Shown here piece by piece: positions 1-64,000 of a stretch of 64,000 nt of DNA. The notes beneath the pieces are model-generated. The model had not been told where the DNA came from, made no database searches, and saw nothing but the letters and a program-made list of their open reading frames with translations. The stretch lies in NCBI GenBank assembly GCA_028817405.1, contig JAPPPS010000006.1, positions 2,863 through 66,862 on the forward strand. The letters run 5' to 3'. Source of the stretch: Gammaproteobacteria bacterium (GTDB lineage Bacteria; Pseudomonadota; Gammaproteobacteria; Arenicellales; Poriferihabitantaceae). How positions within the stretch are numbered: position 1 is the first letter of the stretch; each line of letters opens with the position of its first letter. Position numbers and translations under genes: made by a program.

Positions 1-462
1 CTGCTCATCATTTTTATTGTTTTCTGACTCGGCAATGTACCCTCTATACATCATGCCAAGGCTGAATTGTGCGGCCGCATCACCTTGTTCGGCGGCCTTA
101 TGAAACCAGTGCGCGGCTTGCGGAAAACAGTGCGCGGCTTGTGCATAATCTTGTTCACACCCCTTGCCTAAGTAGTATGCACCGAGATTGCATTGCGCTT
201 CCACATGGCCTTGTTCAGCGGCTTTACGAAACCAATGCACGGCCTGCGCATCATCTTCCGCCAAACCTTTGCCATTAAAATACATCCAGCCGAGGTTGAA
301 TTGCCCTTCCGCATTGCCTTGTTCAGCGGCTTTGCGAAACCAATGCGTGGCTTGCGCATAATCTTTCGTCATGCTTTCGCCAAAGTAATACTTCTCGCCG
401 AGACGGATCTGCGCTTTCGGCTCGCCTTGTTCGGCGCGAAGTTTCAGGTCTTTTATGTCCAT
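1..462 (-). CDS. Sel1-like repeat (SLR/TPR) protein, 3' end runs off the window
   Basis: Manual translation of the minus strand from ATG at 462: [22 protein letters not shown]...[25 protein letters not shown]..., about 4 Sel1 repeats, open to base 1 (not in the ORF track because it has no stop). Confidence 0.9.
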
Positions 463-553
463 CAGACGGTTTGCTCCGGGAATGGTTATCAAAATCGGCG
501 AGGATTTGACCATTTCTCGCCGCTACCGTCAATCCCCGAACAACGGCAAAAAC

Positions 554-668
554 CCGCCATTCCGTGCGGGAACACGGAATCCAGACGCCATGGATGGCAA
601 TCTAAACGCATCGAAATATCGACGAAAAAGCAAAGACTCTGGACTCCGGCTGCCGCCGGAGTGGCGGC
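554..668. repeat. REP/RS3-like palindromic dispersed repeat (copy A)
   Basis: ccgccattccgtg...acggaatccagac...aaagactctggactccgg-N6-ccggagtggc; matches copies at 48143-48371 and 3727-3763. Confidence 0.75.
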
Positions 669-727
669 ATGAAACTCCGCCCACTTTACCTTACAATCCC
701 ACCCCCACAACCCCGCCGCCACCGACC

Positions 728-2017
728 ATGAAAGCCACCCACGTCACCGACATCAACGCTGCCGACGCCCGCGATTACATGCGCCGTCTCGGCCAGGCGG
801 CGCGGGAATCCGCGGTGGTGGTGGCCGAGGCCGCGACGGCGGATAAGAATGCGGCGTTGGAGGCGGTGGCGCAATGTCTGCGCGATGATGAGGCGCGCAT
901 CATCGAAGCCAACGCCGAAGATTTAACCGCCGGCAAACGGGCAAAGTTGAGCGACGCGTTGCTCGACCGTCTCGCGCTGGACGCCGGGCGCATCGCCGCC
1001 ATGGCCGAAGGCTGCCGCCAAGTCGCGGCGCTGCCGGACCCGGTCGGCGAAGTCAGCGGCATGGCGTACCGGCCGAGCGGCATTCAGGTCGGGCGCATGC
1101 GCGTGCCGCTCGGCGTCATCGGCATCATCTACGAGTCGCGGCCGAATGTCACCGTCGACGCCGCGGCGTTGTGTTTGAAAGCCGGCAACGCGGTGCTCTT
1201 GCGCGGCGGCTCCGAGGCGATTCACTCCAACCGCGCCATCGCCGAATCATTGCGCGCCGGCCTGCAGCAAGCGCAACTGCCGGCGGCCGCGGCGCAGTTG
1301 GTCGAGACCACCGACCGGGCCGCGGTCGGCGAGATGCTGCGCATGCGCGAGTGCATCGATGTCATCGTGCCGCGCGGCGGCAAAAGTTTAATCGAGCGCG
1401 TGAGTCGCGACGCCATGGTGCCGGTCATCCGTCATCTCGACGGCGTCTGCCATGTGTATGTCGACGACGACGCCGATTTAGGAAAAGCCATGCGCGTGGC
1501 GTTCAACGCCAAGGCGCGACGCTACGGCATCTGCGGCGCGATGGAAACGTTGTTGGTCGCCGAGAGCGTCGCGCGCCGGTTGCTTCCCCAACTGTCGCGG
1601 CAGTACATCGAGCGCGGCATCGAGTTGCGCGGCTGCGACAAGTCGCGCGCCATCGTGCCGCGGATGAAACCCGCCACCGAGGACGATTGGTACGCCGAAT
1701 ATCTCGACGCCATTCTCGCGGTGCGCGTGGTCGACGGTTTGCAACAAGCCATCGCGCACATCAACACCTTCGGCTCGCGCCACACCGATTCCATCGTCAC
1801 CGAAAACCTTGCAAGCGCGCGCCGCTTTTTGCGCCGGGTGGATTCCAGTTCGGTGATGGTGAACGCCTCGACGCAGTTCGCCGACGGTTTTGAATACGGC
1901 CTCGGCGCGGAAATCGGCATCAGCACCGACAAACTGCATGCGCGCGGCCCGGTCGGCTTGGAAGGTTTGACCTGCCAAAAATACATCGTGGTCGGCGACG
2001 GACATGTCCGACCGTGA
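728..2017 (+). CDS. proA: gamma-glutamyl phosphate reductase (glutamate-5-semialdehyde dehydrogenase)
   Basis: Motifs [50 protein letters not shown]. Confidence 0.97.
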
Positions 2018-2125
2018 GTGACGGTCGCGACGGCGGCATCGCCGCCGGTTAACTTCGCTTCGCTTAACTTCGCTTCGCTTCATTGCATTTCGCCGGCGCG
2101 CCAACCAGTTAACGCTTAACGCCGC

Positions 2126-3118
2126 ATGGACGCTTACCGCCGCGCGCTGCTAAACAGTTTCACCGTCAGCAATCTCGACCGCTGCGCCGAGCGGCGCGGC
2201 GATGACGACTGGTTGGCGGCGCGCCGATGCGATGCCGCGAGTTTGTTCGTGACGGTGCGCGGCGGCGATTGCTTAATTAACATGGAGCACGCCGCGCCGG
2301 TGTTTTTGAACTGCGAACAAGTCGATGATGATGCGTTGGCCGATGCCATGTTCCTCGGCTGCATCGACGGCGGCGCGGTGTTTGCGGTGGACGCCGGTGA
2401 CGGTGAAGTCGATAGCGGTGTCGACAGCGGCGTCGATAACAACGGTGGCATCGACAACAGTGTCATCGCCAACGCAACAAGCAACGGTGACTTCATCGAC
2501 CTGCGCATCGCCGCATCAAACATGAACGCCGAACATGCATCGCTGCTCGCCTACGCCAAAACCCTGGTGCACTGGCGGCGTTGCCACCGCCATTGCCCGG
2601 CCTGCGCCGCGCCGTTGCGGGCGGAAAGCGGCGGCCATGTTTTGCGCTGCGGCGGTTGCGGGCGCGCGCAGTTTCCGCGCACCGACCCGGCCGTCATCGT
2701 ATTAGTGGAACACGCCGGCGCATGCCTCCTGGCGCGCCAGGCCGGCTGGGAGCAGCAAAGGTATTCGGTGCTGGCCGGCTTTGTCGAGCCGGGCGAATCG
2801 GCGGAGCAAACCGTGCTGCGCGAAGTGCGCGAAGAAGCCGGCGTTATCGTCACCGCCCTGCGCTACCACGCCTCGCAACCGTGGCCCTTCCCCGGCGCGC
2901 TGATGCTCGGCTACTTCGCGCAAGCGCAAGACGCGCGCATCAAAGTCGACGGCGATGAACTGGAGCACGCGCAATGGTTCACTCGCGACGCGTTAACGCG
3001 CGCGTTGCAACAAAACCAACTGCGCTTGTCGCCGGCGATTTCCATCTCTCACCGTCTCATCGAGCATTGGTTCGATGCGGAAAGCAAAACACCGTTGCGC
3101 GAACTGTTGGCGAAATGA
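2126..3118 (+). CDS. nudC: NADH pyrophosphatase / NAD decapping Nudix hydrolase
   Basis: Zn-ribbon CPAC..CGGC, FPRTDPAVI, Nudix box AGFVEPGESAEQTVLREVREEAG, SQPWPFP. Confidence 0.95.
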   Translation: MDAYRRALLNSFTVSNLDRCAERRGDDDWLAARRCDAASLFVTVRGGDCLINMEHAAPVFLNCEQVDDDALADAMFLGCIDGGAVFAVDAGDGEVDSGVDSGVDNNGGIDNSVIANATSNGDFIDLRIAASNMNAEHASLLAYAKTLVHWRRCHRHCPACAAPLRAESGGHVLRCGGCGRAQFPRTDPAVIVLVEHAGACLLARQAGWEQQRYSVLAGFVEPGESAEQTVLREVREEAGVIVTALRYHASQPWPFPGALMLGYFAQAQDARIKVDGDELEHAQWFTRDALTRALQQNQLRLSPAISISHRLIEHWFDAESKTPLRELLAK

Positions 3119-3160
3119 AAACGCCAACGCCGCCTCCGAGCGCGCCGTTATAATCGCGCG

Positions 3161-3727
3161 ATGAAACGACGCGACGACAACCGCGGTCACCACCCCGGCC
3201 GCGACATCAGTCAACGCCGCGGCGCCCGGCGCGACATCAGTCAACGCCGCGGTGACCGGCGCAGCGGCGACTGGCGGACCGTGGCCGGTTTGCTGGCGGC
3301 GTTGCCGGTCGCCGCGGCCGAGCGGCCGGCCGATGATGCGGCGCAACGGCGGCTGGCGGATTTCTGGACGCGGCATTTCGGCCCCGCGGCCGCGCGCTCG
3401 ACGCCGCTGCTGTTCGCGTCCGGCCGGCTGGTGGTGTTCGTCGAGGCCGCGGCGTGGGGCCATGAAATCCGCCACCGCGCGCCGGGCTTGCTCCAAGAAT
3501 TAACCCGCAACGGCATCGCCGCCAACTCCATCACGGTAAAAACCCGCCCGCCCCCGCCCGCCCCGCCCCCGCGCAAAACCCGCCCGCCGTTCCGCCTCTC
3601 CCCCGCCAGCGCCGCGCACCTCAAATCATTGGCCGAAACCATCGACCACCCCCCATTAGCGCAAGCCCTGCGGAGGTTGGCGAAGCGCGCGACGGCGGCG
3701 GCGGAAAGGCAAGCAACGGATAAATAA
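3161..3727 (+). CDS. dciA: DUF721 / DciA family helicase-loader-like protein
   Basis: LVVFVEAAAWGHEIRH...LLQEL and C-terminal LA+TI.HPPLAQALRRLA; convergent with lpxC as in many Gammaproteobacteria. Confidence 0.75.
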   Translation: MKRRDDNRGHHPGRDISQRRGARRDISQRRGDRRSGDWRTVAGLLAALPVAAAERPADDAAQRRLADFWTRHFGPAAARSTPLLFASGRLVVFVEAAAWGHEIRHRAPGLLQELTRNGIAANSITVKTRPPPPAPPPRKTRPPFRLSPASAAHLKSLAETIDHPPLAQALRRLAKRATAAAERQATDK

Positions 3728-3763
3728 AAGACGCTGGACTCCGAGCCAAAGCCTGGAGTCTTT
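3727..3763. repeat. partial REP-like palindrome / possible bidirectional terminator
   Basis: aaagacgctggactcc...ggagtcttta resembles the aaagactctggactcc arm of the repeats at 554-668 and 48143-48371. Confidence 0.5.
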
Positions 3764-3801
3764 ATCTTTCCGCCAACCGCCCTTATCGGCCGTCCTTCAA
3801 A

Positions 3802-4206
3802 TCAATCGCCGGGATGGGAGGCATGGGCTTTGTTGATGAGGATTTTTTGCTTTTTCTCTAGCACCGGGCATTTTTGCGCGGCGTTTTTGACTTGGTGTCG
3901 GGCGGCCGGAGAAAGAAAGCCTTTTTTGCCGGTCAGTTCCTGCAATGTGAACGGAAACAGGCGGTCGCAGGCGATATATGAATGATGGCTGAGAAAGCGG
4001 TGTTCTTCAGCGGAAATCGCGGCGTAACATTTCATGCGGTGCTGGTTTTCGCGGAGAAACCGCGGAATGCTGGAATTGATAAACAAGCCCAAGGGCCGGG
4101 GCTGGGCGGCGACAACAACGACGAACTTGTCTTTAACGGGTTTGGAGTGGCGGCACTGTGGCACCCAAAATACATCCCATTCCCCGATTCGGGCGGGGCG
4201 GCTCAA
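3802..4206 (-). CDS. putative toxin partner of Panacea antitoxin (uncharacterised)
   Basis: TTG start overlaps the upstream TGA (TTGA); KDKFVVVV..LFINS..FLSHHSYIAC pattern; lower GC than flanks. Confidence 0.6.
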   Translation of the reverse strand: MSRPARIGEWDVFWVPQCRHSKPVKDKFVVVVAAQPRPLGLFINSSIPRFLRENQHRMKCYAAISAEEHRFLSHHSYIACDRLFPFTLQELTGKKGFLSPAARHQVKNAAQKCPVLEKKQKILINKAHASHPGD

Positions 4207-4742
4207 GGAGCGGTGTTCCGGAGATAATTCAGCAACGCCCCCCGCCCCCTGCAGTGCGTGGTCATTGCCTCCAAGGAAATGGCGGTGTTTGGCGGCGTAC
4301 TTTTCCACGCCGCGTCATGGCTGACATGGGTTAACTCATTAAACAAACAGCGGCCGTATTTTTTGACCGCCCATTCGATGCACTCCACATCGGAATCACT
4401 GAGTTCCATCAGGTCGGCTTCGCGCAACGGTTTGACCCGGCAACCGCTCACCGCCAGCGCATCCTTGGCGCGTTTAACAACAGCGCGGCGCGGAGTCCAC
4501 TGGTCGCGCGCATCGCCGCGCACCGCTTTCAGCATGCCGTATATCGCGCTCGGCACCGGGCCGTATTTCATCGCCACATAACTGTCGCCGCAAATCAGCC
4601 GGCCGTATTCGCGCAGGTGGCGTTTGTCGGCAAAGTAAAAAATCTTGGCGATGTTATGCAGCCCCGGGCGCGGCAAGCGGGCGGCAAGATACAGCACACA
4701 CTCCACCGCCTTCGCCGGCTCGAAAGGAAAAGGATATTGCAT
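4203..4742 (-). CDS. Panacea (DUF4065/SocA-like) domain antitoxin
   Basis: KIFYFADKRHL.EYGRLI.GDSYVAMKYGPVP and SHDAAW motifs typical of DUF4065. Confidence 0.85.
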   Translation of the reverse strand: MQYPFPFEPAKAVECVLYLAARLPRPGLHNIAKIFYFADKRHLREYGRLICGDSYVAMKYGPVPSAIYGMLKAVRGDARDQWTPRRAVVKRAKDALAVSGCRVKPLREADLMELSDSDVECIEWAVKKYGRCLFNELTHVSHDAAWKSTPPNTAISLEAMTTHCRGRGALLNYLRNTAP

Positions 4743-4820
4743 CGAACGCTCGGTCGCTGACTTCACTTGTGGGAATACTAAAACTGCGTCTTCGCCGTTG
4801 TCAACACAACAAACGCCGAC

Positions 4821-5732
4821 TCAAACTTCCGCCACGGTGCGGACGAAGGCGATGGGGAGTTCGGTTTCGTCTTCGTAGGAGATGAGTTCCCAGGCCGATT
4901 GGTCTGCGGTTAACTTGCGCAGTAGGCGGTTGTTTAAGGCGTGGCCGGATTTGTGGGCGCTGAAGGCGCCGATGAGGGGGTGGCCGAGCAGGTATAAATC
5001 GCCGATGGCGTCCAGGACTTTGTGTTTGACGAATTCGTCTTTGTATCTGAGGCCGTCGTCGTTGAGGATGTGGAACGAGTCCAGCACGATGGCGTTGTCG
5101 AAACTGCCGCCTTGCGCCAGGCCGGCGTTGCGCAGCGCTTCCAAGTCTTCCATAAAACCGAAGGTGCGCGCGCGGCTGACATCTTTGACGAACGAGGTGG
5201 TGGAAAAATCCACCGACGCGACTTGCGTGGAGTTTTGCAAAATCGGATGCTTGAAGTCGATGGCGAATGACACTTTGAAACCGTTGAACGGCTCGAACTT
5301 GACCCACTTGTCGCCATCTGCGATGCGCAACGGTTTTTTGATGCGGATGAATTGCTTGGGGCGGTTTTGTTCGCGAATGCCGGCTGATTGCAGGAGGAAC
5401 ACGAACGGGCCGGCGCTGCCGTCCATTATCGGCACTTCCGGGGCGCTGACTTCGACGAAGGCGTTGTCGATGCCGAGGCCGGCGAACGCCGACATTAAAT
5501 GCTCGACGGTGGAGATTTTTACGCCGTCGGCTTCCAGCGTGGTGGACAGCCGGGTGTCGGTGACATTGCCGGGCCGGGCCGCGATTTCCACCGCCCGCTC
5601 TAAATCCACGCGCAAGAAAATGATGCCGGTGTCGGCCGGGGCCGGGCGCAAGGTCAGGTAGATTTTCTCCCCGGTATGCAGGCCGACGCCGGTGGCGCGG
5701 ATGATGTTTTTTAGGGTGCGCTGTTTAATCAC
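4821..5732 (-). CDS. lpxC: UDP-3-O-acyl-GlcNAc deacetylase
   Basis: GTG start [44 protein letters not shown]. Confidence 0.98.
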
Positions 5733-5961
5733 GCGGCTGCCGCGCTCACGGTGGGGCTGGTGGGGTTGGTGGGGTTGGGTGACGGTGTCGGTTGCGGAAC
5801 GAGGGCGCGACACTACCACACCACGGCGCGTCAAGCAAACTCGGTTGGCGAATCCAATTCCGCGGCGCATGGATTTCGTGGGGGCGACCGGGCGGCGACC
5901 GGCCGACCGACGCCGGCGACCGACGACGGCACCGCCGACGGCGACAGCGCCCTCCCCGCCG

Positions 5962-7095
5962 TCAGTCCGCTTGCCGGCGCAGAAACGGCGGCAGGTCGTA
6001 GTCCTGGGCGTTCAGGCCGAGGGCCTCGGCGGCCGAGGTCGCGGCGCGCTGCGGCGGCAGGCGGCGCGGCTGCGGCACCGGGCGCAAATGCGAATTGGCC
6101 GGCGATTGAGCGTTGCCACCGCCGCTGCGCTGCGCTTTCGGGTCCGCCAGGCCGGTGGCCACCATCGTCACCCGCAACTGCTCCTGCATGCCGGCGTCGA
6201 GCGCGGTGCCGATGACCACATTGGCGTCGCCGGCCGCGAACTCGCCGACCGCGGTGCCGACCGCCTCGTATTCGCCGATGGTCATCTCCTTGGAGGCGGT
6301 GATGTTCACTAACATGCCGCGCGCGCCGTGCAGGTCGACATCCTCCAGCAGCGGGCTGGAAATCGCCAGTTTGGCCGCCTCCGCGGCGCGGTTCTCGCCG
6401 CTGGCGACCGCCGAGCCCATCATCGCCATGCCCATCTCCGACATCACCGTGCGCACATCGGCGAAGTCGACATTGATGAATCCGGGCCGGGTAATCAACT
6501 CGGAAATCCCCTGCACCGCGTTGAACAGCACCTTGTCGGCTTCGTGAAACGCCTCGACCATGGTCGCGCTCTGGCCCATCACCGCCAACACCTTCTCGTT
6601 GGGGATGACAATCAGCGAGTCGACATGCGCCTGCAATTCGCGGATGCCTTCGTGCGCGACTTGCATGCGCTTCGGGCCCTCGAACGGGAACGGCCGCGTG
6701 ACCACCGCCACCGCGAGCATTTTCATCTCGCGCGCCAACTCGGCGATGACCGGGGTGGCGCCGGTGCCGGTGCCGCCGCCCATGCCCGCGGCGATGAACA
6801 CCATGTCCGCGCCCTTGATGGATTCGGCGATGCGCTCGCGGTCCTCGACCGCGGCCTGGCGGCCGATGTCGGGGTTTGCGCCGGCGCCGAGGCCTTTGGT
6901 CAGGCCCTCGCCGATTTGCAGCACCGTGGCCGCGCCTGAGCGGGTCAAGGCTTGGGCGTCGGTGTTGGCGTTGATGACGCCGACACCGTCGAGTTCGGCG
7001 TCGACCATGTGCTCGACCGCGTTGCCGCCGCCGCCGCCGACGCCGATGACTTTGATGACCGCCTGTTTGCACGGCGTTTCTTGAAACTCTAACAT
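5962..7095 (-). CDS. ftsZ: cell division GTPase
   Basis: [32 protein letters not shown]-terminal [11 protein letters not shown]. Confidence 0.99.
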
Positions 7096-7195
7096 GGGAA
7101 TGCCCTCTGTTGGAAAACCGGTTGGAGCCCGCGCGCGCGAATTGATGAGACGCCGGCGCGCGGAGTGGAATGAATTCGATGGATGCGATGGCGCG

Positions 7196-8443
7196 CTAAA
7201 AACTGCCTTTGAACCAGCCCTTGGCGCGGCCCCAGGCGCGCATCCACGCGCCGCGCAAGCGGCCCGGCTCGACCGCCAACTGCGCCAGGCGCACACGGTT
7301 GGCGTGGCCGAACTGCGCTAGGCCTATGCCGGTGGCGTAAATCGGATTGCGCACCACTTCGGCCAGGCCGCCGTCGTAGTTCGGCAAGCCCAAACGCACC
7401 GGCAGATGAAATATTTCCTCCGCCAATTCGACGATGCCCTCGGTGCGCGAACTGCCGCCGGTCAGCACCACGCCGGAGCGCACTAACGCTTCCAAGCCGC
7501 TGCGCCGCAGTTCGGCTTGCACCAGAAGCAGGAGTTCTTCGACCCGCGGTTCGATGATTTCGGCCAGGTTCTGGCGCGACAAAGTGCGCGACGGCCGCCC
7601 GCCCATGCTTGGCGTTTGGATGGTCTGTCCCTCGTCCACTAACTGTACCAATGTGCAGCCGTATTTCTTTTTGATTTCCTCGGCCGACTGGGCCGGGGTG
7701 CGAAACGCCACCGCGATGTCGTTGGTCACCTGGTCGCCGGCGATGGGAATCACCGAGGAATGCCGAATCGCGCCGTCCGAGAACACCGCGATGTCGGTGG
7801 TGCCGCCGCCGATGTCAATCATGCACACGCCGAGTTCGCGCTCGTCGTCGGTCAGCACCGACTCGCTGGACGCCAACTGCTCGAGAATGATGTCGTCCAC
7901 TTCCAAGCCGCAACGGCGCACGCACTTGACGATGTTGCGCGCCGCGCTGTCGGCGCCGGTAATCATGTGCACGCGCGCTTCCAGCCGCACGCCGCACATG
8001 CCGGCCGGCTCGCGGATGCCGTCTTGGCCGTCGATGATGAAGTCCTGCGGAAGCACATGCAGGATGCGCTGGTCGTTGGGAATCGCCAGCGCGCGCGCCG
8101 CGTCGATGACCGCGGCGATGTCGCGTTTGGTGACTTCGCCGTCGCGGATGGCGACCACGCCGTGCGAGTTGACGCTGTTGACATGCGCGCCGGCGATGCC
8201 GACGAACACCGAATAGATTTGGCAGTCGGCCATCATCTCGGCTTCCTCGACGGCGCGGCGAATCGACTGCACCGTGGATTCGATGTCGGCGACCACGCCC
8301 TTGCGCAGGCCGCGGCTGGGGTGGTGGCCGATGCCGATGACTTCGATGCCGCCGTGCGCGTTCACTTCGCCGACAATCGCCAGCACTTTGGAAGTGCCGA
8401 TGTCGAGGCCGACGATGAGGTCGCTGTTGGAGGGTTTGGGCAT
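7196..8443 (-). CDS. ftsA: cell division protein FtsA
   Basis: GLDIGTSKV, IDIGGGTTDIA, VLTGG; dcw position. Confidence 0.98.
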   Translation of the reverse strand: MPKPSNSDLIVGLDIGTSKVLAIVGEVNAHGGIEVIGIGHHPSRGLRKGVVADIESTVQSIRRAVEEAEMMADCQIYSVFVGIAGAHVNSVNSHGVVAIRDGEVTKRDIAAVIDAARALAIPNDQRILHVLPQDFIIDGQDGIREPAGMCGVRLEARVHMITGADSAARNIVKCVRRCGLEVDDIILEQLASSESVLTDDERELGVCMIDIGGGTTDIAVFSDGAIRHSSVIPIAGDQVTNDIAVAFRTPAQSAEEIKKKYGCTLVQLVDEGQTIQTPSMGGRPSRTLSRQNLAEIIEPRVEELLLLVQAELRRSGLEALVRSGVVLTGGSSRTEGIVELAEEIFHLPVRLGLPNYDGGLAEVVRNPIYATGIGLAQFGHANRVRLAQLAVEPGRLRGAWMRAWGRAKGWFKGSF

Positions 8444-8445
8444 GG

Positions 8446-9375
8446 TTAATGCGCCTCAGCGTGGGTGGGGGTGGAGGGGGCGGCCGCGGTGGCCGGGGTG
8501 GTTGCGACGGTGGTGGCGCTCACCGTGACCGGCTCGGCCGGCGCGGCGCGACTGACGGCGAAACCGTTCGGGTAACGCAAATCCACCGTGCGCAAGGCCG
8601 CGAAGTCGCCGAGCAATGGATGCCGCAATGCGCCGGTGAAACGCGCGATGCGCGCCGCCGCGTGTTGCTGCGGCACAATCAAACGGATGGATGGCGGTGA
8701 CGGTGATGACGGTGACGGTGACGACGGCGCTCCAGCGCCTTGCCCGGCCCGGCCGAGCAACGCGCTGACCGACAGCGTGAGGTAACACAAGCCGCGCGCG
8801 TCGACATGCAACGCGTCCAACTGCAAGCCCTTGGCCGCGAACGCCTTCGACCAGGTTTGATAGGCGCGCCATACTTTCTCGCGCGCCGCGCGCGATTCGG
8901 CGCGCGCGCTGGGGCCGGATAACTTGGGCAAGTCGCGCCATTCCGCGGCGTGCGCCTCGGCCGGCCGCGCCACCAACGCGCCGGTGGAATGCAGCCACCG
9001 GTCATCGCCCCATTGCGCCACCGGCTGCACTTCGGTGACTTCCACCACCAGCGCGTCCGGCCATCGTCGCCGCAGCGATGCGCTGAACACCCACGGCAGT
9101 TGCTCGATGCGCGCCTCCAAGTCGTCGAGTTCGACCGAGAAGTAAGTCGCCGGCAACGCGCGCTCCACCACCGCCCGCACTTGGCCGCCGTCGACGCGCG
9201 TGACATGGCCGCGCACTTCGACCGCGCGAATGCGGAATTGCTCCGCGTGGTAGACGCGGTCGAGAACGAACAGCGCGCCCACGGTCAGCAGCGCCAGCAA
9301 CGCCAGCGAGACCACCCAGCCGGCGACCGCCGGTTTGGCCGGTTTGGCGTGGGCATGAACGCGCGCGCGGCTCAT
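8446..9375 (-). CDS. ftsQ: cell division protein FtsQ
   Basis: N-terminal TM, POTRA LPWV.SASLRRRWPD, C-terminal VDLRYPNGFAV. Confidence 0.93.
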   Translation of the reverse strand: MSRARVHAHAKPAKPAVAGWVVSLALLALLTVGALFVLDRVYHAEQFRIRAVEVRGHVTRVDGGQVRAVVERALPATYFSVELDDLEARIEQLPWVFSASLRRRWPDALVVEVTEVQPVAQWGDDRWLHSTGALVARPAEAHAAEWRDLPKLSGPSARAESRAAREKVWRAYQTWSKAFAAKGLQLDALHVDARGLCYLTLSVSALLGRAGQGAGAPSSPSPSSPSPPSIRLIVPQQHAAARIARFTGALRHPLLGDFAALRTVDLRYPNGFAVSRAAPAEPVTVSATTVATTPATAAAPSTPTHAEAH

Positions 9376-10298
9376 GACGGATGCCTCCCGATGATGCGCA
9401 CTTCGGGAATCAACTCGACCCCGGCATGGGTTTTGACTTCGCGGCGGATGCGCTCGAGCAACGCCTCGATGTCGGCCGCGGTGGCGCGGCCGCGGTTGAT
9501 GATGAAGTTGGCGTGGGTGTCGGACACCGTCGCATCGCCGGCGCGCGCGCCTTTCAAGCCCGCGGCCTCGATGAGTCGCGCCGCGAAATCGCCGGGCGGA
9601 TTGCGGAACACCGAGCCGGCGCTGGCATGCGTCACCGGCTGGGTCGCGCCGCGCTTCTCCATCAAACGGCGGATGCGTTGTTTGCCGTCGCGGCCGCCCG
9701 GCTGCAGCACGATGTCGGCGCTCAGCAAACCGTGGCCGGCCGGCAATTCGACTTGGCGGTAGCCGACCGCGATGTCGGCGGCCGGCAGTTTCCGGACGCG
9801 ACCGTCGCGGCTGACCACCTCGACACTGTCGACCCAGTCCCAAGTTTCGCCGCCGAATGCGCCGGCGTTCATCGCCAGCGCGCCGCCGAACGAGCCGGGC
9901 ACGCCGGCCAAAAATTCCGCGCCGCTTAAGTTTGCCGCGGCCGCCGCGCGCGCGACTTTGGCGCATGACACCCCGGCTTCGACGCTGCCGCGCCCGGATT
10001 TTTCCAAGCGCAGCGCCGTCAACCCTTTTGCGGTGCGCACCACCATGCCGGCCACGCCGCCGTCGCGCACCAACAAGTTGCTGCCGAGGCCGAGCCAGAT
10101 TAGCGGCATGCCGGCCGGCAGTTGCGCCAAGAGACGCAGCAAGTCATCTTTGTCGGCCGGGGTGTAAAACCACTCGGCCGCGCCGCCGACCCGCCAACTG
10201 GTGTGGCGCGCCAGCGGCTCATTGGCGCGCAACTTACCGCGCAAACCGCGCATGAACGGCGGCTCGGCGACGCCCCGGTGTTTGCGTTGCGCCATCAT
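9372..10298 (-). CDS. murB: UDP-N-acetylenolpyruvoylglucosamine reductase
   Basis: HTSWRVGG, GLGSNLLVRDGG, GVPGSFGGALAMNAGA, SAGSVFRNP, HANFIIN. Confidence 0.97.
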   Translation of the reverse strand: MMAQRKHRGVAEPPFMRGLRGKLRANEPLARHTSWRVGGAAEWFYTPADKDDLLRLLAQLPAGMPLIWLGLGSNLLVRDGGVAGMVVRTAKGLTALRLEKSGRGSVEAGVSCAKVARAAAAANLSGAEFLAGVPGSFGGALAMNAGAFGGETWDWVDSVEVVSRDGRVRKLPAADIAVGYRQVELPAGHGLLSADIVLQPGGRDGKQRIRRLMEKRGATQPVTHASAGSVFRNPPGDFAARLIEAAGLKGARAGDATVSDTHANFIINRGRATAADIEALLERIRREVKTHAGVELIPEVRIIGRHPS

Positions 10299-11902
10299 GC
10301 TGCGGCTCCGCCGGTGCCGGCACCGTCGCCGGCACCGTCGCCATCGTCGCGCCCGGCGAACTCGCGCGCGAAGCGGCCGATGTCGCCGGCGCCTAAGGTG
10401 AGCAGCACATCGCCGCCGCGCAGCATGCCCGGCAAGTATTCGCCGAGCGCGGGCAAGTCCTCGATGAACACCGGCTCGCGGCCGAGCGCGCGCAACGCCC
10501 GGCACAGCGATTTGGAATCGGCCGCGGGGTTGAATTCCTCCCCGGCCGCGTAAACTTGGGTGACCACCAGATGCTCGACGCCGGCCAGCACCTGCACGAA
10601 ATCGTCAAACAAATCGCGGGTGCGGGTGTATCGGTGCGGCTGAAACACCACCACCAATCGGCGGCCGGGCCAGCAGTCGCGGGCCGCGGCCAGGGTCGCG
10701 GCCAGTTCGGTTGGGTGATGCGCGTAGTCGTCGACCAACTCCACGGTGCCGGCGCCGCCACCGTCACCGTCACCGTCACCGCCACCGTCGCCATCGACCG
10801 CGATTTCCCCCAACGCCTGAAACCGCCGCCCGATGCCTTCGAATTCCGCCAGCGCTTGCGCCACCGCGGCCTCCGGCAAGTTCAACCGCGCGGCGATGGC
10901 GATGGCGGCCAAGGCGTTGAGAACATTGTGCCGGCCCGGCAGCGCCAGACGGTATTCGCGCGCGCCGATGCCGTCCGCGGTCTCGACCCGGAAGAAACTG
11001 TCGCGCCCGACTTGGCGGACCTCCACGCCGCGAAAATCCACGCCGGCGCCGAAACCGTAAGTCACCGCCGGCTTGCGCAAATCCGCGGCGATGTCGCGCA
11101 CCGCCGCGTCTTCGGCGCACAACGCCGCCAAGCCGTAGAACGGCAGGTTGCGCAGGAACGCCAGGCAGGTGGCTTTCAGTTGCTCGAAGTCGCCGCCGTA
11201 GGTCGCCAAGTGGTCGGCGTCGATGTTGGTCAGAACCGCCATCTGCGGCTGCAGGTGCAGGAACGAGGCGTCGCTTTCGTCCGCTTCCACCACCATGAAC
11301 TCGCCGCGGCCGAGCCGGGCGTTGCTGCGCACGCTGTTGACCACGCCGCCGACGATGAAGGTCGGGTCCAGGCCGGCGCGCGCCAACACCGCGGCCACCA
11401 AACTGGTGGTGGTGGTTTTGCCGTGCGTGCCGGCCACGGCGATGGCGCGGCGGAAACGCATCAATTCGCCGAGCATTTGCGCGCGCGGGAGGAGCGGAAT
11501 GTTGGCGGCGCGCGCCGCCGCGAGTTCGGGGTTGGCGTCGCCGACCGCGCTGGAGGCCACGACCACTTCCGCGCCGTCGATGTTCTCGGCGCGGTGGCCA
11601 ATCTCGATGCGCGCGCCGGCCGCGCGCAAGCGCGCCAGTTGCGCGCTGTCGGAGGCGTCCGAGCCGGACACTTGGAAGCCCAACTCCAGCAGCACTTCCG
11701 CGATGCCGCTCATGCCGATGCCGCCGATGCCGACGAAGTGAATGCGCTCGACGAAACCGCCGAAGCGGGCAAACTCAACCGCCGGCGGGGTCGCCGGCGC
11801 GGCGGTGGGGGCCGGCGACGGTGCCGCCGGCGCGGCCGTGGCCTTGGCGGCCGCGGCGCTCGACACCGGAGCCGCGGCCGCGGATTTCGCGCGCTTAACC
11901 AT
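10295..11902 (-). CDS. murC: UDP-N-acetylmuramate--L-alanine ligase
   Basis: IHFVGIGGIGMSGIA, AGTHGKTTTT, EADESD, DDYAHHPTE, FQPHRYTR. Confidence 0.98.
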   Translation of the reverse strand: MVKRAKSAAAAPVSSAAAAKATAAPAAPSPAPTAAPATPPAVEFARFGGFVERIHFVGIGGIGMSGIAEVLLELGFQVSGSDASDSAQLARLRAAGARIEIGHRAENIDGAEVVVASSAVGDANPELAAARAANIPLLPRAQMLGELMRFRRAIAVAGTHGKTTTTSLVAAVLARAGLDPTFIVGGVVNSVRSNARLGRGEFMVVEADESDASFLHLQPQMAVLTNIDADHLATYGGDFEQLKATCLAFLRNLPFYGLAALCAEDAAVRDIAADLRKPAVTYGFGAGVDFRGVEVRQVGRDSFFRVETADGIGAREYRLALPGRHNVLNALAAIAIAARLNLPEAAVAQALAEFEGIGRRFQALGEIAVDGDGGGDGDGDGGGAGTVELVDDYAHHPTELAATLAAARDCWPGRRLVVVFQPHRYTRTRDLFDDFVQVLAGVEHLVVTQVYAAGEEFNPAADSKSLCRALRALGREPVFIEDLPALGEYLPGMLRGGDVLLTLGAGDIGRFAREFAGRDDGDGAGDGAGTGGAAA

Positions 11903-12962
11903 TGGCCGCCTCCAGGCAAATCCGCGCCACCTCATCGGCTGCATCGGGGCGCGCCAACCGCCGCGCCGCGGCCGCCATGGCCGCCAACGGCGCGCGCTCG
12001 CGCTGCCACTCGCCCAGCGCGCCGAGCCAGTCGCCGCGCACCAAGTCATCCTGCGCCACTAACCGCGCCGCGCCCTGCGATTGCAGCCACGCGGCGTTGG
12101 CGGTTTGGTGGTCGCTGACCGCATGCGGATACGGCACCAACAGCGCGGCCGCGCCGGCCGCGCACACTTCGGCCACGGTGAGCGCGCCGGCGCGGCAAAT
12201 CGCCAAGTCGCACCACGCGTACGCCGACGCCATGTCGTCGATGAAAGCATGCACTTGCGCGCGGATGCCGGCGTCGCGGTACCTGGCGGCCACCGCATCG
12301 GCGTTGTTCGCGCCGCATTGATGGCGAATCTCCGGCCGCGGTTGCAAGCGCGCCAGCAAGTTTGGCAAGTGACGGTTGAACGCTTCGGCCCCGCGGCTAC
12401 CGCCGACCACTAACACGCGCAACGCGCCGCTGCGCCCGGCGAATCGCGTCTGCGGCGGCGGCAAGTCAGCGATTGCGCGCCGCACCGGATTGCCCACCCA
12501 CTCCGCGCCGGGCAGGCCGCGCGCGTCGGGGAAGCCGCTGAGTCGCCGCTGCGCCACCTTCGCCAGCAGCCGGTTGGTCAGCCCGGCCACGCGGTTTTGC
12601 TCGTGAATCACCAGCGGCCGGCGCAGCAACGCCGCCACCAAACCGCCGGGCGCGGCCGCGAATCCGCCCATGCCGAGCGCCGCATGCGGCCGCCGCCGGC
12701 GCATCACCGCCGCGGCCTGCGCGAGCGCCCACGCCAACATGAACGGCATCGCCGCGGCCCGCGCCGCGCCGCTTTTGCGCAAGCCCTTGATGCGAATGAA
12801 GTCGATGTCGATGCCGGCGCGCGCCACCAGTTCCGCCTCCACGCCGGCCGCGGTGCCGAGCCACGACAGCGTCGCGCCGCGCGCCCGCAGTGCCTCGGCC
12901 ACCGCCAACCCCGGCATGACATGCCCGCCGGTGCCGCCGGCCATGATGAGCACGCGAATCAC
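11895..12962 (-). CDS. murG: undecaprenyl-PP-MurNAc-pentapeptide GlcNAc transferase
   Basis: MAGGTGGHV, IHEQN, GNPVR, GGSRGA, CRAGALTVAE, DHQTANA. Confidence 0.97.
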   Translation of the reverse strand: MIRVLIMAGGTGGHVMPGLAVAEALRARGATLSWLGTAAGVEAELVARAGIDIDFIRIKGLRKSGAARAAAMPFMLAWALAQAAAVMRRRRPHAALGMGGFAAAPGGLVAALLRRPLVIHEQNRVAGLTNRLLAKVAQRRLSGFPDARGLPGAEWVGNPVRRAIADLPPPQTRFAGRSGALRVLVVGGSRGAEAFNRHLPNLLARLQPRPEIRHQCGANNADAVAARYRDAGIRAQVHAFIDDMASAYAWCDLAICRAGALTVAEVCAAGAAALLVPYPHAVSDHQTANAAWLQSQGAARLVAQDDLVRGDWLGALGEWQRERAPLAAMAAAARRLARPDAADEVARICLEAANG

Positions 12963-14173
12963 GACCGCCCCCGCGCCGGCGACGGTAACGATGGCGGCGA
13001 CGGCGCAGGCGCCGGCCCCGGCGATGATAGTTTCGGCGGCCGCGCGCGCGTATGCCGGTCCGCGGCGAACAACAAGCCGACCGCGGCCATGCTGCTCAGC
13101 AGGCTGGAGCCGCCGTAACTCAGCAGCGGCAAGGTCAAGCCCTTGGTCGGTAGGAGGCCGGTGTTGACGCCGATATGCACCGCCGCTTGCAGGGTGAACA
13201 GGAGGCCGATGCCTTGCGCCAAAAACGCGGCGAATCGGTGCCCCTGCGCCAGGCCGCGCCGGCCGATGGCGAACGCCCGCCACAGCAGCGCCGCGTACAA
13301 CAGCAGCGCCGCGAACACCCCGGCCGCGCCCAATTCCTCGGCGATGACCGCGGCCAAAAAGTCGGTGGCCGCATGCGGCAGGTAGAAGAGTTTTTGGATA
13401 CTGTTGCCGAGGCCGGCGCCGAACCATTCGCCGCGGCCGATGGCAATCAACGCCTGCACCAACTGGAAGCCGCCGTCGAACGGGTCGGCCCACGGGTCGC
13501 GGTGCGCCAGCAGTCGCTTGACCCGGTACGGTTCCATCCACGCCAGCGCGGTGAGCAGCCCGCCGGCCGCGCCGATGCCGGCGCAGAAATGCCACAACTT
13601 GACCCCGGCGATGAACATCATGCCGGCGACGGTGGCGGCGATGACCGTGGCCGCGCCGAAGTCCGGCTCCAGCAGGAGGAGAAATCCGATGGCCCCGGCC
13701 GCCAAACCGGCGTTGATGACGCCGACTCTGAACCTGTGCAGTTGCTCGTATTTGCGCGCGAAGTAGTCGGCGAAGTAAATCACCGCGGCGATTTTCACCG
13801 CCTCGGACGGCTGCACGCGCACGCCGCCGAACTCCAGCCACCGCAGACTGCCGTTGACTTCCACGCCGACGCCCGGCAGCAGCACCGCCACCAGCGCCGC
13901 CATGCCGGCCAACAACAGCATGCGGCTGGCGCGCTGCAGCCAGTCGAGTTTGAGGCGCGCGCACAACCCCAACAACGCCAGGCCCAGCCCGAGGTGCGCG
14001 AGTTGCCGCAGCAGCGGGCCGAAGTTGGTGTCGAGGGTGGCGGAGTCGGTGGCGATGGAGGCCGAGAACACCATCACGATGCCGCCGGACAGCAGCGCGG
14101 CCACGGTGACCACCAGAATGCGGTCGGGGCCGGCCGCGGCCGCGGCGCGACGCGCTTGCAAGGTGGCGGTCAT
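12959..14173 (-). CDS. ftsW: SEDS peptidoglycan polymerase FtsW
   Basis: Multi-TM; QPSE, EPDFG, YLPHAATDF, LPTKGLTLPLLSYGGSS. Confidence 0.96.
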   Translation of the reverse strand: MTATLQARRAAAAAGPDRILVVTVAALLSGGIVMVFSASIATDSATLDTNFGPLLRQLAHLGLGLALLGLCARLKLDWLQRASRMLLLAGMAALVAVLLPGVGVEVNGSLRWLEFGGVRVQPSEAVKIAAVIYFADYFARKYEQLHRFRVGVINAGLAAGAIGFLLLLEPDFGAATVIAATVAGMMFIAGVKLWHFCAGIGAAGGLLTALAWMEPYRVKRLLAHRDPWADPFDGGFQLVQALIAIGRGEWFGAGLGNSIQKLFYLPHAATDFLAAVIAEELGAAGVFAALLLYAALLWRAFAIGRRGLAQGHRFAAFLAQGIGLLFTLQAAVHIGVNTGLLPTKGLTLPLLSYGGSSLLSSMAAVGLLFAADRHTRARPPKLSSPGPAPAPSPPSLPSPARGRS

Positions 14174-15678
14174 GAGGCGGCCTCGGTGGCCGGGGTTTTT
14201 GCGGCCGCGGGGGTGGCGGGCGCGGGGTTTGCGACGCTCACGGTGGCTTTGCCGGCCGGGCGGTCGGCCAATGCCGCGACCAACTTTTTGAACGCCCGGC
14301 CGCGCGCTTGGTAGTCGTCGAACTGGTCGAAACTGGCGCAGGCCGGCGAGAACAGCGCGGTCTGGCCCGGCTGGGCGGCGCGCGCCACCGCGGCCACGGC
14401 CGCGCGCAAGTCATCAGTGCGGATGATGCGCGCGCAGCCGTCCAGCGCCGCCGCCAAGCGCGGCGCGTCTTCGCCGAACAACGCCACGCAACTCACATGC
14501 CGGCCGACCGGCGCGCGCAGCGGCGCGAAGTCCGCGCCCTTGCCGAGGCCGCCGGCGATGAGAAGCAACTTCTCGGCCGGGGGCTGGGCCGCGGGGGTTT
14601 CACCGGCCGCGGTGGGAGCGCCGGCGCACAAACCGGCAATCGCGGCCACGGTCGCGCCGACATTGGTGGCTTTGGAATCGTTGACCCACTTCACACCGTC
14701 GATGTCCGCGACCACTTCGCAACGGTGTTCCAGGCCGCGGTACGCGCGCAGCGCATCGAGCGCGGCCGGCGCAATTTCCACCCCCGCGCATTGCGCCAGC
14801 GCCAGCGCGGCCAACGCGTTGGCGAGGTTGTGCGCGCCGGGCGCGGATAACGCACTGGCCGCGACCAACCGCGCCTCCCCATGGCACAAGAAGCGACCGT
14901 CCGCGGCGTCGACAACGCCGAAGTCGCGCGCGCCCGGCGGCGGGTTCAAGCCGAAAGTGACCGCCTCCGGATGCGCATCTCGCAGTTCGGCCAGGGCCGG
15001 GTCATCACGGTTTAACACGCAAGCGCCGGCCGGCGCGCCGCGCAGAATTCGCGCTTTGGCTGCGGCGTAACTCGGCATATCCGGGTGACGGTCGAAGTGG
15101 TCGGCGCTCAGGTTGAGAATCGCCGCGGCCGCCAACCGCAGGCGGCGCGTGGTCTCCAACTGGAAACTGGACAGTTCGAGGACATAAAAATCCGGGCGCG
15201 GCGCTTCCAGCAATTCCAGCGCCGGCGGGCCGAGGTTGCCGCCGCTTAAACAGCGTCGCCCGGCCGCTTCCAACAACGCCGCGACCATGGTGGTGACCGT
15301 GGATTTGCCGTTGGAGCCGGTGACCGCGATGACCGGCGCGCCGGCGCTCTCGCGCAGGCATTGCGCGAACAGTTCGATGTCGCCGACCACGGCCGGCGCG
15401 GCCCGGCCGGCGCGGCGCGGCGCCGCATCGGCGGCCGGCGGCGCCAGCCCGGGGCTGACCACGATGCGGTCAAACTCCGGGTAACGCTCGGCCGGCAACC
15501 GCCCGGTGATGACCTCGATTTGCGGGTAACGCCGGCGCAGTCGCGCCAAAAACGGCGGCTGCGCGCGCGAGTCGGCGACCACCACGGTCTCGCCCAGCGC
15601 GCGCAAGTGCCGCGCCGCGGAGTAGCCGGTGCGGCCCAAGCCGAGCACTAAATTCGAGAACGGGCGTTTGGCAATCAT
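14170..15678 (-). CDS. murD: UDP-MurNAc-L-Ala--D-glutamate ligase
   Basis: [41 protein letters not shown]. Confidence 0.97.
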
Positions 15679-16763
15679 CGGATTTTCAGCGTGGATAAGC
15701 CGACCAACACCAGAATCAGCGAGATAATCCACAGGCGCACCACCACCCGTGGCTCGGGCCAGCCTTTCAGTTCGAAATGATGGTGCAGCGGCGCCATGCG
15801 GAAGATGCGCCGGCCGACCAATTTGTACGACGCGACTTGCAGAATCACCGACACCGTCTCGACCACGAACACCCCGCCCATAATCACCAGCACGATTTCT
15901 TGCCGCACGATGACCGCGACCACGCCGATGGCGGCGCCCAACGACAGCGCGCCGATGTCGCCCATGAACACCTGCGCCGGGTAGGTGTTGAACCACAAGA
16001 ATCCTAAGCCGGCGCCGACCAGCGTGGTGCAAAACACCAGCACTTCGCCGGCCCCGGGGATGTACGGAATGCCGAGATACGCGGAATAAATCGCGTTGCC
16101 GGTGGCGTACGCGAAGATGCCGAGCGCGCCCGCGACCATCACCGTCGGCATAATCGCCAAGCCGTCCAAGCCGTCGGTCAGGTTGACGGCGTTGCTGGAG
16201 CCGACGATGACCAACCAAGTCAAAACCACGAATCCCCAGCCCAGCGGCAGCGCGATGTCTTTGAACAGCGGCAGCAGCAGCGCGGTCTCGGCCGCCGATT
16301 CCGCGGTGTGGTAGAGGAACAGCGCCGCCGCCAGGCCGGCCACGCCTTGGCAGATAAATTTGTTGCGCGCGCCCATGCCGCGCGGGTTGGCGTCCGCGAG
16401 TTTGCGGTAGTCGTCGAACCAGCCGATGACGCCGAACGCGGTGGTGGTGAACAAAATCACCCAGATGAAACGGTTGGCGAGGTCGCCCCACAGCAGCGTC
16501 GAAAGTAACACCGAGAGCAGAATCAACGCCCCGCCCATGGTCGGCGTGCCGACTTTGCCGGCGTGCGTCGGCGGCCCGTCGGCGCGCACCGTCTGGCTGA
16601 TTTGATGCGCGCTCAATTTGCGAATCACGCGCGGCCCGAACACGAAGAAAATGCCGATGGCGGTCAGCACACCGCAGATGCCGCGGAAGGTCAGGTAGCG
16701 GAACACATTGAACGCGCCGATGCCGTATTCGCGCGCGAGGTGCTCGAAGAGGTAGGTCAGCAT
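15675..16763 (-). CDS. mraY: phospho-MurNAc-pentapeptide transferase
   Basis: [36 protein letters not shown]. Confidence 0.99.
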
Positions 16764-18316
16764 GGGGGGCCTCCGGGTTTTGGGGCGGGGGTTTTGACGG
16801 TGGATTCGGCCGCGGTTTCGGAGCCGGCGGGGGCGACGGTGGATGCCGCGGCGGTGGAATTGTCCGGCGACGGTTTCAGTTGCGCCGCCACCCGGCTCAT
16901 GTCGGTTGAGCGCGAGCCTTTAATTAGCACCGTGGCGTTGTCGTCCAACAACGGCAGCAACCGCGCCAACAACCGTTCGAGGCGGTCAAACCGTTCGCCG
17001 CCGCCGAAGCCGCGCAAGTACGCGTCGATGTCGTCGGCGCCGTGGGATTCGCCGGCCGCGCCTAAACACAGCAGATGTTCGACGCCGCATTCGCGCGCGT
17101 GGCGGCCGATGTCACGGTGCATTTGCGCGCTTTGTTCGCCGAGTTCCGCCATCGCGCCGAGCGCCGCAATGCGCGCGCCGCCGGCGGCCGCCAGATGTTC
17201 GAGCGCGACGCGCATGGAGGCCGGGTTGGCGTTGTAACTGTCGTCGATGACGGTGGCGCCGCGCAGCCCGGTGAAGGTGAACAACCGGCCCGGCAGCGCG
17301 CCGGGGAAGGCGCTCAAACCCGCGCCGATGCGCGCGGCGGTGGCCCCGGCCGCATGCGCGGCGGCCGCGGCGGCCGCGGCGTTGGCTAAGTTGTGCGCGC
17401 CCGGCAGTTGCCAGTCAACGGCGACGGTTTTTCCTGCGATGTCGAGTTGGATGCGCGAATCGGAAATGCGCGCGGCGCGGATGTCGGCATCACCGTCACC
17501 GTCGGCGCGCGCGGTGAATCGCACCATGCGCCGCACCTTCAACCGTCGCAATTCGGCGCGCCAAAAATCATGGAAGCGGTCATCGGCGTTCAACACCGCG
17601 ATTCCATCCGCGCCAAGCCCCCGGAAAATCTCGGCTTTGGCCGCGGCCACACCGTGCAAGTCGGTCAAGCCGGCCAGATGCGCCGGCGCGACATTGTTGA
17701 TGAGCGCGACATCCGGGCGCGCCAAGCCGGTCAAATACGCGAGTTCGCCGGCGTGGTTCATGCCCATCTCGATGACCGCGTGGGTGTGCGATTCGCGCAG
17801 GCGCAGCAGCGTCAGCGGCACCCCCCACTGGTTGTTGAAACTGGCGCGTGGGGCGAGGCAATTGCCGCCGGCGTTGAAAATCGACGCGACCAGCGCGGTG
17901 ACGGTGGTCTTGCCGTTGCTGCCGGTGACCGCCACCACCGGCAGGTCAAACCGCCGCCGCCAGTGCGCGCCGAGCGCGCCCAAGGCCGCGGTGGTGTCGC
18001 CGACATGTACAGTGGGGAAACCCGCGGGCCCGGCATCGCGCGACACTAACGCCGCGGCCGCGCCCTGCTCTGCGGCCGCGGCGATGAAGTCATGCCCGTC
18101 GCGCCCGCCGCCACCGTCGTGGATGGCGACGAACAAATCGCCGGACCGTGTGCTGCGCGAGTCGGTGGCGACGCCGCTGAATCGGATGTCACCGTCGCGC
18201 CGCGCATCACCGTCGCGCCGGGCGTCACCGTCGCGCCGGGCGTCCGCGCCGCGTCGGGCGCTCGCGCCGCGTAGTTGCCCGCGCGTCACTTCCGCGACTT
18301 CGGACAGACTCATCAC
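16757..18316 (-). CDS. murF: UDP-MurNAc-tripeptide--D-Ala-D-Ala ligase
   Basis: [43 protein letters not shown]. Confidence 0.97.
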
Positions 18317-20001
18317 TTCGCCGCCTCCCGCGCCAAGGCCGCGGCCGCGACATAGCGGTCGCTGAATTCCAATACGCGCGCGCCGACGCTTTGCGTGCTC
18401 TCGTGGCCCTTGCCGGCGACAAGCACGAAATCCTCGGGCGCGGCCGCGGCCACCGCGGTTTCAATCGCGCGGCGACGCTCGTGAATCACGGTGGCGTTGC
18501 CGGGCGCAACCATGCCGGCGGTGATTTGCGCGGTGATGTCGGCCGGCTCTTCCCCGCGCGGGTTGTCGTCGGTGACGATGACGCGGCATGCCAAGCGCTC
18601 CGCCACCCGCCCCATCACCGCGCGTTTGCCGGCGTCGCGCTCGCCGCCGCAGCCGAACACCAGATGGATTTTCCCGGCGCAGATTTCCGCCAGCGACGCC
18701 AGCGCGCGTTGCAGCGCATCCGGCGTGTGCGCGTAGTCGACCACCACGGCCGGGCGGCGCGGCGCGCGCGGCAGTAATTCCATGCGGCCCGGCGGCGCGC
18801 GCCAGTGCCGGGCCGCGGCCGCCAATTCGCCCAAACCGTGGCCGCAACACAAACCGACCGCCAACGCCGCCAACAAGTTCGGCGCATGCACCGCGCCGAT
18901 GAGCGGCGCGCGCACCACCGCCGCCTCGCCGCGGAAGTCGGCTTCGAAAGCGATGCCGTGCGCGTCCGCGTTGATGTCGCGCGCGCGCAAGTCGGCCGCG
19001 GGGTCGTCGATGGCGTAGGTGAATTGTTCCACCGCCGCGCCGCCGCTTGCCAGCAGTTCGCGGCCGAAGTCGTCGTCCAAGTTGATGACCGCGCAGCCGA
19101 GGCCCGCGACTTCAAACAAGCGGCGTTTGGCGGCGCGGTACGCTTCCATGTCACGGTGGTAGTCGAGGTGGTCGCGGCTCAAGTTGGTGAGCAGCGCGAC
19201 ATCGAAATCGACGCCGCCGAGCCGCCCTTGCGCCAAGCCGTGCGACGATGCCTCGACGCACACCGCGGCCGCATCGCGCGCCGCAAACTCGGCCAACGCG
19301 CGTTGCGTGGACAGCGCATCGGCGGTGGTTAATGGCGACGGTTGCAGGTCGCCATCACCGGGGCCGGAGCCGGGGCCGCCGCCATCGCCATCGCCGGGGC
19401 CGGCGGCGATAAACCCGCTGCCGACCGTGCTCATGAGCGCGCAACGCGTACCGAAACCGCCCAAGGCTTGCGCAATCAACCACGCGCAGGTGGTTTTGCC
19501 GTTGGTGCCGGTGATGCCGATGACGCGCATGCGCGCCGACGGTTGGCCGTAAAACCGCGCCGCGATAACACCGATGCGCCGGCGCAAATCGTCGATGTCG
19601 AGTTGCGGTACGGTGATTTTTTCGCGGCCGCGGGGGTTGCGGCCGGGGTCGCGGCCGGGGTTGACGGTGCCGTCGCCATCGCCGGGGTCACCGTCGCCAT
19701 CCCCATCGCCGCCGGCCTCCCGCGCCACCGCCACCGCGCCGCGCGCCACCGCTTGCGCGATGAAGTCGCGGCCGTCGCGCCGCAATCCCGGCAGCGCGAA
19801 GAATAAATCGCCCGGGGCCACCGCGCGACTGTCCAGACTCAAACCGGTGACGGTTCGGTCGACCGTCACCTCCGCAAAACCATCCAACAACGCGCGCAAG
19901 GATTGCTCCGGTCGGGCCGCCGCGGCCGCCCTGCCCGCGCCCGGCGAGCGCGCCCCCGTCGCCGGCCCCGGCATCGACGCCAACATCTCCGAGGTACTCA
20001 T
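18313..20001 (-). CDS. murE: UDP-MurNAc-dipeptide--diaminopimelate ligase
   Basis: GITGTNGKTT, EASSHGL, DHLDYH, DYAHTPDAL, DDNPR, AGKGHE. Confidence 0.97.
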   Translation of the reverse strand: MSTSEMLASMPGPATGARSPGAGRAAAAARPEQSLRALLDGFAEVTVDRTVTGLSLDSRAVAPGDLFFALPGLRRDGRDFIAQAVARGAVAVAREAGGDGDGDGDPGDGDGTVNPGRDPGRNPRGREKITVPQLDIDDLRRRIGVIAARFYGQPSARMRVIGITGTNGKTTCAWLIAQALGGFGTRCALMSTVGSGFIAAGPGDGDGGGPGSGPGDGDLQPSPLTTADALSTQRALAEFAARDAAAVCVEASSHGLAQGRLGGVDFDVALLTNLSRDHLDYHRDMEAYRAAKRRLFEVAGLGCAVINLDDDFGRELLASGGAAVEQFTYAIDDPAADLRARDINADAHGIAFEADFRGEAAVVRAPLIGAVHAPNLLAALAVGLCCGHGLGELAAAARHWRAPPGRMELLPRAPRRPAVVVDYAHTPDALQRALASLAEICAGKIHLVFGCGGERDAGKRAVMGRVAERLACRVIVTDDNPRGEEPADITAQITAGMVAPGNATVIHERRRAIETAVAAAAPEDFVLVAGKGHESTQSVGARVLEFSDRYVAAAALAREAAK

Positions 20002-21743
20002 GCGCCGTCCCCGCCGGCCGCGGTTGTTGCGGTCGCCCCGGCCGCGGCCGCCGCCGGCAACGCATCCGGCGCGATGTTGTACAAGCGCATCAAGTCCGCG
20101 GTCAGTTTGGCGAACACCGGCGCCGCGACATCGCCGCCGTAGTGGAATTGGCCGCGCGGTTCGTCCACCACCACCGCCACCACGAAGCGCGGCCGGCTGA
20201 GCGGCGCGAAGCCGATGAACGCCGACTGGTATCGCCGCTCGTGGTATGCGCCGTCGACCAACTTGTGGATGGTGCCGGTCTTGCCGCCGATGCGGTACCG
20301 CTCGATGCGCGCCTGGCGGGCGGTGCCGGCCGGGCTGGCGGCGGCCTCCAGCATCGCGCGCAACGCGGCCACGGTGCGCGAGTTGAACACCCGCGGCCCG
20401 CGCGCGCGATGCCCCGGCGGCCGGCGTTGCAGCGTGACCGGCAGCAGCACCCCGTCGGTGGCGAACACCGTGTACGCGCGCGCCAGTTGCAGCGGCGTGG
20501 CCGAGACGCCGTAGCCGTACGACAGCGTGGCGTGCTCGATGGCGCGGGTGCGGTGCGGCAAACTGCCGCCGACTTCGCCGGGCAGTTGCGCGGCGCGCCG
20601 GCCGAAACCGGCCGCGGATAAAGCGTCGTAGAGTTCGTCGTACGGCAACTGCAGCGCGATTTTGGTCACGCCGACATTGCTGGACTTCACCACCACATCG
20701 GCCAGCGACAATTCGCCGTAGTTGTGGTCGCGCGCCTCGGTGATGGTGTGGCCGCCGACGGTGATGCGGCCCGGCGCGGTGTCGACCAAACTGCGGGAGT
20801 CGAACGCGCCGCTCTCCAGCGCCATGGCCGCGGTGAATGGTTTGAGCGTCGAGCCCGGCTCCAAAACATCGGTCACGCTGCGGTTGCGGAACGCGCCGCC
20901 GGTGATGGTGCGGCGGTCGTTGGGGTTGAACTGCGGCGAGTTGACCATGGCCATGATTTCGCCGCTGGGCACCGCCAGCGCCACCACGCTGCCGCCGGCC
21001 GCATCGTGCGCTCGCACCGCGGCCTCGAGATAATCGCCGGCCAATGCCTGCAACCGCTGGTCGATGCTGAGCGTTAGGTCCTTGCCGTGCCGCACTTGGC
21101 GGATACTTTCGACGCTCTCGACATAGTTGCCGGCGCGGTCTTTGAGGACGCGGATGCGCCCCGGCGCGCCGGATAATGACGCGTCGTGCGCCGCTTCCAG
21201 CCCTTCCTGGCCCGCGTCGTCGACATCGGTGAAGCCGATGAGTTGCGCGCCGGCCGGCCCGCCTGGGTAGAACCGTTTGTATTCGCGCTGCAACGCCAAA
21301 CCCGGCACGCCGAGGCGCATGAGGTCCTGCGCCAAGAACGGCGGCAGGCGGCGCTGGATGTACATAAAACCGGCATCGGCGCGGCGCGCGCAAGCGGCCG
21401 CCAATTGCGCCGCGGAGCGGTCGATGCGCGCCAGCAACGGTTGCCACATGGCGCGCGCGTCGGCGGCGCAGAACACCGCGGGATTCGCCCACAACGATTC
21501 CACCGGCGTGCTGACCGCCAGCACCCGGCCGTCACGGTCGAGGATGCGCCCGCGCTGCGGGGCCACCGCCAACTGGCGCAAATGCCGCGCGTCGCCTTGT
21601 GCGCGCAGGTGCGCTTGCTCGGCGGTCGAGAGGTGCACGACGCGCCAGCCGAGGCCGGCGAACCCCGCCAACAGCGCGGCCACGATGAGATGCTGCCGCC
21701 AGCGAGGCGGCGGGTTGCCGGGGCGTTTGCGCGGGTTTGGCAT
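19998..21743 (-). CDS. ftsI: penicillin-binding protein 3
   Basis: RGRILDR, EPGSTLKP (SxxK), KSSN, GGKTGT. Confidence 0.96.
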   Translation of the reverse strand: MPNPRKRPGNPPPRWRQHLIVAALLAGFAGLGWRVVHLSTAEQAHLRAQGDARHLRQLAVAPQRGRILDRDGRVLAVSTPVESLWANPAVFCAADARAMWQPLLARIDRSAAQLAAACARRADAGFMYIQRRLPPFLAQDLMRLGVPGLALQREYKRFYPGGPAGAQLIGFTDVDDAGQEGLEAAHDASLSGAPGRIRVLKDRAGNYVESVESIRQVRHGKDLTLSIDQRLQALAGDYLEAAVRAHDAAGGSVVALAVPSGEIMAMVNSPQFNPNDRRTITGGAFRNRSVTDVLEPGSTLKPFTAAMALESGAFDSRSLVDTAPGRITVGGHTITEARDHNYGELSLADVVVKSSNVGVTKIALQLPYDELYDALSAAGFGRRAAQLPGEVGGSLPHRTRAIEHATLSYGYGVSATPLQLARAYTVFATDGVLLPVTLQRRPPGHRARGPRVFNSRTVAALRAMLEAAASPAGTARQARIERYRIGGKTGTIHKLVDGAYHERRYQSAFIGFAPLSRPRFVVAVVVDEPRGQFHYGGDVAAPVFAKLTADLMRLYNIAPDALPAAAAAGATATTAAGGDGA

Positions 21744-21749
21744 GGGGTT

Positions 21750-21818
21750 TCGGTGGTGTCGGTGGCGGTGACGGTGGCGGTGACGGTGACGGTGACGGTG
21801 TCGGTGGCGGTGACGGTT
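21750..21818. repeat. hexamer microsatellite (GGTGAC/GGTGGC)n between ftsL and ftsI
   Basis: ggtggcggtgacggtggcggtgacggtgacggtgacggtg... read directly. Confidence 0.85.
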
Positions 21819-22113
21819 ATCCGCCGGTCGCGCCGGCCCGCCGCAAGGTGATGATGTGGTCGGCGGCCGGCGCGGCCATCTGCAATCTCGCGCGCGCGTC
21901 GTCGACCACATTGCGCCGCCCGGCCCAAGTCGCGCGCTCCAGCAGCAGCCGCCCCTGCTCGGCTTGCAGTTCCAACTGCGCGGCCTCGGCGGCGCGCCAC
22001 TCGATGAACGCGAGACGGTTCTCGTGGCGGACCGTCACCACCGCCAGCGCGCTGGCGAGCACCGCTAACCACAGCGCGATGACGGTGCGGTGGCGTTTCA
22101 CGGCGGCGCGCAT
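21817..22113 (-). CDS. ftsL: cell division protein FtsL
   Basis: TM followed by coiled coil RHENR..LLLERATW..AR.RLQM; between rsmH and ftsI. Confidence 0.9.
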   Translation of the reverse strand: MRAAVKRHRTVIALWLAVLASALAVVTVRHENRLAFIEWRAAEAAQLELQAEQGRLLLERATWAGRRNVVDDARARLQMAAPAADHIITLRRAGATGG

Positions 22114-23208
22114 TTACATCGCCCCGGCCGGCGCGGCCCCGGCCACCCCGCCGGCCCCGGCCACCGCGAGTTTTTCGGCCACGCGCATCACCGCGCTGCG
22201 CGCGCGACGGTTGGCTTCGACCTCGGCCGCGGCCGGCCGGCGCGCCTTGCCGATGAGTTTCACGGACGGGCGGAGTTGGCTGACGGTGACCGGCGCGTCC
22301 GGCGGATACGGGTCGCCGCGCGCCGCCTCGCGCAGGAAGCGTTTGACGATGCGGTCTTCCAACGAATGAAAACTGATGACCACCAGCCGCCCGCCCGCGG
22401 CCAGGCCGGCCACCGCCTGCGGCAGCGCGCGGCGCACCTCGCCGAGTTCGTCGTTCACGGCGATGCGGATGGCTTGGAAAGTGCGGGTGGCCGGGTGTTT
22501 GCGCGCGGCTGGTTTGGGTTTGCCGGCGCCGGCCCGGCGCGGCTGGCGGGATTTGTGGGGCGCGGCGGCGGCGACCAACCGCGCCAACTCCACGGTGTCG
22601 GCAATCGGGCCGCGCGCCAAAGCGCGTTTAATCGCGCCGGCGATGGCGCGGGCAAAACGCTCCTCGCCGAACGCGCGCAGCGCCGCCGCCAACTCGCGCT
22701 CGTCAACCCGCGCCAACCACTCGGCCGCGGTCGCGCCGGCGGTGGCGTCCATGCGCATGTCCAGCGGCCCGGCGGCGGTGAAACTGAAGCCGCGCGCGGG
22801 CGTGTCCAACTGCGCCGACGACACGCCGAAGTCAAACAGCATGCCGGCCACCCGGCCGCGCAAGCCGCGCGATTCGAGGATTTCGCCCAAGCGCGAGAAC
22901 GGCGCGTGGATGATTTCGACTCGCGCCCCGCCGTCCCCGCCATCGCCGCTACCGTCACCGCCGCCGCCGTCCCCGTCGCCCAATGCCAGCCGCGCGCAGG
23001 CCACGGCCTCGGCGTCGCGGTCAATCGCCAGCAGCCGGCCGCCGGGCCCGAGCGCGCGCAGGCGGCCGAGAATCGCGCGCGCATGGCCGCCGCCGCCGCA
23101 GGTGGCGTCGACCACGCAGTCGCCGGGCGCGAGGTTCAGCGCCGCCACGGCTGCGTCTTTCATGACCGGAATGTGGGCCGGGCCGGCCACGGTGGCGGCG
23201 GCGTTCAT
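22114..23208 (-). CDS. rsmH: 16S rRNA m4C1402 methyltransferase
   Basis: HIPVM, DATCGGGGH, RGFSF..GPLDMRMD, HPATRTFQAIRI, SFHSLEDRIVK. Confidence 0.97.
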   Translation of the reverse strand: MNAAATVAGPAHIPVMKDAAVAALNLAPGDCVVDATCGGGGHARAILGRLRALGPGGRLLAIDRDAEAVACARLALGDGDGGGGDGSGDGGDGGARVEIIHAPFSRLGEILESRGLRGRVAGMLFDFGVSSAQLDTPARGFSFTAAGPLDMRMDATAGATAAEWLARVDERELAAALRAFGEERFARAIAGAIKRALARGPIADTVELARLVAAAAPHKSRQPRRAGAGKPKPAARKHPATRTFQAIRIAVNDELGEVRRALPQAVAGLAAGGRLVVISFHSLEDRIVKRFLREAARGDPYPPDAPVTVSQLRPSVKLIGKARRPAAAEVEANRRARSAVMRVAEKLAVAGAGGVAGAAPAGAM

Positions 23209-23678
23209 AGCGACAGTTGCTCCAGTTCCGGCGAAATCTTGTCCATGTCGATGGCATCGGCGAGCCACTGGTCGTGGCGGGCGCGCCATTTTTCCTCGCT
23301 CCAGAGTTCGAATTTGTTGCTCTGGCCGATGAGGCAGACGCCCTTGCCGATGGCGGCGAAGTCGCGCAGCAACGCCGGCAGCAGCACCCGCCCGCTGCGG
23401 TCCATTTCCATGTCGCTGGCGTAGCCGATGAAAAACCGCTTGAACACGCGGTGGTTGGCGTCGAAGTCCGGCAACGCCGCGACTTTCTTGGCGACGCGCT
23501 TCCAGGCGTCGCGCGGATACATCCACAAACTGCGGTCGTCGCGCTCCTTGCCGACCGAGAAACTGACCGTGGTCACCAACTGGCCGCCGCTGCGCGCGGC
23601 CAACGCCTCACGGTAGCGGCTGGGAATCGCCAGCCGCCCCTTGGCGTCCAACTGGATGATACTGGCTCCGGTGAGCAT
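23205..23678 (-). CDS. mraZ: division/cell-wall cluster transcriptional repressor
   Basis: LDAKGRLAIP and MDRSGRVLLP SpoVT-AbrB repeats, GQSNKFELW. Confidence 0.96.
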   Translation of the reverse strand: MLTGASIIQLDAKGRLAIPSRYREALAARSGGQLVTTVSFSVGKERDDRSLWMYPRDAWKRVAKKVAALPDFDANHRVFKRFFIGYASDMEMDRSGRVLLPALLRDFAAIGKGVCLIGQSNKFELWSEEKWRARHDQWLADAIDMDKISPELEQLSL

Positions 23679-23694
23679 GACGGTTTGGTGGTGG

Positions 23695-23870
23695 GTGACG
23701 GTGGTTTGGGTGGCGCGGCGATGGCGACGGTTGCGGGTGGCGATGGCGACGGTTGCGGGTGGCGATGGCGGCGATTGGCGACGGTGGTGGCGGCGATGGC
23801 GACGGTTGCGGGTGGCGACGGCGATGGCGACGGTTGCGGGCGACGGCGATGGCGACGGTTTGGCACGGTG
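23695..23870. repeat. imperfect tandem repeat (GGCGATGGCGACGGTTGCGGGT-type units) in the mraZ 5' leader
   Basis: About 5 copies of ggcgatggcgacggt(tgcgggt) between the promoter and the mraZ start. Confidence 0.85.
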
Positions 23871-23928
23871 GCGGCGCGCGGCCGGCCGCGCCACAATGCG
23901 GCGCACGCTGAGGAATTCCGGGAAAATT

Positions 23929-23993
23929 CCCCACAACCCACCACTTTTCCGCTACATTTCTCCACTATACGGACGCGCCGCGCCGAATGTCAA
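23929..23993 (-). promoter_or_regulatory. dcw sigma70 promoter with MraZ binding boxes
   Basis: Minus strand TTGACA (23993-23988)-18 bp-TATAGT (23969-23964), followed by GTGGAG/GTAGCG/GTGGTG/GTGGGG at about 10-bp spacing, matching the known GTGG-type MraZ repeats. Confidence 0.85.
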
Positions 23994-24011
23994 GCGAAAA
24001 TCGAGGAAAAA

Positions 24012-25487
24012 ATGACCCGCTTACCGACCCAAAAATCGCGCCGAATTCGGCCCACCGCGCCGCCCAAGCCCACGGTAGCGGGGAAGTCCGGGGCCCCGGC
24101 CGCGGGGAAGTCCGGGCCCGGGTCCGCGGCCGCCGCGGCCGCGACGGTCGCCCCCGCATCGCCGCCCGGCCGCCCGGCCCGGCCGCCGCTGGCGTTGTAC
24201 GCGCATTTCCCGTGGTGCGTGAAAAAATGCCCGTATTGCGACTTCAACTCGCATCCGCTGCGCGCCGCCATCGACCAAGACGCGTATATCGACGCCCTGC
24301 TGCGCGACTTGGACGGCGACATCGCGCGCTACGCCTTGAACGAAAGTGGCCGCCGCAAGCGGCAACTGGCGGCGATTTTCTTGGGCGGCGGCACGCCGAG
24401 TTTGTTCAGCGCGGCCGCGATTGGCCGCCTGCTGCGCGGAATTGGCGACCGTCTGCCGCTCGCGCGCGGCATCGAAATCACCCTGGAAGCCAACCCCGGC
24501 GGCGTTGAACATGACGATTTCGCCGCCTACCGCGCCGCCGGCGTGAACCGCTTGTCGCTCGGCGCGCAGAGTTTTGAAGACGCGCAGTTGGCGAAACTCG
24601 GGCGAATCCACTCAGCCGACGACACCCGACGCGCGGTCGCGGCCGCGCGCGCAGCCGGTTTCGACAACCTCAACCTCGACTTGATGCACGGCCTGCCTGG
24701 CCAGACAACCGCCGATGCCGGGCGCGATTTGGACGCGGCGTTGGCGCTCGCGCCGGCGCATTTGTCGCTGTACCAACTCACCATCGAGCCGCACACCGCC
24801 TTCCACCGTCGCCCGCCGCGCCTGCCAAACGCCGACCGCATCCTCGACATGCAGCGCGCGTTGACGGCCGGGGCCGCGCGCGCCGGCTACCGCCGATACG
24901 AAGTGTCGAGTTATGCCCGGCCCGGCATGCGCTGCCGCCACAACCTCAACTACTGGCGCTTCGGCGACTACCTCGGCATCGGCGCCGGCGCGCACGGCAA
25001 AATCACCGTCGGCGCGGCGGCCCCGCGGCAATTCCCGCCGGGCCCGCTCCCGCCCACGAGCGGGGGACGCGGGAAACCGGACGCCGGGACTGCCCCCGCC
25101 GCCGAGCGGGGGGACGGCAATTTTTCGGCCGCGGACCACGCATCGAGCGCGCAAAAAAACCCCGGCGCGGTGCAGCGATACTGGAAAATCCGGCATCCGG
25201 GCCGATACCTGGCGACCGCCGGCGGCCCCCGGGCCCTCGCCGGCGCGCGCCCAATCGCCGACGCCGACCTCCTGTTCGAGTTCTTAATGAACGCGCTGCG
25301 CCTCACCGACGGCTTCCCGCTGTCCCTGGCCCGCGCCCGCACCCGCCTCCCCACCGCCGAAATCACCGCCGCCCTCGCCAACCCCGTCAACCGCCGATGG
25401 CTGCTGCTCAACCACCACCGCATCCGATGCAGCGCCACCGGCTACCGTCTACTCAACGAAATCCTGCAAGAACTTCTGCCGGAATAA
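24012..25487 (+). CDS. hemW: radical SAM heme chaperone HemW (HemN-like)
   Basis: LYAHFPWCVKKCPYCDFNS (CxxxCxxC), GGGTPS, EITLEANP, HNLNYW.FGDYLGIGAGAHGK; start uncertain. Confidence 0.93.
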   Translation: MTRLPTQKSRRIRPTAPPKPTVAGKSGAPAAGKSGPGSAAAAAATVAPASPPGRPARPPLALYAHFPWCVKKCPYCDFNSHPLRAAIDQDAYIDALLRDLDGDIARYALNESGRRKRQLAAIFLGGGTPSLFSAAAIGRLLRGIGDRLPLARGIEITLEANPGGVEHDDFAAYRAAGVNRLSLGAQSFEDAQLAKLGRIHSADDTRRAVAAARAAGFDNLNLDLMHGLPGQTTADAGRDLDAALALAPAHLSLYQLTIEPHTAFHRRPPRLPNADRILDMQRALTAGAARAGYRRYEVSSYARPGMRCRHNLNYWRFGDYLGIGAGAHGKITVGAAAPRQFPPGPLPPTSGGRGKPDAGTAPAAERGDGNFSAADHASSAQKNPGAVQRYWKIRHPGRYLATAGGPRALAGARPIADADLLFEFLMNALRLTDGFPLSLARARTRLPTAEITAALANPVNRRWLLLNHHRIRCSATGYRLLNEILQELLPE

Positions 25488-25515
25488 CGCGCCCGCGATT
25501 CGGGGTGTTGCTGAT

Positions 25516-26685
25516 TCAGCGTTCCACTAAATCGAGTTTGTGGCGGCTTAATCGTTCGACGGCGGAGTCGGTTACGCGCACCGAATGGCCGAGGCACATG
25601 GCCAGGCCGGCGGCGGAGTCCATGAGAATCATGTGCAGGAAAAATACATTGTCAGTTTCCATCAGCAACGGGTTGCCGCGGTGGAACATCGGCTGTTCCA
25701 TCCAGCACGGCGTGTAGGTCGCGCCCATGCCGTAGCCGCAGGCGTTCAGGCGCGCGTGGCTGAAGCCATGGGCGTCGAACACCCGCGCATGCGCGTCGAA
25801 CACATCGCCCATCGGCGCGCCGGGGCGGACCGCTTCTTCGCATGCCAGCAACGCTTCGACCGCCGCCGCGTGCATGCGTTTTTGTTTGTCGTTTGCCGCG
25901 CCGACGAGTAGCGTGCGCATCATCGCCGCGTGGTAGCGGCGGTGCGCGCCGGACCATTCCAGCGTGAGTTGGTCGCGCGCGTCGAGATGCCGCCGCCCGG
26001 AAAAGTACCGGCACAGCAGCGCGCCGGGACCGGAGCCGATGATGAATTCGTTGCCGGGATAGTCGCCGCCGCCGGCGAAAATCGCGCTGTGCATCGCGGC
26101 CAAGATGTCGCCTTCAAAAGCGCCGGCGCGGGTTGTACGCAGCGCCGCGTCCAACGCGTCGTCGCTCAATTCCGCGGCGCGACGGTGGCAGGCGATTTCG
26201 GCCGCGCTTTTGCGCCGGCGCAACTCGCGCACCAAGTCGGAGGCGTCGACTAACTCGACTTTGCCGACCTTGCCGTCCAGCGCCGCTTCCACGCGGCGGC
26301 CGTGATGCGCGGTCAAGCCGGCGGTCTGCGTCTCAACGCCCAATCGTTTGCCGCGGCCGAGCAGTTCGAGTCGCGCCAACAACGCCGCCAACCGCGCATG
26401 CGGGTCGTCTTCGCCGTCGCGCCAGATGTGAATTTGCGCGTCGGAAAGAATCGAAGTTTGCTGCGCTTGGCGCAAGTCCGGCGCGCGCGTGAGCAACTGC
26501 AAGTCGCCATCGGCCGGCAACACCATGCACTGAAACAACGCAAAGCCGAAAGTGTCGTAGCCGCTCAAGTAGTAGTGACTCTCCGGCGCGAACAGCAACA
26601 AGCCGTCGAGTCCGCGCGCCGCCATGCCGGCCCGCGCGGCGTCGATGCGCGACTGAAATTCGCTGTTGTCGAAGTGCAATGCCAT
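25516..26685 (-). CDS. M24 (Xaa-Pro peptidase/creatinase) family protein
   Basis: Creatinase N-domain (GLDGLLLF..ESHYYLSGYDTFG) plus pita-bread domain. Confidence 0.85.
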   Translation of the reverse strand: MALHFDNSEFQSRIDAARAGMAARGLDGLLLFAPESHYYLSGYDTFGFALFQCMVLPADGDLQLLTRAPDLRQAQQTSILSDAQIHIWRDGEDDPHARLAALLARLELLGRGKRLGVETQTAGLTAHHGRRVEAALDGKVGKVELVDASDLVRELRRRKSAAEIACHRRAAELSDDALDAALRTTRAGAFEGDILAAMHSAIFAGGGDYPGNEFIIGSGPGALLCRYFSGRRHLDARDQLTLEWSGAHRRYHAAMMRTLLVGAANDKQKRMHAAAVEALLACEEAVRPGAPMGDVFDAHARVFDAHGFSHARLNACGYGMGATYTPCWMEQPMFHRGNPLLMETDNVFFLHMILMDSAAGLAMCLGHSVRVTDSAVERLSRHKLDLVER

Positions 26686-26694
26686 GCGCGGAGT

Positions 26695-27879
26695 TTAACA
26701 AAACGCCTGCAACCCGGTCTGCGCGCGGCCGAGCACCAAGGCGTGGATGTCGTGCGTGCCTTCGTAGGTGTTGACGGTTTCCAAGTTTGCCATGTGGCGG
26801 ATGACATGATATTCGTCGGCGATGCCGTTGGCGCCGTGCATGTCGCGGGACTGGCGGGCGATGTCCAGCGCTTTGCCGCAGTTGTTGCGCTTGATAAGCG
26901 AGATGTTTTCCGGCGCGCAGCGGTGTTCATCGAGCAACCGGCCGATGCGCAGCGCGGCCTGCAAGCCGAGCGCGATTTCGGTTTGCATGTCGGCGAGTTT
27001 TTTCTGCACCAGTTGGTTTTGCGCCAGCGGCCGGCCGAATTGTTGGCGCGCCAAAGTGTAGTCGCGCGCCGCGTGCCAGCAAAACTCGGCCGCGCCCATG
27101 ACGCCCCAAGCGATGCCGTATCGCGCTTTGTTGAGGCAGCCGAACGGCGCGGCCAAGCCGCGCGCGCCGGGCAGACGGTTCTCTTCCGGCACGAATACTT
27201 TGTCGAGCGCGAGGCCGCCGGTTGATGACGCGCGCAAACTCATTTTGCCTTCGATTTTCGAGGCGCTGAAACCGTCCATGCCGCGTTCGACGATGAAGCC
27301 GTTGATGACGCCGTCGAGTTTCGCCCACACGATGGCGAGGTCGGCGATGGGCGCGTTGGTGAGCCAGGTTTTTGCGCCGGTTAGCCGGTAACCACCCGCG
27401 ACTTTTTCGGCGCGCGTTAGCATGCCGCCGGGGTCCGAGCCGTGTTCCGGTTCGGTCAAGCCGAAGCAGCCGATGCATTCCCCGCGCGCCAGCAGCGGCA
27501 GGTATTTTTGCTTCTGCGCGTCCGTACCGTACGCATCAATCGGATGCATCACCAGCGACGACTGCACGCTCACGCATGAACGGTAGCCGCTGTCGACGCG
27601 CTCGACTTCGCGCGCCAATAAACCGTACGCGACATGATTCAATTCCGCGCCGCCGTATTGCGCCGGCAGCATCGCGCCAAGCATGCCCAGTTCGCCGAAA
27701 CGCCGCATTAAGTTGGCGTCGAAATTCTCACCGCGGTTGGCGGCGACGATGCCGGGCATTAACTCGCGCTCGCAAAACGCGCGCGCGCTGTCGCGCACGG
27801 TTTTTTCCTCCGCGTTCAACTGCGATTCCAAATCGAACGGGTCATCCCATTGAAACGGGAACGGTGGCGTCGCCATCAT
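26695..27879 (-). CDS. gcdH: glutaryl-CoA dehydrogenase
   Basis: [53 protein letters not shown]. Confidence 0.93.
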
Positions 27880-27895
27880 GCTCTCCGGTTGACGG

Positions 27896-29554
27896 TTATC
27901 GTTTGCGTTTGCGGCGGCCGCCGAAGCATGCGCTCGCCAACGCCGCGATGCTTAATATTAACAACGCGCCGCCGGCCCATGCGATGCCGGTGGTGACGGT
28001 TGCCGGCGCGACCAATAACAGCAGCGCGCCCAACAACAACCCCACGCCGGTGATGGCGCGCGCGGCGCGCAGTTGCCCGGCGTCGATGCGCTTGGATAAC
28101 GCGGCGATTTCTTCATCGCGCGTGGCCACCGTCAACTCGCCGGTTTTCAATCTGCGCATGAGGTGGTGCAGCAGCCCCGGCAGTTCCGGCGCGGCGGTGA
28201 ACAGGTTCGGCAGTTCGCGGCGCAAGGTGCGCAGCGCGGCGCGCGGGCCGATTTGCTCGCGCGTCCATTTTTCCAAAAACGGTTTGGCGGTTTCCCACAA
28301 GTCGAGTTGCGGGTATAACTGGCGGCCGAGGCCTTCGATGTTAAGCAGGGTTTTTTGCAGCAGCACCAACTGCGGCTGCACCGGCATTTGAAAACGATGC
28401 GCGACGCGGAACAAGTCGATGAGAAAACCGCCGAAAGAAATTTCGCTGATGGGTTTGGCGAACACCGGCTCGCATACGCGGCGAATCGCGCTCTCGAAGT
28501 CTTCGGTGACGGTGCCGGGCGGCACCCAGCCGGCGCGAATGTGCGCATCGGCGACGCGACGGTAGTCGCGGTCGAAGAACGCCAACAAGTTTTCCGCGAG
28601 GTAACGTTTGTCGGTGGCGCTTAATGTCCCCATGATGCCGAAGTCAACCGCGCGGTATTGGCCGGTCTCGGATACAAAAATGTTGCCGGGATGCATGTCG
28701 GCGTGGAAGAAACCGTCGCGAAACGCCTGGGTGAAAAATATTTCAACACCGTCGTGCGCGAGTTTTTTCAGGTCGATGCCGGCCGCGGTGATTTCATCCA
28801 CGCAGCGAATCGGAATGCCGCGAATGCGCTCCATCACCATGACATTGCGCCGCGTGTGTTCCCAGTAAACTTGCGGCACATAAATCAAATCCGAGCCGGC
28901 GAAGTTGGCTTTCAACTGGCTGGCGTTCGCCGCTTCATGCAGCAAGTCGAGTTCGTTGTGAATGGTCTTGTCGTAGTCGGTGACGATTTCTTTCGGCTTG
29001 ACGCGCGGCGCTTCGCTCCAGTACCGCTCAGCCAAGTCGGCCAACGCATGCAGCAGTTCCAAGTCGCGCTCGATGATGTCATGCACGCCGGGCCGCAGCA
29101 CCTTGACCACCACTTCGCTGCCGTCTTTGAGTTCGGCGAAGTGCACTTGCGCGACCGAGGCCGAGGCGGTCGACACCGGGTCGAATGACTGAAAATGTTG
29201 CGCGATGGAATCGCCGTACGCGCGTTCAACAATCGCGCGCGCCTCGGCGCCGGGAAACGGCGGCACTTTGTCCTGCAGGCGCACCAGTTCCGCGGCGATG
29301 TCGGCCGGCAGCAAGTCCGGGCGGGTGGAAAGCGCCTGGCCGAACTTGACGAACACCGGGCCCAATTCTTCCAGCGCCTCGCGCAAGCGGCGGCCGCGCG
29401 GAATGCCGGCGTCTTTGCGTCGCCATCGATTCGGCAATGCCTTGAACAGAAACGCGTACGGCTTGAACAAGTTCAACGCGCAGATGAACTCATCCAGGTT
29501 GTGCCGGATTAATACGCGGGCGATGCGCAGCAGATGGAAGAAGTTTTTGCCCAC
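27896..29554 (-). CDS. ubiB: ubiquinone biosynthesis kinase-like protein UbiB
   Basis: [47 protein letters not shown]; start uncertain (GTG 29554 or ATG about 29620). Confidence 0.96.
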
Positions 29555-29567
29555 AGGAATCGCCGGT

Positions 29568-30332
29568 TCAGTTTCGACCGCGGTTTTGTTCGCGGCTTTG
29601 GTCACGGTCGCGCGCGCCATCGCGGCCGTCGATGGCGCGTTTGATGCGCTGCACGCGCTGCGCGAGACGGTCGACATCGGCGCGCGTTTGGTCGACTTGG
29701 TGTTCGAAACGCCGCGCCGCGGTGTCGGTCGCGAGCGTTTGTTTTTCTTCGCTTAAATAATCGGCCGCGTTTTCGCGCGCGAAAGCAAAAGACTGTTCAG
29801 CCCATTCGCCTAATCCGCGCAACGCGTTGCCGAGTTTGCGCGCCGGGGTGTCGCCGATGTTGCGCGCCAATAATTCTTCCCAGTCCAAGTCGAGTTCGGC
29901 GATGATTTTGCGAAACGCTTGGCCGACTTCGGCGTCGCCGCGCACCGTCACCCGGTGTTTTTCATGCGCGCCGTTGGCATGTTTTGCTCCTGTGTTTGTG
30001 GCGTTGCCGGTTGCATTGCTTGAGCCGCGGCGGCCGGCCGCCAAGTTGGCAAGCGCCAACGCCGAGCCGCTGATGGTTACATCCGCTTGGTTGTCGACGC
30101 GGCCATGGCCGTCGCCGCCACCGTCGCCATCATCGCCCAGGTCGCGGCGAAACTCGATGCCGGTGACGGCCGGCAGTACGTACAGTACCAACGGCGGCGC
30201 GGTCACTTCAATGCACAATACTTTGCCTTGCAACTGCGCCAAGCGGCGGCGGCCGTCGGGGTCGGAACTGAGGACTGTATCGGCCGCGGCGTTCAGCGCG
30301 CCGAGCAAGGCATCGGTGAGTTGGTGTTTCAT
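29568..30332 (-). CDS. ubiJ: ubiquinone biosynthesis accessory factor (SCP2 domain)
   Basis: Between ubiE and ubiB; LDWEELL..IGD, DYLSEEK, coiled-coil tail. Confidence 0.88.
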   Translation of the reverse strand: MKHQLTDALLGALNAAADTVLSSDPDGRRRLAQLQGKVLCIEVTAPPLVLYVLPAVTGIEFRRDLGDDGDGGGDGHGRVDNQADVTISGSALALANLAAGRRGSSNATGNATNTGAKHANGAHEKHRVTVRGDAEVGQAFRKIIAELDLDWEELLARNIGDTPARKLGNALRGLGEWAEQSFAFARENAADYLSEEKQTLATDTAARRFEHQVDQTRADVDRLAQRVQRIKRAIDGRDGARDRDQSREQNRGRN

Positions 30333-30374
30333 CGGGCGGCGTTCATGGTTTATGCCGGCATGGCGGAACCGGAG

Positions 30375-31262
30375 TCAATACTTAAACCCGATGTGCAACG
30401 CGACGATGCCGGCGCTTAAGTTGTGAATCTTAACTTCGTCAAACCCCGCGCCGCGCATCAGCGCTTTCAACGCATGCTGGTCGGGATGGCGGCGGATGGA
30501 TTCAACCAGATAACGGTAACTCGATTCGTCACCCGCGACCAATTTACCAAGCGCGGGGATGACCGCGAATGAATAACCGTCGTAGATTTTATTCAACCAC
30601 GGAATGAGCGGTTTGGAAAACTCCAGCACCAACAACCGGCCGCCGGGCCGCAACACGCGATGGAGCGACGCCAACGCCTCGCGCGGATGCGTCACATTGC
30701 GCAAGCCGAACGCCATCGACACGCAGTCGAAAGTATCGTCATCGAACGGCAGTTGTTCAGCGTCGGCCAATGCGTATTCCATGTTGGCGAGGCCCGCATC
30801 CAACATCCGACTCTTGCCCTCGGCCAACATCGCGGCGTTGATGTCGGTCAGCACGACCCGGCCGGCGCGCCCGACTTGGCGCGCCAACAACTTCGCCATG
30901 TCGCCGCTGCCGCCGGCCGCATCCAGCACCGCATCACCGTGCCGCAGCGCGCTCTGCGACGCCGCGAAACGCTTCCACCCCCGATGCGCGCCGAACGACA
31001 TCAAGTCGTTCATTAAATCATAACGCCCGGCCACCGAGCGAAACACCTCGCCGACCAGTCGCGCTTTGTCGGCCGCATCGACGGTCTGGTAACCGAAATG
31101 CGTTGTCCGCTCCGGTGACGGTTGCGCCGGCATCGATTCCGCGCCCACCGATTGCGCGCCGGCCGGTTGCGCCGGCCTCGATTCCGCGCTTTGCACACCG
31201 GCCGATTGCGCGCTGGCAGGTTGCGCGCCGGCCCGCGCGGTTTGGTTTTGCGTTGACATCAT
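30375..31262 (-). CDS. ubiE: ubiquinone/menaquinone C-methyltransferase
   Basis: THFGY, YDLMNDLMSFG.HR.WK, AFGLRNVT, YLVESIR.HP. Confidence 0.97.
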   Translation of the reverse strand: MMSTQNQTARAGAQPASAQSAGVQSAESRPAQPAGAQSVGAESMPAQPSPERTTHFGYQTVDAADKARLVGEVFRSVAGRYDLMNDLMSFGAHRGWKRFAASQSALRHGDAVLDAAGGSGDMAKLLARQVGRAGRVVLTDINAAMLAEGKSRMLDAGLANMEYALADAEQLPFDDDTFDCVSMAFGLRNVTHPREALASLHRVLRPGGRLLVLEFSKPLIPWLNKIYDGYSFAVIPALGKLVAGDESSYRYLVESIRRHPDQHALKALMRGAGFDEVKIHNLSAGIVALHIGFKY

Positions 31263-31280
31263 TCGCCGGCCCGGCCGCGG

Positions 31281-31646
31281 TCACGAATCCAGTTGGCGTT
31301 CATGCCCGGCAGATTTCAGTTGCGCAAGATAGTCGCGCCAGTTCTCGGCCTGATTCACGCCGAGCGTATACAGCGTGTCCCACGAATAAATGCCGGTGTC
31401 GTGGCCGTCGTCAAACACCGGCTTGATGGCGTAGTTGCCGACCGGCTCGATGCGCTCGATATTGACCCGCTCCTTGCCGACCTGCAGCACGCCCTGCCCG
31501 GGCCCATGCCCCTGCACCTCCGCCGACGGCGAATGCACGCGCAAATACTCGCAACTCATCTCAAACGAAGCGCCGTCGTCAAACGCCACGGTCAGCATGC
31601 GCGTCTTGCGGTTAAGATTAATTTCGGTTGGGGTGTGTTTGCTCAT
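31281..31646 (-). CDS. DUF971 (gamma-butyrobetaine hydroxylase-like N-domain) protein
   Basis: EYLRVHSPSAEVQGHG, PVGNYA, FDDGHDTGIYSW; commonly upstream of ubiE. Confidence 0.9.
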   Translation of the reverse strand: MSKHTPTEINLNRKTRMLTVAFDDGASFEMSCEYLRVHSPSAEVQGHGPGQGVLQVGKERVNIERIEPVGNYAIKPVFDDGHDTGIYSWDTLYTLGVNQAENWRDYLAQLKSAGHERQLDS

Positions 31647-31759
31647 GGGCGGCATGTTGCTGAAAGGGCGGTTATTTTACGCCAGAAAAACGGCGGCGGC
31701 TTGTTTTTTGCTGCGCCGGTTGCCGCGCAACAATGGCCGGGCGTGTATAATGGCGCGCC

Positions 31760-32575
31760 ATGAACGACCGCATCATTTTTTCGGGGGACTGCCTCGCCGT
31801 TACGGGCGGGATGCAGGAAGCGTCGGTAGACCTGTCCGTGTTCTCGCCGCCCTACGACGGCATTCGGGATTACAAAAAGGGATGGGTTTTTGATTTCCCC
31901 GCGCTGGGTAGCCAGCTGTACCGAATCACCAAAGACGGCGGCGTGTGCGCAGTCGTCATCGGCGACGGCACGCGGGATTTCGCCAAATCGCTGACCACTT
32001 TCAAGCTGGCGGTTGACTGGTGCGAAAACGCGGGTTGGCGGTTGTTTGAAACCTGCGTTTATCACCGGAGCGGCAACCCCGGCGCCTGGTGGAACCGCCG
32101 ATTCCGGGTTGACCATGAATACATACTGCTGTTTTTCAAAGGCGCCAAGCCGAAGACTTTCAACAAAAAACCGCTCATGGTGCCGAGCAAACACGCCGGC
32201 AAGGTTTATTCGGGCACCGACCGCCTGACGAACGGGGGCTTCAAGAGAATTCGTCCCAAGGCGGTTAATCCGATGAAATGCAGGGGCACCGTCTGGCAAT
32301 ACAGAACCAGCAACACCGAGCGCAACCGCCTGAAACTCAAGCATCCCGCGACTTACCCGGACAAATTAGCGGAGGATTTAATCTTGTGCTTTTCCAATCC
32401 GGGCGAGATGGTGCTTGACCCGATGTGCGGCAGCGGCACCACCTGCGTGATGGCGGTCAGAAACTGCCGCCGGACGATTGGCGTGGAAATCAACGAGGAT
32501 TACTGCGCGATCGCCGATGAGCGCATTAGAAACGAAACCACTCAACAGGGGGTCCTTTTTGAGGATTCGGCGTGA
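31760..32575 (+). CDS. beta-class DNA methyltransferase (SPPY; probably N4-cytosine)
   Basis: FSPPY motif IV, then HPATYP and VLDPMCGSGTT motif I. Confidence 0.92.
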   Translation: MNDRIIFSGDCLAVTGGMQEASVDLSVFSPPYDGIRDYKKGWVFDFPALGSQLYRITKDGGVCAVVIGDGTRDFAKSLTTFKLAVDWCENAGWRLFETCVYHRSGNPGAWWNRRFRVDHEYILLFFKGAKPKTFNKKPLMVPSKHAGKVYSGTDRLTNGGFKRIRPKAVNPMKCRGTVWQYRTSNTERNRLKLKHPATYPDKLAEDLILCFSNPGEMVLDPMCGSGTTCVMAVRNCRRTIGVEINEDYCAIADERIRNETTQQGVLFEDSA

Positions 32576-32576
32576 A

Positions 32577-33233
32577 ATGAAACAAGGCGGCCATCAACAA
32601 GACATGGAAATCATCATCAAAACGCTGAGCGAAATACCGGCCTACTGGGACGGGAAGCGCGCCGTGCTGGAGTTGAAAGAACATGACCACCAGTGGAAGC
32701 AGATGGAGTGGATTGGGTTTTACTTCGAGTATCTGTGCCAAAAACGCCTGATGAGCGCGGACTTTGAGATACCGGGCGAGAAATACGGCAAGGTCGAATT
32801 CGACTCTTTTCGCAGCATCAACTGGGACATGAAAGCAAGCGCCATTAAGTCGCACAGTCACAAAATCATTTTGAATGACACGCGGGCAATCGATGAAAGC
32901 ATCGGGAAGCACGGCGCCCACGGCCTGATTTTGGCTTTGCTGGATGTCGATTACAACGATGTCGACCGCAATTTTCAGAAATGGCATACCGCATTAAAGG
33001 GCGGGCAATCGCAATACGAAAAAGACAGAATCGCAAGAAAAGCGATTTCTCGCTACCGCAAGACAAGCGCCAGCTTGGTCCAGATATTGTTGCTCGTGCT
33101 GAACGACAGCAATCGGGAATATCTGGATATTCACAAGCAAGGCAGAAATTCGGACGGCAGTCCCAGGAACCCAAAATATATGCTCGATATTGAGCGGGCG
33201 GATTGTTTCGATGCGCGCGGAATGGATTTTTAA
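32577..33233 (+). CDS. putative Type II restriction endonuclease (PD-(D/E)xK-like)
   Basis: Coupled to the MTase; WKQMEWIGFYFE...EFD...WDMK; low GC. Confidence 0.6.
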   Translation: MKQGGHQQDMEIIIKTLSEIPAYWDGKRAVLELKEHDHQWKQMEWIGFYFEYLCQKRLMSADFEIPGEKYGKVEFDSFRSINWDMKASAIKSHSHKIILNDTRAIDESIGKHGAHGLILALLDVDYNDVDRNFQKWHTALKGGQSQYEKDRIARKAISRYRKTSASLVQILLLVLNDSNREYLDIHKQGRNSDGSPRNPKYMLDIERADCFDARGMDF

Positions 33234-33244
33234 GCGGCTGCTCG

Positions 33245-33355
33245 TTACCCCCAGCCACCCCGCAATCTCCTCGGTGCAGTAACTCCGCACCCCATCACAA
33301 CCGGCGCGTTTTGCGGTTAAGATTAATTTCGGTTGGGGTGTGTTTGCTCATGGGC
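33245..33355 (-). pseudogene. chimeric remnant: DUF971 5' end fused to hemB 3' end
   Basis: 33304-33355 matches 31599-31650 at 51/52 bp (MSKHTPTEINLNRKTR); 33245-33311 encodes [20 protein letters not shown] versus hem[21 protein letters not shown]. Confidence 0.85.
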
Positions 33356-33401
33356 TTGGTCAGTAAAGGAAGATGGGGCGATGAAAGGGGATTGTAATCT
33401 A

Positions 33402-34118
33402 TCACCGCGCCTCGGCGCGACTTAACACTTGGTTGAGTCCGCGCATATCCAGCCACGGGCGCCGGTAATGCACCATGCGGTGGCAGTTGGAGCACAGCAA
33501 CGCCAAATCATCCGGCGTGGTTTCCTCCCCCGGTCGCAGTTCGGACAGCGGCTTGATGTGATGGCATTCAATATAACCGTCGCCGTGCCGCGGATAGCGG
33601 TTGGCGAAATCAAAATCGCATGCCTCGCAGTATAACCGCCCATTGTTCTCGTCTTGAAATTTTTCCTTTTTCAGTCGGACGATGGTTCGGTCGCGCTCCC
33701 GGACGGCGTGGACGCGCGTGAGTATCCGACTTTCAACCACGCTGTAGTTGTGTTCCATGTCGGTTTCCTCGACTTCCCGAACTTCTTTCGCGGTGGTGCA
33801 TTTTTTAATGGCTTCGGCGATGCGCGCAATTTCCGCATGCGGCTTTTCGCCGAATGCGTTCCACACCTCGCGCGCCCGCTTTGGCTTTGGCGCGCATACA
33901 TGCTTCTCGTCGAGATGCTTAAATTCCAATACTCGACGCAACACGCCAACCGGCGGACGGAAACGCTTTGACGGCCCGGCAAGCGCGGCGCGGATGCGCC
34001 GCATGGATTCGCTTAACTCGCGTATCGCGCGCGCGTTTTCTTTCGGCAATCGACCGCGATGCCGCAGATAAACCTCGAGACACAGTATCCACTCGTCTTG
34101 GGATAAGCGAAATGCCAT
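33402..34118 (-). CDS. HNH endonuclease, McrA-like (copy 1)
   Basis: RERD..., CEACDFDF, IECHHIKPLS, CSNCHRMVH. Confidence 0.88.
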   Translation of the reverse strand: MAFRLSQDEWILCLEVYLRHRGRLPKENARAIRELSESMRRIRAALAGPSKRFRPPVGVLRRVLEFKHLDEKHVCAPKPKRAREVWNAFGEKPHAEIARIAEAIKKCTTAKEVREVEETDMEHNYSVVESRILTRVHAVRERDRTIVRLKKEKFQDENNGRLYCEACDFDFANRYPRHGDGYIECHHIKPLSELRPGEETTPDDLALLCSNCHRMVHYRRPWLDMRGLNQVLSRAEAR

Positions 34119-34356
34119 GTGAAAAGTCTCCGGGTATGCCCTTTCAAATTGCCGCTATTCGACGCGATTCGCTCGCAACGCCAAACCATGCGCTAATGTA
34201 GCGTGGGCTGGGCCGCCGCCGCTGGACGCGCGGATTATGCCCGGTTATCCAATCGGGCGCAAATAACCGCACGACTCCGTGGAATCGGCATATTGAAAAT
34301 GCACGCGCCACTAAGTGTGGCGATTTGTCATGAAATATCGAATGGCCGCGCATAAT

Positions 34357-35139
34357 TCACCTCGCATCGGCGCGGTTTAGCACTTGCTCAAGTCCGCGCA
34401 TATCCAGCCACGGTCGCCGGTAATGCACCATGCGGTGGCAGTTGGAGCACAGCAACGCCAAATCATCCAGCGCGGTTTCCTCACCCGGTCGCAGTTCGGA
34501 CAGCGGTTTGATGTGATGGCATTCAATATAACCGTCGCCGTGCCGCGGATAGCGGTTGGCGAAATCAAAATCGCATGCCTCGCAAAACAACCGCCCTTTG
34601 TTTTCGTCTTGAAATTTTTCTTTTTTCAATATGACGATTCTTTGATTGCGTTCACGGACGGTATGCACGCGAGTGAGGATTTGGCTCTCGACCACATGGT
34701 AGTTGTATTCCAAGTGCACGTCTCCGACGGCTTGAACTTCTTCCGCGACAATGCATTTTTTGATGGCTTCGGCGATTTGCGCGACTGTCGCATGCGGTTT
34801 TTCACCCCATACATTCCACACATCACACGCTCGTTTTGGTTTTTTATCCGCGCATTCCGGGTCGCGGTCGAGATATTGAAACTCCTGCACTCTGCGCAAT
34901 ACACCGTACGGCGGGCGAAAATGTTCCGCGGGCTTGCCGGCAAGCGCCGCGCGGATGCGCCGCATGGATTCGCTTAACTCATGCATCTCGCGCGAATTGC
35001 CTTTCGGCAATCGACCGCGATGCCGCAAATAGACTTCGAGGCACAATATCCACTCGTCTTGGGAGAGCGGAACATTCTTAGGCGTCGAGTTTGCCTTTGG
35101 CGAGCGGTATAAGGCCGGCGGCGAGTTATTCCGAGCCAT
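34357..35139 (-). CDS. HNH endonuclease, McrA-like (copy 2)
   Basis: Paralog of 33402-34118 with near-identical C-terminal HNH and LSQDEWILCLEVYL N-terminus. Confidence 0.88.
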   Translation of the reverse strand: MARNNSPPALYRSPKANSTPKNVPLSQDEWILCLEVYLRHRGRLPKGNSREMHELSESMRRIRAALAGKPAEHFRPPYGVLRRVQEFQYLDRDPECADKKPKRACDVWNVWGEKPHATVAQIAEAIKKCIVAEEVQAVGDVHLEYNYHVVESQILTRVHTVRERNQRIVILKKEKFQDENKGRLFCEACDFDFANRYPRHGDGYIECHHIKPLSELRPGEETALDDLALLCSNCHRMVHYRRPWLDMRGLEQVLNRADAR

Positions 35140-36868
35140 CGCAAAGCGATTGGATTTTCGCCGCAATCAACTTTGCGCGCGCATGGATAAATTCCCCGTA
35201 CATATCGCCAAGGGGACGGGCGTTGTCTTTGGTGCAACGCATCAGTATGTCCGCCGGAATCAGGTGGGATTCAAGGCGGCGACTGACTTCGCCTTCGGGG
35301 TACCGGTGGCGGCTGTTCTTGATTCGGTCGAGCAAGTAGTCGCCGGGATATTTCGCGCCGACTGTTTTGTCGGTGAAACCGTAAGTCCACATTAAGTTTA
35401 ACGCCAAGTCGGGGTCTTCGCTTTTGGATTTTGCCGCCAACAAGGCCTTGGGAAAGATATGATGCTTTTGGCGGGAATCGCAGTTTGACCGAAAATATTT
35501 CTCGCCATCGGAAATATCTCGGGCGCCGCCCTGCAAGGATGCCACGAGAACGCCTCTCGTGATAACACCAAGAGCGCCTTTGCCGTGATGACGCAAATCG
35601 TCCACGGATGGAACGGCGAAGTCATCCTTTGCCGTAAAAACTTCATCGGCGGGCGGAAAGCGCTTTGCCTTGAACAGCGCTTTCATGCGATGGAAGTCGT
35701 CACGCAAACGGTTGTTTGCTTGGCGGCTGTATCGATTGGTGCAAAAAGCGCGCCAAAGGTAAGCGCGAACAAGGCGCATCGCGCTGTCTCTGTCGCCTCC
35801 TCTTTTCGGCATTTCCCGCCACAAAGCGGGGAGCACTCGAAGGGGAACATGGGTCGGTAAAACTGTTTCGTTGTATATTTTGAGTTCATCGAGAAGGTTG
35901 ACCGTTCCTTTGACACCGTCGCAGAAAACATACCAATCTTTTTCCAATCGACGCATGTCCAACTTCATAAAATTGGAAAGAGTCGGGGAAATATCTTGAG
36001 TCAGGCAAGCCCATAACAGCGCCATGTCGCCGACACCACCGCTTCGAGCGGTTTTATCTTCGAAGGAATCGATTTCAGGAACTTCCTCTCGGATTCGTTC
36101 AATGAAGTCGGGCAGTTTTTTGCGCGTCTTGGCTTCAAACTGGGCGACCGCTATATCAAAGTGGGACAAAGGCGGCGAGGATGTATTCATCTCGATGAAT
36201 ACATCGATGGCTTCGGATGCGTCGGTGCTTGGCGGCAAAGGCAAGTAGGGGATGCGTTTGCTGTTTAAAGCCATTCTTGCTTTGATTATGAATGTCATTA
36301 ATTTGTTGTAGTTGCGCGCAGAAGCATTCTGAGCCCACTCCATAAAAGATGCATCATCTTCAGGATTGAGCAGGCGAATGGGGAGTAGACCATTCTTATA
36401 CTCCTCACTGGGGTTGCCGTAGAACGACTCTTTTTTGGAGCGCATGGCGACCCCCACATCTTCGTCCTCCAAATCAAGATTGGGCTTGGTGGACGCCAAG
36501 GCAAAGTAACCATCTGGATTCTCAACGAACCTGATATAGTAGGTATCCTTGTCGTAGTTGTCATGGAATGACCGCAACAAAGCGGTTACTCTTTGTTGCC
36601 CGTCCAAAAGATACGAAGTGCATTTTTCGGAATCCCTATCGAACGCCGGGAATCCACTAATGGGTTTGGTGGCGAACACTTTCTTGCCGGGGGTGTTCTC
36701 AAGGACCAGGAGAACTCCCACCGGGCGGGATTTGTAAATCAAGGTGGTCAGGAATTTCCTAACCCGCTTGCGGTCCCAGGATTCTTCCCGCTGAAAACTG
36801 GGCAGGCGCACCACCCCTCGGATGGTACCGTGGACCCAGTCCTCGACAGAACGACTCATTGCATCCAT
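35126..36868 (-). CDS. DUF262 (GmrSD-like) protein with C-terminal HNH-type motif
   Basis: LPSFQR..W, LLDGQQRVTAL, FIEMNT, late HHIFPK..NL; low GC. Confidence 0.87.
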   Translation of the reverse strand: MDAMSRSVEDWVHGTIRGVVRLPSFQREESWDRKRVRKFLTTLIYKSRPVGVLLVLENTPGKKVFATKPISGFPAFDRDSEKCTSYLLDGQQRVTALLRSFHDNYDKDTYYIRFVENPDGYFALASTKPNLDLEDEDVGVAMRSKKESFYGNPSEEYKNGLLPIRLLNPEDDASFMEWAQNASARNYNKLMTFIIKARMALNSKRIPYLPLPPSTDASEAIDVFIEMNTSSPPLSHFDIAVAQFEAKTRKKLPDFIERIREEVPEIDSFEDKTARSGGVGDMALLWACLTQDISPTLSNFMKLDMRRLEKDWYVFCDGVKGTVNLLDELKIYNETVLPTHVPLRVLPALWREMPKRGGDRDSAMRLVRAYLWRAFCTNRYSRQANNRLRDDFHRMKALFKAKRFPPADEVFTAKDDFAVPSVDDLRHHGKGALGVITRGVLVASLQGGARDISDGEKYFRSNCDSRQKHHIFPKALLAAKSKSEDPDLALNLMWTYGFTDKTVGAKYPGDYLLDRIKNSRHRYPEGEVSRRLESHLIPADILMRCTKDNARPLGDMYGEFIHARAKLIAAKIQSLCDGSE

Positions 36869-36982
36869 GGTTAATGTGCCTCTTTGATGAAGTGGTGAAT
36901 GCGATGGGGAAAGTGGCGCGGGGTTTGCGACGAAAGTTGGCGTTTGTAAATCCCGTTGAGTATATCAGAGAACCGCCGCCGC

Positions 36983-39164
<2,182 letters not shown>

Positions 39165-39500
39165 GTTTGGGTGCTGGAAGTGGGGCGCGCGAAAGGCGCG
39201 CCCGCTGTGGAACGGGGCGGGAATTTACACCGCGCGGCGGCGACGGTCAAGCGGCGGGGTTGCGGCGTTGTCGGCGGCCGACGCGCGGCGGCGGCGGCCC
39301 GCCACGGTTGTGATTTGGCACGGGGGCGATGCGCGGGGGCGGTGACACCGTGCGCGTTTTTTTCTTATACTGGCGTTCTTAACTTGCGCCGCCGAATCGC
39401 CGCACCACCGTCCGCCGCACCACCGTCGCCGAGCGACGCTGACCGTCACCGCCGAGCGACCGTCGCCGCCCACAGTCTAACTGTACGTACAAACGCCGCC

Positions 39501-40622
39501 ATGAACCGCCCGCCGCGCATCCCCCAAACCGACGACCTGCGCATCACCAACATCGCGCATGTCATCAACCCCGAAGCGTTGATAGCGCGCCTGCCGCCGA
39601 GCCCGGAGGCGGTGCAAACCACGGTCAGAACGCGGCGCGAAATCCACCGCCTGCTGCAAGGCGAGGACGACCGCGTGTTAGTGGTCACCGGCCCGTGTTC
39701 GATTCACGACCCCGTCGCCGCGCTCGATTACGCCGCGCGCCTGCGCCCGTTGCTGCAGCGCCACCGCGACGACTTGCTGGTCATCATGCGCGTGTATTTC
39801 GAGAAGCCGCGCACCACGGTCGGCTGGAAGGGCCTCATCAACGACCCGGACTTGAACGACACTTTCGACATCAACAAGGGCCTGGCGCTGGCGCGCCAAC
39901 TGTTGCTCGACTTGAACCGCAGCGGCGTGCCGGCCGGCACCGAATATCTCGACATCATCACGCCGCAGTATGTCGCGGATTTAATCTCGTGGGGCGCCAT
40001 CGGCGCGCGCACCACCGAGAGCCAGGTGCACCGCGAGTTATCGTCCGGCTTGTCGTGTCCGGTCGGTTTCAAAAACGGCACCAACGGCAACCTCGACATC
40101 GCGGTCGACGGTGTGCGCGCGGCCGGCCGCCCGCATCATTTTCTCACCCTCACCAAGGCCGGCCACTCGGCGATTTACACCACCGCCGGCAACCGCGACT
40201 GCCACATCATTCTGCGCGGCGGGCGCGCGCCGAACTACGACGCCGCCAGCGTCAACGAAGCCTGCGACAAACTGCGCGCGGCCGGCTTGACGCCGCAAGT
40301 GATGATTGATTTCAGCCACGCCAACAGCCGCAAAATCCCTGAGAATCAAGTCGGCATCTGCGGCGATGTGGCGGCGCAAATCGCGGCCGGCGACCGCCGC
40401 ATCATGGGCGTGATGATTGAGAGCCACTTGGTTGCCGGGCGGCAGGATGTGGTCGACGGCAAGGCGGCGGTTTACGGCCAGAGCATCACCGACGCGTGCA
40501 TCGACATCGACACCACCGAGGGCATGCTGGACGACTTGGCGGCCGCGGTGCGCGCGCGACGGCCGGGCCGGCCGGCGACCGGCGCCGGCGATGCTCCCAT
40601 GCGCGCGCAAAGCGGCGCATGA
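39501..40622 (+). CDS. aroG: DAHP synthase, class I alpha (AroF/G/H family)
   Basis: GPCSIHD, RVYFEKPRTTVGWKG, IGARTTESQVHRE, DFSHANS, GQSITDACI. Confidence 0.95.
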   Translation: MNRPPRIPQTDDLRITNIAHVINPEALIARLPPSPEAVQTTVRTRREIHRLLQGEDDRVLVVTGPCSIHDPVAALDYAARLRPLLQRHRDDLLVIMRVYFEKPRTTVGWKGLINDPDLNDTFDINKGLALARQLLLDLNRSGVPAGTEYLDIITPQYVADLISWGAIGARTTESQVHRELSSGLSCPVGFKNGTNGNLDIAVDGVRAAGRPHHFLTLTKAGHSAIYTTAGNRDCHIILRGGRAPNYDAASVNEACDKLRAAGLTPQVMIDFSHANSRKIPENQVGICGDVAAQIAAGDRRIMGVMIESHLVAGRQDVVDGKAAVYGQSITDACIDIDTTEGMLDDLAAAVRARRPGRPATGAGDAPMRAQSGA

Positions 40623-40733
40623 GTCGATGCGGTTGCTGAGTCGAATGTGTCGAATGCGTCGAGCGTGTCGAATGCATCGATATGGGTTGCATGCGCCGCC
40701 GAGTTGCATGCAGCACCGTCGCAAACCAACGCC

Positions 40734-41954
40734 ATGATTAAACCGCACGGCTCGGCGCAACTGCATCCACTGCATGTCGACGACCCGGCCGAGAATCGGG
40801 ACCTGACCGCGCAAGCGCATGCGCTGCCGTCGGCGCGGCTGAGTTCCTCGGCCGCGGCCAATGCGGTGATGTTGGGCGGCGGCTACTTCAACCCGCTGCG
40901 CGGTTTTATGGACAAACGCGATGCGCTGAGCGTGGCCGATTCCATGCGCATGAGCGACGGTCTGTTCTGGCCGGTGCCGGTGTTGTGTTTGGTTGAAACC
41001 GCGCGACTCGATGACGGCGGTGACGGTGGCGGCCGCGAGGCCGGCGCCGGCGACTTCATCGCGCTGCGCGACCCGAATGTCGCGGGCCAGCCGCCGCTGG
41101 CGGTGCTGGAAGTGGCCGCGGTCGAGGCGTTCTCGGAAGCGGAAATGACGCATCTTTGCGAGAAAATATTCGCCACCGCCGACACCAAACATCCCGGCGT
41201 GGCCGCGTTCATGGCGCAAGGGCGGGTGGCGTTGTCGGGCGCGATTCGGGTGCTGAACTTCAGTTATTTCGCCGCCGAGTTCGCCGCCACCTTCCGCACC
41301 GCGGTGCAAATCCGCGCGCACATCGAGGCCAGCGGCTGGCGCAAAACCGTCGCTTTCCAAACCCGCAACCCGATGCACCGCGCGCACGAAGAACTCTGCC
41401 GCCTCGCCATGCAGCGCATCGGCGCCGACGGCTGCGTGATTCACATGCTCCTCGGCAAACTCAAACCCGGCGACATTCCGGCCGAAGTGCGCGACGCCGC
41501 GATTCGCAAAATGGTGGAGGTGTATTTCCCGCCCGGCCGCGCGTTGATTAGCGGCTACGGCTTCGACATGCTGTACGCCGGCCCGCGCGAGGCGGTACTG
41601 CACGCGCTGTTCCGCCAAAACATGGGCGCGACGCATCTCATCATCGGCCGCGACCACGCCGGCGTCGGCGACTACTACGGCGCGTTCGATGCGCAGACCA
41701 TCTTCGACCACCCGGCCGTGGCCGGCGCGCTCGACATCGAAATTTTCCGCGCCGACCACACCGCGTATTCCAAAAAATTAAACCAAGTGGTGATGATGCG
41801 CGAGGCGCCGAACCACGGCGAGGAGGATTTCGTGCTGCTGTCCGGCACCAAAGTGCGCGAGATGTTAAGCCGCGGCATCGCCCCGCCGCCGGAATTCTCC
41901 CGCCCCGAAGTCGCGCGGATTTTGATGGATTATTATCAAGGGTTGCAGGCGTGA
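40734..41954 (+). CDS. sat: sulfate adenylyltransferase (ATP sulfurylase), sulfur-oxidiser type
   Basis: MIKPHGS, AFQTRNPMHRAHEEL, YAGPREAVLHA, GRDHAGVG, LSGTKVR, PPEFSRPEV. Confidence 0.96.
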   Translation: MIKPHGSAQLHPLHVDDPAENRDLTAQAHALPSARLSSSAAANAVMLGGGYFNPLRGFMDKRDALSVADSMRMSDGLFWPVPVLCLVETARLDDGGDGGGREAGAGDFIALRDPNVAGQPPLAVLEVAAVEAFSEAEMTHLCEKIFATADTKHPGVAAFMAQGRVALSGAIRVLNFSYFAAEFAATFRTAVQIRAHIEASGWRKTVAFQTRNPMHRAHEELCRLAMQRIGADGCVIHMLLGKLKPGDIPAEVRDAAIRKMVEVYFPPGRALISGYGFDMLYAGPREAVLHALFRQNMGATHLIIGRDHAGVGDYYGAFDAQTIFDHPAVAGALDIEIFRADHTAYSKKLNQVVMMREAPNHGEEDFVLLSGTKVREMLSRGIAPPPEFSRPEVARILMDYYQGLQA

Positions 41955-42064
41955 TGCGGCGGCATGAAACGCGCGGATGGGGTTTGGTGTTGGCGACGGT
42001 CCGCAACCGTGAAATTTAACGGGTATAATCCGGCGGCAAACCACCCGCAACGGAAGTCGTTCCG

Positions 42065-43591
42065 ATGAGCATCGACCTGCACTTAAAGCCCAACACGCTG
42101 TATCACGGCGACTGCCTTGACATTATGCGGGTGTGGGCGAAGACGCATCCGGATGGTTGCGCGGATTTGATTTATCTGGACCCGCCGTTCAACTCCAACG
42201 CCAACTACAATGTGCTTTACGGCAAGGACCAGAAAGGCAAGCCGCTGGATGAGCGCGCGCAGTTCATCGCGTTCAACGACACTTGGTATTGGAGCATTGA
42301 GGCGTCCGAGCGTGTGAACAACATTAAGAATGCGGTCGGTCATCCGGCGCATAAGGCGATTTGGGGGTTGTCGGAGATGCTGCCGGAGAGCGGCATGCTG
42401 GCGTATCTGTCGTATATGGCCGAGCGGCTGGCGGTGATGCGCGGCATCCTGAAAGACACCGGCAGCATTTATCTGCACTGCGACCCGACCGCTTCGCATT
42501 ACTTGAAGACCATTATGGACTGCATCTTCGGGTCAAAGCGGTTTCGCAATGAACTGATTTGGTGCTACAAAGAGCGCGAGTTGTCCAAAAGGCAGTGGAA
42601 CAAAAAACACGATGTGATTTTGTTTTACACCAAATCCGACCGGTATACTTTTAATTGGAAGCCGGTCGCGGCCGAATACAGCGCGTATACCGTCGAGAAA
42701 AAATTCAAATACACCGACGATGACGGAAAACGCTACCGCCTCAGATACAAGGACGGGCGCAACGACCCGCCCGAAGAAAGCGAGGACACTTACCGGCAGT
42801 ACATGGATGTCGGCGTTCCGCCGCGCGACTGGATTGAGATTCCAATCTTAAATCAGGCTGCCCGGGAACGTCTCGGCTATCCCACGCAAAAACCGCTGGC
42901 GTTGCTTGACCGCATCGTCAAAGCGTCCAGCAACAAAGGCGACTTGGTCATCGACCCCTTCTGCGGTTGCGGCACCACCATCGAGGCGGCGTGGAAACTC
43001 GGGCGGAAATTCCTCGGCATCGACATCTCGCCATACGCCATCACCCGCGTATGCAAAGACCGCATGAAGCGCGCCGGCGGCGTGTCGGTGATGGGCTTGC
43101 CCACCGACATGCGCAGCGCGCGCGCGTTATGCGCCGCCGACCCGTTTGCGTTCGAGCATTGGGCGATTAGTTTGCTGGAAGGTTATGCGCCGAACGACAA
43201 GCAAGTCGCCGACGGCGGCATTGACGGCCGCGGCCGATTGTTGAATCCGCCGTTGGACGAGAGCGGCAAACCGGAAAAAGGCCTCTGCGTCGCGCAAGTC
43301 AAGGGCGGCAAGCCCGGCGCCGATGCGCTGCGCGCTTTTCTTTCGCAAATCGCCGGCGGGGCGTTCAGCATGGGCGTGTTTGTCACCTTGGAGAAACCGC
43401 GCGAGACGCCGACCATGCGCGAAGTGGCGACCAAAGCCGGCGCTTTCCAGTCGCCGGGCGGCGCGAAAACTTACGACCGCATCGTGTTCTGGTCGATAGA
43501 AGAATACTTTGACGGTATCGAGGCAAAACTGCCGGACATGACGCACCCCTTCACCGGCAAAGCGCTGCACCCGGAAATCCCGGCCGACTGA
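42065..43591 (+). CDS. beta-class N6-adenine DNA methyltransferase with C-terminal restriction-endonuclease-like domain (copy 1)
   Basis: YLDPPFNS, YPTQKP, DPFCGCGTT; C-terminal DGGIDG..AQVKGG (PD-QxK-like). Confidence 0.92.
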   Translation: MSIDLHLKPNTLYHGDCLDIMRVWAKTHPDGCADLIYLDPPFNSNANYNVLYGKDQKGKPLDERAQFIAFNDTWYWSIEASERVNNIKNAVGHPAHKAIWGLSEMLPESGMLAYLSYMAERLAVMRGILKDTGSIYLHCDPTASHYLKTIMDCIFGSKRFRNELIWCYKERELSKRQWNKKHDVILFYTKSDRYTFNWKPVAAEYSAYTVEKKFKYTDDDGKRYRLRYKDGRNDPPEESEDTYRQYMDVGVPPRDWIEIPILNQAARERLGYPTQKPLALLDRIVKASSNKGDLVIDPFCGCGTTIEAAWKLGRKFLGIDISPYAITRVCKDRMKRAGGVSVMGLPTDMRSARALCAADPFAFEHWAISLLEGYAPNDKQVADGGIDGRGRLLNPPLDESGKPEKGLCVAQVKGGKPGADALRAFLSQIAGGAFSMGVFVTLEKPRETPTMREVATKAGAFQSPGGAKTYDRIVFWSIEEYFDGIEAKLPDMTHPFTGKALHPEIPAD

Positions 43592-43599
43592 ACGCCGGT

Positions 43600-43629
43600 T
43601 TGACAACCGCAACCGAAACACCGTATCCT
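43600..43629 (+). promoter_or_regulatory. sigma70-like promoter carried in the duplicated MTase tail (second copy at 45263-45292)
   Basis: TTGACA-18 bp-TATCCT upstream of MTase copy 2, repeated upstream of the TA operon. Confidence 0.65.
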
Positions 43630-43658
43630 CCGCGGTAAACCATCCGTAACCCGTTCCG

Positions 43659-45254
43659 ATGAGTATCGACCTGCACTTAAAGCCCAACACGCTGTATCAC
43701 GGCGACTGCCTTGACATTATGCGGGTGTGGGCGAAGACGCATCCGGATGGTTGCGCGGATTTGATTTATCTGGACCCGCCGTTCAACTCCAACGCCAACT
43801 ACAATGTGCTTTACGGCAAGGACCAGAAAGGCAAGCCGCTGGATGAGCGCGCGCAGTTCATCGCGTTCAACGACACTTGGTATTGGAGCATTGAGGCGTC
43901 CGAGCGTGTGAACAACATTAAGAATGCGGTCGGTCATCCGGCGCATAAGGCGATTTGGGGGTTGTCGGAGATGCTGCCGGAGAGCGGCATGCTGGCGTAT
44001 CTGTCGTATATGGCCGAGCGGCTGGCGGTGATGCGCGGCATCCTGAAAGACACCGGCAGCATTTATCTGCACTGCGACCCGACCGCTTCGCATTACTTGA
44101 AGACCATTATGGACTGCGTGTTCGGCGTGGGGAATTTTATGAACGAAGTGATTTGGCGTTATGACGGGCCGCAGAGTCCGTCGAAAACGAAGTTCGCCAC
44201 CAAACATGATGTGTTGCTGCGCTATGCAAAAACCAAAAAAGTGTTCGTCGCCGAGGAAAAGATGTACGCGCATAAAGAAGTCTCGGAGCCCGAGTTGCGT
44301 CAAAAATACAAAAAAGATGCGGACGGGTGGTTTTACGATTTGCCGCGCGGAAGTTACACGGATGCCTCGATTCGAAAATTGGAATCCGAAGGCCGAATCC
44401 GCAGAACCAAAACCGGGAATGTAAGAATCAAATACTACCTGCTCCACAGTAACGGCGCCTATTACAGAAAAAAGAAAATCCCCAGCGTGTGGGATGACAT
44501 TCCCTCGCTTGGGCAGGCGGGCGGCAAGGAACGTCTCGGCTACCCCACGCAGAAGCCGCTTGCTTTGCTGGAGCGCATCATCGAAGTATCCAGCAACAAA
44601 GGCGACATGGTTCTCGACCCTTTCTGCGGCTGCGGCACCACCGCCGAAGCGGCCTGGAAACTTAAACGCCGGTTCGTCGGCATTGACATCTCTTCATACG
44701 CCATCACCCGCGTATGCAAAGACCGCATGAAACGCGCCGGCGGCGTGTCGGTGATGGGCTTGCCCACCGACATGCGCAGCGCGCGCGCGTTATGCGCCGC
44801 CGACCCGTTTGCGTTCGAGCATTGGGCGATTAGTTTGCTGGAAGGTTATGCGCCGAACGACAAGCAAGTCGCCGACGGCGGCATTGACGGCCGCGGCCGA
44901 TTGTTGAATCCGCCGTTGGACGAGAGCGGCAAACCGGAAAAAGGCCTCTGCGTCGCGCAAGTCAAGGGCGGCAAGCCCGGCGCCGATGCGCTGCGCGCTT
45001 TTCTTTCGCAAATCGCCGGCGGGGCGTTCAGCATGGGCGTGTTTGTCACCTTGGAGAAACCGCGCGAGACGCCGACCATGCGCGAAGTGGCGACCAAAGC
45101 CGGCGCTTTCCAGTCGCCGGGCGGCGCGAAAACTTACGACCGCATCGTGTTCTGGTCGATAGAAGAATACTTTGACGGTATCGAGGCAAAACTGCCGGAC
45201 ATGACGCACCCCTTCACCGGCAAAGCGCTGCACCCGGAAATCCCGGCCGACTGA
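43659..45254 (+). CDS. beta-class N6-adenine DNA methyltransferase with C-terminal restriction-endonuclease-like domain (copy 2)
   Basis: N- and C-terminal regions identical to copy 1; unrelated central target-recognition region. Confidence 0.92.
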   Translation: MSIDLHLKPNTLYHGDCLDIMRVWAKTHPDGCADLIYLDPPFNSNANYNVLYGKDQKGKPLDERAQFIAFNDTWYWSIEASERVNNIKNAVGHPAHKAIWGLSEMLPESGMLAYLSYMAERLAVMRGILKDTGSIYLHCDPTASHYLKTIMDCVFGVGNFMNEVIWRYDGPQSPSKTKFATKHDVLLRYAKTKKVFVAEEKMYAHKEVSEPELRQKYKKDADGWFYDLPRGSYTDASIRKLESEGRIRRTKTGNVRIKYYLLHSNGAYYRKKKIPSVWDDIPSLGQAGGKERLGYPTQKPLALLERIIEVSSNKGDMVLDPFCGCGTTAEAAWKLKRRFVGIDISSYAITRVCKDRMKRAGGVSVMGLPTDMRSARALCAADPFAFEHWAISLLEGYAPNDKQVADGGIDGRGRLLNPPLDESGKPEKGLCVAQVKGGKPGADALRAFLSQIAGGAFSMGVFVTLEKPRETPTMREVATKAGAFQSPGGAKTYDRIVFWSIEEYFDGIEAKLPDMTHPFTGKALHPEIPAD

Positions 45255-45323
45255 ACGCCGGTTTGACAACCGCAACCGAAACACCGTATCCTCCGCGGTA
45301 AACCATCCGCAGCAAGATTTCCC

Positions 45324-45545
45324 ATGACTAAACTGCTGAAACAAGCGTTTGACCAAGTGTCGAACCTCCCGCCGGCGGAGCAGAATGCTTTTGCCGAGCG
45401 CATTTTGCATGAACTGCGCATGGACGCGCAGTGGGACAAAACGCTCGAAGAGTCGGCCGATGCGCTGGCGCAACTGGCCGCCGATGCGCTCGACCAGCAT
45501 GAACGCGGCGAAACCGCGTTGCTCGACATCAAGCGGCTGGCGTAG
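45324..45545 (+). CDS. putative antitoxin
   Basis: 73-aa acidic protein (MTKLLKQAF...LP..EQ...WD) directly upstream of a RelE-like gene. Confidence 0.7.
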   Translation: MTKLLKQAFDQVSNLPPAEQNAFAERILHELRMDAQWDKTLEESADALAQLAADALDQHERGETALLDIKRLA

Positions 45546-45548
45546 CGC

Positions 45549-45824
45549 GTGTTGCAATCGTATACCGCGCCGCAGTTCTGGCGGCACCACGCGAATCTGC
45601 CGCAACCTGTCAAGGCGCATGCCAAGAGGCGTTATGTGTTGTTCATGACGAATCCGAACCATCCCAGTTTGAAGTTCAAAGCCATTCGGCGGTTGCCGCA
45701 TGTGTATTCGGTGCGCATCAGCGATGATTACCGGGCGCTCGGCGTCCGCAAGCGCAACGAAATAACATGGTTTTGGATTGGTTCGCACACCGACTACACG
45801 GCGCTCATCAAACGCCTGCGATGA
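45549..45824 (+). CDS. RelE/ParE-superfamily toxin
   Basis: FW.....LP......A...Y.LF..NPNHPSLKFK, YSVRI..DYRALG, WFWIGSH.DY. Confidence 0.85.
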   Translation: MLQSYTAPQFWRHHANLPQPVKAHAKRRYVLFMTNPNHPSLKFKAIRRLPHVYSVRISDDYRALGVRKRNEITWFWIGSHTDYTALIKRLR

Positions 45825-45845
45825 ACGCGACACTTCGATAATCCC

Positions 45846-46844
45846 ATGTTCCGTTATGTTTTCAAACGCCTCGCGGTGATGCTTCCCACGCTGGTGGTGA
45901 TTAGTTTCATCATCTTCGTGATTATCCAACTGCCGCCGGGGGATTATCTGGAGACGCATATCGCCGAACTGGAGAGCCAGGGCGAGTCGGTGGACCCGGA
46001 GAAAATCGAGTTCCTGCGCCGGCAATACGGACTCGACCAGCCGTTTGCGGTGCAGTATGTCAGATGGGTCGGCGGGTTTTTCCACGGCGACTGGGGTTAT
46101 TCGTTTGAGCATGACTTGCCGGTGCGCGAAGTCATCGGCGACCGCCTCTGGCTGACCATCTTGGTGTCCATCGCCACCATCATTTTCACCTGGATTATCG
46201 CCTTCCCCATCGGCATTTACTCGGCCACGCATCAGTACAGTTGGGGCGACTACGGCCTCACCCTGCTCGGCTTCATCGGCTTGGCAACGCCGAACTTTCT
46301 TCTGGCGTTGGTTATGCTCTATCTCGCCAACATCTGGTTTGGCACTTCCATCGGCGGCTTGATGGACCCGCAGTATCTCGACCAGCCATGGAGTTGGGGC
46401 AAGGTGGCGTCGGTGCTGGAGCATTTATGGATTCCGGTGGTGGTCATCGGCACCGCCGGCACCGCCGGCATGATTCGCCGCCTGCGCGCCAACCTTCTCG
46501 ACGAACTGGAAAAGCAGTATGTTCTCACCGGCAAGGCGAAGGGTTTGCCGCCGGCCAAGTTGCTGGTGAAATACCCGCTGCGCGCGGCATTGAACTTCTT
46601 CATCGCCGACATCGGTTCGCTGCTGCCGAGCGTCATCTCCGGCGCCGAAATCGTCGCCATCGTATTGTCGCTGCCGACCACCGGCCCGATGCTTTTATCC
46701 GCGCTGCAGAGTCAGGACATGTATCTCGCCGGCACCTTCCTGCTGTTCCTCGCGCTGCTCACCGTGGTCGGTCTCCTTATCTCCGATTTGTTGTTGGCGT
46801 GGCTCGACCCGCGCATCCGCCTGCAGGGGGCGGCGGTGCAATGA
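45846..46844 (+). CDS. peptide/nickel-family ABC transporter permease (OppB/DppB-like)
   Basis: LPPGD, YGLDQP..VQY..W, EAA-loop-like YVLTGKAKGLP. Confidence 0.92.
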   Translation: MFRYVFKRLAVMLPTLVVISFIIFVIIQLPPGDYLETHIAELESQGESVDPEKIEFLRRQYGLDQPFAVQYVRWVGGFFHGDWGYSFEHDLPVREVIGDRLWLTILVSIATIIFTWIIAFPIGIYSATHQYSWGDYGLTLLGFIGLATPNFLLALVMLYLANIWFGTSIGGLMDPQYLDQPWSWGKVASVLEHLWIPVVVIGTAGTAGMIRRLRANLLDELEKQYVLTGKAKGLPPAKLLVKYPLRAALNFFIADIGSLLPSVISGAEIVAIVLSLPTTGPMLLSALQSQDMYLAGTFLLFLALLTVVGLLISDLLLAWLDPRIRLQGAAVQ

Positions 46845-48079
46845 ACGCGCATAACACCGGCCGCGACGTCGATAACAACACCGACCCCGGCGCTGAAAGA
46901 AACATGGACCGCGGCGCCGCGCGCAACAACGCGCGCGACGAACATTATGTCTCCGACGCGCCGTTCGACCCGCATTCGGTCGAGCGGTTGACCGCTGACC
47001 AGGAAAAATATTTCTTCGCCTCGCGCCGCCAACTGATGTGGTGGAAGTTCAAGCGGCATAAAGTCGCGGTCACCTGCGGTTTCATTCTTCTGGCGTTGTA
47101 TACCTCGACGCTCATCTCCGAATTCATCGCGCCGTACAACTTGCACTCGCGCGACACGCATCACATCTACGCGCCGCCGCAGGGTTTGCATTTGTTTCAC
47201 CGCGGCCAATGGGTCGGCCCGTTCGTCTACGGCTATGACTACCGTCTCAACCTCGACAACTTGAAGCGCGAATACATCGCCAACCCGGACAAGGTGCAAC
47301 GCTTGCGTTTCTTTTGCAGCGGCGACGCGTACCGATTCTGGGGGCGCATCGACATGGACTTCCACTTCGTCTGCCCGGCCGAAGACGGCACATTGTTTTT
47401 GCTCGGCACCGACCGCTTGGGCCGCGACATGTTCTCGCGCGTGGTCTACGGCGCGCGCATCTCGCTGCTCATCGGCTTGGTCGGCATCGCCGCCAGTTTG
47501 TTTCTCGGCCTGCTGCTCGGCGGCTTGGCTGGTTACTACGGCGGCTGGGTCGACTCCGGCATTCAGCGTCTCATCGAAATCTTAAGGTCGTTCCCGGAAC
47601 TGCCGTTGTGGATGGCGTTGTCGGCGATTTTGCCGGTGACATGGAGTCCGATTCTGGTGTTCTTCGGCATCACTTTAATCTTGGCGCTGCTGGACTGGAC
47701 CGGCCTGGCGCGCGCGGTGCGTTCCAAACTGTTGGCGCTGCGCGAGGAGGACTACTGCGCCGCGGCCCGCCTGCTCGGCGCGCGCCCGAAGCGCATCATC
47801 GCCCGCCACCTGCTGCCCGGTTTCGCCAGCCACATCATCGCCTCGGCCACGCTGTCGATTCCCGGCATGATCCTCGGCGAAACCGCGCTGTCGTTCCTCG
47901 GCCTCGGCCTGCGCCCGCCCATCACCAGTTGGGGCGTGCTGTTGAACGAAGCGCAAAACATGAATGTCGTGGCGTTGTATCCGTGGCTGATTCTGCCGGT
48001 GGTGCCGGTCATCATTATCATCCTCGCGTTCAACTTCTTCGGCGACGGCCTGCGCGACGCGGCCGACCCGTATAAATAG
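46841..48079 (+). CDS. peptide/nickel-family ABC transporter permease (OppC/DppC-like)
   Basis: LGTDRLGRDMFSR..YGARISL, ETALSFLGLG, GDGLRDAADP. Confidence 0.92.
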   Translation: MNAHNTGRDVDNNTDPGAERNMDRGAARNNARDEHYVSDAPFDPHSVERLTADQEKYFFASRRQLMWWKFKRHKVAVTCGFILLALYTSTLISEFIAPYNLHSRDTHHIYAPPQGLHLFHRGQWVGPFVYGYDYRLNLDNLKREYIANPDKVQRLRFFCSGDAYRFWGRIDMDFHFVCPAEDGTLFLLGTDRLGRDMFSRVVYGARISLLIGLVGIAASLFLGLLLGGLAGYYGGWVDSGIQRLIEILRSFPELPLWMALSAILPVTWSPILVFFGITLILALLDWTGLARAVRSKLLALREEDYCAAARLLGARPKRIIARHLLPGFASHIIASATLSIPGMILGETALSFLGLGLRPPITSWGVLLNEAQNMNVVALYPWLILPVVPVIIIILAFNFFGDGLRDAADPYK

Positions 48080-48142
48080 CAAAAACGCGCAAACAAATCG
48101 CGCGGCGCGAAGCGTCGCGCAATTAAGTACCGGCGCGAGGGG

Positions 48143-48371
48143 CCGTCATTCCGTGCGGTTGGAAAACAAGGAGCGCAGCGCCACTGTTTTCCTCCGATAC
48201 GGAATCCAGAGTCTTTAATTGAACCAGCGAATAATCGAACCAAAGACTCTGGACTCCGGTTGTCACCGGAGTGGCAGTGGTGGCGGCGCCAGCGATTCAA
48301 ACCGGCATCGTCGAGTCGGCAAATTTGCCATCCTTGGCGTCTGGATTCCCGCGTCCCAGCGGGAATGACGG
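48143..48371. repeat. composite REP/RS3-like palindromic element
   Basis: ccgtcattccgtgc...acggaatccagagtcttt / aaagactctggactccgg..ccggagtggc / ...tctggattcccgc..gcgggaatgacgg; 48325-48371 is the reverse complement of a near-copy of 554-600. Confidence 0.8.
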
Positions 48372-48394
48372 CGCTTCGCGCCGCCACACCCACA

Positions 48395-48462
48395 GTTCCC
48401 CCCACCCGCTACGCCCTCAGTCCACCCCACCGCCACGCCCGCAATCTGTTGAGCGGGCGTCA
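48395..48462. repeat. second dispersed repeat, inverted copy at about 52735-52780
   Basis: ccccccacccgctacgccc...gcaatctgttgagcgggcg versus reverse complement of cgcccgctcaacagactgcgggcgtagcgggtggggg. Confidence 0.7.
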
Positions 48463-48612
48463 GCCCCCCGCTCGTGGGCGGAGCAAGCGCATCTTTCCGC
48501 CATTCTGGGCTTGACACGGGACCGGAAAATTTCTTTTCCAGACCGCTTGACACCGCCGCCGGAATGGGTATTATCCCGCTTGCGATTATTCTTGCGGTGA
48601 GCGCAAGGTGGC

Positions 48613-48852
48613 GTGACTCCAATTATGCCGATGAACCACAAATTCTACGACCGGATTTTCCCGAGACAGGGGAAGAGAGCGTTTCTTGCGCTGCTTGCCG
48701 ATGAGGATAAGTATCGCCAATCGAGGTATTGTGCGCCATGTCGTGCCATCAGGCGCGCGTGGAAAAAAGTAAAACCGAGTGTCTGGAAATGGGTGTCCGG
48801 GGTGTCGGTGGCTGTGGCAAGCTTATTTTTGTACGATTTCATGACGCGGTGA
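48613..48852 (+). CDS. small hypothetical protein with C-terminal hydrophobic segment
   Basis: 79-aa ORF ending WVSGVSVAVASLFLY; TTGACA-containing upstream region; no recognised family. Confidence 0.3.
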   Translation: MTPIMPMNHKFYDRIFPRQGKRAFLALLADEDKYRQSRYCAPCRAIRRAWKKVKPSVWKWVSGVSVAVASLFLYDFMTR

Positions 48853-48889
48853 TGCCGCATTTAGTTCAATCCCGCCTGGGTGCGGTTTT

Positions 48890-50164
48890 TTATTCCACCG
48901 GCTCCAACCGTAACAACCGGCCGCGGCGTGCGTCGGTGATGAGGTACAGGTAACCGTCCGGGCCGTTCGCCACATCGCGGATGCGCGCGATGCCGTCGAG
49001 TAAAACTTCTTGCGCCGTCACCGTGTCGCCGCGCATTTCCAGCCGGCGCAAGTGCCGCAACTTTAGCGCGCCGACAAACAAATCGCCGCGCCAGTTGGGG
49101 AACTTGTCGCCGTGGTAAAACGCCATGCCGCTCGGCGCGATGGACGGCGACCAGTAAACCACCGGCTGCTGCATGCCCGGCGCATGCGTTTGGTCGGAAA
49201 TAATTCTGCCGCTGTAATCGATGCCGTAGGTAATCGCGGGCCAGCCGTAGTTGGCGCCGGGTTTGTCGAGTTTGTTGACTTCGTCGCCGCCGCGCGGGCC
49301 GTGTTCGTGCATCCAAACGGTGTTATCGAGCGGGCGCAGCGCGATGCCCTGGCCGTTGCGGTGGCCGTAGGAATAAATTTCCGGCTTGGCATCGTCGCGC
49401 GCGGTGAAAGGATTGTCGGCCGGCGTCGAACCGTCGTCGTTGAGTCGCAGCACCGTACCCAAATGATTGGACCGGTCCTGCGCGTCGTGCAAGCGGTGAC
49501 GGCGGTCGCCGGTGGTGATAAACAATGAACCGTCGGCGGCGAACAACAAGCGCGAACCGTAATGCCCGGTCCCCCGCGTTTTCGGCGTGGCGGTGAAAAT
49601 CGTCTGCAAGTTTTCCAGCGCATAACCGCGCAGTTGTCCGCGCGCTACCTCCGTGCCGGCCCCGCCCGGCCCGCTTCCCGAATAGGAAACATACACCAAA
49701 CGGTTGCGCGCGAAGTTTGGATGCACTGCGACATCCAGCAAGCCGCCTTGGCCGCCGAAAGCGATGTTGTCCGGCAAGCCGGTAACCGGCCGCGGGTCGA
49801 GTTTGCCGCCGCTGACACCGTCGATGTCGCGGATACCGCGAACTAAGTTGATGTCGCGGATGCCGCGAACCAAGCGCAACCGCCCTTTGACCTTTTCGGT
49901 CACTAACAAGTCGCCGTTCGGCAAAAACGCCATGCCCCATGGATAATGCAAGCCGGTCGCCACCACGCGCACGCGAAACTTTTCTTGCTCGGATGGAACG
50001 ACATCGGCATGTGCAAACGATGCGACGCATGCTAATAACGCGGCGGCAATTCCAACAGCGCGACCGGCGCGACCGACGCGACCGATGCATGCGAACCGGC
50101 AACGAATGAAACGCCGAGTCGGTTGATAAATTTTCATATCAAACATGCATTGAACATGCGTCAA
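48890..50164 (-). CDS. PQQ-dependent soluble aldose sugar dehydrogenase (YliI/GdhB family)
   Basis: GL.YPWGMAFLP, GQGGLLDV, YSYGHRNGQG, EHGPRGGDEVN, PSIAPSGM; signal peptide; start uncertain. Confidence 0.93.
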   Translation of the reverse strand: MTHVQCMFDMKIYQPTRRFIRCRFACIGRVGRAGRAVGIAAALLACVASFAHADVVPSEQEKFRVRVVATGLHYPWGMAFLPNGDLLVTEKVKGRLRLVRGIRDINLVRGIRDIDGVSGGKLDPRPVTGLPDNIAFGGQGGLLDVAVHPNFARNRLVYVSYSGSGPGGAGTEVARGQLRGYALENLQTIFTATPKTRGTGHYGSRLLFAADGSLFITTGDRRHRLHDAQDRSNHLGTVLRLNDDGSTPADNPFTARDDAKPEIYSYGHRNGQGIALRPLDNTVWMHEHGPRGGDEVNKLDKPGANYGWPAITYGIDYSGRIISDQTHAPGMQQPVVYWSPSIAPSGMAFYHGDKFPNWRGDLFVGALKLRHLRRLEMRGDTVTAQEVLLDGIARIRDVANGPDGYLYLITDARRGRLLRLEPVE

Positions 50165-50303
50165 ACATGCATCGTTAACCGCGCGCCGATTGATGACGCG
50201 CGCGCGGCCGAGGTTGCGGCAAAATAACCGATAACTTCCATCATTTCCACCGCGCTTTATCGACTACACTTTCCGCTTCAAGTTCCGCAAACAACCGTTC
50301 GAC

Positions 50304-51860
50304 ATGAAAGGAGCCGTCGCGGCCGGCCACCGCCTAACCGCCGGGGCCGCCGCCGAAATTTTGCGCGCCGGCGGCAACGCTTTCGACGCCGCCGTCGGCG
50401 GATTCTTCGCCGCCTGCGTGGCCGAGCCGGCGCTGGCGTCGCTCGGCGGCGGCGGTTATCTCCTTGCGCGCGAGCGCGGCGGACGCGCAAGCGTGTTCGA
50501 CTTCTTCACCCACACGCCCGGCGCCGGCCCGCGCTCCCGCGACCTCGACTTTTACCCGGTCACGGTTGACTTCGGCGCGGCCCGGCAAGTGTTTCACATC
50601 GGCCTCGGCGCATGCGCGGCGCCGGGCGCAGTGCGCGGTATGTTCGCGGTTCACCGCGACTTGGGCAAGTTGCCGATGAACGAATTGATTCGACCGGCGG
50701 TCGAGTTGGCGCGCGGCGGCGTGGCGGTCAACCGCTTTCAATCGTATCTGCTGGAGTTGCTCGCTCCCATCTTCCGCACCGAGTCAGCGTTGCCGCTGTA
50801 CGCCGGCGCCGCGCCGGACAAACTGCTGCAACCCGGCGATGTGTTTCATAACCCGCCGTTGGCAGATGCGCTGGAAGCGTTGGCGGCGGAAGGCGATGCG
50901 TTGTTCTACGAAGGCGATTTAGGCAAGCGCATCGTCCGCGCCTGCAGCGATGGCGGCGGTTATCTAACCCGCGACGATTTAAAAAACTACCGCGCATACC
51001 GTCGCGCGCCGCTGCTCGCCGACTACCGCGGCCGGCGATTGGCGACCAACCCCGCGCCGGCCGCCGGCGGCTTGTTGGTCGCTTTCGGTTTGGAGTTTTT
51101 GAAGACGGTCGAGTTGGGCAAACGCGGTTTTGAATTCGGTAGCATCGCGGCAGTGAAAGCGTTGAGCGACGCGCAACTTGCGACTTGCCGCTTGCGGGAC
51201 GGTGGCGACGGTGACGGTAACTTCGGCGACGACGGTGAACTCGACAACGCGATGCGAGACCCGCAACGCATGCAACAATACCGCGAACAATACCGCCGCG
51301 TGCAAACTCGTACGCATGCGCGGCGCGGCACCACGCATATCAGCGTCATCGATGCCGCGCGCAACATCGCATCGCTGAGCGTCTCCAACGGCGAAGGCTG
51401 CGGCCGCGTGGTCGACGGCTTCATGCTCAACAACATGTTGGGCGAGGAAGATGTCAACCCGCGCGGCTTTCACAAGTGGCGGCCGAATCAACGCATGGCG
51501 TCGATGATGGCGCCGAGCGTCATCGCCGACCGCGGCGCGCTCACCGCGCTCGGCTCCGGCGGCTCCAACCGCATCCGCAGCGCGCTGCTGCAAGTCATCA
51601 GCAACTTGGCTGACTTCCGCATGGATGCGGCGGCCGCGGTCGCCGCCCCGCGCCTGCATGTCGAAGGCGCTCAGTTGCGCATGGAAGCCGGCTTCCCCGC
51701 GGCGACGATTAACGCCGCCACGCGCGACCTTGGTGACCACCGCGTGTTCAACGAGCCGCACATGTTCTTCGGCGGCGTCCACCTCGCGCAAGTCACCCGC
51801 CACGGCAAACTATCCGCCATCGGCGACCCCCGAAGAGACGGCGCGGGGGTGGTGGTTTAG
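50304..51860 (+). CDS. gamma-glutamyltransferase family protein
   Basis: GGNAFDAAV, SLGGGG, TTHISV nucleophile, LNNMLGE, ALGSGGSNRI, DPRRDG. Confidence 0.92.
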   Translation: MKGAVAAGHRLTAGAAAEILRAGGNAFDAAVGGFFAACVAEPALASLGGGGYLLARERGGRASVFDFFTHTPGAGPRSRDLDFYPVTVDFGAARQVFHIGLGACAAPGAVRGMFAVHRDLGKLPMNELIRPAVELARGGVAVNRFQSYLLELLAPIFRTESALPLYAGAAPDKLLQPGDVFHNPPLADALEALAAEGDALFYEGDLGKRIVRACSDGGGYLTRDDLKNYRAYRRAPLLADYRGRRLATNPAPAAGGLLVAFGLEFLKTVELGKRGFEFGSIAAVKALSDAQLATCRLRDGGDGDGNFGDDGELDNAMRDPQRMQQYREQYRRVQTRTHARRGTTHISVIDAARNIASLSVSNGEGCGRVVDGFMLNNMLGEEDVNPRGFHKWRPNQRMASMMAPSVIADRGALTALGSGGSNRIRSALLQVISNLADFRMDAAAAVAAPRLHVEGAQLRMEAGFPAATINAATRDLGDHRVFNEPHMFFGGVHLAQVTRHGKLSAIGDPRRDGAGVVV

Positions 51861-51863
51861 GGG

Positions 51864-52565
51864 TTATTGTTCAGCGGTTTTTTGATGCGCTTGAAGCCAT
51901 TCGGATGCTTGTCGTTTGGCTTTGGTGATATGTCTGCGTGACATCTCAACATCCAGTATGTCGAGATTCTTTATGGCGCTTTCTTCTCCTTGCACAGCGG
52001 CCAAACTAAACCATTTATAAGCCGCTATGTCGTCTTTCGGCAAGGTGATGCCATCGGTATACATCACGCCGAGGAAGGCTTGCGCCACCGCATCGCCTTG
52101 TTCAGCGGCCTTGCGCCACCAGTGTACCGCTTGTTCGGAATCCCTTAACACACTTTCGCCGTTTTTATACATCAAGCCGAGATTGCATTGCGCTCCCGCG
52201 TTGCCTTGCTCGGCGGCCTTGCGCCACCACCGCAATGCTTGCGCACCATCTCTTGGCACGCCTTCGCCGTTTTTATACATCAGGCCGAGATTGCATTGCG
52301 CCGCGGCGTCGCCCTGCTCGGCGGCTTTGCGACACCAGTGCGCGGACTGCGCATCATCTTTTGCTACGCCTTCGCCGTGGTAATACATCGTGCCGAGAAT
52401 GCGTTGCGCCGCCGCGTCGCCTTGCTCGGCCGCTTTGCGACACCAGTGCGCGGCTTGCGCATCATCTTTTACCACGCCTTCGCCGTGGTAATACACCGCG
52501 CCGAGATTGAATTGCGCTTCCACATCGCCCTTTTCGGCGCGAAGTTTCAGGTCATTTATGTTCAT
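51864..52565 (-). CDS. Sel1-like repeat protein
   Basis: About five AQ.NLG.MY..GEGV..D..QA..W.RKAAEQG repeats; N-terminus MNINDLKLRAEKG paralogous to the gene at 1-462. Confidence 0.95.
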   Translation of the reverse strand: MNINDLKLRAEKGDVEAQFNLGAVYYHGEGVVKDDAQAAHWCRKAAEQGDAAAQRILGTMYYHGEGVAKDDAQSAHWCRKAAEQGDAAAQCNLGLMYKNGEGVPRDGAQALRWWRKAAEQGNAGAQCNLGLMYKNGESVLRDSEQAVHWWRKAAEQGDAVAQAFLGVMYTDGITLPKDDIAAYKWFSLAAVQGEESAIKNLDILDVEMSRRHITKAKRQASEWLQAHQKTAEQ

Positions 52566-52833
52566 CAGATGTTTTGCTTCGAGAATGTTCGCCAAAACGG
52601 CGGGAACTGGACGGGCATTATGACCGTTCCCCGTCTTCACTGTCAATTCCCGCGGGCGACGGTTTTGCCGCAACAAAGGGCTTGCGCTCGCGTCCAGCAG
52701 TATCTTTTGGCAGGGATGACAAGAAAAAAACACCGGGCGCCCGCTCAACAGACTGCGGGCGTAGCGGGTGGGGGGACCGCGGACGCGGAGAAGAACTGTC
52801 AGTCCGGCAAAGACAGCGGCAACACCGTCGCGG

Positions 52834-53610
52834 TTACTCGTCTTGCGCCAGCAAGAATCGTTTGAGCGGCGGCAGGACGCGTTGCGGGGATTCCAGCAGG
52901 ACGGCGTGTTTTAGGTTGTCGAGAATTACCAGTTCGGCGTTTGGCAAGGCGCGGGCGATGGCGCGGTTCAGGCGCGGCGGGCAGCCGCCATCGAGTGCGC
53001 CGGTCAGCGCCAGGCACGGGCAGCCGACTTCGCCTAACCACGCCGCCATTTCGGTCTGCGCGTAGAGTCGGAACACTTCCCGGAACACCGCCGGCGGGGT
53101 GTCGATGATTTGCCGGATGCGCGCGTCGATGACCGCCGGTTCGGCTTGGATGAACGCGTCGGTGAACCACCGCGCGACGAATGCATCGAGCGCCGATTCG
53201 ACACCGTGCGCGCGCATGGTTTCGCCGAGCGATTGCAATCGCGCGCGGTCATCGGCGGTGCGGAAGGCGGCGGTACTGATGAGCGCGGCCGAGCGCGCGC
53301 GCTTTGGATGCCGGCGCGCGTACGCCGGCGCAATCATGCCGCCCAATGAATGCCCGGCGATGTGAATCGCCGCGTGGCCCAAGCGCCGGCGCAACGCTTC
53401 CACATCATCGACCAGTTGCGCCAGCGAATAGGGCGGCGGCGGCGCGGCGCTGTTGCCGTGGCCGCGCAAGTCGAATCGCACGCAGGTGAAGTGCGCGGTC
53501 AAACCCGGCACGATGCCATCCCAGGCGCTGTGGCGCGCGCCGATGCCGTGAATCAAATACAACGGCGGGCCGCGGCCGTCGACTTGATAGTGCAAATCAA
53601 CCGCGTTCAT
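52834..53610 (-). CDS. alpha/beta hydrolase (PcaD enol-lactone hydrolase-like)
   Basis: HGIG, DLRGHG, GHSLGG nucleophile elbow. Confidence 0.88.
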   Translation of the reverse strand: MNAVDLHYQVDGRGPPLYLIHGIGARHSAWDGIVPGLTAHFTCVRFDLRGHGNSAAPPPPYSLAQLVDDVEALRRRLGHAAIHIAGHSLGGMIAPAYARRHPKRARSAALISTAAFRTADDRARLQSLGETMRAHGVESALDAFVARWFTDAFIQAEPAVIDARIRQIIDTPPAVFREVFRLYAQTEMAAWLGEVGCPCLALTGALDGGCPPRLNRAIARALPNAELVILDNLKHAVLLESPQRVLPPLKRFLLAQDE

Positions 53611-54667
53611 GTTGACGCGCCGGCGCCGGCGAATCAGCGCAACATTTGGCGACGGTGAAGTGCGGCATCACTTCCTCGGCGAAGCGTTGAATCGACTCCA
53701 GCGTCTCGGTCTGGCCGGCGCCGAAGTTGACATTGAGAATGAAACGGTCGACGCCGGCCTCGGCGTATGGCATGAGTTGTTCAACCATTTCCGGCGCGGT
53801 GCAGATGTGCAAGTTGCGCGCGGTCTCTTCGATTGGCGCGCGGCGCGGCAACGGCGCAATCAAACCGCGCTCGACGATGCCGGGGCCGTCGAATACATTA
53901 TCGAACTGGCCGTAGTAATGATGCGCGAGTTTGGTTTTGGCGCGCGCATCGGTCTCATCCGCGGCCGCGAACGCGACTCGCGACAACGACAAAGTCAACG
54001 CCTCGCCGCGGTCGCCGGCTTCGACTCGGCCGCGGTGAAACGCATCGACTTGCTCAAGCATGCGCCGGCGGTCGCCGGACAGCGGCGTGGTTTGGATGTG
54101 AAAACCGCGACGCGCGCAGTGGTAGATGGCCTCCGGCGCCAGCGCGCTCAGCATCATCGGCGGGCCGCCGGCGGTGGCCGGGCGCGGCATGATGGTCAGC
54201 GGCGCGAACTGATAGTATTTACCGTCCCACGACACTTCCTCCTCACTAAGCAACTTCTGCAGCACCGTCAGCGACTCGTCGAACTTCTCGCGACTGTCGG
54301 CAAGCGGCACACCCATGCGTTCCATCTCAAACGCAAACGCGCCGCGTCCGACGCCGGCCAACAATCGGCCGTCGGTGAAGATGTCGGCGCACACCAATTG
54401 CCCGGCCAGGACGCGCATGTCGTGCAGCGGCAGCACCAGCACCGAGGTGATGATGTTGACGCGCGCGGTGACGGCGGCGATTTTTACCGCAAACTGCAGC
54501 GGCGCCGGCATCAGGAGAATGTTGATTAGATGATGCTCGGTAACCGACACCGAATCGAAACCGAGGCAGTCGGCAAGCGCCGCCTGGTCGAGCATGTTTT
54601 GGTATAATCGCCGCCCGCCCAACCGATGGTCGGGGCAGTAGGCGGACAGTTGAATGCAAAAATTCAT
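53597..54667 (-). CDS. luciferase-like (LLM class) flavin monooxygenase
   Basis: GFDSVSVTEHH, GRL..GVGRG, RFAEEVMPHF. Confidence 0.9.
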   Translation of the reverse strand: MNFCIQLSAYCPDHRLGGRRLYQNMLDQAALADCLGFDSVSVTEHHLINILLMPAPLQFAVKIAAVTARVNIITSVLVLPLHDMRVLAGQLVCADIFTDGRLLAGVGRGAFAFEMERMGVPLADSREKFDESLTVLQKLLSEEEVSWDGKYYQFAPLTIMPRPATAGGPPMMLSALAPEAIYHCARRGFHIQTTPLSGDRRRMLEQVDAFHRGRVEAGDRGEALTLSLSRVAFAAADETDARAKTKLAHHYYGQFDNVFDGPGIVERGLIAPLPRRAPIEETARNLHICTAPEMVEQLMPYAEAGVDRFILNVNFGAGQTETLESIQRFAEEVMPHFTVAKCCADSPAPARQHERG

Positions 54668-54744
54668 CGTCGCGCATTATTCCGCATCAGCCGCGGGATA
54701 ACAACGCGCCGCCGCCATGAACGCCATTAAATTCACCGTCGAAC

Positions 54745-55698
54745 ATGAACACCACCGCTTCCAACATCGATGATGCCGCCCGCGCGCGGCGCAGTTTTAT
54801 TTTTACGCCGGGGTTGCGCCCGGATATGTTCCCGAAGGCGCTTGCCGGCGGCGCGGACATGGTTTGCGTGGAGTTGGAAGACGGCATCGCGCCGAAGGAT
54901 AAAGTCGAAGCGCGGCGCAAGGGGTTGGCGTTGTTCGCCGGGGCCGGCGGCGGCGTTGAGTCGACCGGCGACACCGTTAAATCGGGCGGCGCCGAATCAA
55001 CCGGCGACATCGCCGAGTCAAACCGTGATGTGGAATGCATCGTGCGCATCAATTCTCTCGCCACCGCTTTTGGTCTCGACGATGTGCAGGCGGTGTTGGC
55101 GGCGAGCGCCATCGATGCGCCGCCGGCGTTGATGCTGCCGAAGGTCAAGTCGCCGGATGAAATCGTGTGGCTGGATGACTTGCTGACCGAACGCGGCCAC
55201 GCTTGCCGGCTGCACATCATCATCGAGACCAACGAAGGATTGGAAGCCGCGCACGACATCGCCCACGCATCGGCGCGCATCGACGCGTTGTTCTTCGGCG
55301 GCATCGACATGGCGGCGGAGTTGCGCTGCAAAAGCGCGTGGCAGCCGCTGTTGTATGCGCGGTCGCGAGTGGTGCATGCCGCGGCATCGGCCGGCGTCGA
55401 TGTCATCGATGTGCCGTATCTTGACTTGCAGGACGCGGCCGGCATGACGCGCGAAGCGGAGTTGGCGCGCGACTTGGGATTCTGCGGCAAGGGCGCGATT
55501 CATCCGAAGCAAATCGACGCCATCAACCGCGTGTTCACGCCGGATAAAGCGGCCATCGACAAAGCGCGCAAAGTTTTGAAAGCGTTCGATGAAGCCGACA
55601 CCGGTCTGGTGGTGGTCGACGGCAAACTCATCGAAGCGCCGGTGCTGCGTGAGATGCGCCGCATCATGGCGGTGGCGGAACGGGTGGCGGAACGGTGA
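54745..55698 (+). CDS. CitE/malyl-CoA lyase family CoA-ester lyase
   Basis: RRSFIFTPG, ELEDG, VRIN, PKV, IIET, GKGAIHPKQI, VDGKLIE.PV. Confidence 0.9.
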   Translation: MNTTASNIDDAARARRSFIFTPGLRPDMFPKALAGGADMVCVELEDGIAPKDKVEARRKGLALFAGAGGGVESTGDTVKSGGAESTGDIAESNRDVECIVRINSLATAFGLDDVQAVLAASAIDAPPALMLPKVKSPDEIVWLDDLLTERGHACRLHIIIETNEGLEAAHDIAHASARIDALFFGGIDMAAELRCKSAWQPLLYARSRVVHAAASAGVDVIDVPYLDLQDAAGMTREAELARDLGFCGKGAIHPKQIDAINRVFTPDKAAIDKARKVLKAFDEADTGLVVVDGKLIEAPVLREMRRIMAVAERVAER

Positions 55699-55859
55699 CG
55701 GTCAACGCGCGACGGTGAACGATGCGCGCGCCGGGCGTCAAACACCAAATGACAACACCGCGACAACACCGCAACAACACCGTCGCGCCGCTGAACAACA
55801 AATAACAAACAACAAACGACAAAACAACACCGCATATTTTTTTATCGCCGCACAACCCA

Positions 55860-56966
55860 TCAAGCAAACGGCAACACCGTCAGCGTCGCGCCGATGCGCG
55901 CGTCGCCCTTCACCACTTCCACGCGCATGCCGGCCGTCATGTCGCGCGCCACCAAACCGAAGCCGATGTTGCGCGCCAACCGGTATGACCAGATGCCGCA
56001 AGTCATGTCGCCGACTTTGCGGCCGTCGACGGTGATGTCATACCACAACGGATGCGGCGGCGCCGGCGCATCACCGTCGAGAATAACGCCGAGTTGATGG
56101 CGCGCCGGACCGTCGCGACGAATACGGCGCAACGCATCGATGCCGACCACCTCATCCGCGCCGTCGAAGTCCAAGTCGACAAACTTGCCCAAGCGCACTT
56201 CAAACGGATTGGTCGCGTCATCGGTGTCGCCGCCCCACGACAACAAGCCGCTCTCGATGCGCTCGTTCGCGTTCGGACTGCCGGCCGCGATGTCCCACGC
56301 CGCGCCGGCCTCGGCCACCGTGTTCCACAACCGCATGCCATGCGCGCGGTCGAGAAGATAAATCTCAAACCCGCCTTGCTTCGACCAACCGGAACGCGCC
56401 AACAACAGCGGCATGCGGTCCAAGTCGGCGCGGCGAAAGTGAAAGTATTTCATGCCGCGCGTCCACTCGCCGAACAGCGCGGCGATGACCTCCGCCGCCT
56501 GCGGCCCCTGCACCGCCAACGGCGAAACATCCGGCTCGGTGACCGCAGCATCCAGCCGGCGCTCGGCGGCGATGGCGCGCGCCCAAAACAAAATATTGGA
56601 ATCGGCGATGGAAAACCAATAGGTGTCGTCGTCCAACTTCAACGCAATCGGGTCGTTGATGAGCGCGCCCGCGTGGTTGCAGAGCGCGACATACTTGCCC
56701 TGCCCGGCCGCGCAACGCGACAAATCGCGCGGCGCAAGAATCTGCGCCAACTTGCCGGCGTCCGGCCCGCGCAACTCAACCTGCCGCTGCGCCGCGACAT
56801 CCCACATCGACACGCCGCGCCGCAGCCGCCAATACTCGCCCTCCGGGTCGCCGTAGCCGGCCGGCAGCAGCATGTGGTTGTAAGTCGTAAACCCGGCCGC
56901 GCCCGCGGACACGGTCGCCTCAAAAAACGGCGACCGACGAATGCGAGTATGCGGGGTGAATTGCAT
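55860..56966 (-). CDS. GcvT-family aminomethyltransferase, DmdA (DMSP demethylase)-like
   Basis: RIRRSPF..YNHMLLP..WDVAAQRQVELRGPDA, INDP, RSGWSKQGGFEIYL, ERIESGLLSWG. Confidence 0.8.
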   Translation of the reverse strand: MQFTPHTRIRRSPFFEATVSAGAAGFTTYNHMLLPAGYGDPEGEYWRLRRGVSMWDVAAQRQVELRGPDAGKLAQILAPRDLSRCAAGQGKYVALCNHAGALINDPIALKLDDDTYWFSIADSNILFWARAIAAERRLDAAVTEPDVSPLAVQGPQAAEVIAALFGEWTRGMKYFHFRRADLDRMPLLLARSGWSKQGGFEIYLLDRAHGMRLWNTVAEAGAAWDIAAGSPNANERIESGLLSWGGDTDDATNPFEVRLGKFVDLDFDGADEVVGIDALRRIRRDGPARHQLGVILDGDAPAPPHPLWYDITVDGRKVGDMTCGIWSYRLARNIGFGLVARDMTAGMRVEVVKGDARIGATLTVLPFA

Positions 56967-57217
56967 GGGCGGTGTCGGAAATGTTGTCGTTCGGTAGCGT
57001 GTCGGCGACTCAGCGGCGCGCAAAGCCGCGGCATGGAACAAGCGCGATGTCGGCGCGGCGCGACCGGATTATGCGTCAAAACCTTGCGCATGTTAAATGT
57101 TAAAACCGCGCGGCGGATTCGGGCGGACTCAAACGAACCCGGCGAACCCAGGTCAACTTAGGCGAACTCAAACCGCCGGCCCGTGGTCGCGCGCGCTTGA
57201 TGGTGTAGCATATCGGC

Positions 57218-58765
57218 ATGAAATATCTGCCGTTGCATCACGACTTCGTCGGTCGCCGTTGTTTGGTGGTCGGCGGCGGGCGGGTCGCGGCGCGGCGCGC
57301 GGCGCGGGTTATCGACGCCGGCGGGCGCGTGGATGTGGTCGCGGTCGCGGCCGGCGATGAACTCAAACGCCAAGTGGAAGCGGCCGGCGGCACGGTACAG
57401 TTGCGCGCGTTCGCGCCCAGCGACTTGGACGGCGCGGCGGTAGCGTCGGCCGCATCGCCATCGCCGGCCACACCGTCATCGCCGGCATCATCGCCATCAC
57501 CGGCATCATCGCCCGCGTCGCCCCCATCGAACCCGTCGGACCCATCACCCGCGGCAACCCCATCACCCGCATCGCCCCCGTCACAGTACCAATTGGTCAT
57601 CGCCGCCACCGACGACCGCGCGGTCAACCGCCGAGTCGCGGCCGAGTGCAATCGGCGCGGTCTCCCGGTCAATGTCGTCGACGATGCGCGGTTGTGCGAT
57701 GTCGTGTTTCCGCTCACCATCGACCGCGACCCCATCACCATCAGCGTGGCCAGCGGCGCCGCCTCGCCGACCCTCGCGCGGCTGCTCGGCGCGCGCATCC
57801 AGTCGTTGCTGCCGTCCGGCTACGGCGAGTTGGCGCGCTTGGTCAGTCGCTTTCGCAAACAAGCGCAAGCGCGCATCCCGGACACCGCCGCGCGCATCAA
57901 ATTCTGGGAAGACATCCTGCAAGGCGTGGTCGCCGAGAGCGTATTCTCCGGCCAGTTCGACGAAGCCGAACGGTTGTTGACGCAAGCCTTGGAATCGCCG
58001 GCGCATGCGACCGGCGCAGCCGGCAAAATCGGCGAGGTCTATCTCATCGGCGCCGGCCCCGGCGACCCCGACCTGCTCACCTTGCGCGCGTTCCGCCTGC
58101 TGCAGTCGGCCGATGTGGTGTTATACGACCGCTTAGTCGCGCCGGAAATCTTGCGCATGCTGCGCGCCGACACCGAGTCCATCTATGTCGGCAAACAACG
58201 CGCCGCGCATGCGCTGCCGCAGCCCGGCATCAACCGCATGCTGAGCGATTATGCGCGCGCCGGCAAACGCGTGGCGCGGCTGAAAGGCGGCGACCCATTC
58301 ATCTTCGGCCGCGGCGGCGAGGAAATCGAACACTTGGCGGATGAGGGAATTCCGTTTCAAGTCATCCCCGGCATCACCGCGGCCAGCGGCTGCGCCAGTT
58401 ACGCCGGCATCCCGCTGACGCATCGCGAGCACGCGCAGTCGGTGCGCTTCGTCACCGGCCAGTTGCAGGACGGCAGCGTCAACCTCGACTGGGAATCGTT
58501 GGTCGCGCCGGGCCAAACCTTGGTGTTCTACATGAGTTTGAACGGCTTGCCGCTCATTTGCGAGAAGTTGCTCGCGTTCGGCTTGTCGCCCAGTTTGCCG
58601 GTGGCGTTGATTGAAAAAGGCACCACGCTGCGCCAGAAAGTTTATGTCAGCACCTTAGGCGAGATGCGCGCCGAGTTAACCCGCGCCGCCCCCCGCGCCC
58701 CCACCCTCTTCATCGCCGGCAAAGTCGTCTCCCTCCGCCGCAAGTTGAATTGGTTTGGGACATGA
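57218..58765 (+). CDS. cysG: siroheme synthase
   Basis: VVGGGRVA, VNVVD, GAGPGDPDLLT, RLKGGDPFIFGRGGEE, GIPLTHR. Confidence 0.96.
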   Translation: MKYLPLHHDFVGRRCLVVGGGRVAARRAARVIDAGGRVDVVAVAAGDELKRQVEAAGGTVQLRAFAPSDLDGAAVASAASPSPATPSSPASSPSPASSPASPPSNPSDPSPAATPSPASPPSQYQLVIAATDDRAVNRRVAAECNRRGLPVNVVDDARLCDVVFPLTIDRDPITISVASGAASPTLARLLGARIQSLLPSGYGELARLVSRFRKQAQARIPDTAARIKFWEDILQGVVAESVFSGQFDEAERLLTQALESPAHATGAAGKIGEVYLIGAGPGDPDLLTLRAFRLLQSADVVLYDRLVAPEILRMLRADTESIYVGKQRAAHALPQPGINRMLSDYARAGKRVARLKGGDPFIFGRGGEEIEHLADEGIPFQVIPGITAASGCASYAGIPLTHREHAQSVRFVTGQLQDGSVNLDWESLVAPGQTLVFYMSLNGLPLICEKLLAFGLSPSLPVALIEKGTTLRQKVYVSTLGEMRAELTRAAPRAPTLFIAGKVVSLRRKLNWFGT

Positions 58766-58816
58766 AAGCATCGCAGATTGTCCGCGCTTGTTATAGTCGC
58801 GGGAATCGTGAATGTT

Positions 58817-59908
58817 ATGCGTGACAAATCCACTGCATCTGACGCGGCTGGCGGCAAGGGCGGCGACGGTTCTGGCGGCGGCGACTCGGCTGCCGGCGTC
58901 GACGCCACCGTCGGCGGCGCGTTTTTTCGGCGCGCTTTTTGTCTTGACGGGCGCGTGGCGGTGGTCACCGGCGCGTCATCGGGGTTGGGCGCGCACATGG
59001 CCGCGACTTTGGCGCGGGCCGGGTGCAAGGTGGCGCTGGCGGCGCGGCGCGCGGCGCGTCTGGAGGCGGTGGCCGAGTCCATCGCCGAGGTCATCGCCGA
59101 CGCCACCGACACCGGCACCGTCGCCAACACCAACGCCAGCGCCAACACCAACACTGTCGCCAACGCCGGCACCGTCGCCAACGCCAACACCGTCGCCAAC
59201 ACCAACGCCGGCACCAACACCGGCGCCAACGCCACCGACACCGGCGCGGCGGCCGACACTGGCACCGTCGCCGGCACCGGCACCGGCACCACCACCGCGG
59301 TCGAAAGCAACAGCCGCCTCTTGACGGTAACCATGGATGTGCGCGAGCGCGATGCGGTGGAGGCGGCGTTTGCGCGCATCGACGCGCATTTCGGCCGCGT
59401 CGATATTCTGGTCAACAACGCCGGGGTGGCCGCGCCGCGGCGGTTCTTGGACATGAGCGAGGCCGAGTGGCAAGGCGTGGTGGACACCGATTTGAGCGCG
59501 GTGTGGCGGGTCGGCCAGGCGGCGGCGCGGCGGATGGTCGCGCAGGATTCCGGCGGCGCAATTATCAACATCGCCTCCATGCTTGGCGTCGGCGTGCAGC
59601 GCGGGCAGGCGAACTACGGCGCGGCCAAGGCCGGGGTGATTCAACTCACGCGCAGCATGGCGTTGGAACTGGCGCGCCATGGGGTGCGCGTGAATGCGCT
59701 GGCGCCGGGCTATTTCGCCACCGAAATGAACCGCGAGTTTTTGGAAAGCGCGCGCGGCCGGGAATATGTCGCGGGGTTGTTGCCGGGCCGCGCCGGCCGC
59801 CTGCACGAACTGGACGGCGCGCTGTTGTTGTTGGCCAGCGACGCCGGCGGTTATATCAACGGCAGCGTGCTGAGCGTCGACGGTGGCGCGCTACTCGGCG
59901 GTTTGTGA
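58817..59908 (+). CDS. short-chain dehydrogenase/reductase with low-complexity insertion
   Basis: [24 protein letters not shown]; start uncertain. Confidence 0.9.
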
Positions 59909-60059
59909 TTGCGCCGGCGTTCAACCGCGGCCGGGGAAACAGGGCGGCGACAACGATAACAACAACACGCGCGGCGGGAAAAATGACGCGAAAAAAACAA
60001 CGCGAAAAAAACAACGCGGAAAAAACCACGCGACCGCGCGACAAAACCAAAAGAAAGGA

Positions 60060-60147
60060 TGGCGGAGAGCGAGGGATTCGAACCCCCGGACCTGTTACAG
60101 TCAACGGTTTTCAAGACCGCCGCATTCGACCGCTCTGCCAGCTCTCC
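60060..60147 (-). tRNA. tRNA-Ser (anticodon UGA)
   Basis: GGAGAGCTGGCAGAGCGGTCGAATGCGGCGGTC-TTGAAA-ACCG...long variable arm...GGTTCGAATCCCTCGCTCTCCGCCA; TATAAT upstream at 60185-60180. Confidence 0.97.
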
Positions 60148-60312
60148 GGTGGCGCGCATCCGTGGGCGCGGATGCGCGGATTATAATCGAACCCCGAATC
60201 GGCGGCCCGGGCGGCCCCGGGCGAATCGGCGCAGGGCAAAACGCAGGGAAAAACCGCGGCGCGCGGCAACCCCGCCCGGCGCCGGTTCCGCCGCCGAGGT
60301 TCGCGCGCGCGG

Positions 60313-60687
60313 TTAACCGCAACCCCGGCAAGCGCGCTGGTCGCCGCTGATGTGGTCGCCCATGCCGGGGTAGTGAAGCGTGCCGCTGTTGTTCAGCATG
60401 GAGTTGATGCGCGCGCGCGCGGCGGCCGAGATGCAGCCGGCCGCTTGCACGCCGGCCAAGTCATCCTCGGTCAACTCTTCGCGGATTGTGTCCACCGCCA
60501 TGTGGCAGGTGTCGGCGCGGTCGGTGACCACCTTGACGGCCACCGTCGCGGCGTCGCCGTCGGCCGGGGCGACGCCGAACGCGGCTAACGCTTCGGGGTC
60601 CAACTTGCGCAGTTTGGCGCGAAACGCCGGGTCAAACATGGCCGCGCGCAGGGCGCGGGTGTCGGTCGGGTTGAGGGCGGTTTGCAT
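60313..60687 (-). CDS. NHLP (nitrile-hydratase-like leader) RiPP precursor 1
   Basis: Leader A.FDPAFR..L...DP.A....G...VKVV.D..DT.H...ELTEDDLAGVQAAG, then a 40-aa core. Confidence 0.8.
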   Translation of the reverse strand: MQTALNPTDTRALRAAMFDPAFRAKLRKLDPEALAAFGVAPADGDAATVAVKVVTDRADTCHMAVDTIREELTEDDLAGVQAAGCISAAARARINSMLNNSGTLHYPGMGDHISGDQRACRGCG

Positions 60688-60726
60688 GGTCTGATTCCTG
60701 GTTTGAATGACCGGCAAAGATAGCAC

Positions 60727-60764
60727 AAATCCCCGCCGCCGGCGCGGACGCCGGAGCGGGGTTT
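60727..60764 (-). terminator. GC hairpin downstream of precursor 2
   Basis: CCCCGC-CCGGCG/CGCCGG-GCGGGG stem, related to the hairpin at 61529-61567. Confidence 0.55.
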
Positions 60765-60911
60765 GGGCCGGTTTTGGCTGGTTGGCGCGGCGCCGATTTG
60801 CGCAGCGCGGGGAATCTTGCGCGGCGCCGGGAATCTTGCGCGGCGCGGGCCGGCCGGGCGCCGGCGCGCCGGGCGTTGCAACGGGGGGTGCGCCGGCGCG
60901 CCGGCCTCGGT

Positions 60912-61262
60912 TTAGCCGCCGCGGTCCTCGGATTGCGGATGGCTGATGTGGTCGCCCATGCCGGGGTAAAACCAACTGTTTTTCATCTGCGCTTTCGCCC
61001 ATTCCTGAGCCGCGCTGCCCGCGGCCGAGATGTTCTCCAAGTCGGCGGCGCTCAGGTTGTCCGGCAACTCGCGCGGCAGCGAGATGTGCAGCGTGTCGCT
61101 GCGGTCGGTGACCACCCGGATTTCCGGCTGGTGGTCTTGCGACAAGCCAAGCATCGCCAGCGCGCTCGGGTCGTTGTCGCGCACTTGCTCGCGGAAGGCC
61201 GGGTCGTACAGGTCTTCCAGGGTGGCCGTGGGGCCGGTGTCGGTTTGCGTGTTCATCGTCAT
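60912..61262 (-). CDS. NHLP RiPP precursor 2
   Basis: GAGG RBS; LYDPAFRE..DP.A....G...IRVV.D..DTLHISLP..LSAADLENISAAG, then a 34-aa core. Confidence 0.85.
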   Translation of the reverse strand: MTMNTQTDTGPTATLEDLYDPAFREQVRDNDPSALAMLGLSQDHQPEIRVVTDRSDTLHISLPRELPDNLSAADLENISAAGSAAQEWAKAQMKNSWFYPGMGDHISHPQSEDRGG

Positions 61263-61528
61263 GTCCTCGTCGGGTTGAAGGGTAAAGGATAAACCGAAGC
61301 GGCTCGTCCTTCCGTTGCGCGCACTTTATAAACGGCGCGCGCGCACTGTAAAGACAAGTTTTTATGCGGCCGGAAAAGGGCGTTATACAGCGGGGAATTG
61401 GCGGAGTGGATTGGCGGGGTTGATTAGCGGGGTTCGCCGCGGCATCGCCGGCGTGGCGGTGCGCGCCCGCTTAACGGAATGCGGGCGTGGCGAGTGGGGG
61501 GCGGTCGCAGCGTGGCGACCCAATACAT

Positions 61529-61567
61529 AAAAAAATCCCCGCGCGGCGCGGACGCCGGGCGGGGATT
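61529..61567 (-). terminator. intrinsic terminator downstream of precursor 3
   Basis: AATCCCCGC...GCGGGGA followed by a T7 tract on the minus strand. Confidence 0.8.
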
Positions 61568-61597
61568 GGCGGTGCGGCGGCGCGGCGCCGCCGGCGC

Positions 61598-61939
61598 TCA
61601 GCCGCCGTGGCCGGGCTTGTTTGCCAGATAGCCCTCGGTGAGGAAGCGGCCGGAGAACAGCGAGCGCACGCGTCGCCAGAACTCATGCCAGCCGATGCCG
61701 GCCGAGATGTTCTCCAAGTCGGCGGCGCTCAGGTTGTCCGGCAACTCGCGCGGCAGCGAGATGTGCAGCGTGTCGCTGCGGTCGGTGACCACCCGGATTT
61801 CCGGCTGGTGGTCTTGCGACAAGCCAAGCATCGCCAGCGCGCTCGGGTCGTTGTCGCGCACTTGCTCGCGGAAGGCCGGGTCGTACAGGTCTTCCAGGGT
61901 GGCCGTGGGGCCGGTGTCGGTTTGCGTGTTCATCGTCAT
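61598..61939 (-). CDS. NHLP RiPP precursor 3
   Basis: Leader identical to precursor 2, ending LENISAG, then a different 32-aa core. Confidence 0.85.
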   Translation of the reverse strand: MTMNTQTDTGPTATLEDLYDPAFREQVRDNDPSALAMLGLSQDHQPEIRVVTDRSDTLHISLPRELPDNLSAADLENISAGIGWHEFWRRVRSLFSGRFLTEGYLANKPGHGG

Positions 61940-62176
61940 GTCCTCGTCGGGATTGAAGGGTAAAGGATAAACCAAAGCGGCTCGTCCTTCGTTGCGCGCA
62001 CTTTATAAATGATGAACGCGCACTGTAAAGAATAGTTTTTATGCTTTGGAAAAAGGCGTTATACACCGGGGGGTTGGGCAAGCGGCGGCGCGACAGATTT
62101 CCGGCCGCCCGATTGAACAAGCAACTTGCGGCGATTTGTGGTGTAATCGCGGGGGTTTTTTATCGTGGGCGATGCC

Positions 62177-62566
62177 ATGAGCAAGCGACAGATTATTCAT
62201 ACCGAGCGCGCGCCGGGGGCGATTGGCGCGTATTCGCAGGCGGTCAAGGCCGGCGATGCGGTGTATATCTCCGGGCAGATTCCGCTCGACCCGGCCACTA
62301 TGGAGTTGGTCGATTCGTCGTTCGACGCCGCGGCGCACCAGTGCTTTCGCAACTTGGCGGCGGTGGCCGAGGCCGCGGGCGGCAGCCTCGACGACGCGGT
62401 CAAGGTGACCATTTTCCTCACCGACCTCGCCAACTTCGCGGCCGTCAACGAGGTGATGGCGGGGTATTTCCGCGAGCCGTATCCGGCCCGGGCCGCGGTC
62501 GGCGTGGCCGCGTTGCCGAAAGGCGCGGCGGTCGAAGTCGAGGCGGTTTTGATGGTCGGCGACTGA
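62177..62566 (+). CDS. ridA: RidA family reactive enamine/imine deaminase
   Basis: [39 protein letters not shown]. Confidence 0.95.
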
Positions 62567-62739
62567 GCGTCGCGTCGCCGCCGAATCGTCGCCGCGTTGC
62601 TGAGTCGCCGCCGCAGAACCGTCGCGCCACCGTCGCCGTCGCCGCTTCACCGTCACTGCCGTCGCAAAACCGTCGAGCCACCGTCGCCGCGCCATCGATT
62701 CGCCGTCGCCACCGTCGCACCGTCGCGCCCCACCCCGCC

Positions 62740-64000
62740 CTGAACGCCTCCTCAAACCCCCTGCTCCGGCTGGACGGCGTCGGCCCGCAGGTGGCCGCCA
62801 AGTTGGCGCGCATCGGCATCGCCGGGCCGCGCGATTTGCTGTTCCACCTACCGTTCCGCTACCAAGACCGCACCCGCATCGCGCGCATCGGTGAGTTGGA
62901 GTTGGGACAAGACGCGGTGGTGTTGGGCCAGGTCGAACTCGCCGACATCGAATACCGGCGGCGGCGCAGTCTGTTGGTCATCGTCAGCGACCAAACTTCG
63001 TCGATGATTCTGCGTTTCTTTCATTTCAGCGCCGCGCAGCAGCGCGCGTTCCAGCGCGGCGCGTGGATAAAATGCTACGGCGAGGTGCGCCAGGGCCGCC
63101 AGTCGTGGGAGATGGTGCACCCGGAATACCGTTTGTACTCGGAGCGCCCGCCGGATGCGGCCGAGGCCGCGCTGACCCCGGTTTATCCCGGCACCGAGGG
63201 CGTAAGCGCCGGCCTGCTGCGCAAGTTGGTGGCGCAAGTGTTGGACAACGAACTCGGCGACTTGCGTGAATGTTTGCCGGCGACGGTGCGCGAGAAGTTT
63301 CAGTTGCCGCCGATTCAAGACGCGCTGCAAACCGTGCACCGCCCGCCGCCGGACGCCGACACCGAAGCGCTGCTTGCCGGCACGCATCCGGCGCAACGAC
63401 GGCTGGCCACCGAGGAACTCCTCGCCCACCACCTCGCGCTGAGTCGCTTCCGCCAGAAACATAAAACCCGTCGCGCGCCGGTGTTTAACGGTGGCGGTGA
63501 CGGTGCCGGCACCGTCAACGCCGGCCGCGCCGGCACCGTCACCACCGGCGGCGACACCGTCAACGCCGGCGCCACAGTCACCGCCGGCGGCGACAGTTGG
63601 CGCAAACTGCAAACTCAACTCGGTTTCCAACTCACCGCCGCGCAGCGCCGGGTCATCGGCGAAGTCCTCGCCGACTTGCAAACCGCGGCCCCGGCCATGC
63701 GCTTGATCCAAGGCGATGTCGGCTGCGGCAAAACCGTGGTCGCGGCGGCCGCGGCGCTGCGCGCCATCGACTCCGGTTATCAAGCGGCGTTGATGGCGCC
63801 GACCGAGTTGCTGTCCGAGCAGCACCGCCGCACTTTCGGCGACTGGTTCGCGCCGCTCAACTTGAGCGTGGAATGGTTGGGCGGGCGCATGCCGGCCGCG
63901 GCGCGCGCGCAGGCGTTGCGGCGCATCGCGTGCGGCGACGCGCAGTTGGTCATCGGCACCCACGCATTATTCCAAGAGAAGGTGGCGTTCCACCGTCTCG
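62740..64000 (+). CDS. recG: ATP-dependent DNA helicase RecG (5' part, runs off window)
   Basis: Frame of 62761: LDGVGPQVAAKL..DLLFHLPFRYQDRT..LRFFHF..MVHPEY..MRLIQGDVGCGKTVV..MAPTELLSEQH..IGTHALFQ; start codon unclear. Confidence 0.95.
   Translation, partial: MNASSNPLLRLDGVGPQVAAKLARIGIAGPRDLLFHLPFRYQDRTRIARIGELELGQDAVVLGQVELADIEYRRRRSLLVIVSDQTSSMILRFFHFSAAQQRAFQRGAWIKCYGEVRQGRQSWEMVHPEYRLYSERPPDAAEAALTPVYPGTEGVSAGLLRKLVAQVLDNELGDLRECLPATVREKFQLPPIQDALQTVHRPPPDADTEALLAGTHPAQRRLATEELLAHHLALSRFRQKHKTRRAPVFNGGGDGAGTVNAGRAGTVTTGGDTVNAGATVTAGGDSWRKLQTQLGFQLTAAQRRVIGEVLADLQTAAPAMRLIQGDVGCGKTVVAAAAALRAIDSGYQAALMAPTELLSEQHRRTFGDWFAPLNLSVEWLGGRMPAAARAQALRRIACGDAQLVIGTHALFQEKVAFHRL

What the first reader, a model, noticed from the sequence alone, without database searches (positions are those of the whole stretch)
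60313..62072. Orphan array of three NHLP/proteusin-type RiPP precursors with shuffled leader and core modules
Seen: three co-oriented 113-124 aa ORFs, each with a roughly 82-aa leader (DPAFR..DP..V+VV.D..DT.H..L(S/T)..DL..(I/V).A(A)G) and a distinct 32-40 aa core. Core 1 is CISAAARARINSMLNNSGTLHYPGMGDHISGDQRACRGCG, core 2 is SAAQEWAKAQMKNSWFYPGMGDHISHPQSEDRGG and core 3 is IGWHEFWRRVRSLFSGRFLTEGYLANKPGHGG. Genes 2 and 3 share about 370 bp (61022-61395 versus 61699-62072; coding leader identical, upstream region slightly diverged), and identity stops right at the predicted cleavage site. Genes 1 and 2 have diverged leaders but share an identical 27-bp core block (60346-60372 = 60942-60968, YPGMGDHIS). 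Known: NHLP leaders ending in an L(S/T)xxxLxx(V/I)xG-type motif are cleaved by C39 peptidase ABC transporters and direct proteusin maturases. Inference: this is a combinatorial peptide library, built by duplication and leader/core recombination and matured in trans, because no YcaO, radical SAM maturase, LanM, halogenase or C39 transporter is adjacent. I do not recognise these cores or the YPGMGDHIS motif from any described RiPP.
Basis: partly seen in the sequence, partly recalled or inferred. Interest (0 to 1): 0.88.

Follow-up and report, generated by a model that had tools for sequence, protein, structure and literature searches.

The report
Orphan leader-tagged secreted peptide genes
Three small neighbouring genes of a sponge-symbiont bacterium encode peptides that carry a long enzyme-derived "leader" tag; the enzymes and exporter that handle such tags lie elsewhere in the genome, so this is a scattered version of a known peptide-making system with two undescribed peptide types.

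Summary
Three co-oriented genes (124, 116 and 113 aa) are present. Genes 2 and 3 share a 253-nt identical segment covering exactly the leader. Genes 1 and 2 share an identical 27-nt block. Contigs from four independent studies confirm the tandem copy.

The leaders belong to the nitrile-hydratase-like (NHLP) clan by profile, but score below the curated TIGR03793 cut-off. They are 3 of 15 paralogues in this genome. The other 12 have Ser/Thr/Gly/Cys-rich cores typical of published "dehydrazole" proteusins.

The machinery exists in trans:
- two fused YcaO cyclodehydratases (C14)
- an azoline oxidase, a LanM-type dehydratase and a nitroreductase (C52)
- an NHLP-type C39 exporter (C20)

In two relatives the homologous enzyme and exporter genes and related precursors form one cluster.

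New points:
- A promoter box shared by 13 precursor promoters, conserved in three relatives.
- Two conserved, Ser/Thr-poor core families, so this is not a random library.
- Cores 1 and 2 are whole-length paralogues, not shuffled modules.

Most likely these are exported, leader-cleaved peptides with little or no modification.

The parts
60313..60687 (-). g1, 124-aa precursor. Leader is residues 1-84 (60436-60687). Core is residues 85-124 (60316-60435), with three invariant Cys and the YPGxGDH motif.
   Evidence: Core conserved in 6 of 6 metagenome homologues.
60912..61262 (-). g2, 116-aa precursor. Leader is residues 1-82 (61017-61262). Core is residues 83-116 (60915-61016), ending ...YPGMGDHISHPQSEDRGG.
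   Evidence: Core type conserved in P0002-4, 6, 7, 9.
61598..61939 (-). g3, 113-aa precursor. Leader is residues 1-81 (61697-61939). Core is residues 82-113 (61601-61696), of the GWHxFW...LFxGRFL type.
   Evidence: Core type conserved in P0010 and P0011.
61022..61274 (.). Copy 1 of the 253-nt exact repeat: the g2 leader-coding part plus 12 nt upstream of the start codon.
   Evidence: D1; junctions seen in independent contigs.
61699..61951 (.). Copy 2 of the 253-nt exact repeat (g3 leader).
   Evidence: D1.
60346..60372 (.). 27-nt block identical to 60942-60968 (YPGMGDHIS in g1 and g2).
   Evidence: (D8).
61372..61391 (-). Precursor-promoter box before g2 (CTGTATAAC...TTTTCC on the minus strand), followed by an A-tract and a -35-like hexamer about 39 nt from the box start.
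   Evidence: (29.0 bits).
62048..62067 (-). Precursor-promoter box before g3.
   Evidence: (31.4 bits).
61323..61352 (-). Sigma-70-like promoter of g2 (TTTACA, 18 nt, TAAAGT).
62000..62029 (-). Sigma-70-like promoter of g3.
61538..61552 (-). Terminator-like hairpin plus T-run after g3.
60858..60899 (.). Palindrome just after the g2 stop. Together with a terminator-like hairpin at 60732-60748 it lies between g2 and g1. No promoter-like site or box precedes g1.
   Evidence: (I4).
60253..60267 (-). Terminator-like hairpin after g1.
61439..61503 (.). Copy of a genome-wide short repeat (REP-like), lying between the g3 terminator and the g2 box.
   Evidence: 82 blastn hits on 51 contigs; summed contig depth over 2000 against about 70 beside it in run X5.
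60060..60147 (-). tRNA-Ser(UGA) bordering the array.

Best explanation
g1-g3 are real, separately promoted precursor genes for secreted peptides.

Each has about 82 residues of a folded, nitrile-hydratase-alpha-derived (NHLP-clan) leader. The leader ends in a double-glycine-type site (L-x4-L-x2-I/V-x-A-(A)-G) and is followed by a 32-40-residue core.

They depend on machinery encoded elsewhere. The NHLP-type HlyD/C39-ABC1/ABC2/TolC-like exporter on contig C20 is inferred to cut off the leader and export the core.

The same leader family is used by 12 paralogues with Ser/Thr/Gly/Cys-rich cores. Those paralogues are the likely substrates of the dehydrazole-type enzymes: two fused E1-like/YcaO cyclodehydratases on C14, and a ThcOx-type oxidase, a DUF4135 LanM-type dehydratase and a nitroreductase on C52.

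The three window cores are Ser/Thr-poor and conserved as discrete families. I infer that g2 and g3 leave the cell unmodified or nearly so. g1, with three invariant Cys including a C-terminal CxxC, ends up with a disulfide, a bound metal or a few thiazol(in)es.

Transcription is inferred to be co-ordinated with all other double-glycine peptide genes of the genome through a shared promoter box. g1 is probably read through from the g2 promoter.

The g2/g3 leader identity reflects recent gene conversion confined to the leader module.

Shown: gene structure, family membership at profile level, presence of the machinery and its clustering in relatives, the box, and core conservation.

Inferred: cleavage, export, degree of modification, co-regulation and biological role (bacteriocin-like or signalling).
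For: Leader family:
- The profile of 23 members hits nitrile hydratase alpha (1v29_A, E 1.6e-12) and NHLP leader structures (8tb1_A 1.8e-8, 9cjx_A 2.6e-5).
- 18 of 23 members hit TIGR03793 below its cut-off, and 3 of 23 hit TIGR01323.
- There are 15 family members among 20,090 ORFs of the genome.

Machinery in trans:
- TIGR03796 at 865.9 bits (cut-off 853.3) and TIGR03794 at 198.2 bits (cut-off 156.2) on C20.
- The C39 domain keeps the Cys of the QxxxxECG motif (motif recalled). The only other C39-like ABC (C74) is HlyB-type, sits next to RTX-repeat proteins, and has Ser at that place.
- Two fused TIGR03882+TIGR03604 YcaO proteins.
- ThcOx/nitroreductase, DUF4135 (1066 aa) and a nitroreductase on C52.

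Association:
- Strong leader matches (E below 1e-12) occur in 4 of 61 related genomes: G000, G009, G011 and G029.
- 69-70%-identical full-length orthologues of YcaO1 (79% over the YcaO half) occur in the same 4, and in none of the other 57 with this query.
- In G011 and G029 the precursors, both YcaOs, the exporter and a 1013-1033-aa gene form one cluster. That gene, and the oxidase and nitroreductase beside it, were annotated only in G011, where the large gene is the DUF4135 dehydratase.
- The G011 cluster also holds three family-leader genes with Ser/Thr-poor cores, next to the exporter.

Real, selected genes:
- All three core types are conserved in metagenome proteins at 61-90% identity.
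- GC3 is high (0.87 for the C20 paralogue; pattern).
- Each has promoter-like and terminator-like sites.

Box:
- 14 PWM hits of 20 bits or more against 0 in the reversed genome.
- 13 of the 14 precede double-glycine-leader ORFs. Three of these were not used to build the matrix, and they uncovered new precursors with Nif11-like and short leaders.
- The box is present before arrays in G011, G029 and G009.

Little modification:
- The S+T+G+A+C fraction of the cores is 0.31-0.47, against 0.6 or more in 30 of 48 family members.
- A YPGxGD(Y)I-type core also occurs behind a short, non-NHLP double-glycine leader on C74 under the same box. The motif therefore does not need an NHLP-dependent enzyme.

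Haft et al. 2010 (PMC2887384, passages read) found NHLP conservation tied more to the transporter than to tailoring enzymes.
Against: - No expression or product data are available.
- TIGR03793's curated cut-off is not reached.
- An 82-residue leader is costly if only export is needed. The genome's short-leader peptides show a short leader can be used, which favours recognition by a leader-binding maturase.
- g1 keeps Cys at core position 1 and a CxxC, which are classic heterocyclisation or lanthionine-type residues. Conserved Ser residues (HIS, QSE) in g2-type cores could also be modified.
- The box was not found before the YcaO, oxidase or exporter operons with my patterns, so co-regulation of precursors and machinery is not shown.
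- No immunity gene lies beside the array.
- g1 has no recognisable promoter and is separated from g2 by two hairpins.
- The exact cut site (after AG/AAG or one residue earlier) is inferred only.
Confidence: 0.55

Rival explanations
1. Fully fledged dehydrazole-type RiPPs. The family leader docks g1-g3 onto one of the two YcaO cyclodehydratases, which converts their few Cys/Ser/Thr to azol(in)es. The LanM-type dehydratase then dehydrates Ser next to azoles, before export.
For: - Same leader family as the 12 Ser/Thr-rich paralogues.
- The leader family and the YcaO pair co-occur in 4 of 4 genomes and are clustered in G011 and G029.
- G011 keeps Ser/Thr-poor cores inside the same cluster.
- g1 has three invariant Cys, and the g1/g2 types share an invariant Ser in DH(I/S)S.
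- Pei et al. 2023 (PMC10676384, passages read) show leader-dependent YcaO and leader-independent LanMbC chemistry on NHLP precursors. They note a cluster with two YcaOs, one LanMbC and many divergent precursors.
Against: - g2 and g3 have no Cys and only 4 Ser (g2) or 2 Ser and 1 Thr (g3).
- Whole-core conservation of aromatic, charged and Pro/Gly positions looks like a peptide used as such.
- A related core motif occurs behind a short non-NHLP leader.
- The published class is defined by Ser/Thr/Cys-enriched cores.
Confidence: 0.3
2. Not exported products. These would be small nitrile-hydratase-like domain proteins that act inside the cell, for example as decoys, regulators or immunity factors that bind the maturases or the exporter.
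For: A core-less, leader-only NHLP protein (79 aa) is conserved next to the exporter genes in G000, G011 and G029. Leader-like domains with a non-precursor role therefore probably exist in this system.
Against: - g1-g3 keep the double-glycine-type motif and a conserved C-terminal extension of peptide size.
- They share the promoter box with obvious precursors.
Confidence: 0.07
3. Decaying or artefactual copies: remnants of Ser/Thr-rich precursors with scrambled 3' ends, or a collapsed or duplicated assembly.
For: The genome does hold at least one apparently frameshifted family member (C105). Exact repeats are prone to mis-assembly.
Against: - Each core type is conserved at the protein level in other samples.
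- The reading frames are intact.
- The junctions are reproduced in contigs of 4 studies.
Confidence: 0.03

Closest known systems
NHLP (nitrile hydratase leader peptide) precursors and their TIGR03794/03796/03797 export cassette (Haft, Basu and Mitchell 2010, PMC2887384; passages read)
   Same: - Long leader homologous to nitrile hydratase alpha, without the metal site.
- A Gly-Gly-type site at the end of the homology.
- Large paralogous families.
- Precursors far from the enzymes.
- Co-occurrence with the C39 ABC exporter.
- The 'mix-and-match' evolution noted there.
   Different: - Scores stay below the curated TIGR03793 cut-off.
- The site is mostly A-A-G.
- The three cores are poor in Cys/Ser/Thr and are conserved rather than hypervariable.
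Dehydrazoles (carnazolamide; YcaO + dehydrogenase + LanMbC on NHLP precursors; Pei, Zhu and Nair 2023, PMC10676384; abstract and passages read)
   Same: - The genome has the enzyme set: YcaO x2, ThcOx-type oxidase, and a DUF4135 protein of 1066 aa with no LanC hit.
- 12 paralogues have fitting Ser/Thr/Cys-rich cores.
- The paper mentions an uncultured gammaproteobacterial cluster with two YcaOs, one LanMbC and many divergent precursors. This is the layout seen in G011.
   Different: - In this genome the system is split over at least three contigs, plus at least 9 precursor loci (family-leader genes alone lie on 7 contigs).
- g1-g3 do not have the class-defining core composition.
- No radical SAM epimerase or methyltransferase was found with them.
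Prochlorosins (one promiscuous enzyme, many scattered Nif11-leader precursors; 29 predicted in P. marinus according to Haft 2010; the rest recalled)
   Same: - Conserved leader with unrelated cores.
- Precursor genes scattered singly and in arrays.
- Processing in trans and a double-glycine exporter.
   Different: - Leader of another family.
- No LanC-type cyclase in the genome.
- The cores here are conserved families.
Class II double-glycine bacteriocin and peptide-pheromone regulons of lactic acid bacteria (e.g. the plantaricin locus; recalled, not checked in a paper here)
   Same: - Unmodified peptides with double-glycine leaders.
- One C39 ABC exporter.
- All peptide promoters carry the same upstream repeat box.
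   Different: - Those leaders are 15-30 residues.
- The box is bound by a known response regulator, and immunity genes lie alongside.
- None of this is shown here.

Membership tests
NHLP leader peptide family (TIGR03793) | Sequence similarity to the nitrile hydratase alpha subunit | tested here: met
   The profile of 23 family members hits PDB nitrile hydratase alpha chains from E 1.6e-12, and NHLP leader chains at 1.8e-8 and 2.6e-5. 3 of 23 members hit TIGR01323.
NHLP leader peptide family (TIGR03793) | Score at or above the curated model cut-off (50.9 bits) | tested here: not met
   g2 scores 21.5 bits, g3 23.4 bits, and g1 has no hit. Genome-wide, 0 of 11 matches are over the cut-off.
NHLP leader peptide family (TIGR03793) | Gly-Gly-type cleavage motif where the homology ends | tested here: met
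   L-x4-L-x2-(I/V)-x-A-(A)-G sits at the end of the conserved block in all three genes and in the family alignment. Cleavage itself was not tested.
NHLP leader peptide family (TIGR03793) | Same genome holds the TIGR03794/03796/03797-type exporter | tested here: met
   TIGR03794 and TIGR03796 are over their cut-offs on C20. A second ABC without a peptidase domain lies next to them. The exporter is not adjacent to the window genes.
NHLP leader peptide family (TIGR03793) | Core rich in Cys/Ser/Thr | tested here: not met
   The S+T+G+A+C fraction is 0.47 (g1), 0.35 (g2) and 0.31 (g3). g2 and g3 have no Cys.
Dehydrazole-type proteusins (Pei et al. 2023) | YcaO, azoline dehydrogenase and a DUF4135 dehydratase without a zinc-type LanC domain | tested here: met
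   All are present in the genome. They are clustered with family precursors in G011 and G029; in G029 only the YcaOs and exporter were identified by homology. They lie in trans to the window. The class III-like C-terminal domain of the DUF4135 protein was not examined.
Dehydrazole-type proteusins (Pei et al. 2023) | [quoted passage not shown] | tested here: not met
   Met by 12 paralogues but not by g1-g3. The chemistry is not testable here.
Class II unmodified double-glycine bacteriocins | Short (15-30 aa) double-glycine leader, adjacent immunity gene and dedicated exporter | tested here: not met
   The leader is about 82 aa. No further small ORF with coding signature lies beside the genes. 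The exporter is in trans. Only the last 12 leader residues fit.
Prochlorosin-like lanthipeptide libraries | LanM with a LanC cyclase domain in the genome | tested here: not met
   PF05147 gives no match in the 93%-complete genome.

The most novel reading that the evidence does not exclude
The three genes would belong to a genome-wide regulon defined by a promoter box: 13 promoters and about 23 genes. In it, four unrelated leader types (dehydrazole-type NHLP-like, canonical NHLP, Nif11-like and short double-glycine) are wired to one cis-element and one exporter. Core modules such as YPGxGD and NPALHPD(D/A)P move between leader types.

On this reading g1-g3 would be new families of largely unmodified secreted peptides, possibly metal-binding or signalling molecules in the sponge holobiont. 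They would have taken over a RiPP leader purely as an export and regulation handle, and the leader module would be kept uniform by gene conversion.
Probability: 0.3. Interest if true: 0.7.

Novelty: new member of a known kind. Interest (0 to 1): 0.5.

Why it matters
It shows how a compact RiPP gene cluster, intact in two relatives, can be dispersed over a genome while its precursors stay linked by a common leader and a common promoter box. That gives a practical way to find orphan precursors that gene-cluster miners miss.

The two conserved Ser/Thr-poor core families (YPGxGDHIS...RG(C)G and GWHxFW...LFxGRFL) have no described product. They recur in sponge metagenomes of six studies, so they are candidates for peptides that matter in the symbiosis.

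The box is a testable handle on how a symbiont switches on its whole secreted-peptide repertoire.

Tried and rejected
- **Complex prediction** of YcaO1 (843 aa, alignment of 6) with g2 (alignment of 10): verdict 'no answer', score 0.00, controls not run (error, 78). No conclusion drawn.
- **AlphaFold2 of g2** with the 23-row alignment: mean pLDDT 55.9, too low for a fold search, so none was run.
- **Expression:** no RNA holder listed among 22 runs, so nothing can be said.
- **Metagenome contig scans** with g2 and with a 10-row alignment found no confirmed relative. The neighbourhoods of the metagenome homologues could therefore not be read. That g1-like and g2-like proteins share contig lengths (2827, 4744, 1374) hints at adjacency but was not verified.
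- **ESM Atlas** with the g2 core: no usable hit.
- **Pfam:** no family for any of the three proteins.
- **Radical SAM maturase idea:** the hit beside the C20 precursor is lipoyl synthase and the one in the window is HemW. The other 8 of 10 hits were not annotated.
- **C74 C39-like ABC as second exporter:** rejected. It is HlyB-type, lies next to RTX-repeat proteins, and has no Cys at the catalytic position.
- **Leader tree:** needs at least 6 changes of core class (shuffled mean 14.8), but strongly supported branches force only 1. Repeated core swapping across the family is therefore not proven.
- **LytTR-type site:** considered for the box and dropped. The match to the recalled consensus is poor.
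- **Typed matrix script:** The matrix was then built from genome coordinates.
- **Supplementary figures** of Pei et al. 2023 (cluster drawings) could not be seen. Whether their uncultured-symbiont cluster is the same lineage as G011 is open.
Full report
**Observation**

The minus strand of 60313-61939 holds three ORFs with their own starts: g1 60313-60687 (124 aa), g2 60912-61262 (116 aa) and g3 61598-61939 (113 aa).

The repeat finder gives an exact 253-nt repeat, 61022-61274 = 61699-61951. It runs from 12 nt upstream of the start codon to the codon for ...ENISA, just before the predicted cut site. Upstream of it the two copies are only 82-95% alike over about 138 nt. A 27-nt block (60346-60372 = 60942-60968) is identical in g1 and g2 and encodes YPGMGDHIS in frame.

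g2 and g3 are each preceded by a sigma-70-like promoter. Terminator-like hairpins follow g3 and g1, and two hairpins lie between g2 and g1; two promoter-like sites were found against 0.3 expected in shuffles. A tRNA-Ser borders the array. The flanks are CysG, an SDR and RidA.

**Is the duplication real?**

The stretch is held by 20 of 22 listed runs from 6 studies of sponge metagenomes. I laid the contigs of four runs from four studies. All show the pattern expected of a true 253-nt tandem repeat in short-read assemblies. Contigs break inside the repeat, but separate pieces join core 2 to the repeat, core 3 to the repeat, and the repeat to each of the two different promoter regions.

- In run X5 a 484-nt contig covers 61245-61728 without a difference. 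It runs from the 5' end of the g2 leader, through the g2 promoter and the g3 core, into the 3' end of the g3 leader.
- One repeat-internal piece has about twice the flanking depth (157 against 60-68). Two others have 78-90.

**What the leaders are**

Against NCBIfam, g2 and g3 hit TIGR03793 (NHLP leader) at 21.5 and 23.4 bits, far below the 50.9-bit cut-off. g1 only grazes TIGR04509. Pfam finds nothing.

A profile built from the genome's own copies finds 15 members among 20,090 ORFs: C153 x3, C78 x4, C60 x2, the three window genes, C143, C54 and C15. It also finds weaker, more canonical NHLP genes on C105, C18 and C20.

A 23-row alignment of the family (A1) gives these results:
- It hits PDB nitrile hydratase alpha chains from E 1.6e-12, and two deposited 'NHLP leader peptide' chains at 1.8e-8 and 2.6e-5.
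- 18 of 23 rows hit TIGR03793 below the cut-off.
- 6 of 23 hit the thiocillin-type RiPP model through their cores.
- 3 of 23 hit nitrile hydratase alpha.

A leader-only profile finds 171 cluster representatives at E up to 1e-10 among 1.84 billion proteins, and 2754 at E up to 1e-3. The latter include true nitrile hydratases.

The leaders are thus a divergent branch of the NHLP clan. They are not members by the curated threshold.

**The paralogues and the machinery**

The 12 other family members end in 32-53 residues of Ser/Thr/Gly/Ala with a few Cys and a shared ...STLGT..ST.S... pattern.

None of the arrays checked (C78, C153) has enzymes beside it. Their neighbours are ligA, zipA, smc, rplI, dnaB and alr.

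The genome nevertheless holds a full kit:
- Two tandem 843-881-aa proteins that fuse the TOMM leader-binding/E1-like part (TIGR03882) to a SagD-type YcaO (TIGR03604), on C14.
- A ThcOx-type azoline oxidase, a 1066-aa DUF4135 (LanM-dehydratase) protein with no LanC hit, a nitroreductase and an S8 peptidase, on C52.
- On C20, a TolC-like protein, an NHLP-system HlyD (TIGR03794, 198 bits, cut-off 156), the peptidase-ABC exporter (TIGR03796, 865.9 bits, cut-off 853.3) and a second ABC.

The C39 domain of the exporter keeps the Cys of its QxxxxECG motif (motif recalled). The only other C39-like ABC (C74) is a HlyB-type exporter beside RTX-repeat proteins and has Ser there.

**Comparative genomics ties these parts together**

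Among 61 related genomes, strong leader matches (E below 1e-12) occur only in G000, G009, G011 (same genus) and G029 (another genus of the family). The same four carry 69-70%-identical full-length orthologues of YcaO1 (79% over the YcaO half). The other 57 have none with this query, though 9 have a 47-48%-identical single fused YcaO. Kin are not independent, so this is an association, not a test.

In the complete genome G011 everything lies in one block of about 30 kb. It contains:
- three family-leader genes with Ser/Thr-poor cores
- the exporter
- a core-less NHLP protein
- the oxidase
- the DUF4135 protein
- the nitroreductase
- a precursor
- both YcaOs
- six more precursors

G029 has the same arrangement, as far as gene sizes and the YcaO, exporter and precursor matches show.

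This enzyme set with NHLP-type precursors rich in Ser/Thr/Cys is the published 'dehydrazole' class. Pei, Zhu and Nair 2023 (PMC10676384; abstract and passages read) describe carnazolamide. They mention an uncultured gammaproteobacterial cluster with two YcaO/dehydrogenase pairs, one LanMbC and many divergent precursors. A search for 'dehydrazole' or 'LanMbC' finds only that paper.

In the window's genome the cluster has been dispersed. Each piece lies inside its contig between housekeeping genes.

**A shared promoter box**

They share GTGTATAA(A/C)(A/G)CC-N2-TTTCC, then an A-tract, then a -35-like hexamer that starts 38-39 nt from the box start.

- The 11-mer pattern occurs 11 times in the genome. 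About 1.8 would be expected from base composition (my arithmetic).
- A matrix built from ten sites scores 14 places at 20 bits or more, against 0 in the reversed genome.
- 13 of the 14 lie upstream of an ORF with a double-glycine-type leader.
- The three such sites that were not used to build the matrix revealed new precursor genes: a Nif11-like leader on C31 and short leaders on C160 and C51. A 15.9-bit site precedes the NHLP gene on C20.
- The one exception, on C54, lacks the A-tract/-35 part.
- g2 and g3 each have the box (61372-61391 and 62048-62067). g1 does not, and probably depends on read-through from g2, as do the inner genes of the C78 and C153 arrays.
- The box also precedes precursor arrays in G011 (4 sites), G029 and G009.
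- I did not find it in front of the YcaO, oxidase or exporter operons.

**The three cores**

Metagenome proteins show that each core type is a conserved family.

- Six g1-like proteins (65-99% identical) keep C85, C120, C123, S87, the SGT, YPG-GDH-S and QRACRGCG.
- Six g2-like proteins (68-89%) keep (F/Y)(F/Y)PGxxD(H/R)ISHPQSE(N/D)RGG behind a variable amphipathic stretch.
- Two g3-like proteins keep GWHxFW..VR.LFxGRFL.

Cores 1 and 2 align over their whole length, so g1 and g2 are diverged paralogues rather than carriers of one transplanted block. The 27-nt identity includes two rare codons: P is about 0.005, with 8 of 8 codons identical inside the block against 22 of 40 outside. In this strain g1 has Met where its relatives have Gln or Arg, and g2 has Gly where its relatives have His, Tyr or Asn. 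Together these suggest a short conversion tract.

For g2/g3 the evidence for conversion is strong. There are zero differences in the leader-coding 253 nt beside 5-18% divergence in the promoter. On the leader tree g3 sits with g2 and P0002 (SH-aLRT 92-93), not with the other type-3-core genes, which pair with each other (90).

Across the family the tree needs at least 6 changes of core class, but well-supported branches force only one. Widespread shuffling is therefore plausible, not proven.

Two further hints of core mobility between leader types:
- a YPGDGDYI core behind a short leader on C74
- an NPALHPD(D/A)P core found behind short leaders on C51 and behind a family leader in P0038

Among the 150 best family representatives, the YPGxxDH and WHxFW motifs occur only in the close relatives P0001-P0017.

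**Distribution**

None of the 11 other genomes of the genus has DNA matching the array. Only the flanks, REP pieces and one 41-nt stretch match among the listed hits, and 34 weaker hits were not listed. In those genomes the SDR-tRNA-Ser and ridA-recG pairs lie apart. A genome-wide REP-like repeat (82 hits on 51 contigs) sits between g3 and g2.

**Mechanism and verdict**

The genes are real precursors that rely on trans machinery. Cleavage and export by the C20 system is the best-supported step. It rests on motif, family and co-occurrence, and on Haft et al. 2010 (PMC2887384, passages read), who tie NHLP conservation chiefly to this transporter.

Whether the YcaO/dehydratase enzymes touch these three cores is open.
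- Against modification: composition, whole-core conservation, and the short-leader relative of the motif.
- For modification: the long leader, and for g1 the invariant Cys.

I put 0.55 on 'exported with little or no modification', 0.30 on 'true dehydrazole-type products', and the rest on minor rivals.

The kind of system is known. New here are the two core families, the promoter box and the dispersed layout.

Noticed in passing
G000 contig C20:9480-9719 (L002), with orthologues in G011 (L058 15379-15804, minus strand) and G029 (L061 6975-7214, minus strand): A 79-aa NHLP-leader-only protein with no core after the leader (TIGR03793, 36.9 bits). It is conserved next to the exporter's TolC-like gene in three genomes. 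It could be a decoy, chaperone or regulator of the export system.
   Followed up: partly
G000 contig C74:25704-25967 (minus strand); box at C74:26052: A short double-glycine-leader peptide whose core carries KYPGDGDYI, resembling the YPGxGDHI motif of g1 and g2. It sits under the same promoter box and next to a gamma-glutamyltranspeptidase-like gene (this assignment is recalled from the sequence look, not scanned).
   Followed up: partly
G000 contigs C51:11755-12917, C31:2924-3390 and C160:75343-75670: Further box-preceded peptide genes. C51 has two short-leader genes with an NPVNPALHPDDP core, and one of them runs through a masked N stretch. C31 has a Nif11-like leader. C160 has a Lys/Ala-rich short leader.
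   Followed up: partly
G000 contig C105:22704-23074: A family-type precursor whose N-terminal and C-terminal halves lie in different frames. It is probably a frameshifted pseudogene; intact relatives are P0050 and P0059.
   Followed up: no
window 58778-59908 (SDR), 57218-58765 (CysG) and the 5' part of recG from 62700: These housekeeping genes carry long in-frame low-complexity inserts (Thr/Ala/Asn/Gly or Ser/Pro runs). The SDR is 376 aa here, against 256-290 aa in three relatives. This fits earlier notes of this scan on in-frame repeats in this genome.
   Followed up: no
window 61439-61503: A REP-like repeat with 82 blastn hits on 51 contigs lies between two self-promoted small genes.
   Followed up: partly
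window 60020 and 61393 (run X16, table 5c): One contig joins 61393 back to 60020 with 27 other letters between. This may be a strain with a rearranged or re-duplicated array.
   Followed up: no
G000 contig C52:49432-51927 (L068 15432-17927, minus strand): An 831-aa S8 subtilase and an FAD-linked oxidase lie directly upstream of the oxidase/DUF4135 genes. The published carnazolamide cluster uses an S8 leader protease, so a second leader-removal route is possible.
   Followed up: no
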